Below are positions 1 to 64,000 of a stretch of DNA of 64,000 nucleotides, piece by piece. The translations under genes and the position numbers were made by a program. Origin of the DNA: the human T2T-CHM13v2.0 reference genome, Homo sapiens; NCBI GenBank assembly GCA_009914755.4, contig CP068257.2, positions 33,952,001 through 34,016,000 on the forward strand, in the 5' to 3' direction. Position 1 is the first letter of the stretch. Every line of letters begins with the position of its first letter. The notes under the pieces were generated by a model. That model was not told the origin of the DNA and did not search any database. It worked only from the letters and a program-made list of their open reading frames with translations.

Positions 1-4
1 TAAA

Positions 5-452
5 TTGTGTCTCCCACCCCAAAAATGTGTATGTTGAAGTCCTAACCTTCAGTACTCAGAATGTGACATTATTTGGAAATAGGGTCATTGCAGATGGAGT
101 TAGTTAAGATGAGGTCATTAGGATGAGTCCCTAATCCAATATGACCGGTGCTCTTACAAAAAGGGGAAGTTTGGACACAGAGCCATGCACATGGGTGGGA
201 AGAATCCCAAATGAACGGATAGGCAGAGGGTTGGAGAGATGCATGAACAAGGAACACCAAAGATTGCCAGCAACCCCCAGAAGCTGGGGGAGAGGCCTGG
301 AACAGATTCTCCCTCACAGCCTGAGAGGAACCAAGCTGGTTGACACCTTGATCTCAGGTTACCGGCCTTGAGAACTGAGAGACCCTGGGTTTCTGTTGTT
401 TAAGCCTCTCAGGGTGCAGCACTTTATTATGGAAGCCTGAGCTGACTAATAC
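5..452 (+). mobile_element. ERVL-MaLR-type solo LTR (MLT/MST-like), possibly truncated by the window start
   Basis: Begins 'tgtgtctcccaccccaaaaatgtgtatgttgaagtcctaacc' and ends 'ttctgttgtttaagcc...gctgactaatacag'. It carries the typical 'ccaatatgac.ggtg' and 'caccttgatct' landmarks of MaLR LTRs. The family is assigned from memory of consensus sequences. Confidence 0.5.
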
Positions 453-872
453 AGGTGTCTTTATATCTCACTGAGGGAAAGTGACAGGAAAGTAAGAACC
501 ATTTATGTCCAAGAGTCCAGAGGAGTCAACCAGATTCTGGGGGAAAAGAAGGTACAATGCTGGCCTCTCCATGCAGCCTAGTCCCCAACACTTGTAGGGC
601 CCAGGGCAAGATCTAAAGCACTCTCTCACCTATGCATCTATATGCTGTGACTCAGATAAACAAACTATTAAATAATATGTGTGTCTTGTCTCTCAATCTG
701 ACAATTACACCTTTATAATAGCAACATAGGAAAATAACTAAAACTATGGTTTTTAGGCAACCAAATACCAGCAAAATGTAATAATTCCTATTATTAGATA
801 TGTTTAAGTGTTCTGCTGGTGGGTCAGCATCTTCGGTAGAGTCATAAAATTAAAAGGTACATAATTAATTAA

Positions 873-1250
<378 letters not shown>

Positions 1251-2391
1251 TAAAGTGCATTGCATTGACTGTAATACCACCTGAGACAAGACAGTTTTTT
1301 TACTAATTTTAATTTCAAAGAAACACTTTGTTCAGGCAGTAGTGAGCAGAATTATCAGTAACAGTTTTAAAGTAGTACTTAAATTTGGAAACAACACATT
1401 AATTTTACATATCATCTTCAAATTGAAAATATTACAAAATATTTTAACTTCATCCTATAGATTGCTATTACTTATATTTCTGTTTTCACCATTTCTTAAA
1501 GCAACATCTAAGTAATACATAAATCTCTAGGGATATGTGAAAAATCATTTTCATGCTTTATATATGTTACATCAAACCCACCTATACACAAATTCAAGAA
1601 TAATAGCAATTGTGTAGTGTTACAAAATATTTCTCAGGTAACATGAGCTCACCTATTGAGAACACCAAGCTAATTCACTGGTTCATGAGCACCCTTCCAA
1701 ACCACAAATTGGAACACAAAGAGAAGCAAGAAGATGGATGTTTGGAACTATTGGAAAATGATAATTCATACTGCAAGAATATACTGCCACCTTATCTGCA
1801 AGACAGGACAAGTTCATTAATTTATTCTTTCTCTTACTTCTCCTAAGCTGTATCCATCTCCAAGAACAAAAGTAGCTAATACTATTGACGGATCAACTAT
1901 AATATACTTGGGACATACTTATACTAAAAATATTATTCATCGTTGATCTGAAATTTCAATTTAATTGGGTATCCCTTGTTTTTATTTGTCAATAATAGAC
2001 CCACAGTCTTTCATGGCATTTGGACTGTTATCTTTTGCTTTGAGGAGCAGAAGACAGAGGTGGAGAAGCATTTCCCTGAATGGTGTTAGTCGCTATAGTG
2101 GATATTTTAACATCTCAAGGTGCCTTTGCCTGTGCCCAATGCTGGGTCCCTGAAGTCAGAAGTGCTCATCTGTTCTTTAAGGCAGGGTCACTTTCTGCCA
2201 CCACAGGGAGCAGTCATTATGCATACTCCTGTTGCCAGCTGTCAGTAAACCAATGCCATTCTCTTTTCTTTTATTATTTCATTCATACATATCCATTGTG
2301 TACACACCATGAGCCAAGCACTTTGGAAGGCACTTCTGGTGAGAAGGAAGAAGTCAGGACACCACAGATATGAGTGAGAAGGAGGCTACCG

Positions 2392-2695
<304 letters not shown>

Positions 2696-5536
2696 CCACA
2701 CAATTGTTGACAGTCTATCATAGAGAGTAAGGACATCAGCCAAAGGTGGTCTGCAGAGATCAGACAGGGGTCATCTCAAAAGGGAACAGCCTTAATTTCA
2801 CCTTAGATGTAGATGCGTTTGACAGAAAAACAGGAAAACAAAAGACCGTGAATGTCCCATTGGAAGACATACTAGGAAACTGTCATGGGGCAAAATTCAT
2901 ACGTCTTAGAGATAAAAGTTGGTAAAGCACAATTGAAGCTATTTCTTATTAAAGCACAACTGAAGTTATTTCTTCTTTTCTTCAGTAATAGAAAAGTTGG
3001 ACATTTTTCTTTAAAGAAATCAAATGCAATTATCCTGTACAGACTCAGTAACTCTAGCCAAGGATCAGGTTAGTCGCTTTCATGGAGCGGGAGTTTCGGC
3101 AGCTCTATTGTTCTAGCATTAGTAATGCATGAGACCTACCCCTGAACACTTCCAGTTAGGGAAGCTCTGCAGAGATCTTGCACTGTGCCACGGATGGCCT
3201 CGTGCTTTTGGCAATAAAGCTGGAAATGCAAAACACGTTTTGTGGTTCAAATAATCTCCAGGAGACAGTTTCCTGGAAGTTTTAAATCCTATTTCTCATA
3301 TCACCTCCATCTAAATTGATGATTTCTATGACCTTTTCATCTAATTACACTAGTATGTTGTAGCTATTTTTATTAAATGGTTCCATTACATAAGCCATTA
3401 TGTGCTAGCTCCTTCTTGTTGCTAACCTCATGAGCCCACCCCATTACTTCTCTTCACTTTCACATCAAGGATAGCATTCCTCAAGATGAAATTTGTTATG
3501 TTATCTAAGATCTATCTAAGATTTTCACAAATCACTTCACTAACACTTAAATATCAGAGACAGACACCCAGAATTCTACCAAAATCGTTGTGTACCCTCA
3601 CATGAAGTGGTGTATAGACTGGTTGACAAGACAAGGAAAAAATGGAAAGCACTAAAAAGCAGGAAGAAAAAACACAACACTCCAGAGAAGACATTAGGAA
3701 AATTTTTAAATGGGTAAAAACTGGGAAAAGGATGGAGAGTGGCTGGAGAATGCCCTCTCGTGCCAACAGTCATTAAAAGACACAGCAGAAGACGCCATCA
3801 TGGGCAGCACAAATCAGCCCCCATCCCGCTTTTGAATCATAGAGAAGTTTGCAATGTCAAACAATATCCTTCTAATATGTTATGAGAATTCTATCAGACC
3901 CTAGCTAAAGGTAGAAATGAACAGATATTTATGAGAACAGCATCAGGGAGAGAACGTGGAGAACTGCATCACTACGTAGTTGTACAAGTGAATTGTGTAA
4001 TACAATGATTAGAGTATTCCTTTCCGCTAGTTTCTACCCCACCATATTTATTGTATCTGAGTTCTAAACTATTTTTATTTTATTCCCTCCTGTCCAATAC
4101 TTGGCATTCACCTAAGCAGTCAGGAACATCTGCTGTATTTGTGACAACTATTCAGAAGGTATAAAACAAAGTTATATGCAGCATGTAGCAGTGACATTTG
4201 ATTGCAAGGGAGAGAATCCAACTAGAAATGTTGACTCACTGTGTTACCAAGCATCGTGAAAAGAGGCTGACGTTAGCCGGCGGTAGGCCAGTAATAATAT
4301 GCTTACACCATATTAATTGCAGATAAACCAAATTGCATTGCTAATTTCATTTGCATTTGCATTATCATTGTGTTTTAATTACTAGAGTTAGGCCACCAAA
4401 GACTAATATCCAAATCTGACAGCACCAATTCCCTGGATACATTTTGTGGTTGCTGAATGATTATTGTTCAACAGTTTGCTGCTTTTGACAAACGCAAAGC
4501 AACATAGGCTTCCCAGCCCTGAAAGAATGAAGGAATCAATGAAAGAATATCAGGCGTGGACTGATGCAGAGTTCCATTCTGGCTCCAGGCATACGGTCCT
4601 TGCTCAAAGATAAAACAGGCATGTTTCCCAGGACCTTCCCTGTTAATGTGTGCTGCTTGAAAAGAGGTCAGGGTCAACTAGGTATGGGAAATACCAGGCT
4701 AAACAAACATGGGCCTTATTGCAGACCTTCTTAGAGCCTTTAATATGTTATTGTACATTGTGACTCTCAGAGAGGGAATAGAGTTTGCAGTGTTCCCTAA
4801 CACTTACTTGACCATCTAGTCCTTTTTCTCACTGCAAATCTTCTGGATTTCCCAGGAATGCGCTTTTGAAAAAGCTGAATTTGCATAATATAACTGTAAC
4901 CAGAACCATGGGCATTCCATAAAAGTAAACATAAGTTATATGCTAGAAACATTCTACTGTACTTAACAGAAACTCACAGTCACCAGTCCACAATATCCAG
5001 ATAACCCTCCTGTCTACATTGTGAGTCTAATGTTCCCAGGATTTCTGCAAATTACTGGGGACTTTCATTCTCCTGGACACTTCTGGCCAAAAGCCCCAGG
5101 TTCCAGTGAGCTAGGAATCTATGGAACATCTCTTCTTCCAGTGCACACTATCTCCTTCCAACCCATGTTAAGCCAAGTATGCAATCCTCCTCCATTCCCA
5201 GACTTCCACGAAAACCGAGCAACTAAATAAACAAATCCTTTCATGAGGCTTGCTCAATTCTGCAGAGCATTTGGAGGTTATACTGCAGCAATGCAAGCAA
5301 CCTGAAATTGTGTATCAGACACACTTGTGCTCTCTTCTTTCAACGCTTTATTGAAATATAATTTATGTATCATAAAATTCACCTGTCTAAAGTAGACAAC
5401 TGAGTGGTTGTTAGTATATTTACAACGTTGAAACACTCCTGTTCTTAACTTCCTCTATAATTTCTGACTGATTATAGGCTCCAGTTTTCTTCCTCTCTTT
5501 CTCTGTATCTCTGTAACCCTCAAATTCAATTTCTTT

Positions 5537-5922
5537 TTTTTTTTAATTTCCATAGGTTTTTGGGGAACAGGTGGTGATTGGTTACCTGAGTAAGTTCTTT
5601 AGTGGTGATTTGTGAGATTTGGTGCACCCATCACCGAGTATATATATGCCTTTGCACCCTCAAAGGCATGTATATACACACACGTGTGTATACACACATA
5701 TACACGTATGTGTATATATATAATGACAATAAGGCAAACAATTGACACTATTTGAGAAGCAAGGTTAACAAAGACACGCACATGCACACACACACATATA
5801 TGCCTTTGAGAGTGCAAAGGCATAAGAATGACACAATGAATGGACTTGGGGGAAAGGGTGAGAGGGGAGTGAGGGATAACAGACTACACATTGACTATAT
5901 ACATATATCTATATGACTACTA
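5537..5922 (-). mobile_element. Old LINE-1 3'-end insertion with inverted 5' segment (twin-priming structure), bounded by 18 bp TSDs at 5519-5536 and 5923-5940
   Basis: Perfect 18 bp direct repeat 'ctcaaattcaatttcttt' on both sides. Poly-T lies at the left edge, followed by antisense L1 3'-terminal sequence ('ggtttttggggaacaggtggtg...ggtgcacccatcacc'). At 5800-5915 the adjacent upstream L1 segment appears in the opposite (sense) orientation (revcomp 'gtagtctgttatccctcac...tcattcttatgcctttgca'). Both pieces end in the same 'tatgcctttgca.cctcaaaggcat' motif at the inversion junction. Confidence 0.55.
5669..5800. repeat. TG/CA- and TA-rich microsatellite-like junction filler inside the L1 insertion, containing a 55 bp segment duplicated at 7243-7298
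   Basis: 'gtatatacacacacgtgtgtatacacacatatacacgtatgtgtatatatat' and 'cacatgcacacacacacatatat' flank 'aatgacaataaggcaaacaattgacactatttgagaagcaaggttaacaaagacacg'. That 55 bp segment recurs ~1.5 kb downstream with about 3 mismatches. Confidence 0.7.
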
Positions 5923-8900
5923 CTCAAATTCAATTTCTTTCTTTTGCAACCCTTTGGCTTTCTTGTCTGCAGCCAAACCCACGCCCTTTGAATCCCATCT
6001 CAACTCCGAACATCTTGCCCGGGTAACTTTCTAAATAAAGACAGGGCTCTTCCTGAAAGACATTCAGATGTCAGACATTAAAATTAAAAAAACAAACAAG
6101 ACAAAAACAAAAATAAGAATAAGGACTTCCTCGCACTGGCCTCTCCCCTATGGAAGCCTCTCCATGACTTCAACCAAATCACTTCTGGCTTCTGCGTTGG
6201 CAGTCCAATGCCCTGCAGGGAGTCCCTGATTGCTGCTGCCCTTGCTCATCCTTGATGCAGGTGGTCATTTCACCCCTCCCTCCCTTTGTGAGTGTCTTTA
6301 CATAGTGCTCCTGACCAGAATGCAGCAATATAGCTGCTTCTCACTGCCTGCCACTGCTCAGTGCATCCCTTCTACCTAGTTATGTCCTTCAGATCAAGTT
6401 TCCATAAGACCACAACAGAAAGCCTGGTTCAGACTCCACAGTGACATCATTCCGGCCTCTATTCCAACATGCAGGGAAGATGCCATCCATCATTCAAGCA
6501 TGAGTAACCAATTCCATAGAGGAGGCAAGTTCAGTGTTTCTGTTTGGTTAAAGCCACGGCCATCTCAACAGCCATGGCCCAAACATTTTTAAACAAAGTA
6601 GGGAAGGAGGAAAAGAAATCAGAGGAGAAATAGTAATGGGATTCAGGATGCTGCACAATGGGCTTTGGACAGGCCAGGTCAGATGTGGGGTGGAGGTAAG
6701 AGGAGAGCCTCAAACCTCTTCAACAGCCACAGAAGCTAAAGAAAGCACAGGAAGACCTATCCTTCAGCCCCCTCCCTAGGGATTTCCACTGGTGGTGAGT
6801 AAACAGCTCAATTACAAGATGTAATTATGAGTTCACTGTTCAGGAGACACCTAGAATTCTTTCCAGAAAGGCAACTCCGCCAAGATTTTACCCCCATGTT
6901 ATTACCACCATCATACTAAGCTATCCACATTTGCATTTGACCCACAGGCTCCCTGTATTCTGTGTGTGTTCAATTCCTGCATGTTCTGCAGAGGCCATCT
7001 AAAACTAGGTTTTATTCACTTCCCACCTTGCAGCATTTGGTTTAAGGAACTTCAGCTTTCTTGTAGTTTCATCACAAATCTTCGTGGTTTAGATCCTAGG
7101 AAAATCTCCCTTCAGCACTAAGATCAAATAGGTAGAAGCTGTCGACATGCAGTAAAGCGGCATTGAGAGGAAGCCAAGGTGGTGTGAAGGAGTTCCTGGT
7201 AAGTCCACAGTGTATGTACATCATGGCCTTACTTCTCAGAAAATGACAATAAGGCAAATAATTGACACTATTTGAGAAGCAAAGTTAACCAAGACACGGG
7301 AGTTGGAAAGGCGCCTGCACGGATACTGCTGGCCCCCCACAATAATTCCATATTTGACGGGCACACGGCAGTCCAGAAAACAAGCACATTTTCTTCTTTG
7401 CAGCTGGGTGGCTGATTTGCAAATGGGCCTTTATATCTCCAAATAATGAAATAAACATGTGTTTGGATTTTAAGGTGATGCCATACTGTTATAAAACATT
7501 CTAAGTGCTTGACTCTCAATTTCTGAGCTTATCTTGGAGCAGATGGTCCCATAGAATGTGAAGGGAAGAAATGTATAAAACTTACAAGTCATGCCCCAAA
7601 AGGGGAGCCCATGTTCTTCTCCCTTGCTCCATGTTCTCCCTTGCTCCTTCACACTCCCCTTCTTGTTGACTAGAAAGCAGCTTGGCCATGAGCCACTGTG
7701 GACCACGCAAGTGTGACCAACATGCTAGGATGATGGACAAACAAGACAGAAGGATCTTGGGCTCCACTGACTTCACTGAGCAAATCTGCCATACCAGCTT
7801 GACCTTTTGCACTTCTATCTGGTTTGGGAGACTGTTACACTGGTCACAAGGGCAAACCTATATTCTTAGCAATATGTGAACTCTGGATCAAACTATTTCA
7901 GGGGGTATCTGTACAGACATGGATGTCTGAGCATACACACCAGCACTAAAAGTATATCAAAGTCCAAACTGACTCTATGTCTCAACATTTGGGCAACACA
8001 CTTTTGAAATCCTGATTGGTTTGGTACCTTAGTAAAAACAGAGTGAGAAATTGACTGTCTTTCTCTCAATGTGGGGACAGGCCAATGTCTGCCCTGAGCT
8101 CTGCCAGCCATTTCACAAAGATACACCTCAGTCATAAAAACATATGTGATTATATGTATCCTAGAAAACAATGTTCAGTAATAAAGTGGCATAAAGGAGC
8201 ATATGTTTTTTAGGGATTTAGAAGGAATTTCATAATAATGCTTATATAAAATAGTGAAGCAAATTTAGAGAAAACAGCACCTTTGCAAATGTTTCCACCA
8301 CTGGCACACTGACCATTGACAAGATTCAAAAATGTGTTAGATTCAGACTGGACAAACATTGAAGTTAATTTAAAAGCATTTTTTGTTTTTGGTATTTCAA
8401 AACAGTGAGCTGTTTTAAAAAAAGTCTTTAAAAAAGAACCCTATTACATCGACAATTTAATAAGCTCATTCGTTTACAACTGGTTTTTTTTTTAATCCCC
8501 AATGTGTTTTTTTTAAGTGATATCTCATTTATTTTAAGCCTGGAAGAGAGTTTTCTCTGCATTTGAGCAGTCCAGGATGGAGCTACTAAAAGAAAGGTCT
8601 GTGAACAGTGAGATCCAGGAACTATTTGTAACCAGTCTGCATCAATATAAGCACAGACACTGGAAGTTCAGTGCTTAGAAAGTTTTACAGCAATATAATA
8701 TCACCATGACATCCAAATGCATGACTGACTTTCTAATCATTAGTTTTCATCGTATTTTACCAAAGCATCAGTTCTCAACAGATTTGAATTTTTTTTAAAT
8801 GGCCCTTCACCAAGATAGCAATGGTCTAGTAACCAACTTGCAGATATAAAGACCCATTTACAAATTTGCCTGCAGCTTTCTATGCCTCCAATCACACACA

Positions 8901-9904
8901 ATTGACATCAAAACTTCTTACATACACAAGCACATTGCACGAGCTAGTGCCCACAACAAAAACAAAGCGAGAACTTATTCACATCTTATTGCCACCTGAC
9001 CATACAGCAAGACTGTTTCAACAGACACATTTGCAAATCATAGTTTTATAATAACATAAGAATTGGGCAGTAATTATTTTTATAAGAGAAAACAACTTGT
9101 ATTTGTGTGTGTGCATGAGTATGAGTATGTGTCTCCATCATACAAACAATAATTGCCCCCATGTCTTCTCCATTTTGTCTTCAATTCTGGTTCTTAGGAT
9201 TTTCTCCAGGTGTTAGTAGTTACACCTCTGGAAAGGGTCTTTTGTTAATACCAAAAGCATTTTGACTTATTTCTTTGGGAAAAAAAAAAAAAACAACAGA
9301 AATGAAAGCAAGCCCTCTTTTAAACTGGAAAGCTTTATTTTGCCCCTGGAGAAAAGCAGCCTGGTTAAATGTCTGAACTTATTGTTATTATTATTTTATT
9401 GAGCAATAAACTAAAGTGTGATTGAGCCACCAGTGACTCGGATATATTGTTAAGCTTGGAATCACATGGTTGAATGACTAGCTGGCCCAGAACGTGGGCG
9501 ATTCAAATGATTCAGAAGACAAATGAGGCAGGAGCAAGAATGTCTCACACCAATACAAACCCAATTAACGTCAACAAAATCCTGCAAAATTTATTGTTGC
9601 TTGGCCTCTGAAAATGGTGGAACCAACTCTTTTCCTGTGCCTGCAGGGCAAATTCATTAGATGGAAAACGGCATTTTGTTAACCATGAAGTTCAGTAACA
9701 TAAACAAGTCAGTGCCATGGTCCTTGAGACACCTGCAGAGGGTCAACCGCAAAGAAGGGAAGGAAGAGAGAGATGCTGATCTTGCTCTACAATGCCCATG
9801 AGTAGTGACACAGTAGGTGTTTCATAAATAATGTCTTTTTAAAGTCACAGTCCAGGATAAAAATGATATATCTGATTGTCATTCAGTTCGTTAAATAACG
9901 ATCA

Positions 9905-9950
9905 TATATAAAAAGAGAAAGAGAGAGAAGAGAGAGGAAGGGAGGAAAAA
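9905..9950. repeat. GA-rich simple repeat
   Basis: 'agagaaagagagagaagagagaggaagggaggaaaaagag'. Confidence 0.7.
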
Positions 9951-10014
9951 GAGATTGATATTTTGCCTGCAAGTTCACCAAAGGCTACCATGTTGGTTTG
10001 TGCTTGTTTTTTTG

Positions 10015-10131
10015 TTTCAGTTTCTTAAGTAAGAGTGATTCACTTGTGCTGATTCAACTTGAACCATGTTTACATCAGATGCTCTTATGCCCACAATTGA
10101 CAAATCTAAGAGTGGTCATGAAACAAAACGG
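10015..10131 (+). repeat. Local low-copy direct repeat, copy A (~120 bp). Copy B lies at 10673-10795.
   Basis: 'tttcagtttcttaagtaagagtgattcacttgtgctgattcaacttgaaccatgtttacatcagatgctcttatgcccacaattgacaaatctaagagtggtcatgaaacaaaacgga' recurs 658 bp downstream at about 88% identity. Confidence 0.75.
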
Positions 10132-10672
10132 ACCTCACTGGCCCCAAAGTCATCGAATCTACAATTTTGACCTTTAGGCTATGTGCCCACAGAACTGGAC
10201 GACACTGCTGAATTCATGTAACCCTAAGCGCTGTGAAACGCTCCATCACTGTGCTATTTGACAGCAAGGATGGCGCCACTTCTGAGATAACTCATGCCGC
10301 AGAGCTCAACAACATACCCCTTGTTCAAAGTAGAGATGATGGGCGTTGAAAGGGCCATGACACAGAGGTCTTTTGTGTGATCAGACTTACTCTGTGTGGG
10401 GTAATAGGAGTGTCGTCTGAAGAGTGGTTTGGCTGGATAAGACCACGAAAAAAAAAAAGTACCAAACAATCAAAAAGCTTAATCATGGATTATCAAGAAG
10501 ACCATTTTCCCACCCACATTTGATTCTGAATTCAATCAAACCCTTAATGACTCATATGAGGATTTCAGGGTGTTCTATCAAAAATCTGCTGAAATAGACC
10601 CAAAACACAGCAAAATATTAAGGTGAAATATTATCAGTACCAGAAAAAGTATCTCCAATACTTTTTCTCAGT

Positions 10673-10795
10673 TTTCAGTTTCTTATGATTATGATGATGA
10701 TTCATTTCTGCTGATTCAACTTGAACCATATTCATATCAGATGCTCTTATGCACACAGTTAACAAATCTAAGAGTGATCATGAAACAAAACGGAA
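10673..10795 (+). repeat. Local low-copy direct repeat, copy B, itself flanked by 22 bp direct repeats 'agtatctcca[a/g]tactttttctc' at 10649-10670 and 10811-10832
   Basis: Direct sequence comparison with copy A. Each 22 bp flank contains a small palindrome ('aagtat...atactt'). Confidence 0.75.
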
Positions 10796-13700
10796 TTCAG
10801 AAAGCAGGAAAGTATCTCCAGTACTTTTTCTCTTATAAAGAACATACCATTTGTTGGGTAAGCTACTGATGCTAGATGCAGCCCACTATGGAAGCAGGAA
10901 AAGAATCTACTTAGTCACTGAATCAACACTTACCATGTGCCTGGCATGGTGCAAGGCTCATGCAGCAGAATTTATTTCTTCATGCTTTTATTTTGTTTCC
11001 ATCTTTAATAGTGATCAGAGCTATGAAGAAGATCTTGGAGGGTAATGAAACAGAATCACAGAAGGGAATTTTGTTTCATTCAGAACTGGGAACAGCCTAT
11101 TTGAGGGAGGGCAGTCACGTGAGATTTAAAAGATAGTGTTTGAGCTCCTGTGACTCCCAGTGTCTTTTAACTTTGTATTTTTACTGAGACCCACAAAAGA
11201 AATTCATAGGTGACTGCTGGTCCTGGATTTTTAGGGACAACCAAGATTGACATGTGATTAATTTTCTGAAGACAACTAGATTCTGGCCATGACAAGGGGC
11301 TTCTGGGATGAAAAGCTAGGACCACAGAGGGCCAGGGGGGGAAGTGGGAATGAGACCAAAAACACCAATAGAACCAAGAATCAGTGAGGACAGAGCAAGG
11401 GAGAAAGGAGGGTCAGAGAGCAGGCAACATGGCCTCCAAGAAGTTCAGGTGCAGAATGAAGGACATCGGGGGAATATCTGTCCATTAACCTGCCTGGAGC
11501 CCTCTTCGTATTCTCCTAGACACCCGAAACTATTCTGCAGCGTTTTTCTTTGCTGATTTAGACGTTACAAAAAATGTAGTTTCACTGCTGATTTTTCTCC
11601 AGACCATTTGTGCATTCTTGCTCTGAACACCCCAATCCATAATCATTGTCAGCTGAGACCAAACTAGCTGCTAAACTACTTACCAATGTATTCAGTCTCC
11701 ACGGCATCGATCCCAGCAGAAATGCAAATCAGCTTTTCCAGGGCGAACCTCCCTCCTGAAGAAGTGAGTCTAGGCCAGCAACTGCCGCCTGGAGGAATCC
11801 TGAAGTGCCCCCCAGATGTGTAGGGTCTTGGTTGTCACACAGTGCATTTGACACATCACAGTCAGGGGTCCGTAATCTGCTGCCTCCAGCAGTAAGATAA
11901 TGATGTTGTAGTTTCTCTTCTCTTCCTCTTGCCCACTAGAATTTACTTGGATCCTAGCGAATAAAGATGGGAGAAGGGATATCAGTCCTGCCCATCACCT
12001 GCTAGCATCTACCACCATTTTGGGATAGCTGGGCTCTACAGCTGTGTAGACGACAAGGTGCATACCAGTGCCACATAAGCCATGTTTCAGGACCAACCAA
12101 TGGTCAGGGCACACAGTGTAAAGTGAGAGAGAGGAACCAAGGCTGGAGGGCTCAGGGCACATGCCCCAAAACTACAGACACTAAAGGGATTGGAGCCCTG
12201 TTAAATAAAGTGAACCCTCTTTTCCACAATTTATTTCTCTATCAGCCTTGGCAATTGTCCCCACGACAAGAAGGAGCCTAGCTGGGGCCACTCTGCAAAT
12301 TCATGAGGCAGGGGAGACATCCAAGCTGGGCATATGCATGATTATTACAGGAAGAGGAAAACATCTGAGCTATTTAGCATCTCACAGTTCAAATGGGGCG
12401 ATTGCTGAGACACTGGTGTGGAAGAGACAAATGGGGTGGGGAAATTTTTCTAATCTTAATAAAATCTTTTTGCTTTTTCCAGTAAGTAAAGGAGTGAGTG
12501 ATGACGTGTCTGACCCTTCTTTAATATCATCAACTGGAGCGAGAAAGACCTGAAAGAAAATATTTAGAAAAAGAGTGTTCATATTATGCCTTGCCTGTGC
12601 TATGCCTTAATAAATTCTCTCATTAGCAATAAGCCAATTCTATATAAACAATGTTTTCTCAGCAGGCAACAGCAAGTTCATAAGTACTCTTAACACTCAT
12701 TAAAGCTCACATGCTTCAAGAACATGCTTAGAAATATTGTGGGTTTCCTGGCTCTCGGCACATATTTCAATGGGGAATAAATGGGTGCATGGAATACAGT
12801 GAAGAGCAAGTTCCTTCAACAAGTTCTGTCTTTTCTTGCCACTGCTCAGTAACAAAGGAAGCAGTGAGCAAAACAATTATTTGGGCTTTAAATGGAAACA
12901 GGAAAAGACCAGACATCTAAAATTGGAGAAAATGTACATGTCAGAGGCTAATTCAGAATTTTTTAAATGACTTTTTTTGTTATTCTGGGAAGATGTTTTA
13001 AGTTTTTATTGTAAACAAATGTCACTTTTGAGGCAGATGGAAAAGTAATCTAAATTTAGAAAATGTGTCATTATTAATTGACCTTAGTTATCAGAGAAAG
13101 TTTTTTTCAAAGATCTGCTAACTTCAACTCCAAACTGGACACAACTGCCTCCTGTAACTTACTTCCTTTAACGCCTCAATCAACTACAGTAACTCGCATT
13201 TGAGATTGATTTTATTTGCCTTTAACCAAAACTTGTTAGAAACAGCCTGCACAATTATTTCTCTTTCCTCATCCTATTTCTTTTTGGTACTTCTGTGGGG
13301 AAATGTGACCAGTGTTTGCAAAACAACACAAGAAACACCTCTCAATTGTTTTCTGGCATTATTAACTTGTTATTGTTACCAGCAACTCTGCATCTCCACA
13401 ACTATCAATAGTTTATTGCTTGTTTCTTTACTTAGATTCATTGACATTAATAGGGTGAAATGTAATGACTTACGGTCAGCATTTTGGAATAATAAAAATG
13501 ATTAATTTGGAAGTTCTTTGCAATATTCTATACAGTTCAAAAGCCAACATCTAAAAATGTATACTGCATGGAGAGAAATAACAATTTAGTTTCAATTATA
13601 AATTAAATACATGTAAACTCCTTAAATCATTCTTATAATTGGCAACTATAAATCAGTTACCAGGATCTTTCAAGAATATTTAAAGCCATATAGTATAGAA

Positions 13701-16700
13701 ATGTTTTCTATTGATTAAAAATAGATGTAGATAGAGATTCCATACTAGATGCTTACTCACATCTTCATTTACCTACTTTTTCTTTCTCTTATGAAGCAAA
13801 ACTGTTTTTACAAAATAGGATTGTTACTCCCAGGCTCCCCTAATGACTCATTATGATCAAAATGACAAACTTAGTAGCTTTAACTTTAATTGGTTTGGTA
13901 CAATCAATGCTTTAAGTTGGTAAGTAGATTCACTTCTCCATATATTTCACATGTTAAAAGGTTACTTTTATTTTTAATAAAAATAAAATAATTGTCAGTT
14001 TTAATAAAATTACTTCCTTTTTCCTTTTCAACTTCTGCTTTCCTTCTTTCATTTGATGTTATGTACACTTCCAGTGTTGCCAACACTTTACAGTTTCAAC
14101 GCCTTACTGTGAACATGCTTATTTTTAATTTGAAGCAAATTGAAACACATTTTAAGAGTTGAAAGTTCACATCCTCCTTTCAAAAAAACTCAGTGCACTT
14201 CAGTGTGTCACAAACTCAGAGCTGATTACCACTGAGTTAGAGGTCAAATTATTTGTATCCAAATTAGGATTTCTCATCTTTCTTTCTAAAAATTGTCTGT
14301 ATTCTCAAGTTTTTAATAGGAAAAAAAATCTTATTTTTATGATTCTGTTTCTGACAATAATTTTTGAGACAAAGGGATACTTTGGCTCAAAAATTATTTT
14401 AAGAATAAGAAAATCAAGCTCTAGTACACATAATTCCTCATGTGGCAAACAAGAAAAATATAATACTGAATTAACCAACAATTAACTCATTAACAATCTT
14501 CCTTTGTTCAGTGTCTGCTATGTTGTTATTAGAAATCCAGAAAAGCAAGTCTATTGAATAGAATTTTTAAGAAAAAAAGTTAAGTTTTATATTCTACTCT
14601 GAGATGTTCTGGCTGTACTGTCACCTGTCCTAACTGAAACAAGGGTATTTAACATCACTTTTAATATAAATACATTTCATTGACATTTAAGTTATTATCA
14701 AGCCGCTGAAGGGCCTAAGAGTTGATATTCCTTTACTTCAAAAGAGAACATTCCCAGTGACGATGTACCCAGCAACCACATTCATGTGGTTTTGATTTTT
14801 ACTCCTTCTTGTCTTTATAATTTTTACTTTGATTTCTTTCATATGGACACAGAATGACTTAGCAGTGTGACTTTTTTTCTAATTCATTCAATCGGCCATT
14901 CTAAATCTCTCGTTAAGCATCTGATATATAGTCATGTAGTTTATTTAAGTAACTAGGCAGTAGCGCAGGACACAGACTGAAATTAATCCCAGCTGCGTCG
15001 CTACTTAGCTGAGTGACCTTGACTTTGACCTTGCTTAACCTCAATTACCTCACCTGAAAATGGGGACAATAATGATGATTATATAGGATTATTCAGAAGG
15101 TGACATGAGATAAACATAATTAAAGCACATTGCCCTGTGCCTAGCGTATTGTAAACTCTCAAGAAATAGTAGCCACTATGAAAGATAAAAGTGAGTTACT
15201 AAAAAGCTATAAAATTATATGAATTTAATTGTAGAACTTACAAGAAAGTCATTCATTATGTAAAAGAAATCTTAGAATGGAAAAAGGAGCCTCAAATATT
15301 AACATGAGTTAAGACAATAGGGACTGTTTCAATATGGCCAGAGTAATACTGACATGGAGCCAGTATACTGATATTTATGACATTAAGCCCTTTTTGTCCC
15401 ACCAGAATTCTGGGCAGCTCTCTGGGATTGAAATACCTTCTGGGACTTACTAAATGAGCTAATAGGCCCCACAGTCAAGTTACCTTTGAATCCTTAGTTG
15501 TGAAAAACTTGGTGTTGGAGCTCCCAGACTGTATAGTTTAGTTATTGCCTCCCCTATTTTGCTGTAGTATTTTTTTCTGAGTTATTTGTGCTTTGTTACT
15601 TCCCAATCACATACAACTATGTTTATTGTACTCCTCCCAATGGATATGCCATGATACAGTATTTCTTTACTAACAAGCTTTACATCTTAAACACTTTTAA
15701 GGTACGAATTACCAAGGGAAAGAAGTACTTTCCACTCATTTGCCTTTTACCATTTAAGTTTTATTCTTAGCTATATATCAAGTAAGAGCATTTGGTACAT
15801 CCCAAGCCCCAGAACGGGTAATGAGTTCTTTTATTTATTTAAAATATTTGCTGCATTTGTTTCAATATCAAATAAATCATTAGTAATTTCTTTAGTGTTC
15901 AGTACATATTTAAACCAAGAAGAAAAAGAAAAACAAGTATGATCATATTGTGAGGTTTACATGATAAACAGTAAACTGAACTCTTGATTTACCGTAGAGG
16001 AGTGTTATACAGAAAGCATGATCATCCATCTCCATGCGTAAGTTTTTTGACCGTTCATAAGATTTGCCAAGCTTTCCTCACATGATTAAGGTAAGAGTCA
16101 AATTCTAATGTAAGAAATCATTTGTTTTCACCTCAACAATTTTATCTTGACTTTTATTTATGGCCATGTGAATGTCTTCCAGTCCCTACATCTCTCCTCA
16201 ATCAGATTAAAAAAGAAACAGAGAGAAAAAGAAAAAAAAAAATCCCTTTCATTGCATCCCCACAAAGTAACTCATGAAGTTCATCATCTGTGAAGGACAG
16301 AAAAGGCAAATTAACAGTCAGAATGAAAAGGGAACAGGCAGCATCTTGACGTCTCACAGAAGTAGTTTTGGATGTGCTTCCTTTCGTGGTTCCCAGGCCC
16401 AAGTGAAGGTTCCCAAGCACCTTCTTAAGCAAGTTTCATGTTGGCAAAGTTTGTTACGAGTCATGTTTATTATGTCAGTCGATGTTTTTAAGCCTAAACG
16501 AAATTAATAGCATCATGCATGGCTTACAATAAACCCTAATGAAACGTTCAGAACTGTTTAAAAAGCTGTAGCAGGTTTTTAAGGAAATTGGTTGCCTGTA
16601 TTTATTCTTTGAATTAAGTGTTAAAGGAAAACAGAATAATAATATATAAAACCCGGGTTTCCTGTAACAACAATAATTATGATAACTAACATCTGTATAT

Positions 16701-17469
16701 GGCTTTACAGTTTGCAAAGTGCTTTCTCATACATTACCTCATTTAGCAGAGTGGAAATGTTTAATGATCCCAGTTCCAAACTGCCTTTCATTAATAGTAT
16801 ATATATTATATTAATAAGCACATTTAGAAGAAACTATCTTCATAAGCACTCTGCTAAGTGTGAACAAAGGCTGATAAGGAGATGCTGAAATCCGATATCA
16901 ACCCCATAAATCAAATAAACATCGAATAAAATCTGTCAAACACTTCATAACATTGTGTGCGTGTCATCAAACTCAAGGCAAATCCTGCTGTGTCACCTCG
17001 AAATGATGAAGAGAACTAAGGTGTGAGAGCATGCTGTTAGAAGTTTCATTAAAGCCTTATTTACTAGTTCAGAATGAATTTACATTGATCTTTTAAACTA
17101 TTGCTAACCACAAGTGCATTAAACCTAAACAGTCTTCATTTACTGAGAAATAAATGTGTCAGCAGAACCATGACTTTTGTCCAATGTTGTTCCGGCATTT
17201 AAGGCATTTAATTCACAAAGGCTCAGTGTTAAGCTTTTTATTGCTTGTTGTGCTAAAGCATGTTCGTTTAATTGCAAATATATTTCCTTCCTGCATCATT
17301 ATCAAAATTGTTATCTTAAGGAAATATTGTTTTTAAATAATCTGCTGGAAAACCAGTGTGGTACGTGGGCTTATTCAGAATAATTGTTTCCTGCTACAGA
17401 TGGGTTAGCAATTAAGCGGTAACATTGCTTAAACAATTTTAAAAGGAGGTGAGGATAAAAGGAGTCGGA

Positions 17470-17560
17470 TTGTGCTGATCTGAGTTGTAAGAAGCTCTGG
17501 CATTTTTGTGGAGTCAACATGCACTCGTGGCTGATTTAATCAATACCTCACTGTTTACAT
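17470..17560. promoter_or_regulatory. Core of candidate conserved non-coding (enhancer-like) element, part of a CpG-retaining, TAAT-motif-rich block at ~16900-17650
   Basis: Non-repetitive, AT-rich sequence with about 10 CpGs in ~640 bp (e.g. 'tccggcat', 'gttcgttta', 'tacgtggg', 'aagcggtaac', 'gtcggatt', 'ctcgtggc'). Homeodomain-type motifs are dense ('caattaagcggtaacattgcttaa', 'ctgatttaatcaatac', 'taattcac', 'aattgcaa'). This is an inferred call only. Confidence 0.3.
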
Positions 17561-19373
17561 TTTTAAAGAACTTTGTTACTGGTTCCAGGGCCTGATCTAA
17601 TAAATAAGCAATTGCAATGTATTGTATAATTTTGTGAGATGTGAATTATGTCAAAAGTCACCTTAGTCTTTCTGTCTTTGAAATGGAGACAAATGTCTTG
17701 AATTTGACTTTGACCTTGACCTTTTCCTATATTAACTTAGGAAAAAGACTTGAATTCAGGCTTCAGATTTTTAAAATCCCAGTAACACTATTATGAGGAC
17801 ACCCATGCTAAAGACAGAAAATTAGGGACATTATTTTAAATAAGAAAAGAAACAGCAATACCTGACTTCAGATACTCCAGGGATTACATGCATTTCTTAA
17901 AATTGTTTTTCGGTAGCTAAATACAACAGACATGAGGTTTCCATTTCAGTGGGTGAAAAACTATTGACAGTACTCCCACTAAACCCACACTAAATAAGCT
18001 GCTTCATGTTGTCCATTACATGGGACTTTAAAAAATGCTCACTAAAAGATAAATCCTTTGCCTAATTGTATTTAAATTCAAGAAAAGAGCAACTCTTTAC
18101 TGAGGAGATGAGCATAAAGGCACTTTTACGAGTATTCATTATTCCTGGAGCTACTTACATTGATAACTAGAAAGCAAACCACAACAAGCCAAGCTTCCAA
18201 TGGGAAGCAACCAAGGTAACCCACATTTCAATATCACTGTCCAGCTAAAAAAAATCCCAGAAACTGACTAGATATTGTTCTATGTCAAAAGAAGTGAGGA
18301 CTCCTTCTTGTCTCTATTATGACATGGAATTGTGTCTCAGTTTATTTCAGGGGAGAAATAATTTAAAAATGAATAGCAGTGTGAGACTCAAAATGGGTGG
18401 GCCCCTGCAGGAGACCAGTGAGCAATTAGCCACATCCTGCATGGCCAGACTGAGTGACATGGACAACACAAGGGGACAAGTGAGAGACAGAGACAGGTAA
18501 CCACTCCCTGCCTTCATCCACCAGTCTGTGCTCTCAGGGAAATGCCCTCTCTGCCATGGGGATCGGGGTGCTGGCAAGGGGAAGCATGGCATTCCGAAGG
18601 TACAGATGGGACCCACCCCAAACTTCAATGATGCATCTTAAACCTGGACTGCCGTGCAGCCAGGAGGGCATCCGACTTGTCTAGGGCATTTTCTCTTCTT
18701 TCCCTGCAGAGTTAATGGGGCCAGGGGGGTCCAGCAATGGGATGGAAATGGATAGCAGCCATTAAATAGGTACAAGAAAGGGATGTCCGTGTTGGGAAGT
18801 CGGCTGCCTCTCTGAATCCTTTCTCTCAAAGAATGACGGTGTTACCTTGACACGATATGGACATCCTCCCAAGGCTTTGCACGCATGAATCTTTTAACAC
18901 GTTCTTCTCTCGCCGCAACCTTTTCCCGTTGTCACCCTCCTCCTCTCACAGGTCCCTCATCGTTATAAGTATTGCAATTCTGGAGCACTTGTGTGCCCTT
19001 CCAGCGGCTTCGGGGCTCCTCTCTCTTCCCTTACCTTCACACACCTCCCACCACTTTCTTTTTGAGCAAACACTACCTGTGGTTTTCTAGCAGTTTCCAC
19101 CATCCATTTAGGTACTCCAAAGTGTTGGGTTATTGTTTTAAATGCCTTCTTGAAATCAAGACCAAATTCCTTTCTGAGGTCAAAGCTCAGCTTTATTCTT
19201 GGCCACAGTGACCTAATACTCAGCAATCTTCTGCCCTCCATAAAAGCAAATGGCATGCACTAAATTGTGCTGCATGGTAGTAACCCTTCGCTGCTCCAGA
19301 ACTGCAGAAATGCTCAGCTGGGTTTACCTTCTTTTGGTCTGTTCTTACCTTAGCTTTTATAAGACACCAAGTA

Positions 19374-20023
19374 CAGTCACCCCTCAGTATCCATATGGGA
19401 TTGGTTCCAGGACCCTGAGGATTATCTGCAAATGCTCAAATCCCTTATACAAAATGGCACAGTATTTGCATATAACCTACACACATCTTCTATGCAGTCA
19501 AGTGTTACTTAACAACTGGGATGCTTCTGAGGGATTTATCGTTAGTTGGTTTTGTCAATGGATGAACATCACACTGTACTTACACAAACCTAGATGGTAT
19601 AGCCTACCACACAACTAAGTTGGATGGTACAGCCTATTGCTCCTAAGCTACAAACCTGTACAGCATGCTACTGTACTGAATGCTGTAGGCAACTGTAGGA
19701 AAATGCTTAAGTATTTGGGCATCTAAGCATACCTAAACATAGATAAAGTACAGAAAAAATAAGATAACATAATCTTAAGGGACCACCTTTATACATGCAG
19801 TCAGTTGTTGATCAAAAAGTCATTATGGGGTACACGACTTCACTTTAAATCATCTCTAGATTACTTGTAATGCCTAATACAATGTAAATGCTATGTAAAT
19901 ACTTGTTATACTATATATTTAAATTTTTAATTATTTTTTACTACGTCATTTTTTCTAAATATTTTTGATCTTCAGTTGATTGAATCCATGGATACAGAAC
20001 CCACAAATATGGAAAGCTGACTG
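19374..20023 (+). mobile_element. Tigger-like (TcMar) non-autonomous DNA transposon, ~650 bp copy
   Basis: Starts 'cagtcacccctcagtatcc...ggttccaggaccc' and ends 'ggatacagaacccac...gctgactg'. The ends are inverted with respect to each other, and a TA dinucleotide sits immediately outside each end (19372-3 and 20024-5). The internal 'catagataaagtacag...ataatcttaagggaccac...cagttgttgatcaaaaagtcattatgggg' is typical of Tigger3/MER44-type elements, recalled from memory. Confidence 0.55.
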
Positions 20024-20410
20024 TATATGCACTTTTTTAAGTTTGCATTCCCTGAAAATTCAGACACATTGCTTCTTTATATCACCTTCTATCTAATTCT
20101 TCTTTTAAGAAAATCTTTGTTCAACTAAAATGTAGGGTCTCCTGGAGATGTTAGAGGGCAGAAAAATATCTGAGTACTTTCAAAAGTACAGTAAAGTTTC
20201 ATTAGAAAACCTAAAACATCGTATGCATTCTTTTTATGAAAGGCAATATCGATGCTGATGTTCAAGTTTCTGTCTTGATATCAACACAAAAGTCTTGGAC
20301 TCATAGCTGGCAGAATAAATCAGACTGGTAAATGTGTTTTATTTAGCATACGCAGCCTTATTTTTTTCAGTGGATTTTTGACTGCCACCCTTAAAAACCT
20401 GATGGCCTGG

Positions 20411-20818
<408 letters not shown>

Positions 20819-21385
20819 TCAAATACAGAACCCATGCAACCCCTCAGGGTACTTTTCAATCCTTCATCAATCAACTTTTTAATAAATTAATACATTATTT
20901 GATGAACCAAAAAAATACATTTTTACTCATAAAGGGTTCTAATGTTCTAATTTTTCAATGTGCTTTTGTATACATTTTCTTAATTACCCCAACCATCTCC
21001 CAATCCAACGACTATACCTATTTGCTGTTTTTGATAGATGAGGAAACAGGGTTGGCTCCTTTGCAGACCTGGCATCTGACAGAAACCATGAGCATCCATC
21101 CAGGGCATTGAATGCTAACCTCATTCAAGCTTTCCAAGTCAAGGGCTGAAGAGCCATGAACCAACCCAACTGTTCACAAACAGTGCCCTTGTCCTGAAGA
21201 TTATGCCGTGTGGTTTAAGCACAAGAAACTACTAGCAGCAGCATCTTTAAATATTTACAAGCCTCTAATATATGTATGTGTTTATGTTTTGGTCAGTTTG
21301 TCTAATTGGTGGGAGCTTGGTTTTTATAAATTCAGGATGCCTTCAATGCATGGGCTTTTTATTCACATCAAGAATTAGATATAGT

Positions 21386-21492
21386 CCCAGGTACTTGAGG
21401 GCTAGGGCAGGAGAATAGCCTGAACCCAGGAGCATGAGACTGCAGTGAGCTATGATCGTGCCACTGTTTGACAAAGTGAGACTCCAACTCTC
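21386..21492 (+). mobile_element. Alu right-arm fragment (~107 bp, no A-tail) fused directly to the L1 3' end that follows
   Basis: 'cccaggtacttgagggctagggcaggagaatagcctgaacccaggagcatgagactgcagtgagctatgatcgtgccactg...gagactccaactctc'. Confidence 0.8.
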
Positions 21493-21498
21493 TTAAGC

Positions 21499-21888
21499 AC
21501 ACATACACTGTGGAATACTATGCAGCCGTAAAAAAGGATGAGTTAATGTCCTTTGCAGGGACAAGGATGAAGCTGGAAACCATCATTCTTAGCAAACTAA
21601 CACAAGAACAGAAAATCAAACACCACATGTTCTCATTCATAAGTGGGAGTTGAACAATAAGAACACATGGACACAGGGAGGGGAACGTCACACACTGGGG
21701 CATGTTGGGGGGTGGGGGGCTAGGGGAGGGATAGCATTAGAAGAAATACCTAATGTAGATGACAAGTCGATAGGTGCAGCAAACCACCATGGCACGTGTA
21801 TACCTATGTAACAAACGTGCATGTTCTGCACATGTATCCCAGAACTTAAATAAAAATATATAGAGAGAGAGAGAAATATAGATAGGCA
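21499..21888 (+). mobile_element. LINE-1 3' end (ORF2 C-terminus plus 3'UTR) with A/AT-rich tail
   Basis: 'ggaatactatgcagccgtaaaaaaggatgagttaatgtcctttgcagggacaaggatgaagctggaaaccatcattcttagcaaactaacacaagaacagaaaatcaaacaccacatgttctcattcataagtgggagttgaacaataagaacacatggacacagggagggg...acaaacgtgcatgttctgcacatgtatcccagaacttaaataaaaa'. Confidence 0.85.
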
Positions 21889-24800
21889 TTTTTCAGCTAT
21901 AACCTTATCCAGCCTCTTTACCTAGTATGAATTATAATAATTATAGTAACCATTTCATTAATACTGAGCAGTAAGTGGAACAGATCCCACTAGAAAAAAA
22001 CTAAAAGAGAAGAAGACCAAAATTATACATTATAATGGCATCATTTCAGGAGCATCTGTAAGGAATAAGCCATTCACTAATGAGCATAAACCATATTTAT
22101 ACATTAATTCTCATCTTCAATGCACTGTTCTATTTTTTCTTTCAATATTTTATTTTTCCCTGGTCTTCCTTTACTCCTCAGCAGGACTCACTGGAAAAGG
22201 CATGTTCTTTGCTAAAACAAGGTCAATAATATTGTCATTTTCAACTGTGCTATCATTTTCACAGGTCCAAGTTGAAATGAAATCAATTATGAGAACAAAT
22301 AGCATAGTTCTATCACTAATGAATGGATTTAGCATTGTTTCCCATATTCCTACCACTTAAAATGGAAGAAACAGAGCAAATGTGGTGTACAGAAAGCTCA
22401 AATAGTCCATGCTAATGGTGGAAATGCTTAAGTATCATCTGTATACAGCTAATATAAACCAAAGTGGTTTATTGCCACGGTTTTGTGATTTATGACCCAC
22501 ATTATGACTTTATTTTGAAATGGTTGCATGAAATATTAATGTGTGGTGAAAGAACACACAACAAGGAGTAGAGATCACATTTTATCAGATGTACGGGTGC
22601 TCAGTGATTTCTTCCTCATAAGACACTGAGCTCCAATCTCAGGATCCTATTTGTTCCCTTACTGTAATCAGCCCCTCATAATCAAACTTTCCAAGGTGAG
22701 GCAGCTCTACTTTTGCTCCTAGATTATAGGTTATGTACCGTTAATTTTTAAAAGGATGGAATAGTTTATAACAAATGTGAATAATTTATAGCAAATGTTC
22801 TCAGCATTGATTAGTGTCCTTTTGAAAAAGAACGTCTTCTTGATATGCATCATTTCTCTAATGCCTTATGAAAAGTCAGAAAACCTGTTACTGCACTGCT
22901 TAATGGACAAATCAAGTTTAATTTTAATCATATATAATATGAAAGATAAGTCCCTATGTTTTTCCCTGTTTGGAATTTGCCAGGCATTAACACTAAGCAT
23001 TAGCTCAAAGCAATCTAAAGAGAAGTTAACAATAGGAGAGTTGCCTCTCCTTTGAAATTTACATTTTATCCGGGTTCTACAACTCTTGGATCTATGGTTT
23101 CTACAGTTGTTTACTGTGCTGCCTCTTAGGTCATTCCTCACCCCACTTCGCAAAGCTCCAATCTGGGGCCTTGTTTAAGTAACAGATTCTACAACAACAA
23201 CTTTACTGCACAGTAAATCAATTTACACTGAGTTCCTAACTTCATTTTAATTTGATCAACTATATCTGATGCATAAAAAACAGAATATCTTTTTGAATCA
23301 TCATGAAAGTTGTTTGATTTCTATTGTATTGAAGTCCCCAATCATAATTTTATTCTACTCTTATGTATTTTTAAATGTCAATTGCTATAAATAAAAATAA
23401 CATAAAATAATAGCTAATACTGCACTTTCTATGTGCATGATGTACACTGTCTAAGAGCTTTGCATATATTAACTTACTGTATTCTCTCAATAACCTGGAA
23501 ATAAGTACTGTTCTAATGCTTATTATACAAAGAGGAAACTGACGCACAGAATTGGTAAGCAACTTGCCCTGGTAACACCACCAGTAGCTGCAGAGCTGGA
23601 ATGAAGAACTGAGCTGGCTTGCCTTCAGAGTCCATGCTCTAACCACTATACTACCATTTCTATTGTCCTTTGCCCAGAAACATTTGGTTTCAAAGTTCTT
23701 TGTAAAAAAAAAAAACAGAAAATGATAAAGATCTTATGATTTGGGATTGCAGGATACAAACCTAACTTTACAAAGATCCAGTGTTAATAATAGATGTGTC
23801 CTTCAATATCTATGGTCATCCAAATGGCAGAATGGCTCCTTCCATTCTCTGCAAGGGCTCCCTGAAGCAAATCCCCCTCCAAAATCCTCCCAGAATAGTA
23901 AAATGCAAAGCAAAGAGTACTTTGGTCAAGAAGAGCTTGCATATAATTCCAAACTAAACCACTTCCTACCTGGGTAATCCAGGGACTGTTATTGAACCTC
24001 TCTGAGCCAAGATTTTTATTTCCAAACTGAGATAATAACACTCACCAGTAGTACAGTTGTAATCATTAGAGATAATGTTTGTAAAGTGTTTGGCATCAAG
24101 TAGGCTTTCACTATGATATATAATAGCTGTTACCACTGTTTTTGTTCTATCATTGTTATTCTTTCTGCAAGCCTATCCTCGGAATGAGTCACTGCATGAA
24201 TGCAGGGAACGCAGCCTTTGGTAACATTAACCCTTAAGATCTTTAGCTAACTCCCCTTCCCCTTTCTAGGAGCACTCAAACTTTTCTTAGAATGTATTGA
24301 GTTAAATCCATATGCATTCTTAACCTCAAACAGCCAATGAGGAAATCTAGACTAGAGACACTGAAAATGCAGGGGAGGGTGTGACGGTTCCACATAAATA
24401 TCACTGCTAAGGAAAAGTCCTTTCAGGGAAAACACCTCACTCTCACCTGTGTGGTTCGATTGTAAATACCTGACCTCCAGGATTCCTTGTCTGTTAATGA
24501 TGAGTCTGTTCTTACTTGGGTAACGGCTTCACTGAAGAAACAGAACAAAAAGCAGGTAGGAAAGAACACAAGAATCCCTATGATTTGGGAAAAGATGACA
24601 AAGGGAAACAGACATGAGAGAGAAAGGAAGAAAGAAGAGAGAGGGAGAAAAACTGTCTTCCAGAGAGAAAGCAAATCGATAGTAGACACTCTGTGGGGAA
24701 TAACTGTGGTAGAAATAGAATGGAAACTGAGCCAGGGTCATTTATTGTTTTGTGCATTCTGTTATAGGAAAGAGCATGAATAACAAAGAAATCTGTCCAC

Positions 24801-25076
24801 AGACATGGAACACCCCCACGACAGAACAGGCCATTTCCAATGCTATGGGTTTGTTTTTTTTTTCTATTTTTACTTTCTAAAATGAAATAGCACAATACAT
24901 TCTAATGGCTGCTTAGGTTTGTAGCTTAGTTGTCACTGGACAAGAGGAGGAGGTCTAACTGCTCCTCCCAACCTCACCGGAGGTGGATGAAAATGCAGCC
25001 CTTTCTCTGCCTAAAGGCATCATTCTCAAATATGTGATTTTTAAAGTTGCCTCTATCTCCTAAGATACACTCATGA

Positions 25077-25568
<492 letters not shown>

Positions 25569-26015
25569 TAATCTTCCCCTGAGTACAGCTCAGAACCCAA
25601 CCCCTATGACAGGACTTCAGTCTAGCACCCTGCATCTCTCCTTTCAATGACCCAATTGCCTGGCTGAAATGAGTAAATGCCATAGGAATGAGATCTATAT
25701 CAATAACTATCAACGTATGCTCTATATTAAACATTCTTAAAAGCCAAAAGGACTATTTTGTAGGGGCTACCACACTAATTAGAAGGCAAGCTCTTTTTAA
25801 ATACAACCGCTCATGTATACTAAACACAATCACTCTCGAATACTGTTACACATACTGTGGTTCTAGTGTTGTTGACAAGTAGATTATTAAGTAAACCAGT
25901 TGATTCATGGATTACCCACGCACATTAAAAAGCGGAATTTGGCAAATGTAAACAAGCTATTTGGGCTTATCAAAGCTATGTTTAGACTATTGCTTTTTGG
26001 TTATTAAAAAAAGAA

Positions 26016-26459
26016 ATTCTCTTTGTAACAATTGTGAATGGAAGTTCATTCATGATTTTGGCTCTCTGCTTGTCTATTGTTGGTAGAAAATGTGGTACAT
26101 ACATACCACGGAATACTATGCAGCCATGAAAAGGAACAAGATCATGTCCCATGGAACTGAAAGCCATCATCCTCAGCAAACTAACACAGGAACAGAAAAC
26201 CGAACACCGCGTTTTCTCACTCATAAGTGGGAGCTGAACAATGAGAACACAGGGAGGGAAACAACACACACTGGGGCCTGTTGGTGGGTGGGAGGAGAGA
26301 AAGCATCAGGATAAATAGCTAATGCATGCCGGGCTTAATACCTAGGTGATGGGTTGATAAGAGCAGCAAACCACCATGGCACACGTTTACCTATGTAACA
26401 AACCTGCACGTTTGCACATGTATCCCAGAACCTAAAAGAAAATAAAATTTAAAAAAAAG
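26016..26459 (+). mobile_element. LINE-1 fragment: ORF2-internal piece joined by an internal deletion to the 3' end, with A-rich tail
   Basis: 'ttctctttgtaacaattgtgaatggaagttcattcatgattttggctctctgcttgtctattgttggtag' (L1 ORF2) is followed directly by 'aaaatgtggtacatacataccacggaatactatgcagccatgaaaaggaacaagatcatgtcccatgg...cccagaacctaaaagaaaataaaatttaaaaaaaag'. Confidence 0.85.
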
Positions 26460-28760
26460 AAATTGACTTTTGTAGAAGAGAAGAGTTCCCAGGATATTTG
26501 GAATATCATGCATTCCAGACTCTGAAAGGAATTATAAGTTCCAGTTTCAACCAAAATTTTTTCCCTCAATAGTTAATTTCAAAAAAAGAAAAAGGTAAGA
26601 TGTGTATGCCATTCTCATGAGAAGAAAACAAGACCTAAAACAAACAAACAAAAAAACCAGTCTAGGCCCTAAACCTTATATGAAGATAAAGAAAGGTCAT
26701 CCTCAATTTCAATTTACTTTATATATTCTTTGAGAGGTAACCGTGTCTTATCTCCCCCCAAAATTCCTTTTAAAAGGAAATTTCCAAAGATGCTCTATTC
26801 TGTGAATAAAGCATTGTGCCACAGCCGAGAGGATCCAGCAATGAACATGAGATTGCCCTTGATTCATAAGGTCTACAAGCTAGTAAGGATAGAGAACACT
26901 TTAAAATAAAAAAAAATAGTTTTTGGTATATTTATATTGTATATTTGGTATAATTGAGTTTTCTACATTCTCATATATGTATTTCATATTTTGAAGAATA
27001 TGCAGAAAATAATCAAGCTTCCAAATAAACATTTTTTTTTAAGAACTGCACAAGTGAGAATTTAGGAGAATAGAAGATCAGAGGGCTGCACGGGCTAAAC
27101 TAGACAATGAGCCCATGCAAGTAAGTTAAGAGGAGAAGCGGGTAAGTATGCACCTGCTTTGTCTAGGAGACCAGCAAGCATTTAGTAATAGTCTTTTCAA
27201 AACAACAGCTCCTTATATTGTCAAATCTCAAGAAGTAATATTTATGGTTAAAAAAATCTCAGACCCAACAGAAAATCCATGAGGGAGATGGTTTTGGAAA
27301 CGCAGAATTTTCAGCTATGATATCCTTTTATAAACAAGCAGATACTTTCCCCAAATATAATTCAATGCCTCAGTCTACCTCCTGCTGAAACCACTAACAC
27401 CACCACTAAAGCTCGACTATATGGGAAAATTTAGGGGTCACTTTCAAAATATGTCCTAGCATAAAGGCAATTAAAAAATGTAAAGCACCAAAGATGCAAG
27501 AGAGACATAAATGAATAAAATATCTGGCACGAAAGTTTTCAAAAGCTTGGGAATCTGATTCAAAAAAAAATAAAATCAGCCAAGCAGTGTTAGTAAGTTA
27601 GCCAATCAGGTTTCAAGAAGGCAGAAAGACAAAATCAACATCACCAGCATTTGACACCGCTACTGGGGGAAAAAAGGGGGATGGAGTTCGTTTATGGCCT
27701 TTTTAAAAATGCCATTACTTGGACAAGAGTCATAACAGAGAAGCACTGCTTATTTCAGTTCTGTGAACTGTAAATATCAGAGCCAACACCCAGAAAAAGT
27801 TCACCATTAGCCAATTGGTTTTGCCTGGCCAATTGGAGATGGTAATAGGCCTGCTATGGATGACATTCTTTCTGATATAAGTTGTTTCTTGCTTTTTCTC
27901 CCTCTCTACTGTATGTCTTTAAATTCTTTATAACATTCCTTTCTCACTACTATTCAATTAGCTTTCAGATGAGTGAGGAGCACCTACACACCAAGATTGC
28001 CACTGTACCAAGTATCATCACAAGAGTTCACAACCAGCTGCTTAAAAGTAATTGGCATCATAATGTGCAGAAAAAAATACTTTTCTAATGGTTGCCTGGA
28101 AGATTTATATCACTAAAATGTAATTAAAAAGTAGATTTAGAAATATACTCAGCAACCAAAAAGATTAAATATTAATGTGAAGTGTAATTAATAAATTATA
28201 CATCTCTTGATTACTAATGGCTTATTGACTGTAAAAGCATAACATTATGGAATATTAGGGCAAACAAAGGCTTTTGGGGAATATTGTTCAGCTTCAAGGA
28301 TGCTGCTGCTGCTGCTCTTGAATTTCCAGAAGAAATCCTGATTTTTGCAGAGAAAATAAAAATTTGCCTAATTATTTCCATTAACATTCTTTACTCATTC
28401 TATATGTCACTGAGTGTGTCGTTCTTTACAAAATGAAAACTTGGTAGTTTCCTGAATCCTTTTTTATTGCACTAAGACAATTTCTGCTGCATGTTCTACT
28501 GGCTATCCGGTTGAAATTAAGTTTTACATTTAAAAGTAGTTCTGAACCTCTTATACAAAAATAAGGTGTCTAATACCATTGGCAGTGACATCAGTACAGA
28601 TAAATATCTGGAATGAGGTGGGTGTGCGATGGGTAATGCCTGCAGGGCAATGCAGTCTGCAGAATAAGACAAAACCATGGATAGAGAGAGGGGGCTATCC
28701 AGACATCAATAAACATATGTAAACTGCAATCACCTCACACTCTCTTGAAAAATTTTCAGG

Positions 28761-29082
<322 letters not shown>

Positions 29083-29394
29083 TTATAGAAAGTGCCTTGG
29101 GGGTTATGTAGCCTACCAGCTTCATTTTATATAAGAATTTGGAATTCTCTTAGGCAACGCAGTCACATGACTTAAGATTTCAAGGATAGTCAATGGCAGA
29201 ATGGGAGCAATAGCTCAGGTTTCCTCACACTGATAGCAATAGGAAGCCAACAAATTCTTAGGCAGACAGGGATGGGTCCCTGGTGAAACTCGACCTTCAA
29301 GCCAAGGACAGTCTGAAGCCCTCAAACTACCAGTTCTGGACAGAGTCCACAGACTGCAGTGACAACTTCCATTCCCATTGGGTGCAATCAGCCC

Positions 29395-29478
29395 CTGATT
29401 GGTCCCAGGCCAAGGTTCCGGGCCAAGCCTTCCCTTCAGCCCCCAGTTTGTCCCAGGCCAAGCTTTCACTTCAGTCCC
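29395..29478. repeat. Two-copy tandem repeat of about 42 bp
   Basis: 'tcccaggccaaggttccgggccaagccttcccttcagccccca' / 'gtttgtcccaggccaagctttcacttcagtccccg'. Confidence 0.6.
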
Positions 29479-29515
29479 CGATTGCTTCTTTACACTATCG
29501 TACCACTTTCTGAAT

Positions 29516-29996
29516 GAGACAGCCCTGGGAAAGGGCAGGAAAATGCCACACACAGAGCCCGGACACAGTGACTACACCTAAGTGAGTGCTCCGGGACTGT
29601 GGGCAAAGCACAGTCAGTCATCCTGAGTGAACATCCAGAAATAGGGACCTGATCAGTTTCTCCTCTTGCTTGAAGCCCGGGAGGTTCCCTTCTTGGAAGG
29701 TGTGGGGCTTGTAGAGAGGAAGTCACCTTTGTCTGAAGAGAAGATATCCCTTAATTGTGGTGCATATGGCCCCAGGTGCAACATGGTTAGGGGAGGGCAC
29801 ACAGCCTGGATTCCTGCCTCAGCCTAACCAGCACAGCCTCTGCATGATGCAGAGACAGGCAACAGGATTCTGGAGTCCCTCCTAATCTAGCCCTCTCCTC
29901 CCTCCTTGCAGCCTGGCTTCTGTGCCTGCTCCACAGGGCAGCCTAACCTGCACAGCCCGCCATCTGCATGATGCAGGGACAGGCAACAGGACTCTG
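29516..29996 (+). repeat. Left arm of a large inverted repeat (~480 bp), with ~1.5 copies of a ~122 bp tandem unit at 29817-29996
   Basis: The reverse complement of 33871-34369 aligns along the whole arm at roughly 94% identity (e.g. 'gacagccctgggaaagggcaggaaaatgccacacacagagcccggacacagtgactacacctaagtgagtgctcc'). The tandem unit contains 'cagcctaaccagcacagcc...ctgcatgatgcagagacaggcaacaggattctggag'. The independent minus- and plus-strand ORF peptides at 29887-30099 and 33898-34161 share 'ESCCLSLHHADGG'. Confidence 0.85.
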
Positions 29997-30708
29997 TCAT
30001 TTTGTTGCTTCTTTTCTTTGACCACCAATTCAGTAGCTGACAACAACAAAACCACCTGGAAACTATGTGGACAAATGAACACGGACTCCAAGTCTCCAAA
30101 ATACAAACTCATTTGCTCAACTCTAATAGAAATTGTATCACTGGAAATTACTTTTCTAATTATACATAATAACATAATCAACAAATCCTTATGACGCTAT
30201 ATTTCTGCAGGCAAACAATGTTCAATGTCACCAGCAAGACTACTTATTTAACAAGGAAATTTTTTTAACTGCTTAACAAATCATCAGTGGTTTAGAAATT
30301 TCATAAAATTTCTCATTTCAAAAACGAGAAAATTAAGGCCTTGCGGGGTTAAATCGTTATCAAGTAATCAGTCGGCTCACTGCCCAGTGTGGACACTGGC
30401 CAATATTATGGCACCAGCCTTTGAGAAAAGGAAACCTTTTTTTGAATCCATCTCCCTGACCTGGGGTTTGGGTTGGGTTTTATCAGCATAGGGTGACAGG
30501 CAAGTTCAATCTGATTGGATCCTGGATCCCATCATGGGGTATCTGTTCCTAAATCATTCCCTGATCCTCGGTCAGAGCGAGCGCTTAGGTTCCCGCTGCA
30601 GTTAAACACCTGGTTCATCTGGGCATACTAAGGTTATGACTTTCCACCTGGGAGTCCACGACAACTGAAAAAACTCAAAACTTCTTTAAGTAGAAGTTGA
30701 GCCTGAAG

Positions 30709-31278
<570 letters not shown>

Positions 31279-33589
31279 GTTGAGTCTGATGGGTCTAGTG
31301 TGTTTATAAAATGACTTAAGATCCCACAGTTATTTTAAAGTAATACATTACTCAACTGGTATTCATTTTGATGCCATTATTTTATTTTATAAAACTAGTC
31401 ATCCTTGCAGAAGTGTATCTGCTTAACTCTTGACAACTACTTTGCCTATTTTATTAACAGCTGCATTTAACCCACGTGACAGGATAACTAATTTCTATTG
31501 TTTTTTTATTTTTGCCTCCTCCTTCCAAGATAGCAGTAGAGTACTGTGTTAAATCTTGCTTCAGAAGAGCTTGTTTAAAATAGTTATAAAGAAAGTAAAA
31601 TACATAGAAAAACACGTTATAATTTTAAATTAAAAAAGAAAAAAGATGTCTACTCTGAATAAATTATGCATACACATAAGGTCTGAACAAAAACATGAAA
31701 AGATGGGCTCTGAGTATCAATTTTAAAAATCTTTACCAGTATAACATTACTCAAACAAAAATTAAAATTTAATATAATTAAGTACATATTCCAAGACAAC
31801 AAATGGACCTTGACTGTTAATTCTGGAAAAGATCCCAAATACTTTGACCAGTAGTGCCTAAAAGTATAAAATTTATCATGTGGCATTTTATCAGACATGC
31901 TGTGGTTATTTAATGAGACTCACTTTTGCAGTTTCTGTTGGTAACACAAACATTTTGGACTTTCATTGTTTACATCCACAATCCCTTATGACAACGTCAA
32001 GATCCAAAAATTTCTGGAAACTGAAATTTTTGTGCTAATTCATCTGGGGACAAATCCTGTCCTGAAGAGACATATAACTATTAATAGTCCTTATCCCACT
32101 AATGGGACTACTGATACTTTTGACTATAGAAATAGTAACAATTTTGATTGTGGAGCGATGTTGCAAACCCTGTCAGGGCTGTTACAGCGTGTGTGATGCG
32201 GGTATCATAGGACCTTCCAAAATCGGAAAACCTCCAAATTTCAAACCTCGGTTCAAGAGATAGATGTTGGGCCTGTATTCTGTCCTTTTTCACTGTGGAA
32301 TGTCGTCATCCTCTAAGGAACAGCATCCAAATCCCTTTGCTGTGCTTCCTCCCTTGATCACAAGCCACACATAACCCAAACTTGAGCAGCATTTGGTGTT
32401 AATCACCTGAAAACTTCCCAGCAAAATGAGTCAAGGAAAACCATCCTTGGCACTAGTGGATGGTTTGTTGGAAACCCACAAAGATAGACTCGGGATCGTG
32501 GGCTATAGAAGTGGTGACAAGTGAAATCTAACATATGCTATTTTAAATACTCATCTGCCTAATATATTCTGGAAGCTCTCAAGAATGTAAGACACTAATA
32601 TCTCTAAAATGTTTTCTATTTTAAAATGAATAACAGTAAGGGTCTGTGATTTGGTTTTGAAAGAAAATTATTTCCCAGTAATTTAAGCACCAAAAATATA
32701 GAACAATATAGTATTTTACATTTATGCAGAGGTGCTCTGGAAGCGGAAAAATAAGAACAATTAAGCTTTGAATATTTCAAGTTTTAAATAAATTTTAATA
32801 TTTGGAAAAAGAGGTCATTAAATGTTCAAATCCATGCGGACTCATACATATCTGTTACACAAAAGCATCTTAGTATCCAAGTTGACTTTTTCTTGAAATA
32901 AGCAGTATTTTCTACCACTTTATAACCAAATCTTAGTCTATGTCTTCCTGTGTAAATTCATCAAATTTACCAAATGAACAGGCAGCACAAAGAGAGCCAC
33001 TGAACCCTCAATGAGTAAAGGACTCCATGGGTAAGTCATATTTTGGGTAACATATTAACACTTTGGAGTCTGCTCAGGGGCTGTTTAGCATATTTAAATC
33101 ATGAATAAGAAAATCAACATCAATTAATATTGTCCCTGTGCCCGGAGGATACTTAGCACTGTCTATTGGACTCATGTGGAAACAGTCATTAACTGTCTCT
33201 GTTCTCAAAGGGCACTTTCCAAACATACGATAACACCCATCTGGTTCTTTCCCCAAACCTCAGAAAACCAACAGAAAATGTAATTTTAGCAAATTAAGAG
33301 ACTGTTTTTTAATGGATACTGTACATCAGCTGGCTTAAATCTGTGTCTTTGAGGTGGTAGAGGAAGGACTGGGAGAAATAAAGGTAAGAGGCAGAGAACT
33401 GATGACAAGAACAAAGAAAGTAGCAAAGGCTGGAGAGAAGGCTCTGGTTCCTTGGGCTGGGTGTCCACAGAGTATCCCCTTCCCCAGGGCACACAGTTCA
33501 TCCCTGCATTCACTCATTCATTCATCTCTGTGTCCCCAGAGCTTGTTCTGTGTCAAACATTGTCCTGGGTTCTGAGGACAACAGAGGGA

Positions 33590-33735
33590 ATAAAGTAACC
33601 CTTACCCTCAAATATACAATGGGGACAGTAGTGGTCCCTACATCTTTGGGTTATCGTGAAGATTAAATGAGCCATCAGAATAAGGCCCAAAGCATATCTT
33701 ACAAGGCACAAATGCCCTGATATTTTTTAATAAAA
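33590..33735 (+). mobile_element. MIR-like ancient SINE fragment
   Basis: 'ctacatctttgggttatcgtgaagattaaatgagccatcagaataaggcccaaagcatatcttacaaggcacaaatgccctg' resembles the MIR 3' half ('...tagggttgttgtgaggattaaatgagttaatacatgtaaagcgcttagaacagtgcctggcaca'). An upstream 'cattcactcattcattcatc' motif is also present. Confidence 0.4.
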
Positions 33736-33870
33736 AAACTAAAAGAGTCTAGTTTGGAAATGGACACATAGACATTTTAAGTGCAGTGTGATGAGGGAAA
33801 ATAGAGGATACAGCAGAAGCAGAGAATCCAGGCTGCAGGAGGGAGGAGAGGGGAAGGTTAGGAGGGGCTC

Positions 33871-34369
33871 CAGAATCCTGTTGCCTGTCCCTGCATCATG
33901 CAGCCGGCAGGGCTGTGCAAGTTAGGCTGCCCTGTCAAGCAGGCAGAGAAGCCAGGCTGCAGGAAGGAGGAGAGGGCTAGATTAGGAGGGGCTCCAGAAT
34001 CCTGTTGCCTGTCTCTGCATCATGCAGATGGTGGGGCTGTGCTGGTTACGCTGCCCTATGGAGCAGGCAGTAACCCAGGCTGCGTGCCCTCCCCTAACCA
34101 TGTTGCACCTGGGGCCATATGCACCACAATTAAGGGACATCTTCTCTTCAGACAAAGGTGACTTCCTCTCTGCAAGCCCCACGCCCTCCAAAAGGGGAAC
34201 CTCCCAGGCTTTAAGCAAGAGGAGAAACTGATCAGGTCCCTAATTCTGGATGATCACTCGGGATGACTGACTATGCTTTGCCCACAGTCCAGGAGCACTC
34301 ACTTAGGTGTAGTCACTGTGTCCGGGCTCTGTGTGTGGCATTTTCCTGCCCTTTCCCAGGGCTGTCTCA
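33871..34369 (-). repeat. Right arm of the large inverted repeat. The ~122 bp tandem array extends to about 33825-34075 (about 2 copies).
   Basis: Reverse complement of the left arm. Tandem copies are 'caggctgcaggagggaggagaggggaaggttaggaggggctccagaatcctgttgcctgtccctgcatcatgcagccggcagggctgtgcaagttaggctgccctg...' and 'caggctgcaggaaggaggagagggctagattaggaggggctccagaatcctgttgcctgtctctgcatcatgcagatggtgg...'. Confidence 0.85.
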
Positions 34370-37300
34370 GAGGTTGGGAGAAGGGCCAGACTCTCTAGTA
34401 GACTCTGACACCACCTAGAAAAGCTACCTGCATAGGCCCCCCAGTCGGGGGTGCTGAGACTGCCTACTTAGTTGCCAGCACATCCAGGTGTGGGCTAGCC
34501 TGTGGGCCACGTGTCTTCAATAAAGAGGGGGACACTGGAAACCGGCTAGTACCACATAGGGCTGAATGCAGCTGCTGCTGGGGTTCATGTTCCATCAGTT
34601 AAAGTCTAGAGAGAAAGAGAGGAGTGCAATCCCAAATACCCCACCTGGAGGTGGCAGCATGAACTCCCTGGCAGGTGACATAACAGGGACACAGCAGGAG
34701 GCGAAGGTCATATTCGAGGTGGTTTCTGCATCTGTTGAATGAGCCTTGGGAGCCTGCTGTGTGCGAGGCCCTGAGCCAGGGCCCCGGGGATTCAAAAGTG
34801 AATAAAACACAGCTCCAGGGTGCATATTCAGCTGCAGCAGACAGATGCACAAGTACTTGAAGTAAATGGTTTGAGGGATGGTGCTATCAGCATACAAGAC
34901 TCCACAGAGGCTATAGAGAGAGAGGGACCAGTTCTATATGGCAGAGACTCAGAAAAGGGTTTTCTGAAGGAAGCGAGCTGTGGACTAAGATTGAAGCTAA
35001 GGGGCAGGGGTGGGGTGCAGTTCTAGGTGGATCCTTTGCCACACAAGCAAAGAGAAAGAAGCTGGAAACAGCCTGCAGCCTCTAGGAAATTCAGGGACTT
35101 TAGTACAACTGGAAGGGGGTCAAGAGGAGGCTCTACCAAGACAGGAGGCAAAAGGGAGGCTGGTCCAGGCCAGAGACTTGAGGCACTGGAATGCCAAGTG
35201 AAGGAATCTGGTGTCCTTTGGGTAAGAGTAAGCAAGGGCCCCTGAACTTGGGTAGTAATAGCAGATGTTGCAGAGGAAACATCAGCAGGATTTGGCACCA
35301 TATTGCCAGGAAGAGGTGAAGTAGCGCAGTAGGCTAAGGAGGGCTCCAGGCAATAACAAGGATGGAAGCAATAATGCCAGCACCACACACCAGCCCTTCC
35401 TGTGCACAGAATACACGGTCCCATCCATGCCCAGGGGCTTGGCACTGGTAGTGGCAGGGCTGGATTGTCACTGACGCCCCACCACTGGCTCCACTGGGCC
35501 AGGCTGAGCTTTCTGCGTGGAGGGAGCCGGGGCCAAGCGATGTAGGTGCACCCTGGAGAAGGTGAGGGGCTCTAGTCCCAGGCTCCTTTTTCGTTTCCTG
35601 GCCTCCCTTGTGATTGTTTCCCTCCCTTTTACCATCAAGTCACCCTGCATACTCCACTGTATGAACAGATCACACGATCTGCCTTCAAATCTGCTCTTGA
35701 GAACCCCGGGCAAACACATACTCCTCCTTGCCAAGAGGCTTCTCAGTTCCATGTCCAAATGCACTTGCTCCATCATCCAAGGCCTGTGCTCTAAGAGAGA
35801 GATCACTGTTTTTAGGTAGAGTTAGAGCTGGCAGACAATGCCCAATACCCCCACCAATTGCTTAGAGCATTTATCAGTCAGGGAGCAGGCTGCCCTGGGG
35901 AGTCATCTGCATCAGCTCAGGCCCTGGGCCTCACAGGACCTCTCACAATGTGGTCCTCCAGGCCCATGGCCTCCCCCAACCCATCTGTGCTAAAGGCTAA
36001 CTATGGCACCCCTCCAAGAAGGGGGTCCTGAGTTAAACCCCAAACTCCAGAGTCCCTTATCCCATCTGTTTCCTCAGTCCATCCCACCCCCCATCCCAAG
36101 GTCTTGCTCCTCCACTTTTAAACCTCCAAGGAAACCAAAAATAACTCAATACGTAGCTCAGGGCTTGGGGAAGCTACCTTCAATACCTTAGAGGATTATA
36201 TTGGAAGTGAAAACAAAACAAAGCAACCATGACTCAATCTCTCTGCCATTTATAAATTACGAAAATAAATATTCACTAATTCACAGAGGTGGTGTGGATC
36301 AACCTTTGGCTTTGAACTTTCAAGGTTTCAGAAGTTCCTAAAATTGGGTAGGTCTCTATGCCATACAAATGATTGTTTCTACTGTTAAAAAGAAAGACAT
36401 GAGGATAATTTTTTGCCCATGAATTGGGAACCTGGATAATGCTGTGATGCCATGGAGTTTATTTCAATTCTTTAGTTATGTATATAATAAAGATAAATTC
36501 TGAATTTACAGAAACTTGAAAAAAAAAAAAAAGGAAAGACATTCCTGGTGCATGTTAGTCAAACTTCTGTTTCCTGAGTAAACTAGGGACCCTTGGATGA
36601 GACTTCTAATTCCAAATCCTAACAAAGTACTACATAGGTAACATTGGAAGTTATCTAGTGCCTGTGACCTTTATTTTGCTCATTTATAGAAAGGGGATAA
36701 ATGAAACCCACCTTTCTTGTGTGGGCTCAAAAGTGACAGCATGGATGTAAGCATTCAGTACATTGAGAAGCTGGGTGCGCCCATTCTTTCCTAATGGATG
36801 AAACACACAGCATGAGACCATAAAAGCCAGAGTCCTTGTACATTATGGTCTGAGGATTTGCCTGCTTAGAAACATCAGAGACCAAATTATTCAAAAAAAG
36901 GAAAAGCCAAAAGCAAGGCTCAAAATCTTACGAAGCAAACATCTTGGGGCTTTAGGGGATGTCAGGGTTAATTCACTGCTTGCTGTCCCCCTGGTTTACT
37001 CTTCCCCTCATAGACCCCGTTTATCGAGGTCAGACCTGGACAATTCTCTGAAGACACAGAGCAGCAAATAGGAGTTAAGGGCAGAGTGAGCTGGGTTCAG
37101 CAGTAGGGAGAGGAGAATTTCTCAGCATTGTTTTCAAGCTCAGGTGAATGTCAGGAAAAGAACTCACATCATTTCCAACTGGGATCTAAGAATTCACTGA
37201 GCACCAACTATTGGCTAGAAGTATGCTGAACACTCTAAATGCCTTACCTGAATCTCATCTACCCCTCTTAGAAAGTAGGCATTTCAAAATCATACTTCTC

Positions 37301-39269
37301 TAAGTTCTTAAAGGGAACAACAAAGAAATGTGCAATGTGACTCAATGACATAAGCCGTGGTTTAAGCCTGTCTGCGCTTTTCGAGAGTAATCATATGTAC
37401 CATTTCGTAAGCCCCTTGCTACGTACCAGACACTGTGCCAGGTGCTCCGTATGTATTATTTCTAGTATTCCTCCCCAGATCCTACATGTCAGAGATTATT
37501 ATTATTCCCATTTTATAGATAAGAAAACTGACTTTCAGAAAAGTAAAGTTACTTGCTCAAGCGCACAGAGCATGTGGGATTTAAAGCCAGAATTCATCTT
37601 TCTCTCTGGTCTATTTCCTCAGGATTAAAGGCTCACACTTTAAGCACTGATGAGGCAGAATATTACTGATATAACTCGTTTCTGATCTATATAGACTTTG
37701 GAAATATCTCAGGGTAGCCACTTCCTGGCCTACAGAACACTAATTTTGTTCAGGCAGTAACATGTCATCCTGGCTGAATTATTTGTTCTAGGAAAATCAT
37801 GAAAACCCCAATTGTCTTAGCCAGTGACTGGTTTAGTGATTGCTATGTGACTCTCTTCTGACCAAAGAGATGAAAAAAAGCCTGTTCTTTACTTCTGGGA
37901 AAGACTTTCCTCCCTGACCGAGAAGACCTGTGGAAGAGAAAGCCCTTTTGTGGCAGCTCCTCCTGCTATCTGTAACACTATCATGTGAGGACATAATGGT
38001 TGGAGCAGGGGCAGCTGTCTTGTGTGCATGAGTGGAAGGCAGTAGGCATTGCTCATACTCTAAGGATATCGGAATGAAGAAGAAAAACTTTAGAAGCTTG
38101 GTGTCCTTGTAACCCCTCAAGCCTACCCTGAGACCACTTCCATGATTTTTGTAACATCAGTAAGTGTTCTTACGGCTTAAGCCACTGTCAACAAATTTTC
38201 TATTACTCCAAATGCATCCCAGCTGACATAGTTATAAAGTAGAATCAAATCATAATTTATATTTATTCTGAAAATGAAATTTGAGTGTTTTTGGTGGCTG
38301 AGTTGCTGACTCTGAATATGGCTCTACTCCTCAAAGTCACCTAAAAGGACTATTAGTGACTTGGAGATTTGAACCAACTCTAATTCTTTCTTTGCTTCTG
38401 TAGGAGAGGCAAAACTTTTCCTCAACCCTCTTAGGTTCTGCAGCAGAGGTTTGCAAGTTCAACTAACGAAAGCCAGATTAGCAGGAGAAACACATACAGA
38501 TTATATTTGATGTTAATTTTTTTACATGACACAGGGGACTTCGTAGAGAAGAAGTGAAAACCTGAAAGGAACAGGTAGAATTGAGGGCTTATATACCATT
38601 TTAACAAACAGTGATAAATTTGTGGGGAAGTGACACGATAAAGAGGTTTGGGACAATAAATTGTGGGAAAAGGACTAGAAAATATACTGGGGTAACCAAT
38701 GAAACAAAAGGGTTATTTTAGGAAGGTTTATTTGTACAGACTCATCTTGGTATCATCTCGCCATCTCTGATGATACAAATGTTATCTTCTTCCTGGTACC
38801 AGAATACCTTTCTCATAGGAAATTTATGCCCTCCTTTTAGGGAGAAAAGTAGGGGGCAGATAGCCCTTCCCATATCTGCTTTTCTTAATTGCCTTCAGCT
38901 CAAAATAATCAATATGCCAAAGCAGCATATTTTGGGGTGACATATTCTGATCACTTTTACTTCAAAATAAATAATATATCTATGATTTTACCTATTTAAA
39001 ATATAATGTATCTTTTATATTTAAATAATTTATATTTAAGTTTTAAATATAGATATAATTAAAACATTAATTGTATAATATTGTCATAATATTACTAAAT
39101 TGCCTACTAACATTTAATCACAATGATTACTGCATTTTGCATTTAAACTTTTTAAATTAGTATGTAATTATTATAACTTAACCATTAAAGAAATGCATAA
39201 AGCAAAAGTGAAGGCTATCCCAGAATTAAAATGTACTAAAACTTCTTTTACTAATTATAAAATGAATTT

Positions 39270-39960
39270 ACATTGTATCTGATCTTCACCCATGTTGTGT
39301 GTATGAATAGCTTAATTCCTTTCAAATGAGCAGTATTCCACTACACAGACATACCAGAGTGTAATTATTGATTCTCCTACTGATAAACACTTAGATTATT
39401 TCCACTTTGAAACTATTATGAAAAATGCTGGTATTAACATCCTTATACATGTTTTTTTTAGTGGAACTTTTTCGTTTTCATTTCTCTGGGCTGGAGAGTA
39501 AGCAAAGCTAAGTTGTAAGGCTGGAAAACAGAACAATGCTTGCTGCTAAGGGTGGCACAAGGGGGTTTCTGAGGTCATGGAAATGCTCTATGCCCTGACT
39601 GGTATGGTGATTGTGCAGGTATATACGTTTATCAAAACTTATAAAACTTTGAGCCTTAATGTGTGTAAATTATACTCTATTTATAAGAATCATAAAAAAG
39701 AAAAAAGAAAACTGTCCAAAAAGAATATAAGATTATGGTAGGTGTAGAGAACCGGCGGTTGGCATTCCTTCCAGCCATGCTCTTGCATGTCTTCCAAACT
39801 GCAGATGCTGGAAAGCTGAGAACCACATTTCTCAGATTCCCTTGAATCAAAGGGAAGGAGACAGTTTGATCTTCACCCATGTTGTGTGTATCAATAGTTT
39901 AATTGCTTTTTAATGAGCAGTATTCCATTGCACAGATATTGGAGTCAAACTGGCTTCTTC
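39270..39960 (+). mobile_element. Degenerate old LINE-1 (L1M-like) 3'-region fragments. The same L1 segment appears twice, at ~39270-39470 and ~39860-39950.
   Basis: 'gagcagtattccactacacagacatacc...ctgataaacacttagattatttccactttgaaactattatgaaaaatgctg' matches the L1 region '...gagtagtattccattgtgtggatataccacatttt...tgttgatggacatttgggttgtttccacttttggctattatgaataatgctg'. Second copy: 'gatcttcacccatgttgtgtgtatcaatagtttaattgctttttaatgagcagtattccattgcacag'. Confidence 0.4.
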
Positions 39961-41077
39961 AAACTGTATACCTTCATGTAAGATTTGAAAGGAGAAGCAA
40001 ACAGGGGCAGAAGTGGAGGCCATCATCCCATGAACTGGAAGGCAGCAGGGATCTCCTGCAGTTCCTCTCCCATACCAATGGCCAGGGCAGCTGGACCCCT
40101 GGCAAGGCCAAATCACCATCCCAGTGTCCAGTTCCCAGCCTCATGCCTGCTGAGGGGCAGTAAGAGCAGCAGCAGCTACAGAGAGAAGCTACAAGTCTAG
40201 TTTGTTTTGTTTTGTTTTTTTAACCAGGAACCTTTTGGGGCATGCATAATAGTTGACAGTATTATATAGTGAATACACATATATCTATCACCCAGATTCT
40301 ACAATTGTTAACATCGTGTTAGATTTGCTGTATCATGTATCCACCATATATTCATCCATTACTCAGTCTTATTTTCTGATTCATTGATGGTTTGTATTTT
40401 AACTCAGCAATTCCACTGGTGGCCTCCCGCTCCCAATCCTGCCCAAGGTAGTGGCTTCTCTAGAGGACCAGTGCCCAGACTTGTTCTTGGAGTCTTCCTG
40501 GGAGCCAGCCAGGCCTTCCAATGATTGTGTAGGTTCCTCATTCATCATCCCTGCTACGGTTTGTTATACTACAATGCATCTTTCAAAGGCTCCAAGATAG
40601 TTCATGTAGAATTAGGAGTTAGGAGGTGATGTCCCTTTAACATGACAAGTGTGTTGTGTTGGTTCATACATGTTTCTTAGCAAGAGAAGCAGGAAAAGAC
40701 GAATCTTCAGCTTGGCTACAAAATACTTCCTAGTTCTGTCCCAGGAAAATTAAACATGATCACCTACAGCAGAGGTGCCCCCAAACTTGAAGGCTCTTGC
40801 AAGGGGCTGGTTGCTCTTTCTCTTGTGCTAAGAGCTTCCATCTGCATTTCCTCAATCCACAAGACAGCATTTTGCTTTTTTTTAATTTTTCATTTTTAAC
40901 ATTCTTGAGGCTAAGTCCAGTCATCACATTTCATGCCTCCATTACCGAACTGTCCCCAAAGTTACAAGCATCATGTTTACCAATACTGTGGGTGCAAAGT
41001 GATGTAGGTTTTGGTGGTGTGCACTGAACCTGTATAACTGTGTTAATAATTTTGAAGAGCACAAGGTTTTTCAGGTA

Positions 41078-41098
41078 TATATATATATATATATATAA
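41078..41098. repeat. (AT)n microsatellite
   Basis: 'atatatatatatatatatata'. Confidence 0.9.
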
Positions 41099-42010
41099 TG
41101 TTATAGAAGAAATAACTGTATTAAATCAATTTCTGGTTAAAACAGCTAAAGTAACTCTGCCACCTGCAATTGAAATCCGACTGATACAGAAATAAAGTCA
41201 AGCATCCCGCCCTACCCGAGATCCCAGCTCTATCCCAGTTAATAACCATCAAAGACAGATTTTTGGATCCTTTCACCTAAGAGACTATATTGCAGATGCC
41301 TCTCTATACTGGGCCGCACTTATCCACATTAGCTGAGCAGTCACTCCAACACCAGGGCAAGTAGTTCTCCCTCATTATCTGGGGTTTGCTGTAATTTCTT
41401 TAAACAACCTTCCTCCTCCTTTCACCTATGGACACTTAGGATGTTTCAACCATTCATCACGAGGAATGGTACAGTCGGCATCTTTCAAGATACTACTTTA
41501 CCTAAGAGACTGAACATGGGTTCAGGGTGCTTCCTGAGAGAGTGCATGCACATGGTTTGCTGTTGTCCCACAAAAGGGATGTTCTATCACACTCTCATTG
41601 AGCTGATGGACATACAAGTACCATCACCAGCCAATTTTAAATTCATTTTTGTCATTGGCCACTTGACGGATTAGAAAAAATGGCATCTTGTCTTAATTTG
41701 AGTTTCTTAATATTGAGAAGGGTTGAAGAGTTTTTTGTTTATTAGCCATTTACCTTTTTCCCCCTATGGATTGCTTGCTTTTTTATTTTAAATTGATCTG
41801 TAAATATTTTATATGTCAATGAAATTCACTCTTTGTCCAATGTATTTGAAAATGTTTGGGCTCACCATTTGCCTTTTGATTTTACTTATTTTTTTTGTCA
41901 TGCAGAAATTTTCAACTTTTTAGTAACTAAAATCACCAATCTTTCCTGTTATTTTACCTCTGATTATTATGTCATGTTTACAAACTTCTCACCCTTTCCA
42001 AAAATACATA

Positions 42011-64000: not shown

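What the first reader, a model, noticed from the sequence alone, without database searches (positions are those of the whole stretch)
5519..5940. Twin-primed old L1 3'-end insertion whose inversion junction contains a (TG)n/(TA)n tract and 55 bp of 'filler' duplicated 1.5 kb downstream (7243-7298)
A perfect 18 bp TSD, a poly-T at the left edge and antisense L1 3'-terminal sequence are followed by the immediately upstream L1 segment in the opposite orientation. Both segments stop at the same 'tatgcctttgca.cctcaaaggcat' motif, which is itself a hairpin ('gcctttg...caaaggc'). Between them sits about 130 bp that is not L1: TG/TA microsatellite plus 'aatgacaataaggcaaacaattgacactatttgagaagcaaggttaaca aagacacg'. 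The same 55 bp recurs at 7243-7298 with about 3 mismatches. This looks like template switching or gap-filling from nearby DNA during insertion, or a later gene conversion, rather than a simple twin-priming junction.
Basis: partly seen in the sequence, partly recalled or inferred. Interest (0 to 1): 0.5.

Follow-up and report, generated by a model that had tools for sequence, protein, structure and literature searches.

The report
Twin-primed L1 with templated junction filler
This is an old, dead fragment of the L1 jumping gene that went in with its front part flipped, and the seam between the two parts was patched with a short hairpin copied twice and 57 bases copied from DNA 1.7 kb away; it is a tidy fossil of a repair pattern already described in tumour genomes, with no sign of a function.

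Summary
A perfect 18-bp target-site duplication (5519-5536 = 5923-5940) brackets 386 bp. I built an L1 3'-end consensus from 76 primate L1 copies found as contaminants in metagenome contigs. Against it, 5644-5539 is L1 position 292 to the end plus tail, antisense. 5804-5902 is L1 188-296, sense. This is the textbook twin-priming arrangement.

The "hairpin motif" is L1 191-208, which starts 5 nt after the ORF2 stop, plus a 7-8 nt non-L1 arm that complements it. It occurs twice in inverted orientation (5645-5673 and 5796-5824, 27/29). The left copy is therefore an extra, non-contiguous L1 piece, not the end of the 3' segment.

Between the copies lie TA/CA/TG low-complexity DNA and a 57-nt block (5722-5778). 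This block matches 7242-7298 at 54/57 and nothing else I could search.

Best reading: the inversion junction was resolved by serial template switches, including a templated insertion from nearby DNA. Both features are already described for somatic L1 insertions. I could not separate "at insertion" from "later repair" without orthologous loci. This is an ordinary member of a known kind, of low to moderate interest.

The parts
5519..5536 (+). Left target-site duplication, CTCAAATTCAATTTCTTT
   Evidence: Exact 18/18 repeat of 5923-5940. Chance expectation 0.03.
5537..5544 (-). Remnant of the L1 poly(A) tail, read as T8 on the + strand. The T run continues into the TSD.
   Evidence: Read directly from the sequence. 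Aligned to the consensus A-tail.
5545..5644 (-). Non-inverted 3' piece of L1: consensus 292 to the 3' end, antisense on the + strand. This is the product of the first cDNA, primed from the T-rich nick.
   Evidence: Alignment to the empirical consensus gives 94 matches, 4 mismatches and 3 one-base gaps.
5645..5673 (-). Left hairpin copy. 5645-5662 is L1 208-191 antisense (17/18). 5663-5669 (AAGGCAT) is a non-L1 arm complementary to 5646-5652. The stem is 5645-5654/5661-5670 and the loop is CACCCT.
   Evidence: Inverted repeat I1, 27/29, with 5796-5824. Pattern search. Fold -8.2 kcal/mol, z = -4.3. Carries G at L1 196 and T at L1 190; G at 196 occurs in 2 and the T-bearing CTTTG in 0 of the 121 upstream 10-mers tabulated (roughly 100 are real L1 copies, the rest bacterial chance matches).
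5670..5721 (.). Low-complexity tract MS1. TA/CA/TG runs switch between CA and TG on the same strand, so the tract is palindromic.
   Evidence: I2, I6, I7. Its fold is not better than dinucleotide shuffles, z = -1.5. It matches only the low-complexity region at 61.5-61.9 kb.
5722..5778 (+). 57-nt filler, a direct copy of 7242-7298 with 3 mismatches
   Evidence: blastn 94.7% over 57 nt, E = 5e-16. Shared exact 23-mer with chance expectation 0.00.
5779..5798 (.). Low-complexity tract MS2 (CACATGCACACACACACATA). The filler's last bases, ACACG, run into it, giving ACAC microhomology.
   Evidence: Read directly from the sequence.
5796..5824 (+). Right hairpin copy. 5799-5806 (TATGCCTT) is a non-L1 arm complementary to L1 201-208. 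The L1-templated part starts at 5807 (L1 191), or possibly 5804 (L1 188). The stem is 5799-5808/5815-5824 and the loop is AGAGTG. It is contiguous with the inverted L1 piece.
   Evidence: Fold -9.1 kcal/mol, z = -5.7.
5804..5902 (+). Inverted 5' piece of L1: consensus 188-296, sense on the + strand. This is the product of the second, internally primed cDNA.
   Evidence: Alignment gives 86 matches, 13 mismatches and 2 gaps.
5903..5922 (.). 20 nt of TA-rich sequence (ATATATCTATATGACTACTA) between the last secure L1 base (296) and the right TSD. Origin uncertain: possibly an expansion of L1's own GTGTATACTG, possibly extra nucleotides.
   Evidence: Not aligned by the local alignment. The ending ACTA|CTC resembles L1 ACTG|CTC (297-301), which would give a 3-nt CTC microhomology with the TSD. 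This is inference.
5923..5940 (+). Right target-site duplication
7242..7298 (+). Presumed source of the 57-nt filler. It lies outside the TSD-bounded insert, 1.3 kb right of the right TSD, and has no flanking microsatellite or repeat.
   Evidence: No other homolog in the window or in 405 kb of fetched loci. No Rfam match. No RNA structure signal, z = -0.58.

Best explanation
A single L1 retrotransposition event inserted only 3'-UTR sequence, the last ~205 nt of an older primate L1 with the 'CCTATGGAAAT' type of 3' end. It went in by twin priming.

Shown:
- One TSD pair encloses a poly(A)-tailed 3' piece (L1 292 to the end).
- It also encloses an oppositely oriented, nearly contiguous 5' piece (L1 188/191-296).

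Inferred:
- cDNA 1 grew from the + strand T-rich nick.
- cDNA 2 grew from the other staggered end. It primed near L1 ~297-301, possibly through CTC microhomology, and ran to L1 ~191, 5 nt past the ORF2 stop.
- At L1 ~191 the natural quasi-palindrome CTATG...CAAAG let the cDNA 3' end snap back on itself and add 7-9 nt. This made a perfect 10-bp hairpin.
- The two cDNA 3' ends were then joined by several short template switches rather than by simple microhomology annealing. These produced a second, inverted copy of the hairpin block, palindromic TA/CA/TG tracts, and 57 nt copied from unique DNA 1.7 kb downstream on the same chromosome arm. The switch points have TATA and ACAC microhomologies.

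The copying enzyme could be ORF2p reverse transcriptase or a repair polymerase working in an SDSA-like or polymerase-theta-like end-joining reaction. The sequence does not say which. The element has no evident function.
For: Twin priming:
- The TSD is perfect and non-random.
- The tail abuts the left TSD.
- Orientation and L1 coordinates come from alignment to a 76-copy empirical consensus.
- The inverted piece's L1-3'-most end lies next to the right TSD, as the model requires.

Hairpin block duplicated rather than independently derived:
- 27/29 identity in inverted orientation, with chance expectation 0.00.
- Both copies share a non-L1 arm and two states that are rare among L1 copies (T at 190, G at 196). 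CTTTGAG occurs in 0 of the 121 pattern matches tabulated.

Filler copied from nearby:
- 54/57 identity, in direct orientation, and the only match in the window.
- One copy lies inside a TSD-bounded insert and the other in unique flank, so 7242-7298 is the parsimonious source.

Not a common repeat or known RNA:
- A filler 23-mer gave 0 hits in viral and metagenome contigs. An L1 18-mer gave at least 120 hits in the same metagenome collection.
- Rfam found nothing.

Age:
- The three duplicated pairs have similar divergence: TSD 0/18 to 1/23, hairpin 2/29, filler 3/57. This is compatible with one event.

Precedent:
- Long-read tumour data describe 'twin priming & 3' switching', where a non-inverted L1 piece sits at the inversion breakpoint.
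- The same data report 22 'templated insertions' of non-L1 DNA under 250 bp from near the insertion site, explained as SDSA-like (bioRxiv 10.1101/2024.08.27.596794).
- Experimental L1 expression also yields templated insertions and template switches in twin-primed inserts (PMC11702581).
Against: - Timing is not established. With 3/57, 2/29 and 0-1/23 differences, the ages of the filler, the hairpin duplicate and the TSD cannot be separated from a somewhat later event.
- The filler does not abut L1 sequence. It sits inside microsatellite-like DNA, which is a plausible site for a later break.
- The inverted piece is more diverged from the consensus than the 3' piece (13/99 against 4/98 mismatches). 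This is mildly unexpected for one event. It may reflect alignment choices in the G-rich region, the mixed consensus, or lower-fidelity synthesis.
- The nick site read from the 18-bp TSD is TCTTT/C, not the canonical TTTT/A. It becomes CTTTT/G if the TSD is 23 bp.
- 20 nt next to the right TSD are unexplained.
- The order of switches, and which cDNA carried them, is inferred. Two variants fit equally well: both cDNAs ran off the same RNA 5' end, or one tail folded back and copied the hairpin.
Confidence: 0.6

Rival explanations
1. The L1 went in by ordinary twin priming with a simple junction. Later, the hairpin or TA/CA microsatellite at the junction broke or stalled replication. The break was repaired with a templated insertion of 57 nt from 1.7 kb away, plus an inverted copy of the hairpin. 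The filler is then a post-insertion repair scar and not part of retrotransposition.
For: - The filler is embedded in low-complexity, palindromic DNA rather than directly joined to L1.
- The junction folds into a strong long-range stem, z = -7.85, and such structures are fragile (general knowledge).
- The divergence of the duplicated pairs is too imprecise to exclude a younger age.
Against: - The filler pair (5.3%) is no less diverged than the TSD pair (0-4.3%) or the hairpin pair (6.9%), so there is no sign that it is younger.
- A twin-priming junction is by nature a place where two free 3' ends must be joined. Templated insertions at exactly this step are documented in fresh somatic insertions.
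- It needs a second independent event at the same 150 bp.
Confidence: 0.25
2. The 57 nt were reverse-transcribed from an RNA, a local nascent or stable transcript covering 7242-7298. The L1 reverse transcriptase switched templates, making this an L1/RNA chimera at an inversion junction.
For: - L1 RT template switching to other RNAs, and twin-primed chimeras, are well documented (PMC13174262; PMC11702581).
- Splice-like motifs flank the source: a donor-like CCTG|GTAAGT at 7198/7199, an AG at 7238-7239 just before the copied block, an acceptor-like TTTGCAG| at 7403/7404, and AATAAA at 7450-7455. The region might therefore be transcribed.
Against: - There is no evidence of transcription.
- There is no Rfam family and no structure signal at the source.
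- The right end of the copied block is not at a splice or RNA-end signal.
- The 1.7-kb proximity is what a DNA-templated, in-cis mechanism predicts. For RNA it would be a coincidence, unless the RNA was nascent.
Confidence: 0.1
3. The two 57-nt blocks are independent members of an unrecognised low-copy repeat. Alternatively, the structure is two separate L1 insertions, so that nothing was copied locally.
For: I could not search a primate genome. My test for repeat status has power only against families of roughly hundreds of copies or more.
Against: - 94.7% identity over exactly 57 nt with sharp edges, and no extension of homology on either side.
- One copy lies inside a TSD-bounded retrotransposon insert.
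- A single TSD pair encloses both L1 pieces, whose L1 coordinates abut at 292 and 296. Two independent insertions would not produce this.
Confidence: 0.05

Closest known systems
5'-inverted L1 insertions made by twin priming (Ostertag & Kazazian 2001; junction statistics in PMC2912911)
   Same: One TSD pair. The poly(A) tail lies at one end. An inverted 5' piece and a non-inverted 3' piece are nearly contiguous in L1, here with an overlap of about 5 nt. The priming end of the inverted piece lies next to the other TSD.
   Different: Typical inversion junctions are a direct join with 0 to a few bases of microhomology. Here 159 bp separate the two main pieces: 5645-5803, of which 18 nt are a second L1-derived fragment.
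'Twin priming & 3' switching' and 'templated insertions' in somatic L1 insertions from long-read tumour genomes (bioRxiv 10.1101/2024.08.27.596794), with the SDSA-like model of Gilbert et al. 2005 cited there
   Same: A non-inverted L1 fragment from further 5' in the RNA sits at the inversion breakpoint. A non-L1 genomic segment under 250 bp from close to the insertion site is copied into the insert, duplicating that segment.
   Different: - This is an old, fixed germline insertion, not a tumour event.
- Both features occur together.
- The extra L1 fragment duplicates the very end of the inverted piece, including its non-L1 snap-back arm, which suggests fold-back copying rather than a plain jump on the RNA.
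- The source is 1.3-1.7 kb away, and microsatellite-like tracts flank the filler.
L1 chimeric insertions with cellular RNAs such as U6, 5S, tRNA and mRNA (PMC13174262)
   Same: Non-L1 sequence arrives inside the same TSD-bounded insertion. Template switching and twin priming are the proposed routes.
   Different: The extra sequence here matches no known RNA family, is internal rather than at the 5' end of the insert, and has its only known homolog 1.7 kb away in cis.
Templated insertions of polymerase-theta-mediated end joining (recalled from general knowledge, not tested here)
   Same: Short copies of nearby sequence lie at a repair junction, in both direct (57 nt) and reverse-complement snap-back (29 nt) orientation. 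They are bounded by 2-4 nt microhomologies.
   Different: The typical templated insertions I recall are shorter (under 30 nt) and drawn from closer flanks. No enzyme can be assigned from sequence.

Membership tests
5'-inverted (twin-primed) L1 insertion | A single target-site duplication of about 7-20 bp flanks the whole insert | tested here: met
   18/18 identical at 5519-5536 and 5923-5940. Chance expectation 0.03.
5'-inverted (twin-primed) L1 insertion | The L1 3' end with its poly(A) tail lies directly next to one TSD | tested here: met
   T8 (up to T11) at 5534-5544 is followed by the antisense L1 3' terminus GGAAAT.
5'-inverted (twin-primed) L1 insertion | Two L1 segments in opposite orientation whose L1 coordinates abut, with a small overlap or deletion | tested here: met
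   Consensus 292 to the end on the minus strand and consensus 188-296 on the plus strand.
5'-inverted (twin-primed) L1 insertion | The L1-3'-most end of the inverted segment lies next to the TSD opposite the tail, and its 5'-most end lies at the internal junction | tested here: met
   L1 296 is at 5902, near the right TSD. L1 188 is at 5804, facing the junction.
5'-inverted (twin-primed) L1 insertion | Microhomology between the target end and L1 at the internal priming site | tested here: inconclusive
   A possible CTC (L1 299-301 and the TSD start). However, 20 nt of TA-rich sequence (5903-5922) lie between the last secure L1 base and the TSD.
5'-inverted (twin-primed) L1 insertion | L1 endonuclease-type nick site (TTTT/A-like) at the tail side | tested here: inconclusive
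   The empty-site reconstruction gives TTTCTTT/CTTTTG. That is T-rich but followed by C. It reads CTTTT/G if the TSD is taken as 23 bp with one mismatch.
Templated insertion during L1 integration (SDSA-like) | A non-L1 segment inside the TSD-bounded insert is a copy of genomic DNA near the insertion site | tested here: met
   5722-5778 matches 7242-7298 at 54/57 in direct orientation, 1.3 kb beyond the right TSD.
Templated insertion during L1 integration (SDSA-like) | The copied segment arrived in the same event as the L1 | not testable with these tools
   This needs orthologous loci from other primates. The divergence of the duplicated pairs (0-1/23, 2/29, 3/57) is compatible with one event but not decisive.
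Templated insertion during L1 integration (SDSA-like) | The template is unique DNA and not a dispersed repeat | tested here: inconclusive
   No other copy in the window or in 405 kb of fetched loci. The 23-mer gave 0 hits in viral and metagenome contigs, where an L1 18-mer gave at least 120. No primate genome could be searched.
L1/cellular-RNA chimera | The extra segment matches a known RNA such as snRNA, rRNA, tRNA or mRNA, with RNA-like ends | tested here: not met
   No Rfam match at gathering score, and no hit overlapping 7242-7298 at E up to 10; the sub-gathering hits that reach into 5722-5778 are hairpin/microsatellite-driven miRNA models. No structure signal at the source. No protein homolog for the overlapping ORF. 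mRNA or lncRNA status is untestable here.

The most novel reading that the evidence does not exclude
The start of the L1 3' UTR (L1 188-208, just past the ORF2 stop) is a quasi-palindrome that makes the reverse transcriptase snap back and terminate. At this locus both cDNAs ended there. The self-complementary ends then recruited a nearby template, possibly a nascent local transcript, to bridge the gap. If this recurs, the site would be a built-in hotspot for complex L1 junctions, and RNA-templated or cis-DNA-templated patching could be read from fossils genome-wide.
Probability: 0.1. Interest if true: 0.45.

Novelty: new member of a known kind. Interest (0 to 1): 0.25.

Why it matters
It adds little on its own. 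It is a clean, fully resolved germline fossil showing that three things reported from tumour and cell-culture L1 insertions also occurred in the primate germline and became fixed. These are complex twin-priming junctions, an extra L1 fragment at the breakpoint, and a templated copy of nearby DNA. A systematic screen of old 5'-inverted L1s for local templated fillers and snap-back hairpins could measure how often L1 integration is finished by template-switching repair. It could also show whether particular L1 positions favour it. The locus itself shows no sign of function.

Tried and rejected
- Orthologous loci through spurious ORFs. Exact look-ups of the 83-aa (7268-7519, minus) and 74-aa (5599-5823, minus) ORFs found nothing. 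A homology search with the 83-aa ORF found nothing. No protein-coding exon was evident in the window, so there was no comparative route.\n- Small-RNA origin of the filler. Rfam at gathering score over the whole window gave nothing. At E up to 10, the only hits were sub-threshold matches to miRNA models, caused by the TA/TG palindromes. The source region has no structure signal. Rejected.\n- Filler as a common repeat. There were 0 hits for its 23-mer in viral and metagenome contigs. There was no other copy in the window or the fetched loci, and no literature hit for the sequence. Rejected for high-copy families only.\n- Viral contigs as a source of L1 copies gave 0 hits.\n- Left hairpin as a simple continuation of antisense L1 beyond position 292. 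Rejected, because it matches L1 208-191 at 17/18 and the right copy at 27/29.\n- Other templated pieces in MS1, MS2 and the 20-nt right tract. Only low-complexity matches to 61.5-61.9 kb were found.\n- The MS1 hairpin as a meaningful structure. It is not better than dinucleotide shuffles.\n- One script timed out on a fuzzy regex and was redone with blastn.

Full report
**What is in the sequence.**
The 18-mer CTCAAATTCAATTTCTTT occurs exactly twice in the 64-kb window, at 5519-5536 and 5923-5940. Dinucleotide-preserving shuffles give 0.03 expected matches even with two mismatches allowed. With the next T-rich bases the repeat is 22/23. Directly right of the left copy is a T run (5534-5544, eight T's beyond the repeat).

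The 57-nt block 5722-5778 recurs at 7242-7298 with three mismatches, in direct orientation. It is the only other copy in the window (blastn E = 5e-16; exact shared 23-mer). The motif TATGCCTTTGCACYCTCAAAGGCAT occurs at 5645-5669 on the plus strand and at 5800-5824 on the minus strand. The only corrections needed are small shifts in length and coordinates.

**Getting an L1 reference.**
No repeat library was available, so I built one.
- A 19-mer from the putative L1 3' end found two short primate L1-bearing contigs in bacterial genome assemblies.
- An 18-mer (GCAAAGGCATAAGAATGA) found at least 120 stretches in metagenome contigs. Most are primate L1 3' ends and about 15 are bacterial chance matches.
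- I aligned 76 copies with enough flank and made a majority consensus.
- In this consensus the ORF2 frame ends ...ATA AGT GGG AGC TAA at positions 184-186, and the element ends GGAAAT(A)n at about 393.
- The window is primate: it holds several Alus and an L1PA-type 3' end elsewhere.

**Anatomy.**
| Window | Strand | Content |
|---|---|---|
| 5644-5539 | minus | consensus 292-400: L1 3' end plus tail; 94 matches, 4 mismatches, 3 one-base gaps |
| 5804-5902 | plus | consensus 188-296; 86 matches, 13 mismatches, 2 gaps |

On the L1-sense (minus) strand the insert reads as follows:
1. TSD
2. Inverted L1 296 back to 188
3. The junction
4. L1 292 to the end
5. The A-tail
6. TSD

This is the arrangement expected from twin priming. 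One TSD pair encloses both pieces. The tail lies at one TSD. The priming end of the inverted piece lies at the other TSD. The two pieces abut in L1 coordinates with about 5 nt of overlap. Two independent insertions would not share one TSD pair or abut in L1 coordinates.

The whole insert is 3'-UTR sequence. Twenty TA-rich bases (5903-5922) between L1 296 and the right TSD remain unassigned. They may be an expansion of L1's own GTGTATACTG, and they end ACTA|CTC where L1 has ACTG|CTC.

**The hairpin motif.**
The right copy is contiguous with the inverted piece.
- From 5807 (possibly 5804) it is L1 191(188)-208.
- The eight bases before that (5799-5806, TATGCCTT) are not L1. They are the reverse complement of L1 201-208.
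- Together they make a perfect 10-bp stem with a 6-nt loop (-9.1 kcal/mol, z = -5.7).
- The L1 consensus here is only a quasi-palindrome (CTATG...CAAAG).
- None of the 121 pattern matches tabulated has CTTTG, and only two have G at position 196.

The simplest origin is a snap-back. The antisense cDNA reached about L1 191, its 3' CA paired with TG a few bases back, and 7-9 nt were copied from the cDNA itself. This step is inferred.

The left copy (5645-5673) is the same 29-nt block in inverted orientation (27/29). It includes the non-L1 arm and the G at 196. It is therefore a copy of the right block or of the same template, and not an independent L1 fragment. It is joined to L1 292 through TATATA, skipping L1 209-291.

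The 3' piece stops at L1 292, and an extra 18-nt L1 fragment plus snap-back arm has been added to it.

**Between the hairpins.**
- MS1 (5670-5721) and MS2 (5779-5798) are TA/CA/TG tracts.
- MS1 switches between CA and TG runs on one strand and is therefore palindromic. Its fold is no better than shuffles (z = -1.5).
- These tracts match only the long compound microsatellite at 61.5-61.9 kb.
- The filler's right end (ACACG) runs into the CA tract, giving ACAC microhomology. Its left end has at most 1 nt of microhomology.
- The whole junction folds through pairing of the two hairpin blocks (z = -7.85).

**What the filler is.**
- It has no Rfam match at gathering score. At E up to 10, sub-threshold matches to miRNA models are driven by the TA/TG palindromes, one hairpin copy or the long-range pairing of the two hairpin copies; a few span the filler but none is specific to it.
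- The source region shows no RNA structure signal (z = -0.58).
- Nothing else in the window or in 405 kb of fetched, mostly primate, loci resembles 7100-7400.
- A 23-mer shared by both copies gave no hit in viral or metagenome contigs. An L1 18-mer gave at least 120 hits in the same metagenome collection. This argues against a high-copy repeat. It has little power against families of fewer than a few hundred copies.
- One copy lies inside a TSD-bounded insert and the other in ordinary flank without microsatellites, so 7242-7298 is the parsimonious source.
- Neither copy has flanking homology, which makes classical gene conversion unlikely.

**Mechanism.**
Best reading (confidence about 0.6): one twin-primed insertion whose two cDNA ends were joined by serial, microhomology-primed template switches.

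Geometry fits two routes, and both give the observed direct repeat.
- cDNA 2 is tethered to the right chromosome arm, which carries the source 1.3 kb away. It could copy the plus strand of that arm in an SDSA-like invasion.
- cDNA 1 could copy the resected minus strand of the right arm.

The inverted hairpin duplicate is what a fold-back copy on the same strand gives. An alternative fits equally well: both cDNAs ran to the same 5' end of the RNA and snapped back identically. That is the published '3' switching' variant.

Whether ORF2p or a repair polymerase did the copying cannot be read from the sequence.

**Timing.**
The duplicated pairs differ by 0/18 to 1/23 (TSD), 2/29 (hairpin) and 3/57 (filler). 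These values are mutually compatible and give no sign that the filler is younger. The numbers are too small to exclude a later repair event at a fragile palindromic microsatellite (rival, about 0.25). An RNA template is possible but unsupported (about 0.1). Splice-like motifs lie around the source.

One mild oddity is that the inverted piece is more diverged than the 3' piece (13/99 against 4/98). Part of this depends on how the G-rich region is aligned.

**Comparison with what is known.**
- Twin priming is the standard explanation for 5'-inverted L1s, and microhomology is usual at their junctions (PMC2912911).
- The same study reports 22 'templated insertions' of non-L1 DNA under 250 bp copied from near the insertion site. 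These are attributed to an SDSA-like process first proposed by Gilbert et al. 2005 (bioRxiv 10.1101/2024.08.27.596794).
- Experimental L1 expression also yields templated insertions and template switches within twin-primed inserts (PMC11702581).
- L1 chimeras with cellular RNAs are catalogued (PMC13174262), but this filler matches no known RNA.

This locus is a germline, fixed example that combines features already described.

**Verdict.**
This is a new member of a known kind with no evident function. Interest is 0.25. The decisive test is the orthologous locus in other primates, together with a genome-wide search for the 57-mer. Neither could be run here.

Noticed in passing
window 7410-7547 and 8631-8870: A diverged inverted repeat of two blocks: 7410-7442 against 8870-8838 at 85%, and 7455-7547 against 8723-8631 at 73%. 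It starts about 110 bp right of the filler source. It could be the arms of an old DNA transposon or an ancient inverted duplication. It does not include the 57-nt block.
   Followed up: partly
window 7190-7460: Splice- and polyadenylation-like motifs surround the filler source. They are CCTG|GTAAGT at 7198/7199, a pyrimidine tract plus AG at 7238-7239, TTTCTTCTTTGCAG| ending at 7403, and AATAAA at 7450-7455. The 80 bp after the source also hold five CpGs in a CpG-poor window. This may be a non-coding transcript. These are motif matches only.
   Followed up: no
window 61500-61880: A roughly 380-bp compound TA/TG/CA microsatellite. It is the only part of the window that resembles the low-complexity tracts at the L1 junction, through low-complexity similarity and not shared origin.
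   Followed up: partly
window 20409-20689; also 933-1207, 2391-2670, 25237-25500, 28772-29030: Alu elements. The others are 75-88% identical. They confirm a primate origin for the window.
   Followed up: no
window ~26179-26460: The 3' end of a younger L1PA-type element, in sense orientation, with the ORF2 end, the 3' UTR and an A-rich tail. It is a different 3'-UTR type from the element studied.
   Followed up: no
window 5804-5902: The inverted L1 piece is about three times more diverged from the consensus than the 3' piece. By hand inspection of the alignment (not counted by a tool), about 5 of its 13 mismatches are G-to-A on the L1 sense strand, several in GG context. This could be chance or alignment choices, or it could be cDNA editing or low-fidelity synthesis of the second cDNA.
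   Followed up: partly
L001 (NRRR01000044.1, Chromatium weissei scaffold, 817 bp) and L007 (NZ_NRRF01000273.1, Thiocystis violacea scaffold, 561 bp): Short scaffolds in bacterial genome assemblies that are plainly primate L1 3' ends with poly(A) and flanking DNA. This is host or laboratory contamination in public assemblies. Many metagenome contigs (L010-L129) are the same.
   Followed up: partly
L014, upstream of its match to GCAAAGGCATAAGAATGA: This L1 copy is truncated at about L1 198 and is preceded by ...GCATTGCTTT, which makes TTTGCAAA palindromic with the L1 start. It may be another snap-back at the same L1 site. It is a single case and was not analysed.
   Followed up: no

What the first reader, a model, noticed from the sequence alone, without database searches (positions are those of the whole stretch)
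15950..17660. Cluster of non-repetitive, AT-rich blocks with retained CpGs and dense TAAT motifs: candidate conserved non-coding (developmental-enhancer-like) elements
Between about 15.95 and 17.66 kb I see no interspersed repeats. GC content is low (about 35%), yet CpGs are frequent (about 10 in 16890-17530, about 8 in 16340-16660). That is two- to three-fold above the usual CpG-depleted genomic background and suggests purifying selection. Motif content is typical of homeodomain-bound enhancers: 'caattaagcggtaacattgcttaa' (6 bp inverted arms around a 9 bp spacer), 'ctgatttaatcaatac' (PBX/HOX-like TGATTNAT variant), repeated 'taattg/caatta/ttaatt', a CRE-like 'ttgacgtctca' at 16348, and two consensus splice-donor-like 'gtaagt/gtaaga' sites at 16027 and 16092. 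Gene-poor regions next to developmental regulators are where such elements concentrate.
Basis: inference. Interest (0 to 1): 0.6.

Follow-up and report, generated by a model that had tools for sequence, protein, structure and literature searches.

The report
Possible conserved non-coding element, unproven
This is a single-copy, non-coding, AT-rich stretch of primate DNA that has kept about twice as many CpG sites as its surroundings, which fits an ordinary conserved regulatory element, but the cited binding motifs are at chance level and conservation could not be tested here.

Summary
The interval 15950-17660 has GC 0.349 and 20 CpGs. CpG o/e is 0.38, against 0.20 for the window and 0.22 for pooled ancient MIR copies. 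It is the top Alu-free 1.7-kb stretch of the window for CpG retention. After allowing for the scan the excess is only suggestive (P about 0.07).

The interval is non-coding, unstructured as RNA, and free of every repeat family I could test. Every motif argument fails: TAAT, TAATTR, TGATTNAT, CRE half-sites, splice-donor hexamers and 6-bp inverted repeats all occur at the rate AT-rich sequence gives. The "PBX/HOX-like" string does not fit the published TGATNNAT consensus.

A sample of 21 real human-fugu CNEs has pooled CpG o/e 0.385 and 18.5 TAAT/kb, almost exactly the interval's values. The region was not in the stored parts of the CONDOR or VISTA sets. No tool here holds vertebrate genomes, so conservation is untested.

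Strand asymmetry suggests a long intron transcribed on the minus strand, not a gene desert.

Verdict: a plausible (about 50%) ordinary constrained cis-regulatory element of a well-known kind. Low interest.

The parts
15950..16339 (.). Left part of the flagged interval: unique AT-rich DNA with background CpG content. Contains an A-rich run (about 16205-16243) and the 'splice-donor-like' hexamers (GTAAGT 16038; GTAAGA 16091, 16110).
   Evidence: 3 CpGs, o/e 0.25, GC 0.353. A/T runs slightly above background. GTAAG[TA] count is 4 across the whole 15950-17660 interval vs 1.2-1.6 expected, p=0.04 uncorrected. There is nothing here to distinguish it from neutral DNA.
16340..16660 (.). CpG-retaining block 1. 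Contains the CRE-like TTGACGTCTCA (16346).
   Evidence: 7 CpGs, o/e 0.66, GC 0.364; Poisson P=0.005 at background o/e. No ORF or protein similarity. RNA folding z=+0.10 and +0.52. TpG+CpA o/e is 1.10, low relative to background (17th percentile), which fits less CpG decay.
16661..16889 (.). CpG-free spacer between the two blocks.
   Evidence: 0 CpGs in 231 bp and no A/T run of 4 or more. A weak similarity to the MIR tail by Smith-Waterman (score 37.5 vs shuffle maximum 34) was not supported by nhmmer at E<=10. The sub-threshold Pfam LIDHydrolase match at 16600-16683(-) crosses a stop codon and is taken as chance.
16890..17640 (.). CpG-retaining block 2. Contains the 6-bp-arm inverted repeat (17409-17432) and CTGATTTAATCAATAC (17531-17546).
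   Evidence: 10 CpGs; o/e 0.49 over 16890-17530 and 0.44 over 16890-17640; Poisson P=0.007. High zlib complexity (95th percentile) and few A/T runs (15th-18th percentile), neither significant. RNA folding z=+2.07 and +1.47, so no structure. Eight 12-mers tested in both orientations and one in a single orientation were absent from the stored CONDOR/VISTA sets.
14965..15172 (+). Nearest identified repeat on the left: a MIR SINE copy that bounds the repeat-free stretch.
   Evidence: CpG o/e 0.36.
19375..20023 (-). Nearest identified repeat on the right: a split MER2-type DNA transposon copy that bounds the repeat-free stretch.
   Evidence: A full-length copy at 42018-42348 (E=1.6e-58) serves as a positive control.

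Best explanation
The interval is single-copy, non-coding DNA, probably inside a long intron of a gene transcribed on the minus strand. Two blocks (16340-16660 and 16890-17640) have lost fewer CpGs than neutral DNA of the same window. The most likely reason is that at least part of it is an evolutionarily constrained cis-regulatory element of the ordinary CNE/enhancer type. Such elements work as double-stranded DNA bound by transcription factors. Selection on the bound sequence, and/or the reduced germline methylation typical of factor-bound distal elements, slows the methyl-CpG to TpG decay.

Shown here: uniqueness, absence of coding or RNA signals, and CpG retention equal to that of real fish-human CNEs. 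Inferred: constraint, protein binding and enhancer activity.
For: CpG o/e is 0.38 (blocks 0.66 and 0.49) against 0.20 for the window and 0.22 for six pooled MIR copies, which are the neutral ancient baseline. The interval is the top-ranked Alu-free 1.7-kb window; only 0.4% of such windows reach it and all of those overlap it. Twenty-one genuine CONDOR human-fugu CNEs have pooled CpG o/e 0.385 (median 0.39), GC 0.396 and 18.5 TAAT/kb, against 0.384, 0.349 and 18.7 for the interval. The interval is single-copy and free of Alu, MIR, L2 and MER2 across 15173-19374. There is no ORF, no Pfam domain and no protein homologue, no Rfam family even in permissive mode, and no RNA structure. CNEs are typically AT-rich, single-copy and often intronic in bystander genes (PMC5728398).
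Against: The CpG excess rests on about 10 extra CpGs, and 7% of homogeneous null simulations give an equal maximum somewhere in the window. Blocks of 320 bp with o/e 0.6-0.7 occur at about eight other non-Alu sites, and a single MIR copy reaches 0.52. No TF motif class exceeds the composition-matched expectation, and TAATTA-type enrichment, a population property of CNEs, is absent. Complexity and homopolymer statistics are within background. The region is not in the stored ~30% of CONDOR or the stored part of VISTA 2011. No cross-species sequence was obtained at all.
Confidence: 0.5

Rival explanations
1. Ordinary neutral single-copy intronic or intergenic DNA. The CpG excess is the upper tail of normal local fluctuation, picked out because the reader scanned 64 kb for something unusual. 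It has no function.
For: Window-wide simulation gives P about 0.07. The next-best windows (0.36, 0.34, 0.32) form a continuous tail. Similar 320-bp blocks occur elsewhere, and a neutral MIR copy reaches 0.52. All motif, inverted-repeat, complexity and homopolymer statistics are at background. The region is absent from the stored CNE and VISTA sets.
Against: It is still the single most CpG-retaining Alu-free stretch of the window, with two adjacent blocks at 2.6-3.5x baseline. Its value coincides with the real-CNE mean rather than the neutral mean. It lies in a 4.2-kb stretch free of all tested repeats.
Confidence: 0.35
2. A middle-aged insertion, such as a fragment of a TE family I could not test (LTR, L1 UTR, rare DNA transposon) or a retrocopied UTR, about 25-40 Myr old. 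On this reading it simply has not finished losing its CpGs.
For: AluS-age copies in the same window still show o/e 0.39-0.51, similar to the blocks. An A-rich run lies at about 16205-16243.
Against: There is no diverged copy elsewhere in the window and no TE protein remnant in six frames. The base composition is strand-symmetric, unlike L1 (AT skew +0.02). I saw no target-site duplication or terminal repeats. The CpG-free spacer in the middle argues against one uniformly young insert.
Confidence: 0.08
3. Part of a transcribed non-coding exon, meaning a lncRNA or a long alternative 3' UTR, whose sequence is constrained at the RNA level.
For: Strand asymmetry indicates the window is transcribed in the germline. 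AT-rich, CpG-retaining unique sequence is also typical of long conserved 3' UTRs (own knowledge).
Against: No Rfam family matches at gathering threshold or at E<=1. Folding is no better, or worse, than shuffles on both strands. No exon could be found anywhere in the window to anchor a transcript. The splice-donor hexamers are at chance level.
Confidence: 0.05

Closest known systems
Vertebrate conserved non-coding elements (CONDOR / UCNEbase / ANCORA-type CNEs)
   Same: Single-copy, non-coding and AT-rich. CpG o/e (0.38) and TAAT density (18.7/kb) match a sample of 21 CONDOR CNEs (0.385, 18.5/kb). An intronic location is common for CNEs (PMC5728398).
   Different: The defining property, cross-species conservation, was not tested. 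The region is not found in the stored ~30% of the CONDOR set. There is no TAATTA enrichment over composition.
VISTA-type developmental enhancers / Pbx-Hox-signature enhancers (Parker et al. 2011, PMC3261376)
   Same: Sequence composition is similar, and homeodomain-core-containing strings are present.
   Different: CTGATTTAATCAATAC does not contain TGATNNAT or TGATNNATKR on either strand (sequence read against the definition). Motif counts are at chance. The region is absent from the stored part of the 1,307 VISTA sequences. No activity data are available.
Low-methylated regions at distal regulatory elements (own knowledge: Stadler et al. 2011)
   Same: CpG-poor DNA, not a CpG island, in which CpGs nevertheless persist. 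This would explain the retention without strong selection on each base.
   Different: The methylation state is unknown here. This is an inference only.
CpG island
   Same: Locally raised CpG o/e (block 1 = 0.66).
   Different: GC is 0.35-0.36, far below the 0.50 criterion, with only 7-10 CpGs per block. It is not a CpG island.
Exapted ancient repeats (MIR, LF-SINE or AmnSINE-derived CNEs)
   Same: A weak MIR-tail-like similarity at 16665-16746.
   Different: nhmmer gives no hit at E<=10, while six true MIRs in the window score E<1e-3. This was rejected.

Membership tests
Conserved non-coding element (CNE/UCNE) | Sequence conservation across distant vertebrates (for example human-fugu alignment, or at least 95% over at least 200 bp between human and chicken) | not testable with these tools
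   No vertebrate genomes are available. The indirect routes found nothing: spurious-ORF search, metagenome and prokaryote scans gave seed-only random bacterial hits, and 12-mers were absent from the stored ~30% of CONDOR (positive control found).
Conserved non-coding element (CNE/UCNE) | Non-coding: no ORF, no protein homology | tested here: met
   The longest stop-free stretch is 83 aa. There are no homologues among 5.8 billion proteins. Six-frame Pfam gives only a sub-threshold 28-aa match crossing a stop codon.
Conserved non-coding element (CNE/UCNE) | Single copy, not an interspersed repeat | tested here: met
   No diverged copy in the window. No Alu, MIR, L2 3' end, Tigger1 5' end or MER2.
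Conserved non-coding element (CNE/UCNE) | AT-rich with TAATTA/homeodomain-core enrichment (a population-level property, PMC5728398) | tested here: not met
   The interval is AT-rich (GC 0.349) but no more so than its flanks. TAAT is 32 vs 27-28 expected, and TAATTR 4 vs 3.1-3.6.
Conserved non-coding element (CNE/UCNE) | Retention of mutable CpGs relative to neutral neighbours (a correlate, not a definition) | tested here: inconclusive
   o/e is 0.38 vs 0.20 background and 0.22 in MIRs, and equals the real-CNE mean of 0.385. The window-wide P is about 0.07.
Developmental enhancer | Open chromatin, H3K27ac or reporter activity | not testable with these tools
   No epigenomic or functional data are accessible, and the locus could not be named.
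Developmental enhancer | Clustering of TF-binding motifs above composition-matched expectation | tested here: not met
   All seven motif classes are within background. Inverted repeats are 8 vs 7.7 expected.
Pbx-Hox-signature enhancer | TGATNNAT (stringent form TGATNNATKR) motif | tested here: not met
   The definition comes from PMC3261376. The flagged string reads TGATTTAA on the + strand and TGATTAAA on the - strand, and neither ends in AT. TGATTNAT occurs once in the interval vs 0.8 expected.
CpG island | GC >= 0.50, CpG o/e >= 0.6, length >= 200 bp | tested here: not met
   GC is 0.35-0.36, and only block 1 reaches o/e 0.66.
Structured non-coding RNA (Rfam family) | Covariance-model match, or folding energy below shuffles | tested here: not met
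   Zero Rfam hits at gathering threshold or at E<=1. Folding z-scores are +0.1 to +2.1.

The most novel reading that the evidence does not exclude
The two blocks are a pair of deeply conserved (bird- or fish-level) enhancers sitting in a very long intron of a 'bystander' gene transcribed on the minus strand, and they regulate a distant developmental gene within a genomic regulatory block. Even then this would be a new instance of a well-described class, and it is almost certainly already present in the phastCons and cCRE tracks.
Probability: 0.15. Interest if true: 0.3.

Novelty: already known. Interest (0 to 1): 0.12.

Why it matters
If real, this is one more conserved intronic regulatory element in a primate, presumably human, genome. 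That class is catalogued genome-wide by conservation and chromatin tracks, so it would matter only for the biology of whichever gene it controls, for example when interpreting non-coding variants there. The methodological result is more useful. Motif 'density' read by eye in AT-rich DNA is uninformative. CpG retention relative to local ancient repeats is a usable but weak single-sequence proxy for constraint. Here it matches real CNEs numerically, yet it is only marginally significant once the scan over the window is taken into account.

Tried and rejected
1. Spurious-ORF route to orthologues. I queried 610 aa of concatenated stop-free stretches from the region against 5.8 billion proteins and got no hit.

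2. Collection scans. The pseudo-protein scan of JGI metagenome contigs gave 64 pattern matches, none confirmed. Exact 18-mer scans of metagenome and GTDB genome contigs gave 22 loci, all seed-only. L002 had a second colinear 24-bp match but is bacterial coding DNA (CpG o/e 0.84, TonB-receptor-like ORF), so this was coincidence.

3. Naming the locus through exons. A codon-usage scan of all stop-free stretches found nothing above 21.5 bits, and the best scores lie in a GC-rich repeat. The 63 best peptides (2,901 aa) have no homologue.

4. Full-text search of 8 million papers for six 16-17-mers from the region found 0 papers.

5. The Woolfe 2005 supplement holds only 25 Fugu amplicons and was not pursued.

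6. MIR origin of the CpG-free spacer. Smith-Waterman gave a marginal score, and nhmmer rejected it.

7. The Pfam LIDHydrolase hit (20.3 bits, below the cutoff of 27; 28 aa; crosses a stop codon) was rejected as chance.

8. Structured RNA was rejected.

9. Complexity, homopolymer and TpG/CpA statistics as constraint proxies were uninformative.

Full report
WHAT THE WINDOW IS

The 64-kb window has GC 0.388 and a CpG o/e of 0.20. It also carries six MIR copies, L2 3' ends, and MER2-type DNA transposons. It is therefore primate, presumably human, DNA.

No Rfam family matches anywhere in the window. No stretch has the codon usage of a real exon: the maximum is 21.5 bits, inside a GC-rich repeat. 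The 63 best exon-like peptides have no homologue among 5.8 billion proteins. As far as I can tell the window is entirely non-coding, and I could not name the locus.

CHECKING THE OBSERVATION

- The interval 15950-17660 has GC 0.349 and 20 CpGs.
- There are 10 CpGs in 16890-17530 and 7 (not 8) in 16340-16660.
- CpG o/e is 0.38 for the interval, and 0.66 and 0.49 for the two blocks. The background is 0.19-0.20.
- The 231 bp between the blocks have no CpG at all.
- All the quoted strings are present within about 11 bp of the stated positions.

The claim of no interspersed repeats holds as far as I could test it. There is no Alu, and no MIR by nhmmer even at E<=10, although six true MIRs score E<1e-3. 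There is no L2 3' end or MER2-type element, while positive controls elsewhere score down to E=1.6e-58. No part of 15500-18200 has a diverged copy elsewhere in the window. The repeat-free stretch runs from the MIR ending at 15172 to the MER2-type copy starting at 19375.

THE MOTIF ARGUMENT FAILS

I compared motif counts with GC-matched windows of the same sequence and with first-order Markov simulations:

| Motif | Observed | Expected |
|---|---|---|
| TAAT/ATTA | 32 | 27-28 (p=0.21) |
| TAATTR | 4 | 3.1-3.6 |
| TGATTNAT | 1 | 0.8 |
| TGACGT | 1 | 0.2-0.3 |
| GTAAG[TA] | 4 | 1.2-1.6 (p=0.04, uncorrected) |

Inverted repeats with 6-bp arms occur 8 times against 7.7 expected. The string called PBX/HOX-like reads TGATTTAA on one strand and TGATTAAA on the other. 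It does not satisfy the TGATNNAT consensus used to define Pbx-Hox signatures in CNEs (PMC3261376). The 'dense TAAT' impression is simply AT-richness.

HOW STRONG IS THE CpG SIGNAL?

The six MIR copies are more than 100 Myr old and mostly neutral. Pooled, they have o/e 0.22, which equals the window mean and so serves as the neutral baseline. The interval therefore holds about 10 more CpGs than expected (Poisson P about 0.003).

Among Alu-free 1.7-kb windows it ranks first. Only 0.4% reach its value, and all of those overlap it. The next best are 0.36, 0.34 and 0.32.

There are three cautions.
- Under a homogeneous Markov null trained on the Alu-masked window, the maximum over all positions averages 0.343 +/- 0.028, and 7% of simulations reach the observed value.
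- At 320-bp resolution, blocks with o/e 0.6-0.7 occur at about eight other non-Alu places.
- A single MIR copy reaches 0.52.

The interval is the most extreme stretch of the window, but only marginally beyond what a scan would turn up by chance.

CALIBRATION AGAINST REAL CNEs

The supplements of PMC3261376 hold the CONDOR human-fugu CNE set and the 2011 VISTA sequences, each truncated at about 400 kb when stored. I took 21 CNEs of about 135 bp or more, in file order, totalling 5.3 kb. They have pooled GC 0.396, CpG o/e 0.385 (median 0.39, interquartile range 0.17-0.54) and 18.5 TAAT/kb. The flagged interval has 0.349, 0.384 and 18.7.

So the interval is numerically CNE-like in CpG retention, and the CNE value is about twice the neutral value. 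This is the best positive evidence I have.

I then searched the stored sequence files with 12-mers from both blocks: eleven positions in both orientations and one in a single orientation. None occurs, while a positive-control 12-mer was found. This is a weak negative for fish-level conservation and for being a VISTA-tested element, because only about 30% of CONDOR and a fraction of VISTA are stored.

OTHER RIVALS

Coding exon. The longest stop-free stretch is 83 aa and there are no homologues. Six-frame Pfam gives only a 28-aa, sub-threshold LIDHydrolase match that crosses a stop codon. Rejected.

Structured RNA. There are no Rfam hits even at E<=1, and folding z-scores are +0.1 to +2.1 on both strands. 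Rejected.

Exapted MIR. A marginal Smith-Waterman score was not confirmed by nhmmer. Rejected.

Middle-aged insertion. AluS-age copies in the window still have o/e 0.39-0.51, so an untested TE of that age could mimic the signal. Against this, there is no second copy, no TE protein remnant, a strand-symmetric composition, and a CpG-free spacer in the middle.

Complexity, homopolymer and TpG/CpA statistics are all within background and do not discriminate between the explanations.

CONTEXT

After masking repeats, the + strand has (T-A)/(T+A) = -0.033 and (G-C)/(G+C) = -0.037. The sign is the same in 8 of 8 and 7 of 8 sub-windows respectively. The minus strand is thus T- and G-rich by about 3.5%. 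That is the direction expected for the non-template strand of a germline-transcribed unit. PMC2817419 reports an A->G excess on the non-template strand that is stronger in introns than in intergenic DNA. That about 3.5% matches the size usually seen in human introns is from my own knowledge of Touchon 2003 and Green 2003.

The window is therefore more likely part of a very long intron than of a gene desert, although replication-associated skew is an alternative. CNEs are frequently intronic in bystander genes (PMC5728398), so this does not count against the enhancer reading. It does correct the 'gene-poor region' premise.

ATTEMPTS TO OBTAIN ORTHOLOGOUS DNA

All attempts failed.
- The protein collection contains no spurious ORFs from this region.
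- The JGI metagenome scan with back-translated patterns found no relative.
- Exact 18-mer scans of metagenome and prokaryotic genome contigs returned 22 random bacterial matches. One of them, L002, had a colinear second match that proved to be coincidence in bacterial coding DNA.
- Full-text k-mer search found no paper.

Conservation, which is the decisive property, therefore remains untested.

VERDICT

CpG retention, composition, uniqueness and the quoted strings are real. Motif enrichment is not.

The interpretation cannot be decided here. I weighed a window-wide P of about 0.07 under neutrality against a typical-CNE value under constraint, with a moderate prior that such a window contains a constrained block. 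On that basis:
- about 0.5 that the interval contains an ordinary constrained or hypomethylated cis-regulatory element;
- about 0.35 that it is neutral DNA in the tail of the distribution;
- about 0.08 for an unrecognised middle-aged insertion;
- about 0.05 for a transcribed non-coding exon.

Deep (bird- or fish-level) conservation gets about 0.15. In every case the kind of element is well known and, for a human locus, already catalogued in public conservation and chromatin tracks. Interest is low.

Noticed in passing
window 1-64000 (whole window): Consistent strand asymmetry after repeat masking: the + strand has S_TA=-0.033 and S_GC=-0.037, with the same sign in nearly all 8-kb sub-windows. 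This suggests the window lies in a long intron (more than 64 kb, no exon found) of a gene transcribed on the minus strand. Replication skew is the alternative.
   Followed up: partly
window 29515-29906 and 33837-34369: Inverted duplication with arms of about 305 + 73 nt, 93-95% complementary, and about 4.0-4.2 kb between the arms. The right arm overlaps a 124-bp tandem duplication (33819-34083, 2.1 copies, 86% matches). It could be two copies of one repeat family in opposite orientation, or a local inverted segmental duplication.
   Followed up: partly
window 18788-19011: 12 CpGs in 224 bp at GC 0.49 (o/e 0.67), about 1.1 kb to the right of the flagged interval and inside the same repeat-free stretch. 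It is the densest non-Alu CpG cluster of the window and could be a second candidate element or a weak CpG-island-like region.
   Followed up: no
window 46814-46985; 30325-30373; 10129-10414; 11467-11744; 14704-14999: Other non-Alu blocks with CpG o/e 0.5-0.67 (for example 7 CpGs within 172 bp at 46.8 kb). They are either further candidate constrained elements or a sign that CpG retention fluctuates widely in this window.
   Followed up: no
It accounts for the highest CpG peak of the window.
   Followed up: yes
window 42018-42348 (-) and 19375-19494 + 19839-20023 (-): A full-length MER2-type non-autonomous DNA transposon (E=1.6e-58 against a recalled consensus), and a second copy split by about 345 bp of other sequence. 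The 122-aa ORF at 19250-19618 is just the translation of part of that second copy.
   Followed up: partly
window 37401-37595 (-) and 14965-15172 (+): Two of the six MIR copies retain unusually many CpGs (o/e 0.52 and 0.36, against 0-0.3 in the others). They may be exapted MIRs, or this may be small-number noise.
   Followed up: no
window 61511-61844 and 53167-53244: Compound microsatellites: (GT)25 followed by a long degenerate (TA/TG/CA)n array, and (AT)16(AG)23. They generate the spurious 110-142 aa ORFs at 61.5-61.9 kb.
   Followed up: yes
L002 6698-7020 (JGI contig Ga0164320_10002002): A bacterial contig shares two colinear 23-24-bp near-exact matches with window 17083-17106 and 17408-17430 at similar spacing (300 vs 325 bp). 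It looked like an orthologue but is bacterial coding DNA. This is a caution about short colinear seeds.
   Followed up: yes
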